Positions 1 to 12,871 of a stretch of 12,871 bases of DNA are shown piece by piece. The stretch's first letter is position 1; each line of letters begins with the position of its first letter. This stretch comes from an uncultured bacterium. GTDB lineage: Bacteria > Krumholzibacteriota > Krumholzibacteriia > Krumholzibacteriales > Krumholzibacteriaceae. The notes beneath the pieces are model-generated. The model worked only from the letters and a program-made list of their open reading frames with translations. It searched no databases and had not been told where the DNA came from. The stretch is taken from NCBI GenBank assembly GCA_965371515.1, contig CBDUYR010000065.1, positions 1-12,871 on the forward strand, in the 5' to 3' direction. The translations under genes and the position numbers were made by a program.

Positions 1-831
1 GAGACCGGGGACCAGGTAAGCCCCCTGGCAGTCCCTGATGATGCGGATGGTGCTATCGTTGTCTGGATCGATTGGCGCAGTGGAGAGCGCGACCTCTACG
101 CACAGCGGTTAGACGCAGACAGCACCTGTCAGTGGACTCCGGGCGGCGTGCCCGTCTGCACAGCCGCGGGCGACCAACGCAAACACGACGCGATTGCGGA
201 CGGCAACGGAGGGATGATAAGCGTATGGCAGGATGAGAGAGGAATCGACATCAACCTGTACTCACAGCTTATAGATGCCGACGGAATACCGGCCTGGACG
301 GCTGACGGGATCCCGGTCTGTTCAGAAACGAACGACCAGCTCTTGCCACGGCTTGCAACCGATGGCCGGGGGGGCGCGATCTATACATGGGCGGACCGGC
401 GTGATGCAGTATGGTATGAGGCTACAATATACACCCAGAGGATCACTGGGGCCGGCATTGCGGCGTGGCCTGCCGGCGGAATCCTGATCAGGGAACCCGG
501 AGGCTGGGATAACTCGATGCCGACAATAGTTCCTGACGGCTTCGGCGGGGCGATCATCGCCTGGTTCACATCGGAGCACCTGCCGGGAGCCCGGATCCCG
601 TCGCCAGCCGAATCCAGCGCAGAGGATATCGAGACGATCTACACACAGCGTATTGCGGGCGATGGAACGATCTGGTGGCAGGAAGGGGGCGTGCCGCTGT
701 GTGATGACCCTGGATATACCGCGCCGCGCAGCCAGAAGATACTCCCGGACGGTACGGGGGGAGCGGTCGTCACCTGGTACAATGTATTCGACATGGCTGG
801 CATTTTTGCACAGCGCGTAAACGGTACGGGC
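1..831 (+). repeat. About five protein-level tandem repeats of ~54 aa or longer (consensus DQ..P....DG.GGAI..W.D.R....IY.QR....G...W...G.PVC)
   Basis: Units read from the translation: DDADGAIVVWIDWR..DLYAQRL; DGNGGMISVWQDER..NLYSQLI; DGRGGAIYTWADRR..TIYTQRI; DGFGGAIIAWF..TIYTQRI; DGTGGAVVTWY..GIFAQRV. The first two units are each 54 aa. Confidence 0.85.
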
Positions 832-1143
832 AACGCTCCGCCGACAGGCACGGAACCGCAGCCGATTGCCCCGTTCAGCACACGAAACTATCCAAATCCG
901 TTTAATCCTCATACTACGATCGCATTCGCGATCCCCGAGGCAGGGCACGTCGATCTTCGAATCTACGATGTCGCCGGACGGCTCGTCCGAATACTGCTGA
1001 ACGAACAGAGGGTCGCCGGCAGTCACGAGGAAACATGGAACGGCGCGGATGACAGCGGCACGACCGTTGCGAGCGGTGTCTACTACTACCGCCTGAGCGC
1101 CGGCAATTTCCTCGAGACAAGAAAGATGGTACTGCTGCGTTGA
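1..1143 (+). CDS. Secreted repeat (probable beta-propeller) protein with C-terminal FlgD-Ig / T9SS type A sorting-like domain; 5'-truncated by the window edge
   Basis: Frame 1 is open from base 1 (ETGDQVSPLAVPDDADGAIVVWIDWRSGERDLYAQRLD...) and joins the track ORF 148..1143, so the GTG at 148 is internal. The C-terminus NYPNPFNPHTTIAF...LRIYDVAGRLVRIL...WNGADDSG..VASGVYYYRL...KMVLLR matches the FlgD-Ig/Por-secretion tail pattern. Confidence 0.85.
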   Translation, partial: ETGDQVSPLAVPDDADGAIVVWIDWRSGERDLYAQRLDADSTCQWTPGGVPVCTAAGDQRKHDAIADGNGGMISVWQDERGIDINLYSQLIDADGIPAWTADGIPVCSETNDQLLPRLATDGRGGAIYTWADRRDAVWYEATIYTQRITGAGIAAWPAGGILIREPGGWDNSMPTIVPDGFGGAIIAWFTSEHLPGARIPSPAESSAEDIETIYTQRIAGDGTIWWQEGGVPLCDDPGYTAPRSQKILPDGTGGAVVTWYNVFDMAGIFAQRVNGTGNAPPTGTEPQPIAPFSTRNYPNPFNPHTTIAFAIPEAGHVDLRIYDVAGRLVRILLNEQRVAGSHEETWNGADDSGTTVASGVYYYRLSAGNFLETRKMVLLR

Positions 1144-1189
1144 GAATTCGGGTAGACCGTCCCTTGCTCTGTGTTTCATACTCCGGTCC

Positions 1190-3733
1190 ATGATACGGAC
1201 CGCCGCACTCATACTGTCTTTTCTGATACTTGTCGCCGCCCTTTCATCATGCGGGTCGCAGCAGGAGAGCGTCCCTCGCGCGAAAACCACGCTCGAGCTT
1301 GATTCGGGATGGAGTTTCCGGCAGGAGGAAGACGACAGCGACTGGATGCCGGCGGCCGTCCCCGGCTGTATCCATACTGACCTGCTGGCCGCCGGCGCAA
1401 TACCCGACCCCTTTTTCGGCGATAACGAGAAGGACCTGCAATGGATCGGCGAGAAGGAATGGGTCTACGCCTGCACGTTTATCGCGGATGAGACGCTGCT
1501 GCGGCACGACAAGGTCTACATCACATTTGCAGGGCTCGATACCTACGCCGAGGTAAGCCTGAACTGCGTCCGCCTGTTCGATGCGGACAACATGTTCCGC
1601 GAATGGCGCGCCGACATCAAATCCCATCTCATCGAAGGGGAGAATGCCCTCGAGGTCCGGTTCCTTCCGCCCGGCCCGATAGAGGCCGAAAAACGAGCCG
1701 TCCCGGGATACGACCTGCCCGGCGGCGACAGAGTCTTTACGCGCAAGGCGGCTTATCACTACGGCTGGGACTGGGGTCCGGGATTCGTCACATGCGGCAT
1801 CTGGAGACCGGCGCTGATCACCGGCTGGTCCGATGTCATGATAAAGGAGATGGATGCGCGGATCCTCGAGATCTCGGGTGAGCGGGCCGTCGTCGACATC
1901 AGGGTGGACCTGTTTTCCGTATCCCAGGGCGAAGCAGAAGTGATCCTCCGCAATAAGAGCAGCGACAGGCAATACACTCGGAGGGTCATGTGCTTGAGCG
2001 GGGATAAATCAGAGGCAGCCGCCTTTGAGATCTCCATCCTCGAACCGCAGCTCTGGTGGCCGGCAGGACTGGGCGATCAGACTCTCCAGCACTATAAGGT
2101 CGAGGTCTTCATCGACGGTATCCTGGTAGACTCGTCGAACCTGGACTTCGGCATCAGATCGATCGAGCTAGTCACCGAAAAGGAAGAAGCGGGCGAAGCG
2201 TTCTATTTCCGCGTCAACGGCGTCCCGGTGTTCATGAAGGGGGCGAACTGGATCCCGATGGACAGTTTCCTGCCCAGGCCAGCCCCCGGCGATTACCGCC
2301 GGCTGCTGACGGCTGCGAAAGACGCCAACATGAACATGCTCCGGGTATGGGGAGGCGGGATATACGAGAACGACATATTCTACGACCTGTGCGACTCGCT
2401 CGGCATACTCGTATGGCAGGATTTCATGTACGCATGCGCGATGTATCCCGGCGACGATGAGTTTCTGGAGAACGCGGCAATCGAAGCAGAAGAGAATATA
2501 AGGCGATTGAGGAACCATCCCTGCCTCGCTCTGTGGTGCGGAAACAACGAGAACAACGAGGGATGGCACAATTGGGGATGGCAGCCTCAGTACTCCGAAG
2601 ACCAGCGCCTGGAGATATGGAAAGCGTATGAAGACCTCTTCGCCAGCATTCTGCCGAAGGCAATCGGAAAATGCGATGTTCGTGCATACCACCCTTCCTC
2701 ACCGAGATTCGGCAGGGCCGATCCGCGCAGTCTGACCGAGGGAGACGCACACTACTGGGGAGTATGGCACGACGCCGAGCCGTTCGAGGTACTCGAGGAG
2801 AAAATCCCCCGATTCATGAGCGAATTCGGGTTCCAGTCCCTGCCATCGATGAATACGATAGAGCTGTTTACAGATCCGGACGGACGGCATCTCGATTCTG
2901 AGGCGATGCTGAGCCACCAGAAGCATCCGCGCGGCTATCAACTGATCCGTGAATACATGGAGCGCGGGTACCGGGTGCCCGAAAAGTTCGAGGACTATAT
3001 CTACGTCAGCCAGCTCCTGCAGGCTGAGGGAATGCGCATCGGGTTTGAGGCGCAGAGGCGTGCCATGCCGCACTGCATGGGGACTCTCTACTGGCAACTA
3101 AACGACTGCTGGCCGGCCGTCTCGTGGTCGAGCATCGACTACGGCGGAGAATGGAAGGCTCTGCACTACGCGGCGAAGAAAGCGTTCGAGCCCGTACTCG
3201 TATCGACCGCGATAGAAGACGGATTGCTCCACCTCTACATAGTCTCCGACAGGCTCGAGGAGATAGGAGGCTGGATGAAGATGAAGCTCATGGGGTTTGA
3301 CGGTAAAGAGCTGTGGGAGAGGACGATCGCGGTAAAAGCTCCGCAGAACGAAAGCGTAAATATATTCTCCATCCCGCTCGACGAGTTTCTTTCCGATGCG
3401 GACCGCTCGTCGGTCGTATTCTCGGCAGAATTTATCTGTCCGGGGGAGAAGCCGCCTGTTGCGATCCGTTACTTCGTGTATCCAAAGGATATGAAGCTTC
3501 CCGCTGCCGAGGTAGCTTTTGATGTGATTCAAGGTGATTCGGGAGTGACGCTCACACTGACATCCGGTGTCCTTGCGAAGAATGTCTTCCTGGATCTCGA
3601 AGACAGTCATTTCTCAGACAATTTCTTCGACATACTACCGGGCGAGACAAAAAATGTAATCGTCGACATCAACATACCGGTTGATGAGATAAAAGACAGG
3701 CTCAGGATCAGGACCCTCAGGGATACTTACTGA
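1190..3733 (+). CDS. Glycoside hydrolase family 2 beta-mannosidase, predicted lipoprotein
   Basis: 847 aa. Motifs RKAAYHYGWDWGP, KGANWIP, NMLRVWGGGIYE, WQDFMYAC, WCGNNE (acid/base Glu), GDAHYWGVWH, RFMSEFGFQS (nucleophile Glu), YWQLNDCWP and FSDNFFD are typical of GH2 beta-mannosidases. Hydrophobic N-terminus ends in lipobox LSS-C21. Confidence 0.93.
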   Translation: MIRTAALILSFLILVAALSSCGSQQESVPRAKTTLELDSGWSFRQEEDDSDWMPAAVPGCIHTDLLAAGAIPDPFFGDNEKDLQWIGEKEWVYACTFIADETLLRHDKVYITFAGLDTYAEVSLNCVRLFDADNMFREWRADIKSHLIEGENALEVRFLPPGPIEAEKRAVPGYDLPGGDRVFTRKAAYHYGWDWGPGFVTCGIWRPALITGWSDVMIKEMDARILEISGERAVVDIRVDLFSVSQGEAEVILRNKSSDRQYTRRVMCLSGDKSEAAAFEISILEPQLWWPAGLGDQTLQHYKVEVFIDGILVDSSNLDFGIRSIELVTEKEEAGEAFYFRVNGVPVFMKGANWIPMDSFLPRPAPGDYRRLLTAAKDANMNMLRVWGGGIYENDIFYDLCDSLGILVWQDFMYACAMYPGDDEFLENAAIEAEENIRRLRNHPCLALWCGNNENNEGWHNWGWQPQYSEDQRLEIWKAYEDLFASILPKAIGKCDVRAYHPSSPRFGRADPRSLTEGDAHYWGVWHDAEPFEVLEEKIPRFMSEFGFQSLPSMNTIELFTDPDGRHLDSEAMLSHQKHPRGYQLIREYMERGYRVPEKFEDYIYVSQLLQAEGMRIGFEAQRRAMPHCMGTLYWQLNDCWPAVSWSSIDYGGEWKALHYAAKKAFEPVLVSTAIEDGLLHLYIVSDRLEEIGGWMKMKLMGFDGKELWERTIAVKAPQNESVNIFSIPLDEFLSDADRSSVVFSAEFICPGEKPPVAIRYFVYPKDMKLPAAEVAFDVIQGDSGVTLTLTSGVLAKNVFLDLEDSHFSDNFFDILPGETKNVIVDINIPVDEIKDRLRIRTLRDTY

Positions 3734-3734
3734 A

Positions 3735-3739
3735 AGAGG
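3735..3739 (+). promoter_or_regulatory. Shine-Dalgarno site for the GH92 gene
   Basis: AGAGG lies 8 nt upstream of ATG 3748, within the 14-nt gap after the GH2 stop; suggests co-transcription. Confidence 0.6.
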
Positions 3740-3747
3740 AAATCACA

Positions 3748-6702
3748 ATGAACCGTGCTGTACTTGTCGCTGCGCTGGCCATGCTGTCGCTTCTCTCCTG
3801 CTCGCCGGGAGGCGAGGATCTTGCCCGGCATGTCGACCCGATGATCGGCACGGGCGGGCACGGGCACACATTCCCCGCCGCAACGGTGCCGTTCGGGATG
3901 GTACAGCTCGGCCCCGACACGCGGCTTACCGGATGGGATGGATGCTCGGCATACCACTACTCAGACGATGTCATGTACGGGTTCAGCCATACCCACCTCA
4001 GCGGGACCGGATGCTCCGATTACGGCGACATCCTCATTATGGCAACGACGGGTGAGGCGCTTCTCGTTCAGGGAGAGGGCGACGACACCGGAAACGGCTA
4101 CCGCTCTCGCTTCACGCATGAGACGGAGCGGGCTGAACCGGGATATTACGCCGTCAGGCTCGACGACTACGGGGTCGAGGCCGAGCTGACTGTGACGGCA
4201 AGGGCGGGGATGCACCGCTACACCTTCCCCGAAGCGGAGCGGGCGAACATCATCATCGACCTTCTTCATCGCGACAAGGTCATCGATTCAGCGATCCGCA
4301 TCGTCGGCAACAATCGCATCGAGGGGTACAGGCGCTCGCGGGCCTGGGCGAGGGACCAGCATGTCTACTTCTCCGCCGAGTTCTCACAGCCGTTTATATC
4401 TCACGGAGTCGCGCTCGACGACCGGGCGCTCGAGGGCGCCTCCGCAGCCTCGGGCGGGAACATCAAGGCGTTCCTCACCTTCGACGCCGCCGACGGAGCG
4501 CAGGTAACGATGAGGATCGGGATATCGGCGGTCGACATCGAAGGGGCGCGAAAGAACCTCGAGTCGGAGATCCCGCACTGGGATTTCGGACGTGTCCGCT
4601 CCGACGCAAAGGCGCTCTGGAACGAGGCGCTCGGGCGGATTGTCGTCGACGGAGGCACCGGCGCGCAGAAGACGACATTCTATACAGCGCTCTATCACAG
4701 CCTGATCGCCCCCAACCTCTACGTCGATGTCGACGGCAGGTACCGGGGCAGAGACCTTTCGATCCATACAGCGGACGGATTCGACTATTACACGGTGTTT
4801 TCCCTGTGGGACACATACCGCGCCACCCACCCTCTCTTCACTATCATCGAGCGTGAGCGGACGGTCGATTTCATAGAGACGATGCTCGCGCAGTACGAGC
4901 AGGGCGGGATGCTGCCGGTCTGGGAACTCTCCGCCAACGAGACGGGGACGATGATCGGGTACCACTCGATACCGGTGATCGTCGACGCCTGGATCAAGGG
5001 GATACGCGACTTCGACCCGGCCCGAGCGCTTGCGGCGATGAAACACAGCGCCGACCAGGACCATCTCGGGCTGAAATATTATAAAAAGTACGGATTCATC
5101 CCGGCGGGCAGCGAGGGCGCGTCGGTGTCCCGGACCCTGGAGTACGCCTACGACGACTGGTGCATAGCCGAGTTCGCAAAATCGATCGGCGAGAGAAAAG
5201 ACTACGAGAGATTTATCCGGCGGGCCCAGGGGTACAGGCACATCTACGACCCGTCGGCGGGATTCATGAGGCCGCGGATAAACGGCGGCTGGCTCTCGCC
5301 TTTCGATCCGTCCGAGATCAACTTTCACTACACCGAGGCGAACGCGTGGCAGTACACCTTCTACGTGCCGCAGGACGTCGAGGGGTTGATCAGGCTGATG
5401 GGAGGTCGCGAGGTTTTTGCCGCACGTCTCGACGAGCTCTTCACGACATCCTCCGAGACGTCGGGGCTCGAGCAGCCCGATGTGAGCGGGCTTATCGGCC
5501 AGTACGCCCACGGGAACGAACCAAGCCAGCACATGGCCTACCTCTACAACTTCGCCGGGGTGCCGTGGAAGACTCAAGAGCGCGTCAGAGAGATCATGCA
5601 AACCATGTACGGCGATACGCCCGACGGGCTCTGCGGAAACGAAGACTGCGGGCAGATGTCGTCGTGGTATGTACTCAGCGCGCTGGGGTTCTACCCGGTA
5701 ACTCCCGGCTCCGACATTTACATCATCGGCTCTCCCCTCTTCGAGCATGCCGAGATCCAGCTCGAGAACGGGAAGAGGTTCAAGGTAACCGCCGCGGATC
5801 TTTCCGAAGAGAATGTCTATATACAGGGCTCGACGCTACGGGGGAAACCATATTCGAAGAGCTGGATCCGTCATGACGACATCATGAAGGGCGGCGAGCT
5901 TGTCTTCGAGATGGGGCCCTCGGCGGGCTCGTCGTGGGGAACGGCGGAAGAGGACCTCCCTCCATCGAGTATAGAGGATCACCTCGTCCTTCCAGCGCCG
6001 TATCTCGATCCCACGCCTTATTCCTTCTCCGGCTCGCTCGAGGTCACGATGGGGTGCTCAGATCCGAAGGCGGAGATCCGCTACACGACCGACGGGAAGG
6101 AACCGTCGGGCAGGTCGAACGAGTACACGAGGCCGCTGAAGATCAACCGGCCCGCGGAGATCAGGACGATCGCCATCAGGAAGGGGATGGAGCCGAGCCC
6201 GGTGGTCGACACGAGGTTCGAGATGATCCCCGACGACATATCGCTCGTACTTCATTCTGAGTACAGTTCGATGTACACAGCAGGCGGCAACATGGCCCTG
6301 ATCGACCGGGTACGCGGTGGCGACAATTTCAGGACGGGGATGTGGCAGGGATTCAAGGGAACCGACCTCGAGGCCGTTGTCGACCTTGGAAAAACACGAA
6401 AGGTACGGAGCATTGCGGCAGGATTCCTGCAGGAAACGGGATCGTGGATATTCATGCCCGAATCGGTCGAGTTCGCCGTCTCGAAAGACGGGAAGAAGTA
6501 CGAGACGGTGGCGGTCCTCACCCATGCCATCCCGCAGGACCTCGAGGGCTCGGTGACGAGGGATTTTATGAAATCGGGGATAAACAGGCGCGTGAGGTAT
6601 ATAAGGATGACGGCGAAGAATGCCGGGCTGTTGCCCGAATGGCACCCCGGTGCGGGACATCCGTCATGGCTGTTCGCCGACGAGATCATGGTTGAATACT
6701 GA
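3748..6702 (+). CDS. Glycoside hydrolase family 92 alpha-mannosidase, predicted lipoprotein, with C-terminal chitobiase/FN3-associated and F5/8-type-C (discoidin-like) domains
   Basis: 984 aa. GH92 motifs VDPMIGTGGHGHTFP, GFSHTHLSGTG, FSLWDTYR, SRTLEYAYDD, YTEANAWQY, YAHGNEPSQH and GNEDCGQMSSWY. IRYTTDGKEP marks the chitobiase/beta-hexosaminidase C-terminal-type module; WQGF..VVDLG..WIFMP..RYIRM..WLFADEI marks the discoidin-like module. Lipobox LLS-C18. Linkage specificity is not assignable by eye. Confidence 0.93.
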   Translation: MNRAVLVAALAMLSLLSCSPGGEDLARHVDPMIGTGGHGHTFPAATVPFGMVQLGPDTRLTGWDGCSAYHYSDDVMYGFSHTHLSGTGCSDYGDILIMATTGEALLVQGEGDDTGNGYRSRFTHETERAEPGYYAVRLDDYGVEAELTVTARAGMHRYTFPEAERANIIIDLLHRDKVIDSAIRIVGNNRIEGYRRSRAWARDQHVYFSAEFSQPFISHGVALDDRALEGASAASGGNIKAFLTFDAADGAQVTMRIGISAVDIEGARKNLESEIPHWDFGRVRSDAKALWNEALGRIVVDGGTGAQKTTFYTALYHSLIAPNLYVDVDGRYRGRDLSIHTADGFDYYTVFSLWDTYRATHPLFTIIERERTVDFIETMLAQYEQGGMLPVWELSANETGTMIGYHSIPVIVDAWIKGIRDFDPARALAAMKHSADQDHLGLKYYKKYGFIPAGSEGASVSRTLEYAYDDWCIAEFAKSIGERKDYERFIRRAQGYRHIYDPSAGFMRPRINGGWLSPFDPSEINFHYTEANAWQYTFYVPQDVEGLIRLMGGREVFAARLDELFTTSSETSGLEQPDVSGLIGQYAHGNEPSQHMAYLYNFAGVPWKTQERVREIMQTMYGDTPDGLCGNEDCGQMSSWYVLSALGFYPVTPGSDIYIIGSPLFEHAEIQLENGKRFKVTAADLSEENVYIQGSTLRGKPYSKSWIRHDDIMKGGELVFEMGPSAGSSWGTAEEDLPPSSIEDHLVLPAPYLDPTPYSFSGSLEVTMGCSDPKAEIRYTTDGKEPSGRSNEYTRPLKINRPAEIRTIAIRKGMEPSPVVDTRFEMIPDDISLVLHSEYSSMYTAGGNMALIDRVRGGDNFRTGMWQGFKGTDLEAVVDLGKTRKVRSIAAGFLQETGSWIFMPESVEFAVSKDGKKYETVAVLTHAIPQDLEGSVTRDFMKSGINRRVRYIRMTAKNAGLLPEWHPGAGHPSWLFADEIMVEY

Positions 6703-6720
6703 CCATTATTCTCATATATT
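6692..6720 (+). promoter_or_regulatory. Putative sigma70-type promoter for the metal-efflux unit (-35 TTGAAT 6692-6697, 17-bp spacer, -10 TATATT 6715-6720)
   Basis: 4/6 and 5/6 matches to TTGACA and TATAAT with optimal 17-bp spacing, in an AT-rich patch of an otherwise GC-rich window. The -35 overlaps the last codons of GH92. Confidence 0.55.
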
Positions 6721-6729
6721 TACCGGTAA
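6720..6729. promoter_or_regulatory. Perfect 10-bp palindrome TTACCGGTAA, candidate operator
   Basis: Self-complementary; abuts the -10 box and covers the expected transcription start. Confidence 0.35.
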
Positions 6730-6750
6730 GCTATACGGAACAGGCGGACC

Positions 6751-6755
6751 GGAGG
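6751..6755 (+). promoter_or_regulatory. Shine-Dalgarno site (GGAGG) for the His-rich RAPP ORF
   Basis: GGAGG lies 4 nt upstream of ATG 6760; supports translation of this ORF. Confidence 0.65.
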
Positions 6756-6759
6756 ACAG

Positions 6760-7212
6760 ATGATCGGGACCATCAGAAAGAGCAATATCTCGACCAGGGG
6801 CGGAATACTCGCCGCGCTCCTTCTCGTTGTGTCATTCGCGTCTGCCCAGGTCGCCTGCCTGACCCACACACACTGTGAAGGCGCGGACTGCTTCGAGCAC
6901 CGGGAAGAATCCGGCGCCCCTCAATATCCCGGACACCACGAACACGAAACTGATCACGAATGCGGCCACGGGGCCGATTCCCCATGCGAGGAAGAGCGTC
7001 AGGATCACGACATACATCATCACTCGCATGACGGGAAGACCCACCCGAAGCGAAGATTCACAACGCCTGCCGTAGAAGCAACCTTTGCCGATGCCACCAG
7101 CGAAGAGGCTCCTGTCTTCGAGCTGGCTGAATGGTCCCCGGTGGTCGATGAATCGCCGCCCTTCGAGAGATACGGACTCATCTTCGCCGAAAGAGCCCCT
7201 CCTCTCTCCTGA
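6760..7212 (+). CDS. Exported His/Cys-rich small protein with C-terminal RAPP motif; putative ribosome-arrest leader (DUF2946/CruR-like layout, czcI-like position)
   Basis: 150 aa with a strong SD. Basic N-region, hydrophobic ILAALLLVVSF and ASA29 cleavage-like site; 14 His and 5 Cys within residues 33-95; His/Cys-free linker 96-144; R145-A-P-P148-L-S-stop. Confidence 0.75.
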   Translation: MIGTIRKSNISTRGGILAALLLVVSFASAQVACLTHTHCEGADCFEHREESGAPQYPGHHEHETDHECGHGADSPCEEERQDHDIHHHSHDGKTHPKRRFTTPAVEATFADATSEEAPVFELAEWSPVVDESPPFERYGLIFAERAPPLS

Positions 7213-7306
7213 CCTCATAACTGATTTCATTTTTTCAATCTGAATCATGCGGCTCCGCGCCCGGTCATGGACATGGCCATACGGCAGCCCAACACATGGA
7301 GTGGAA

Positions 7307-8560
7307 ATGAACCTGAAAGTATCGATCCTCATCATGGCCTGTCTCGTCCTGACGCCTCATCTGGTGTCCGGCGCCGAGATACGGGTCGGCTTCGAGGATA
7401 TCCCGGGAATGGTGATGTCGGGCAGCCCGTTCGCCCTTATCCTGGACGGGGACCTGAGCCTCGCGAAGGCCGAGAGGGATCTCTCGGTGCGATGGACGAA
7501 TCCCTCACTGGTCTGGGAGATGGAGGAAGCGGGCAACGACGAAGTGACTTCCCGCGAGTGGGTCGTCGCACTCGAAAAGGAATTCGCCATGCCCTGGTCG
7601 TACGCGAAGAAAAGGAGCGGGTCCAACCTCCGTCTTGCATCTTCACGACTCGGCTGGGAGGCCTCCAGGCGGCGGCTCGTCTCACGCATGCGGCATGGGT
7701 ATGTGACGCTTAAACTCCGCGACATCGAGGCGGAGATCCTCGAGGTCTTCGAGGAAATCATAGGCGACGCCTCGCGTGTCATCACGGACAGAAAAGAACA
7801 GGGAACCGTCTCGGGCGTCGAAAAACGGTTGATCGACATGTCTCTCATCGCAGTACGGGCAAGGATGATTAAGACCAGGCTGGAAAGACGCGAGGTCATG
7901 GATGATTGGAAGACGGCTATGGGGATACCGGCCGAAAATTCGGTCATCCTCGTCTCGGAACTCGACCTGACCACCGACTGGCTGTCTTCCGGCCATGTGA
8001 CGGCCGACGGATCGTCCGACATAGAGAGCCGCAGGCTCGCAACGCAGGCTCTCGAGAAAGACATCGGGCTTGAAAAGGGGGACATCTTCCCCTCCCTGAG
8101 TATCGCAGGTGGATACAGGAGCGTCGATGACCAGTTCACCGGATTCGTCGTAGGGCTTTCACTTCCGATCCCTGTCCTCAACCGTAACTCGGGCGGTATC
8201 GACCGGGCCAGGGCCGAGCACAGGAAAGCGCAGGTGGAACTCGATCTGTACGAAACTATCCGGGAAAGACATATATCGAGATTGATGCTTGCCGCCCGGG
8301 ATGAAGCCGACCTGCTGAAGCGGTACCACGGGGACTTCGCGTTCATCGAAGAGCACGTCACCGACCTGGCCCTTTCGTACAAAGAGGGATGGATCGATCT
8401 CGGCGATTTTCTCGAGGGGATACGGACCTATGCCGAAGGGATCGAATCGTATTTCGACATGCTGGAAGATTATAACAACATCGTTTTTGAGCTCGAAAGG
8501 CTGACCGAGCGAGAACTCTACGCGCCGGGGAATGCCCGGAAGAAGGAGACCGGATCATGA
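7307..8560 (+). CDS. TolC-family outer membrane efflux protein (CzcC/CusC-like)
   Basis: Start reassigned from 7247 to the in-frame ATG 7307 (GGAG at 7298-7301, followed by signal peptide MNLKVSILIMACLVLTPHLVSG-A), giving 417 aa. Outer-membrane-factor features: NPSL, FPSLSIAGGY, VGLSLPIPVLNRNSGGI.RA.AE, YKEGWIDLGDFL, ELERLT. Directly precedes adaptor and RND genes. Confidence 0.88.
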   Translation: MNLKVSILIMACLVLTPHLVSGAEIRVGFEDIPGMVMSGSPFALILDGDLSLAKAERDLSVRWTNPSLVWEMEEAGNDEVTSREWVVALEKEFAMPWSYAKKRSGSNLRLASSRLGWEASRRRLVSRMRHGYVTLKLRDIEAEILEVFEEIIGDASRVITDRKEQGTVSGVEKRLIDMSLIAVRARMIKTRLERREVMDDWKTAMGIPAENSVILVSELDLTTDWLSSGHVTADGSSDIESRRLATQALEKDIGLEKGDIFPSLSIAGGYRSVDDQFTGFVVGLSLPIPVLNRNSGGIDRARAEHRKAQVELDLYETIRERHISRLMLAARDEADLLKRYHGDFAFIEEHVTDLALSYKEGWIDLGDFLEGIRTYAEGIESYFDMLEDYNNIVFELERLTERELYAPGNARKKETGS

Positions 8561-10140
8561 ATCTGAAGAGACTGGCCCTGCTGCCGGCGTTCATTCTCAT
8601 ACTCACGTCATGCGCGGCCGAGAAAGGAACCGACGGGCACGAAGGACACGATCACGAGGAGCACGCTATCAGCGTGACGATCTGGGAGAGCGGCATCGAG
8701 CTCTTCACGGAGTTCCATGCGCCTGTGCGCGGGGAAAAGACGGAATTCCTGATTCACCTGACACGCCTGGAGGATTTCAGGCCGGCCGCCGCCGGGAAGG
8801 TCAACGTCGTACTGAGGGACAGCGGCAGGATAGCCGCCTCCGGCTCGGCCGACCATGCCTCGCGGAGCGGCATCTGGATAGTCGAGGTCGATGCTCCCGA
8901 GCCGGGCGACTATGAAGTCGCCGTATCATACAACGGTGCGGGGAGCGCTGTCTTCGAGATGGGAACAGTGACGGCATTCGCGACCGAGGAAGAGGCCGCC
9001 CATGCGGGAGAGGCCGCTTTTACAGAGAACGCAGACCACGAGGGACATGATCATTCCGACGGGCACGGCCACGGCGATGACGTCGAGACAGTCGCGTTCC
9101 TCAAGGAACAGCAGTGGAACACGGAATTTATGATAGAAGAGATCCACAGGGTCAGGATGCGGGCTTCCTTCCCGACTATCGCAGAGGTTGTACCAAGACA
9201 GTCAGGATTCGCCGAAATAGTAGCTCCCGTCGAGGGATACCTGCAGATCCATCACAACCAGGACATGGTCGTGCCGGGCCGGGAGGTCCAGCCCGGCGAT
9301 CGCCTGCTTACTATCTGTCCGCCGCTGGAGGGAACGGGATCGTGGACCGAACGCCGGTTCGCCTATGACAGGGCGAAGAAGGAGTTCGAAAGAGCCGAGC
9401 GGCTGATCGCGCGCGAGGCGATCTCACAGCGGGAGTACGATGAGATCCGCAAGACCTGGCTCGTCGAGAAAACGAGCTTCGAGGCGATCCTGCAGGGAGT
9501 CGAGGCGGAATCTGCAACAGATTCGGAAACGGGCGAGATTCACCTGATCCTGAAATCGCCTGTCGCCGGCATCGTCGCGTCGGTCGATGTCATGCCCGGG
9601 CAGACTGTCGCCGCCGGGCAGAAGCTGATGACGATCGTTGATCCGGCGGTTGTATGGCTCAGGGCCGACATGTTCGAAAAGGACTACTACCGCATGGGCA
9701 TCCCCCGCGGAGCCGAGCTCATGGTACCGGGGATGGACGAGGCGATACGGATCGAGGAGGCCGACCTGAAGCTGCTCAGCAAGGGCGGAGTCTTTGACCG
9801 TGGAAGCATGACTATTCCGGTGATATTCGAGATAGATAATAAAGGAGACCTGCTGAAGATCGGCCAGGTCGTCCAGATGGATATATACACGAGCGAAGAG
9901 ATGTCCGCTGTCGCAGTGCCAGAGAAGAGCATCATCGACGAGGATTACGCACGATACGTATTCGTTCAGCAGGGTGGCGAGAGCTTCGAGAAGAGGGCCA
10001 TCACCACTGGCGCCCGTTCGGGCGGTCTGGTCGAGATCACCGAGGGCCTGCGGGCCGGAGAGCGGGTCGTCACCCGCGGGGCCTACAGCGTCAAGCTCGC
10101 CTCGTCGAAGAGCGAGACAGGCAGTGCGCATGTACACTGA
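8557..10140 (+). CDS. Efflux RND periplasmic adaptor subunit (CzcB/CusB-like membrane fusion protein), lipoprotein with His-rich N-terminal extension
   Basis: 527 aa; ATGA overlap with the tolC stop; lipobox LTS-C. Adaptor motifs IVAPVEG, V.PGDRL, FERAERL...AISQREY, LKSPVAGIV....V.PGQ.V..GQ.L..IVD...VWL, AVPEKSI, VEITEGLRAGERVVTRGA. His clusters GHEGHDHEEH, DHEGHDHSDGHGHG and C-terminal HVH. Confidence 0.92.
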   Translation: MNLKRLALLPAFILILTSCAAEKGTDGHEGHDHEEHAISVTIWESGIELFTEFHAPVRGEKTEFLIHLTRLEDFRPAAAGKVNVVLRDSGRIAASGSADHASRSGIWIVEVDAPEPGDYEVAVSYNGAGSAVFEMGTVTAFATEEEAAHAGEAAFTENADHEGHDHSDGHGHGDDVETVAFLKEQQWNTEFMIEEIHRVRMRASFPTIAEVVPRQSGFAEIVAPVEGYLQIHHNQDMVVPGREVQPGDRLLTICPPLEGTGSWTERRFAYDRAKKEFERAERLIAREAISQREYDEIRKTWLVEKTSFEAILQGVEAESATDSETGEIHLILKSPVAGIVASVDVMPGQTVAAGQKLMTIVDPAVVWLRADMFEKDYYRMGIPRGAELMVPGMDEAIRIEEADLKLLSKGGVFDRGSMTIPVIFEIDNKGDLLKIGQVVQMDIYTSEEMSAVAVPEKSIIDEDYARYVFVQQGGESFEKRAITTGARSGGLVEITEGLRAGERVVTRGAYSVKLASSKSETGSAHVH

Positions 10141-10154
10141 AAAGAGAGTAAAAG

Positions 10155-12871
10155 ATGCTTGATCAACTAATGAGAACAAGCCTGCGAAACAGGCTCGCCG
10201 TCCTTATCGGCGCCGCCGTGCTGCTCGTCGGGGGGGTGATGGTCGCCCTCAGGATGCCGATCGATGTCTTCCCCGACCTGACGGCACCGACAGTCACGAT
10301 TCTCACCGAGGCTCACGGGATGGCCCCCGAAGAGGTCGAGATGCTCGTGACCTTCCCGATAGAAACTGCTGTGAACGGCGCATCCGGGGTGCGAAGGGTA
10401 AGGTCGACTTCGATCCAGGGATTCTCGACCGTCCACGTCGAGTTCAACTGGGGAACCGACATCTACAGGGCAAGGCAGATAGTCAGCGAGAAGCTCCAGA
10501 CCCTCGAGTCGGCGCTGCCCGACGAGGTGGACCGCCCGATAATGGCGCCTGTGACATCACTGATGGGTGAGATCATGGCCGTCGGGTTGACCTCCTATGA
10601 AACGTCATTGATGGACCTTCGGACACTTGCCGATTTCATGATCCGTAAGCGCCTGCTCGCCGTGCCGGGCGTGGCGAGCGTCAAGGTATACGGCGGAGAG
10701 GTGAAGCAGTACCAGGTACTCGTCGATCCGACCCTGCTGCGAAAGTACGGTATCGGATTGAGCGAGGTATACGACGCTGCGGCCGGCTCGAACCTCAACG
10801 CGAGCGGCGGTTTCTTCGTCCACTCGGGCCAGGAATACCTGATCCGCGGCCTCGGAAGGCTGCGGGACGTGGAGGATCTGGAAAAAACGGTTCTGGCGCT
10901 CCGCGAGGGAGTCCCAGTACTGCTGCGAGACGTCGCGCGGATCACCGTCGGATCGGCGACGAAGCTCGGCGAGGCGGCGATCAACAGAGAACGCGGCGTC
11001 ATGATCGTTATAAGCAAGCAGCCCGACGCCAATACACTCGACCTGACAGACAGGATCGACGGGGCGCTCGCAGAGATAGAGGCGGCTCTTCCCGAGGACG
11101 TCGTGGTGCACGCGGAGATCTTCCGCCAGTCCGACTTCATACGACGCGCCGTCGACAACGTGATGCACGCACTCCGCGACGGGGCGGTACTGGTCATCAT
11201 CGTCCTGCTGATATTCCTGGCTAACATCCGCACGACACTGATCTCGGCGATCGCGATACCGCTGTCGCTCGTCGTCGCCGTCCTCATCCTCAAGGTACTG
11301 GGGCAGTCAATAAATACGATGACGCTCGGCGGGATGGCGATCGCCATCGGGGTGCTCGTCGACGACGCGATCATTTACGTCGAAAACGTCTTCCGGCGGA
11401 TACGGCAGAACGATGCTGCCGAGCCCGCCGCGAAGCGTCCGTTCTACGACGTTGTGCTCGCCGCGTCGGCCGAGGTCAGGGCTCCGATAGCAAACGCGAC
11501 ATTCATCATCATAGTCGTCTTCATCCCCCTCTTTTTCCTCGGAGGGATCGAAGGGCGGATGCTCAAGCCGCTCGGCATTGCCTACGTAGTCTCGGTGTTC
11601 GCGTCGCTGCTGGTCGCGGTGACCGTATCACCGGCGCTCAGCTCGATACTGCTGAGGCGCAGAGCGGGCAAAAGCGGCGACAGCCCGGTGATCAGGTGGC
11701 TGAAGAAGATATACCAGCCCATCCTCGAATGGGCGATACATCACGGCCGCACGATCATGGTCGTATCGGCAGTTCTCGTCGTGCTGATCCTTGCCGTCTT
11801 CCCCTTTCTCGGCAGGTCGTTCCTGCCCGAGTTCAACGAGGGGACACTCAACATCAGCGTCGCGACGATACCCGGCACTTCGCTGGAAGAATCGGACAGG
11901 ATCGGCGATATGGCCGACAAACTGCTGCTCGAGGTGCCCGGAGTCGCGTCGGTAGCGCGCCGAACGGGACGCACCGAGCACGACGAGCACTCGCTCGGCT
12001 CCCACGCCCATGAGCTCGAAGTCGTACTCGAGGACGAGCCCTCCAAGGAGGAGATACTCGAGGGGATCAGGACCAGGCTCGAGCTGTTGCCCGGAACGAT
12101 ATTCATAATCGGGCAGCCGATAAGCCACAGGATCGACCACATGCTCTCCGGGACGCGGGCGAACATCGCAGTGAAGATCTTCGGCCCCGACCTTGGCAGG
12201 CTGAGGACACTCGCCGCACGGACCGAAAAACTCATGAGGGAAATCGAGGGAGTCGCCGACCTTTCAGGAGACCAGCAGATCGATATCCCCCAGGTGAGAA
12301 TCCGCGCGAACCGTCCGAAGATGTCGCTCTACGGCCTTACGATGGCCGATATCGACGGCATGATCGACATTGCCTTCCTCGGCACAACTGTGTCGGAGGT
12401 TTACGACGGACAGAACAGTCACGACCTCATCGTGAGGTACGACGAGCCGTTCAGGAAAGATCTCGAGTCTATACGGAGCTCGCTTGTAGATACGCCGACC
12501 GGAGCGCGCGTACCACTCGACATGGTGACCGACATACGTGTAGACAGGGGACCGAACTACATCAGCAGGGAGAACGTACAGCGGAAGATCGTCGTCTCGG
12601 CAAACGCCGAGGGACGCGACATCGGATCGGTCGTTGACGATATCCGCGCGTCCCTCGCAAATTCGCTCGACCTTCCCGAGGGGTACTTCATCCAGATCGG
12701 GGGGCAGTTCGAGAGCGAGCGCGAGGCGTCAAGGATCATCGGGCTGCTGAGCATCCTGTCATTCATCCTGATCGTCGTTGCGCTTTATGCCGAGTTCGGC
12801 AACCTGCGCGACACGGCGCTTGTCCTGGTCAACCTCCCGCTGGCGCTTATCGGCGGTATGCTCGCCGTGAT
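10155..12871 (+). CDS. CusA/CzcA-family heavy-metal efflux RND permease; 3'-truncated by the window edge
   Basis: Not in the ORF track because it has no stop within the window. ATG 10155 gives MLDQLMRTSLRNRLAVL...MPIDVFPDLTAPTVTILTEAHGMAPEEVEMLVTFPIETAVNG; TM4 NTMTLGGMAIAIGVLVDDAIIYVEN; later GIEGRMLKPL, FLPEFNEG and GQPISHRIDHMLSG. Same frame at the window end (VNLPLALIGGMLAV), 905 codons. Confidence 0.95.
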   Translation, partial: MLDQLMRTSLRNRLAVLIGAAVLLVGGVMVALRMPIDVFPDLTAPTVTILTEAHGMAPEEVEMLVTFPIETAVNGASGVRRVRSTSIQGFSTVHVEFNWGTDIYRARQIVSEKLQTLESALPDEVDRPIMAPVTSLMGEIMAVGLTSYETSLMDLRTLADFMIRKRLLAVPGVASVKVYGGEVKQYQVLVDPTLLRKYGIGLSEVYDAAAGSNLNASGGFFVHSGQEYLIRGLGRLRDVEDLEKTVLALREGVPVLLRDVARITVGSATKLGEAAINRERGVMIVISKQPDANTLDLTDRIDGALAEIEAALPEDVVVHAEIFRQSDFIRRAVDNVMHALRDGAVLVIIVLLIFLANIRTTLISAIAIPLSLVVAVLILKVLGQSINTMTLGGMAIAIGVLVDDAIIYVENVFRRIRQNDAAEPAAKRPFYDVVLAASAEVRAPIANATFIIIVVFIPLFFLGGIEGRMLKPLGIAYVVSVFASLLVAVTVSPALSSILLRRRAGKSGDSPVIRWLKKIYQPILEWAIHHGRTIMVVSAVLVVLILAVFPFLGRSFLPEFNEGTLNISVATIPGTSLEESDRIGDMADKLLLEVPGVASVARRTGRTEHDEHSLGSHAHELEVVLEDEPSKEEILEGIRTRLELLPGTIFIIGQPISHRIDHMLSGTRANIAVKIFGPDLGRLRTLAARTEKLMREIEGVADLSGDQQIDIPQVRIRANRPKMSLYGLTMADIDGMIDIAFLGTTVSEVYDGQNSHDLIVRYDEPFRKDLESIRSSLVDTPTGARVPLDMVTDIRVDRGPNYISRENVQRKIVVSANAEGRDIGSVVDDIRASLANSLDLPEGYFIQIGGQFESEREASRIIGLLSILSFILIVVALYAEFGNLRDTALVLVNLPLALIGGMLAV

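Follow-up and report, generated by a model that had tools for sequence, protein, structure and literature searches.

A histidine-rich, putatively exported leader ending in RAPP as a likely arrest leader of a heavy-metal RND efflux operon in Krumholzibacteriota

The locus and its genes

The window, which is the whole 12,871-nt stretch of DNA that was analysed, comes from an uncultured bacterium of the Krumholzibacteriota and carries a short leader ORF that is followed by genes for a metal efflux pump (Table 1). An earlier note on this DNA placed tolC, adaptor and RND genes directly after the leader, and matches of their products to the OEP, RND_mfp and TIGR00914 models bear this out. The RND protein reaches 706.5 bits against the CusA/CzcA model TIGR00914 (cut-off 701.45) despite being cut by the contig end. 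The tolC start is most likely at 7307, which leaves a gap of 94 nt after the leader.

Table 1. Coordinates of features in the window and of leader genes compared with it
Feature	Position	Strand	Basis or remark
GH92 glycoside hydrolase upstream of leader	3748..6702	+	Pfam; context only
Sigma-70-type promoter candidate, TTGAAT-17-TATATT	6692..6720	+	9/12 matches, 0.3 expected by chance
10-bp palindrome TTACCGGTAA, right after -10 box	6720..6729		Sequence; TTAC(C/T)GGTA core in genus
Shine-Dalgarno GGAGG of leader	6751..6755	+	Sequence
Leader ORF, 150 aa (P0001)	6760..7212	+	Translation; no Pfam or NCBIfam family
Predicted Sec signal peptide or N-terminal anchor, residues 1-29	6760..6846	+	Hydropathy, Ala-x-Ala before Gln30, by inspection
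His/Cys-rich putative metal-binding region, residues 33-95	6856..7044	+	QxCLxHxH block and second His block, conserved
Ligand-free linker, residues 96-144	7045..7191	+	Sequence varies, length near-constant
Predicted arrest segment RYGxxFxxRAPP, C-terminal, conserved	7168..7203	+	RAPP 7192-7203; predicted P-site Pro147 7198-7200
C-rich, G-poor, weakly folded candidate Rho-loading (rut) site	7168..7245	+	Composition, folding; spans stall site and first third of gap
GC-rich hairpin, candidate pause hairpin	7248..7291	+	Ends ~6 nt before tolC Shine-Dalgarno, leaving ribosome-binding site uncovered
TolC/CzcC-type outer membrane factor	7307..8560	+	Pfam OEP, E 1e-12; start kept in genus; GGAG 7298-7301
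RND periplasmic adaptor with His-rich patches	8557..10140	+	RND_mfp over cut-off
Heavy-metal RND transporter, cut by contig end	10155..12871	+	TIGR00914 over cut-off
Sister-genus leader ending RSPT	L006:2871-3302	-	Natural A-site variant
Sister-genus leader ending RSPT	L007:931-1356	+	Natural A-site variant
Sister-genus leader ending RSPT	L008:2849-3283	-	Natural A-site variant
pMOL30 czcI	L167:25177-25524		Ends RAPD-RP-QWQRLA; pyrimidine-rich gap after
First gene of nieIC-cep-nieBA-type operon	L169:1647-2000		Cupriavidus pauculus plasmid, beside chromate genes; His-rich, ends LRPPHAPA

The leader was earlier described as the first ORF after a promoter. The promoter-like site is kept in 8 of 8 genus sequences, and the three sister genera feature a near-consensus TTGACA-17-(T/A)ATATT at the same place with differing upstream DNA, so that part of the description stands. 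The site is weak by itself, however, and read-through into the leader is possible because a scan found no terminator-like site after the GH92 gene. The palindrome next to the -10 box is a possible operator, and its core is absent from the sister genera. No intrinsic terminator was found by a scan of 6500-7500. A regulator gene, earlier reported as not visible, was not recognised among the large ORFs of the window, and clustering of flanking ORFs by BLAST gave no evident co-conserved regulator near leader loci. The upstream genes (148-6702) encode a protein with a FlgD-Ig/type-IX-like tail, a GH2 beta-mannosidase-like enzyme and the GH92 enzyme, and these genes are not linked to the pump outside the genus; the GH92 neighbour is common to only 2 others of the 36 leader loci described below (among the matches listed).

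The leader peptide

The leader features a signal-like N-terminus, a His/Cys-rich region, a linker and a terminal RAPP. Residues 16-26 are hydrophobic with a mean Kyte-Doolittle value of 3.06 and are followed by Ala-Ser-Ala before Gln30. Inspection of the hydropathy and of this Ala-x-Ala predicts a Sec signal peptide, as the earlier note had proposed. A lipoprotein reading via Cys33 was rejected, as the preceding residues do not fit the lipobox pattern. Counts on the translation reproduce the 63-residue segment with 14 His (36-95) and 5 Cys (33, 39, 44, 68 and 76), all inside residues 33-95, and the 49 residues that follow contain zero His and zero Cys. RAPP forms residues 145-148 and is followed by Leu, Ser and the stop, two codons ahead of the stop as first described. 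The translation contains no CxxC, only the CX4C of C39 and C44. The ribosome exit tunnel holds 30-40 residues. With RAPP at the peptidyl-transferase centre, the leader histidines would thus lie in or beyond the translocon.

A protein database search with the leader gave 26 matches, mostly 47-81% identical, one of which is the window's own cluster. RAPP is kept in 24 of the 26 sequences of an alignment made from the query and the other 25 matches. Both exceptions leave the frame after residue 103. One of them has a RAPP end in another frame, and the adaptor gene is split in the same genome as well, which suggests assembly indels. Across 16 of 16 leader sequences C33, H36, H38 and H87 are invariant, as are Y138, F142, R145 and P147, and Gln30 is also invariant. 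Over 8 genus-level DNA sequences the leader has a pN/pS of 0.40 overall, with 0.28 in the first His block, 0.19 in the second, 0.60 in linker residues 104-131 and 0.16 in the last 19 residues (132-150), where the RAPP codons vary synonymously. The leader is a real gene under selection, and its C-terminus and His blocks are constrained. Orthologous tolC (E below 1e-90) occurs in 8 of 61 related genomes, and a search of 201 class genomes with a leader profile gave strong matches in exactly these 8 and 2 weak extra ones.

No family was matched by the leader in Pfam (E up to 1) or NCBIfam (E up to 0.1), nor by 10 related leaders in the two collections. The earlier note suggested HMM searches against DUF2946 and CzcI, and the leader matches neither model. 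Membership of DUF2946 (PF11162) was rejected, with no profile match at E up to 1 and no CxxC; a PF11162 search of the window's own genome gave one weak match, which is not at the leader. Membership of CzcI (NF045614, NF045615) was likewise rejected, with no match at E up to 0.1 where a true CzcI scores 172.5 bits, and pairwise similarity to CzcI is weak (20.8 bits). The nearest clusters in the ESM Atlas are nameless or carry DUF6769 on 33% of members and share 139 of 256 features, which serves as a lead only.

Related leaders and pump loci

The window's own genome contains a second leader at G000:C21:15977-16312 (-), equal to L165:4978-5313, with a hydrophobic N-terminus, CHHH, CxxC and a terminal RGPPPSV. 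It precedes the genes of an importer: an unassigned protein of 428 aa, then a binding protein of the ZnuA type and a pair of ABC-3 permeases. In the CusA-type pump operon of the same genome (G000:C27, L164:627-6000) the first gene encodes an Rrf2-family regulator, and among the other products is a small exported protein that is rich in Cys and has a His tail; a RAPP leader was not seen there.

The wider survey used the RND N-terminus as query because the leader alignment was too divergent for a scan of the genome collection, and it therefore samples by pump and not by leader. The best 80 loci were listed, and 43 were usable in that a TolC-like gene stands before the adaptor with room upstream; 9 were dropped without an adaptor, 18 without a large ORF before the adaptor, 6 with an ORF that is not TolC-like and 4 with short upstream DNA. 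The most His/Cys-rich upstream ORF was picked at each locus, blind to the motif. All counts that follow for the 43 loci and the 36 leaders are among the matches listed. The picked ORFs end in RAPP (21), RGPP (10), RSPP (1), RPPP (1) or RSPT (2) at 35 of the 43 listed loci. The other 8 comprise one frameshifted RAPP leader, two with HRPPIG ends and five with no such leader, and three of the four listed loci dropped for short upstream DNA still show RAPP leaders. Close kin of the window, with RND identity of 81% or more, make up 5 of the 43 listed loci, and the titles of the remainder name Gemmatimonadota, Neomarinimicrobiota, Acidobacteriota, Planctomycetota, Deltaproteobacteria, Gammaproteobacteria and others. 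The earlier proposal to collect ORFs upstream of homologous operons thus yielded a His-rich leader with the terminal motif at 35 of 43 loci among the matches listed. In the window's own genome R[AG]PP stands within the last 16 residues in 17 of 14,525 six-frame ORFs of at least 60 aa, compared with 31 of the 43 listed pump loci, so the motif is not there by chance.

The 35 motif-ended leaders and the window leader make a set of 36. In 33 of these listed leaders, 93-120 aa separate the Arg from the hydrophobic segment. Each has 9-19 His, and most of these (395 of 445, among the matches listed) are over 45 residues away from the Arg. Cys is absent from 22 of the 36 listed leaders, and CxxC occurs in one. 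No flanking protein group, as clustered by BLAST, is found at more than 6 of the 36 listed loci. The 36 are related to one another, and 17 of those listed have Acidobacteriota-type titles or group with them.

The number and position of the histidines bear on whether the leader might stall and yet monitor export capacity or the envelope state, with histidines that are incidental or act after release. Such a role would follow the classical RAPP/RAGP peptides SecM, ApdA and ApdP, which are secretion monitors (PMC7897499), and the pump itself needs Sec and outer-membrane assembly. However, the leader His blocks are under purifying selection, 9-19 His beyond the tunnel are present in all 36 leaders among the matches listed, and the genes downstream are metal transporters, including those after the second leader of the genome. 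An export monitor is therefore improbable.

On a Salinibacter plasmid (L168:1-2942) a two-component pair is encoded divergently from the same pump type, and the 308 nt ahead of tolC leave too little room for such a leader. The leader and a two-component regulator may be alternatives for the same pump type.

The stall motif and its variants

Studies on relatives determined that RAPP arrests the ribosome with Pro in the P and A sites. RAPP by itself is no guarantee of arrest and adjacent residues are required (PMC12992588). The motif substitutions seen at the loci match ones that permit arrest, or permit it in part, in ApdA/ApdP, and Ser at motif position two is partly permissive (PMC12992588).

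Leader orthologues of three sister genera end in YGFxFxGRSPT in place of RAPP, keeping YGxxFxxR-P, and their RSPT codons differ synonymously, with different Ser and Thr codons. ApdA and ApdP were relieved of arrest by every replacement of the A-site Pro, with Thr ranked third in ApdP, but ApcA tolerates Thr at this position (PMC7897499). By comparison with these peptides, RSPT most readily suggests a stall that is weaker or tuned in another way; it could also mean that the motif counts less than assumed. RSPT was not found in the arrest-leader literature searched, which is a weak test of its absence from print.

Other leader ends were observed before distant tolC genes. Fifteen signal-bearing, His/Cys-rich leaders (L009-L011, L013, L014, L016, L018-L021, L023, L024, L028, L117 and L122), from the same taxonomic order and class, have proline-free hydrophobic ends of the form SLRSV(V/I)(M/L)L(I/A/T)-stop. 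In 14 of the 15 the 40 nt downstream of the stop hold more C than G, and an NCBIfam scan of 8 of them gave no match. Ends of the SLRSVVMLI-stop type are possibly another arrest class. Further ends at the same position are IFHPPRA, PxSDxPLxI and HRPPIG (L017, L025, L026, L110 and L125), and an HRPPIG-ended leader has a weak CopL-family match below cut-off (E 0.0017).

The RSPT and non-RAPP ends at the same position would suit an ordinary periplasmic protein that binds or buffers metal and is co-expressed with the pump, in which the terminal motif serves structure or turnover; the signal peptide and His-rich region fit such a protein as well. It does not readily account for leaders of different phyla that share little beyond architecture, length and a terminal R-x-P-P, which is strongly avoided in bacterial proteomes (PMC12992588), nor for a leader that is always first in the operon. 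A simple metal buffer is thus hardly likely, and the predicted arrest function is the preferred one.

The RNA between the leader and tolC

The RNA around the leader stop points to Rho. The stretch 7168-7245 contains 24 C and 10 G and, with an MFE of -6.8, has the weakest fold of 18 windows compared, and 7180-7257 ranks 2 of 1280 among the 78-mers of the window for C-G skew. Only the 40 nt after the stop were tested across leaders because the Pro codons inflate C-G skew at the stall site. C exceeds G in these 40 nt in 35 of 36 leaders among the matches listed, whereas it does so at 42-56% of ordinary gene ends, of which four sets served as controls (n of 82, 16, 895 and 286). The after-stop skew of the window is not extreme, as 23-25% of own-genome controls reach its value, and the leaders are related, so the signal is suggestive only. 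The second leader of the genome is not C-rich in the 40 nt after its stop (-0.03), in contrast to the exporter leaders. Rho and EF-P are both encoded in the genome. The C-rich, G-poor stretch after the stop suggests Rho-dependent attenuation as a signal of composition and not as a mapped rut site.

The hairpin at 7248-7291 has a z of -0.5 in the window, and in 6 of 9 genus sequences its z is -2 or lower. When the 9 were folded as an alignment no consensus hairpin emerged, since the stem has many indels. A separate observation concerns many Acidobacteriota-type loci (L098, L099, L101, L103, L105, L115, L119-L121 and L124), which have a short GC hairpin beginning at most a few bases from the leader stop, with a pyrimidine-rich tail behind it; it is possibly a pause or weak terminator under the stalled ribosome.

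The same arrest leader could instead act by translational coupling, in which, as for CutF and SecM, the stalled ribosome would melt RNA structure that covers the ribosome-binding site of tolC. The Pro-Pro-Leu-Ser codons (CCTCCTCTCTCC) are complementary to GGAG, and in 11 of 36 leaders among the matches listed the stall footprint pairs with more than 3 bases of the start region. Masking the footprint, as on stalling, gives a gain of more than 2 kcal/mol in opening of the ribosome-binding site in about 10 of 36 leaders among the matches listed. Shuffled controls reach such a gain in 14% of cases, so this route may be in use in some lineages. However, the median gain over the 36 listed leaders is 0.65 compared with 0.32 in controls, and in the window masking makes opening harder (-2.5 kcal/mol) with 0.0 bases paired with the footprint. 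Furthermore, 192 of 200 shuffled versions fold better than 7170-7330 itself (z +1.41), and the genus hairpin stops short of the Shine-Dalgarno sequence. A hairpin that hides the tolC ribosome-binding site, which is the CutF route, was looked for and none is predicted for the window. Translational coupling is rather unlikely at this locus, although these folding models suggest that coupling may differ by lineage.

Comparison with known leader systems

CutF of Rhodobacter capsulatus is a secretion-coupled leader that senses periplasmic copper and turns a detoxifier on (PMC9973294; bioRxiv 10.1101/2025.02.05.636593), and published work shows that it stalls longer with metal bound. CutF is thus already metal-on, and the claim of the earlier note that the logic differs from precedent does not hold as a novelty (PMC9973294). 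Like CutF, the leader is a small first gene with a Sec signal, metal ligands and a C-terminal proline motif at the head of a detoxification operon. CutF uses CxxxC, an EF-P-sensitive PPP and an opened Shine-Dalgarno hairpin, whereas the leader is poly-His, ends in RAPP and has no such hairpin. Ozturk 2023 defined 5,334 CutF-like proteins by a signal, a Cys/His motif and a terminal PP; OEP genes (CusC/CzcC/SilC) of RND systems are their most frequent neighbour, His-only clusters precede HupE/UreJ, and CzcI is placed among them without the proline motif (PMC9973294). By these rules the leader has a signal (by inspection), Pro147-Pro148 within the last 15 residues, a Cys/His motif and, as a metal-related neighbour on the same strand within 1,000 nt, tolC at 94 nt. 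Its length is exactly 150 aa compared with the CutF-like rule of <150, and many of its homologues have 138-144 aa.

CruR (Bp2923, DUF2946/PF11162) of Bordetella pertussis features RAPP- and Rho-dependent control in which stalling blocks Rho (PMC9426467), and its arrest was shown in vitro (PMC12992588). The regulation did not need the export signal (PMC9426467), a point on which the earlier note calls for correction. The leader resembles CruR in having RAPP at its C-terminus, some 45-50 residues beyond the last ligand, and in its export signal and the unstructured C>G stretch at its end, which, together with the Rho of the genome, would suit the CruR mechanism as far as composition goes. Unlike the leader, CruR has a CxxC and a dispensable signal, controls an importer and is switched off by copper (PMC9426467). 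A leader of CruR polarity would be released from its stall by metal and turn the operon off, and the pump would then serve something other than detoxification of that metal. The RAPP, the 45-residue spacer, the Rho coupling and the response to copper of CruR (PMC9426467) make this conceivable, and the spacing of 49 in the leader is similar. The target is, however, a CusA/CzcA-family exporter, and turning export off as metal rises is implausible unless the sensed and exported metals differ; this polarity is very improbable. Metal-prolonged stalling, the polarity of CutF, is preferred because the target is an exporter.

The leader fits the profile of the RAPP/RGPP uORFs collected in Fujiwara 2025, which are small exported proteins with a terminal RAPP (PMC12992588). 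In the source data of that study, TolC lies downstream of 530 RAPP vs 380 AAPP uORFs (5.5-fold), an RND adaptor of 620 vs 148 (16-fold) and CusA/CzcA of 50 vs 7 (28-fold), and many of the TolC-linked RAPP uORFs are His-rich among the 30 rows examined (PMC12992588). The available main text contains 0 occurrences of TolC or efflux (PMC12992588), and "Krumholz" was not found in the supplements searched. SecM, ApdA, ApdP and ApcA share the R-A-P-P core near the C-terminus of an exported peptide; unlike the leader, they serve as monitors of Sec/YidC activity ahead of sec or yidC genes, and no His-rich domain is described for them in the available text of PMC7897499.

CzcI of Cupriavidus metallidurans and nieI of the HME5 operon nieIC-cep-nieBA are, like the leader, small exported His-containing first genes of metal RND operons (PMC7060636). 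The czcI precedent of the earlier note stands as far as this position goes, but CzcI is without RAPP. It ends in RAPD-RP, which sits nine residues from the end, so CzcI keeps R-A-P with an A-site residue tolerated by ApcA. From this end, CzcI itself may be an R-A-P-type arrest leader.

The metal

The RND protein features AIGVLVDDAI in TM4, HSLGSH (612-617) and HRIDH (658-662). NieA, an HME5 pump and putative nickel exporter whose operon begins with nieI, has HAEGVH and HRLDH (PMC7060636). The RND protein thus has the H-x4-H and H-x3-H motifs of NieA, which is a likeness of motifs only and not a tree. The NieA-like pump motifs and the His-dominated leaders point to a divalent metal with nickel first. 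Nickel is tentatively proposed as the main metal sensed and exported, based on these motifs.

Proposed mechanism

The leader is likely a cis-acting arrest leader of the pump operon of the CutF/CruR type, going by its features and genomic setting. The core idea of the earlier note, an exported His-rich uORF with RAPP arrest and control in cis, is supported by the conserved motif, position, spacing and gene order. The preferred model would combine the polarity of CutF with the coupling of CruR. The nascent chain of the leader is predicted to enter the Sec channel and the ribosome would pause at RAPP. Binding of a divalent metal, presumably nickel, cobalt or zinc, to histidines that have been exported would make the pause longer. 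The ribosome held there would likely keep Rho from terminating transcription, and the tolC, adaptor and RND genes would then be transcribed. The whole model, in which a RAPP stall prolonged by metal via exported His shuts out Rho and the pump is transcribed, is given a probability of roughly 0.68. Among its parts, the leader peptide very probably stalls the ribosome and metal probably tunes the stall; a metal-on direction is favoured with less assurance, and Rho is put at a little under even odds as the link between the stall and pump expression.

A broader and rather doubtful reading is that heavy-metal RND pumps of many phyla would share one Rho-coupled His-leader attenuator with interchangeable stall modules. 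It is prompted by the RSPT variant and by the proline-free leaders that share the C-rich tail after the stop. The exported His-rich chain would sense Ni, Co or Zn beyond the membrane, prolong the stall and shut Rho out, with CutF polarity and CruR/TnaC-type coupling. The modules would be RAPP/RGPP here, RSPT in the sister genera, RAPD in CzcI and the proline-free SLRSVVMLI-stop type, and the proline-free hydrophobic end would then be a new class of arrest peptide.

Significance

The His-rich RAPP leader as a kind has already been described in print, and the Krumholzibacteriota locus is an additional member; with the class already predicted, the locus adds an example rather than a concept. New at this locus are the lack of a hairpin at the tolC ribosome-binding site, the C-rich, G-poor stretch, RSPT in the sister genera and the NieA-like pump. 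In the literature searched, mostly without subscription papers, no experiment on a His-rich RAPP leader of an RND pump turned up, nor any test of metal sensing by stalled nascent chains beyond copper (CruR, CutF). The locus offers, in addition, a testable Rho coupling and natural RSPT variants that probe the rules of RAPP arrest. If true, a His-based leader before an RND exporter would widen such sensing to further metals and bring in the main pumps of metal resistance, and reading these genes as leaders might explain the role of czcI-like genes.
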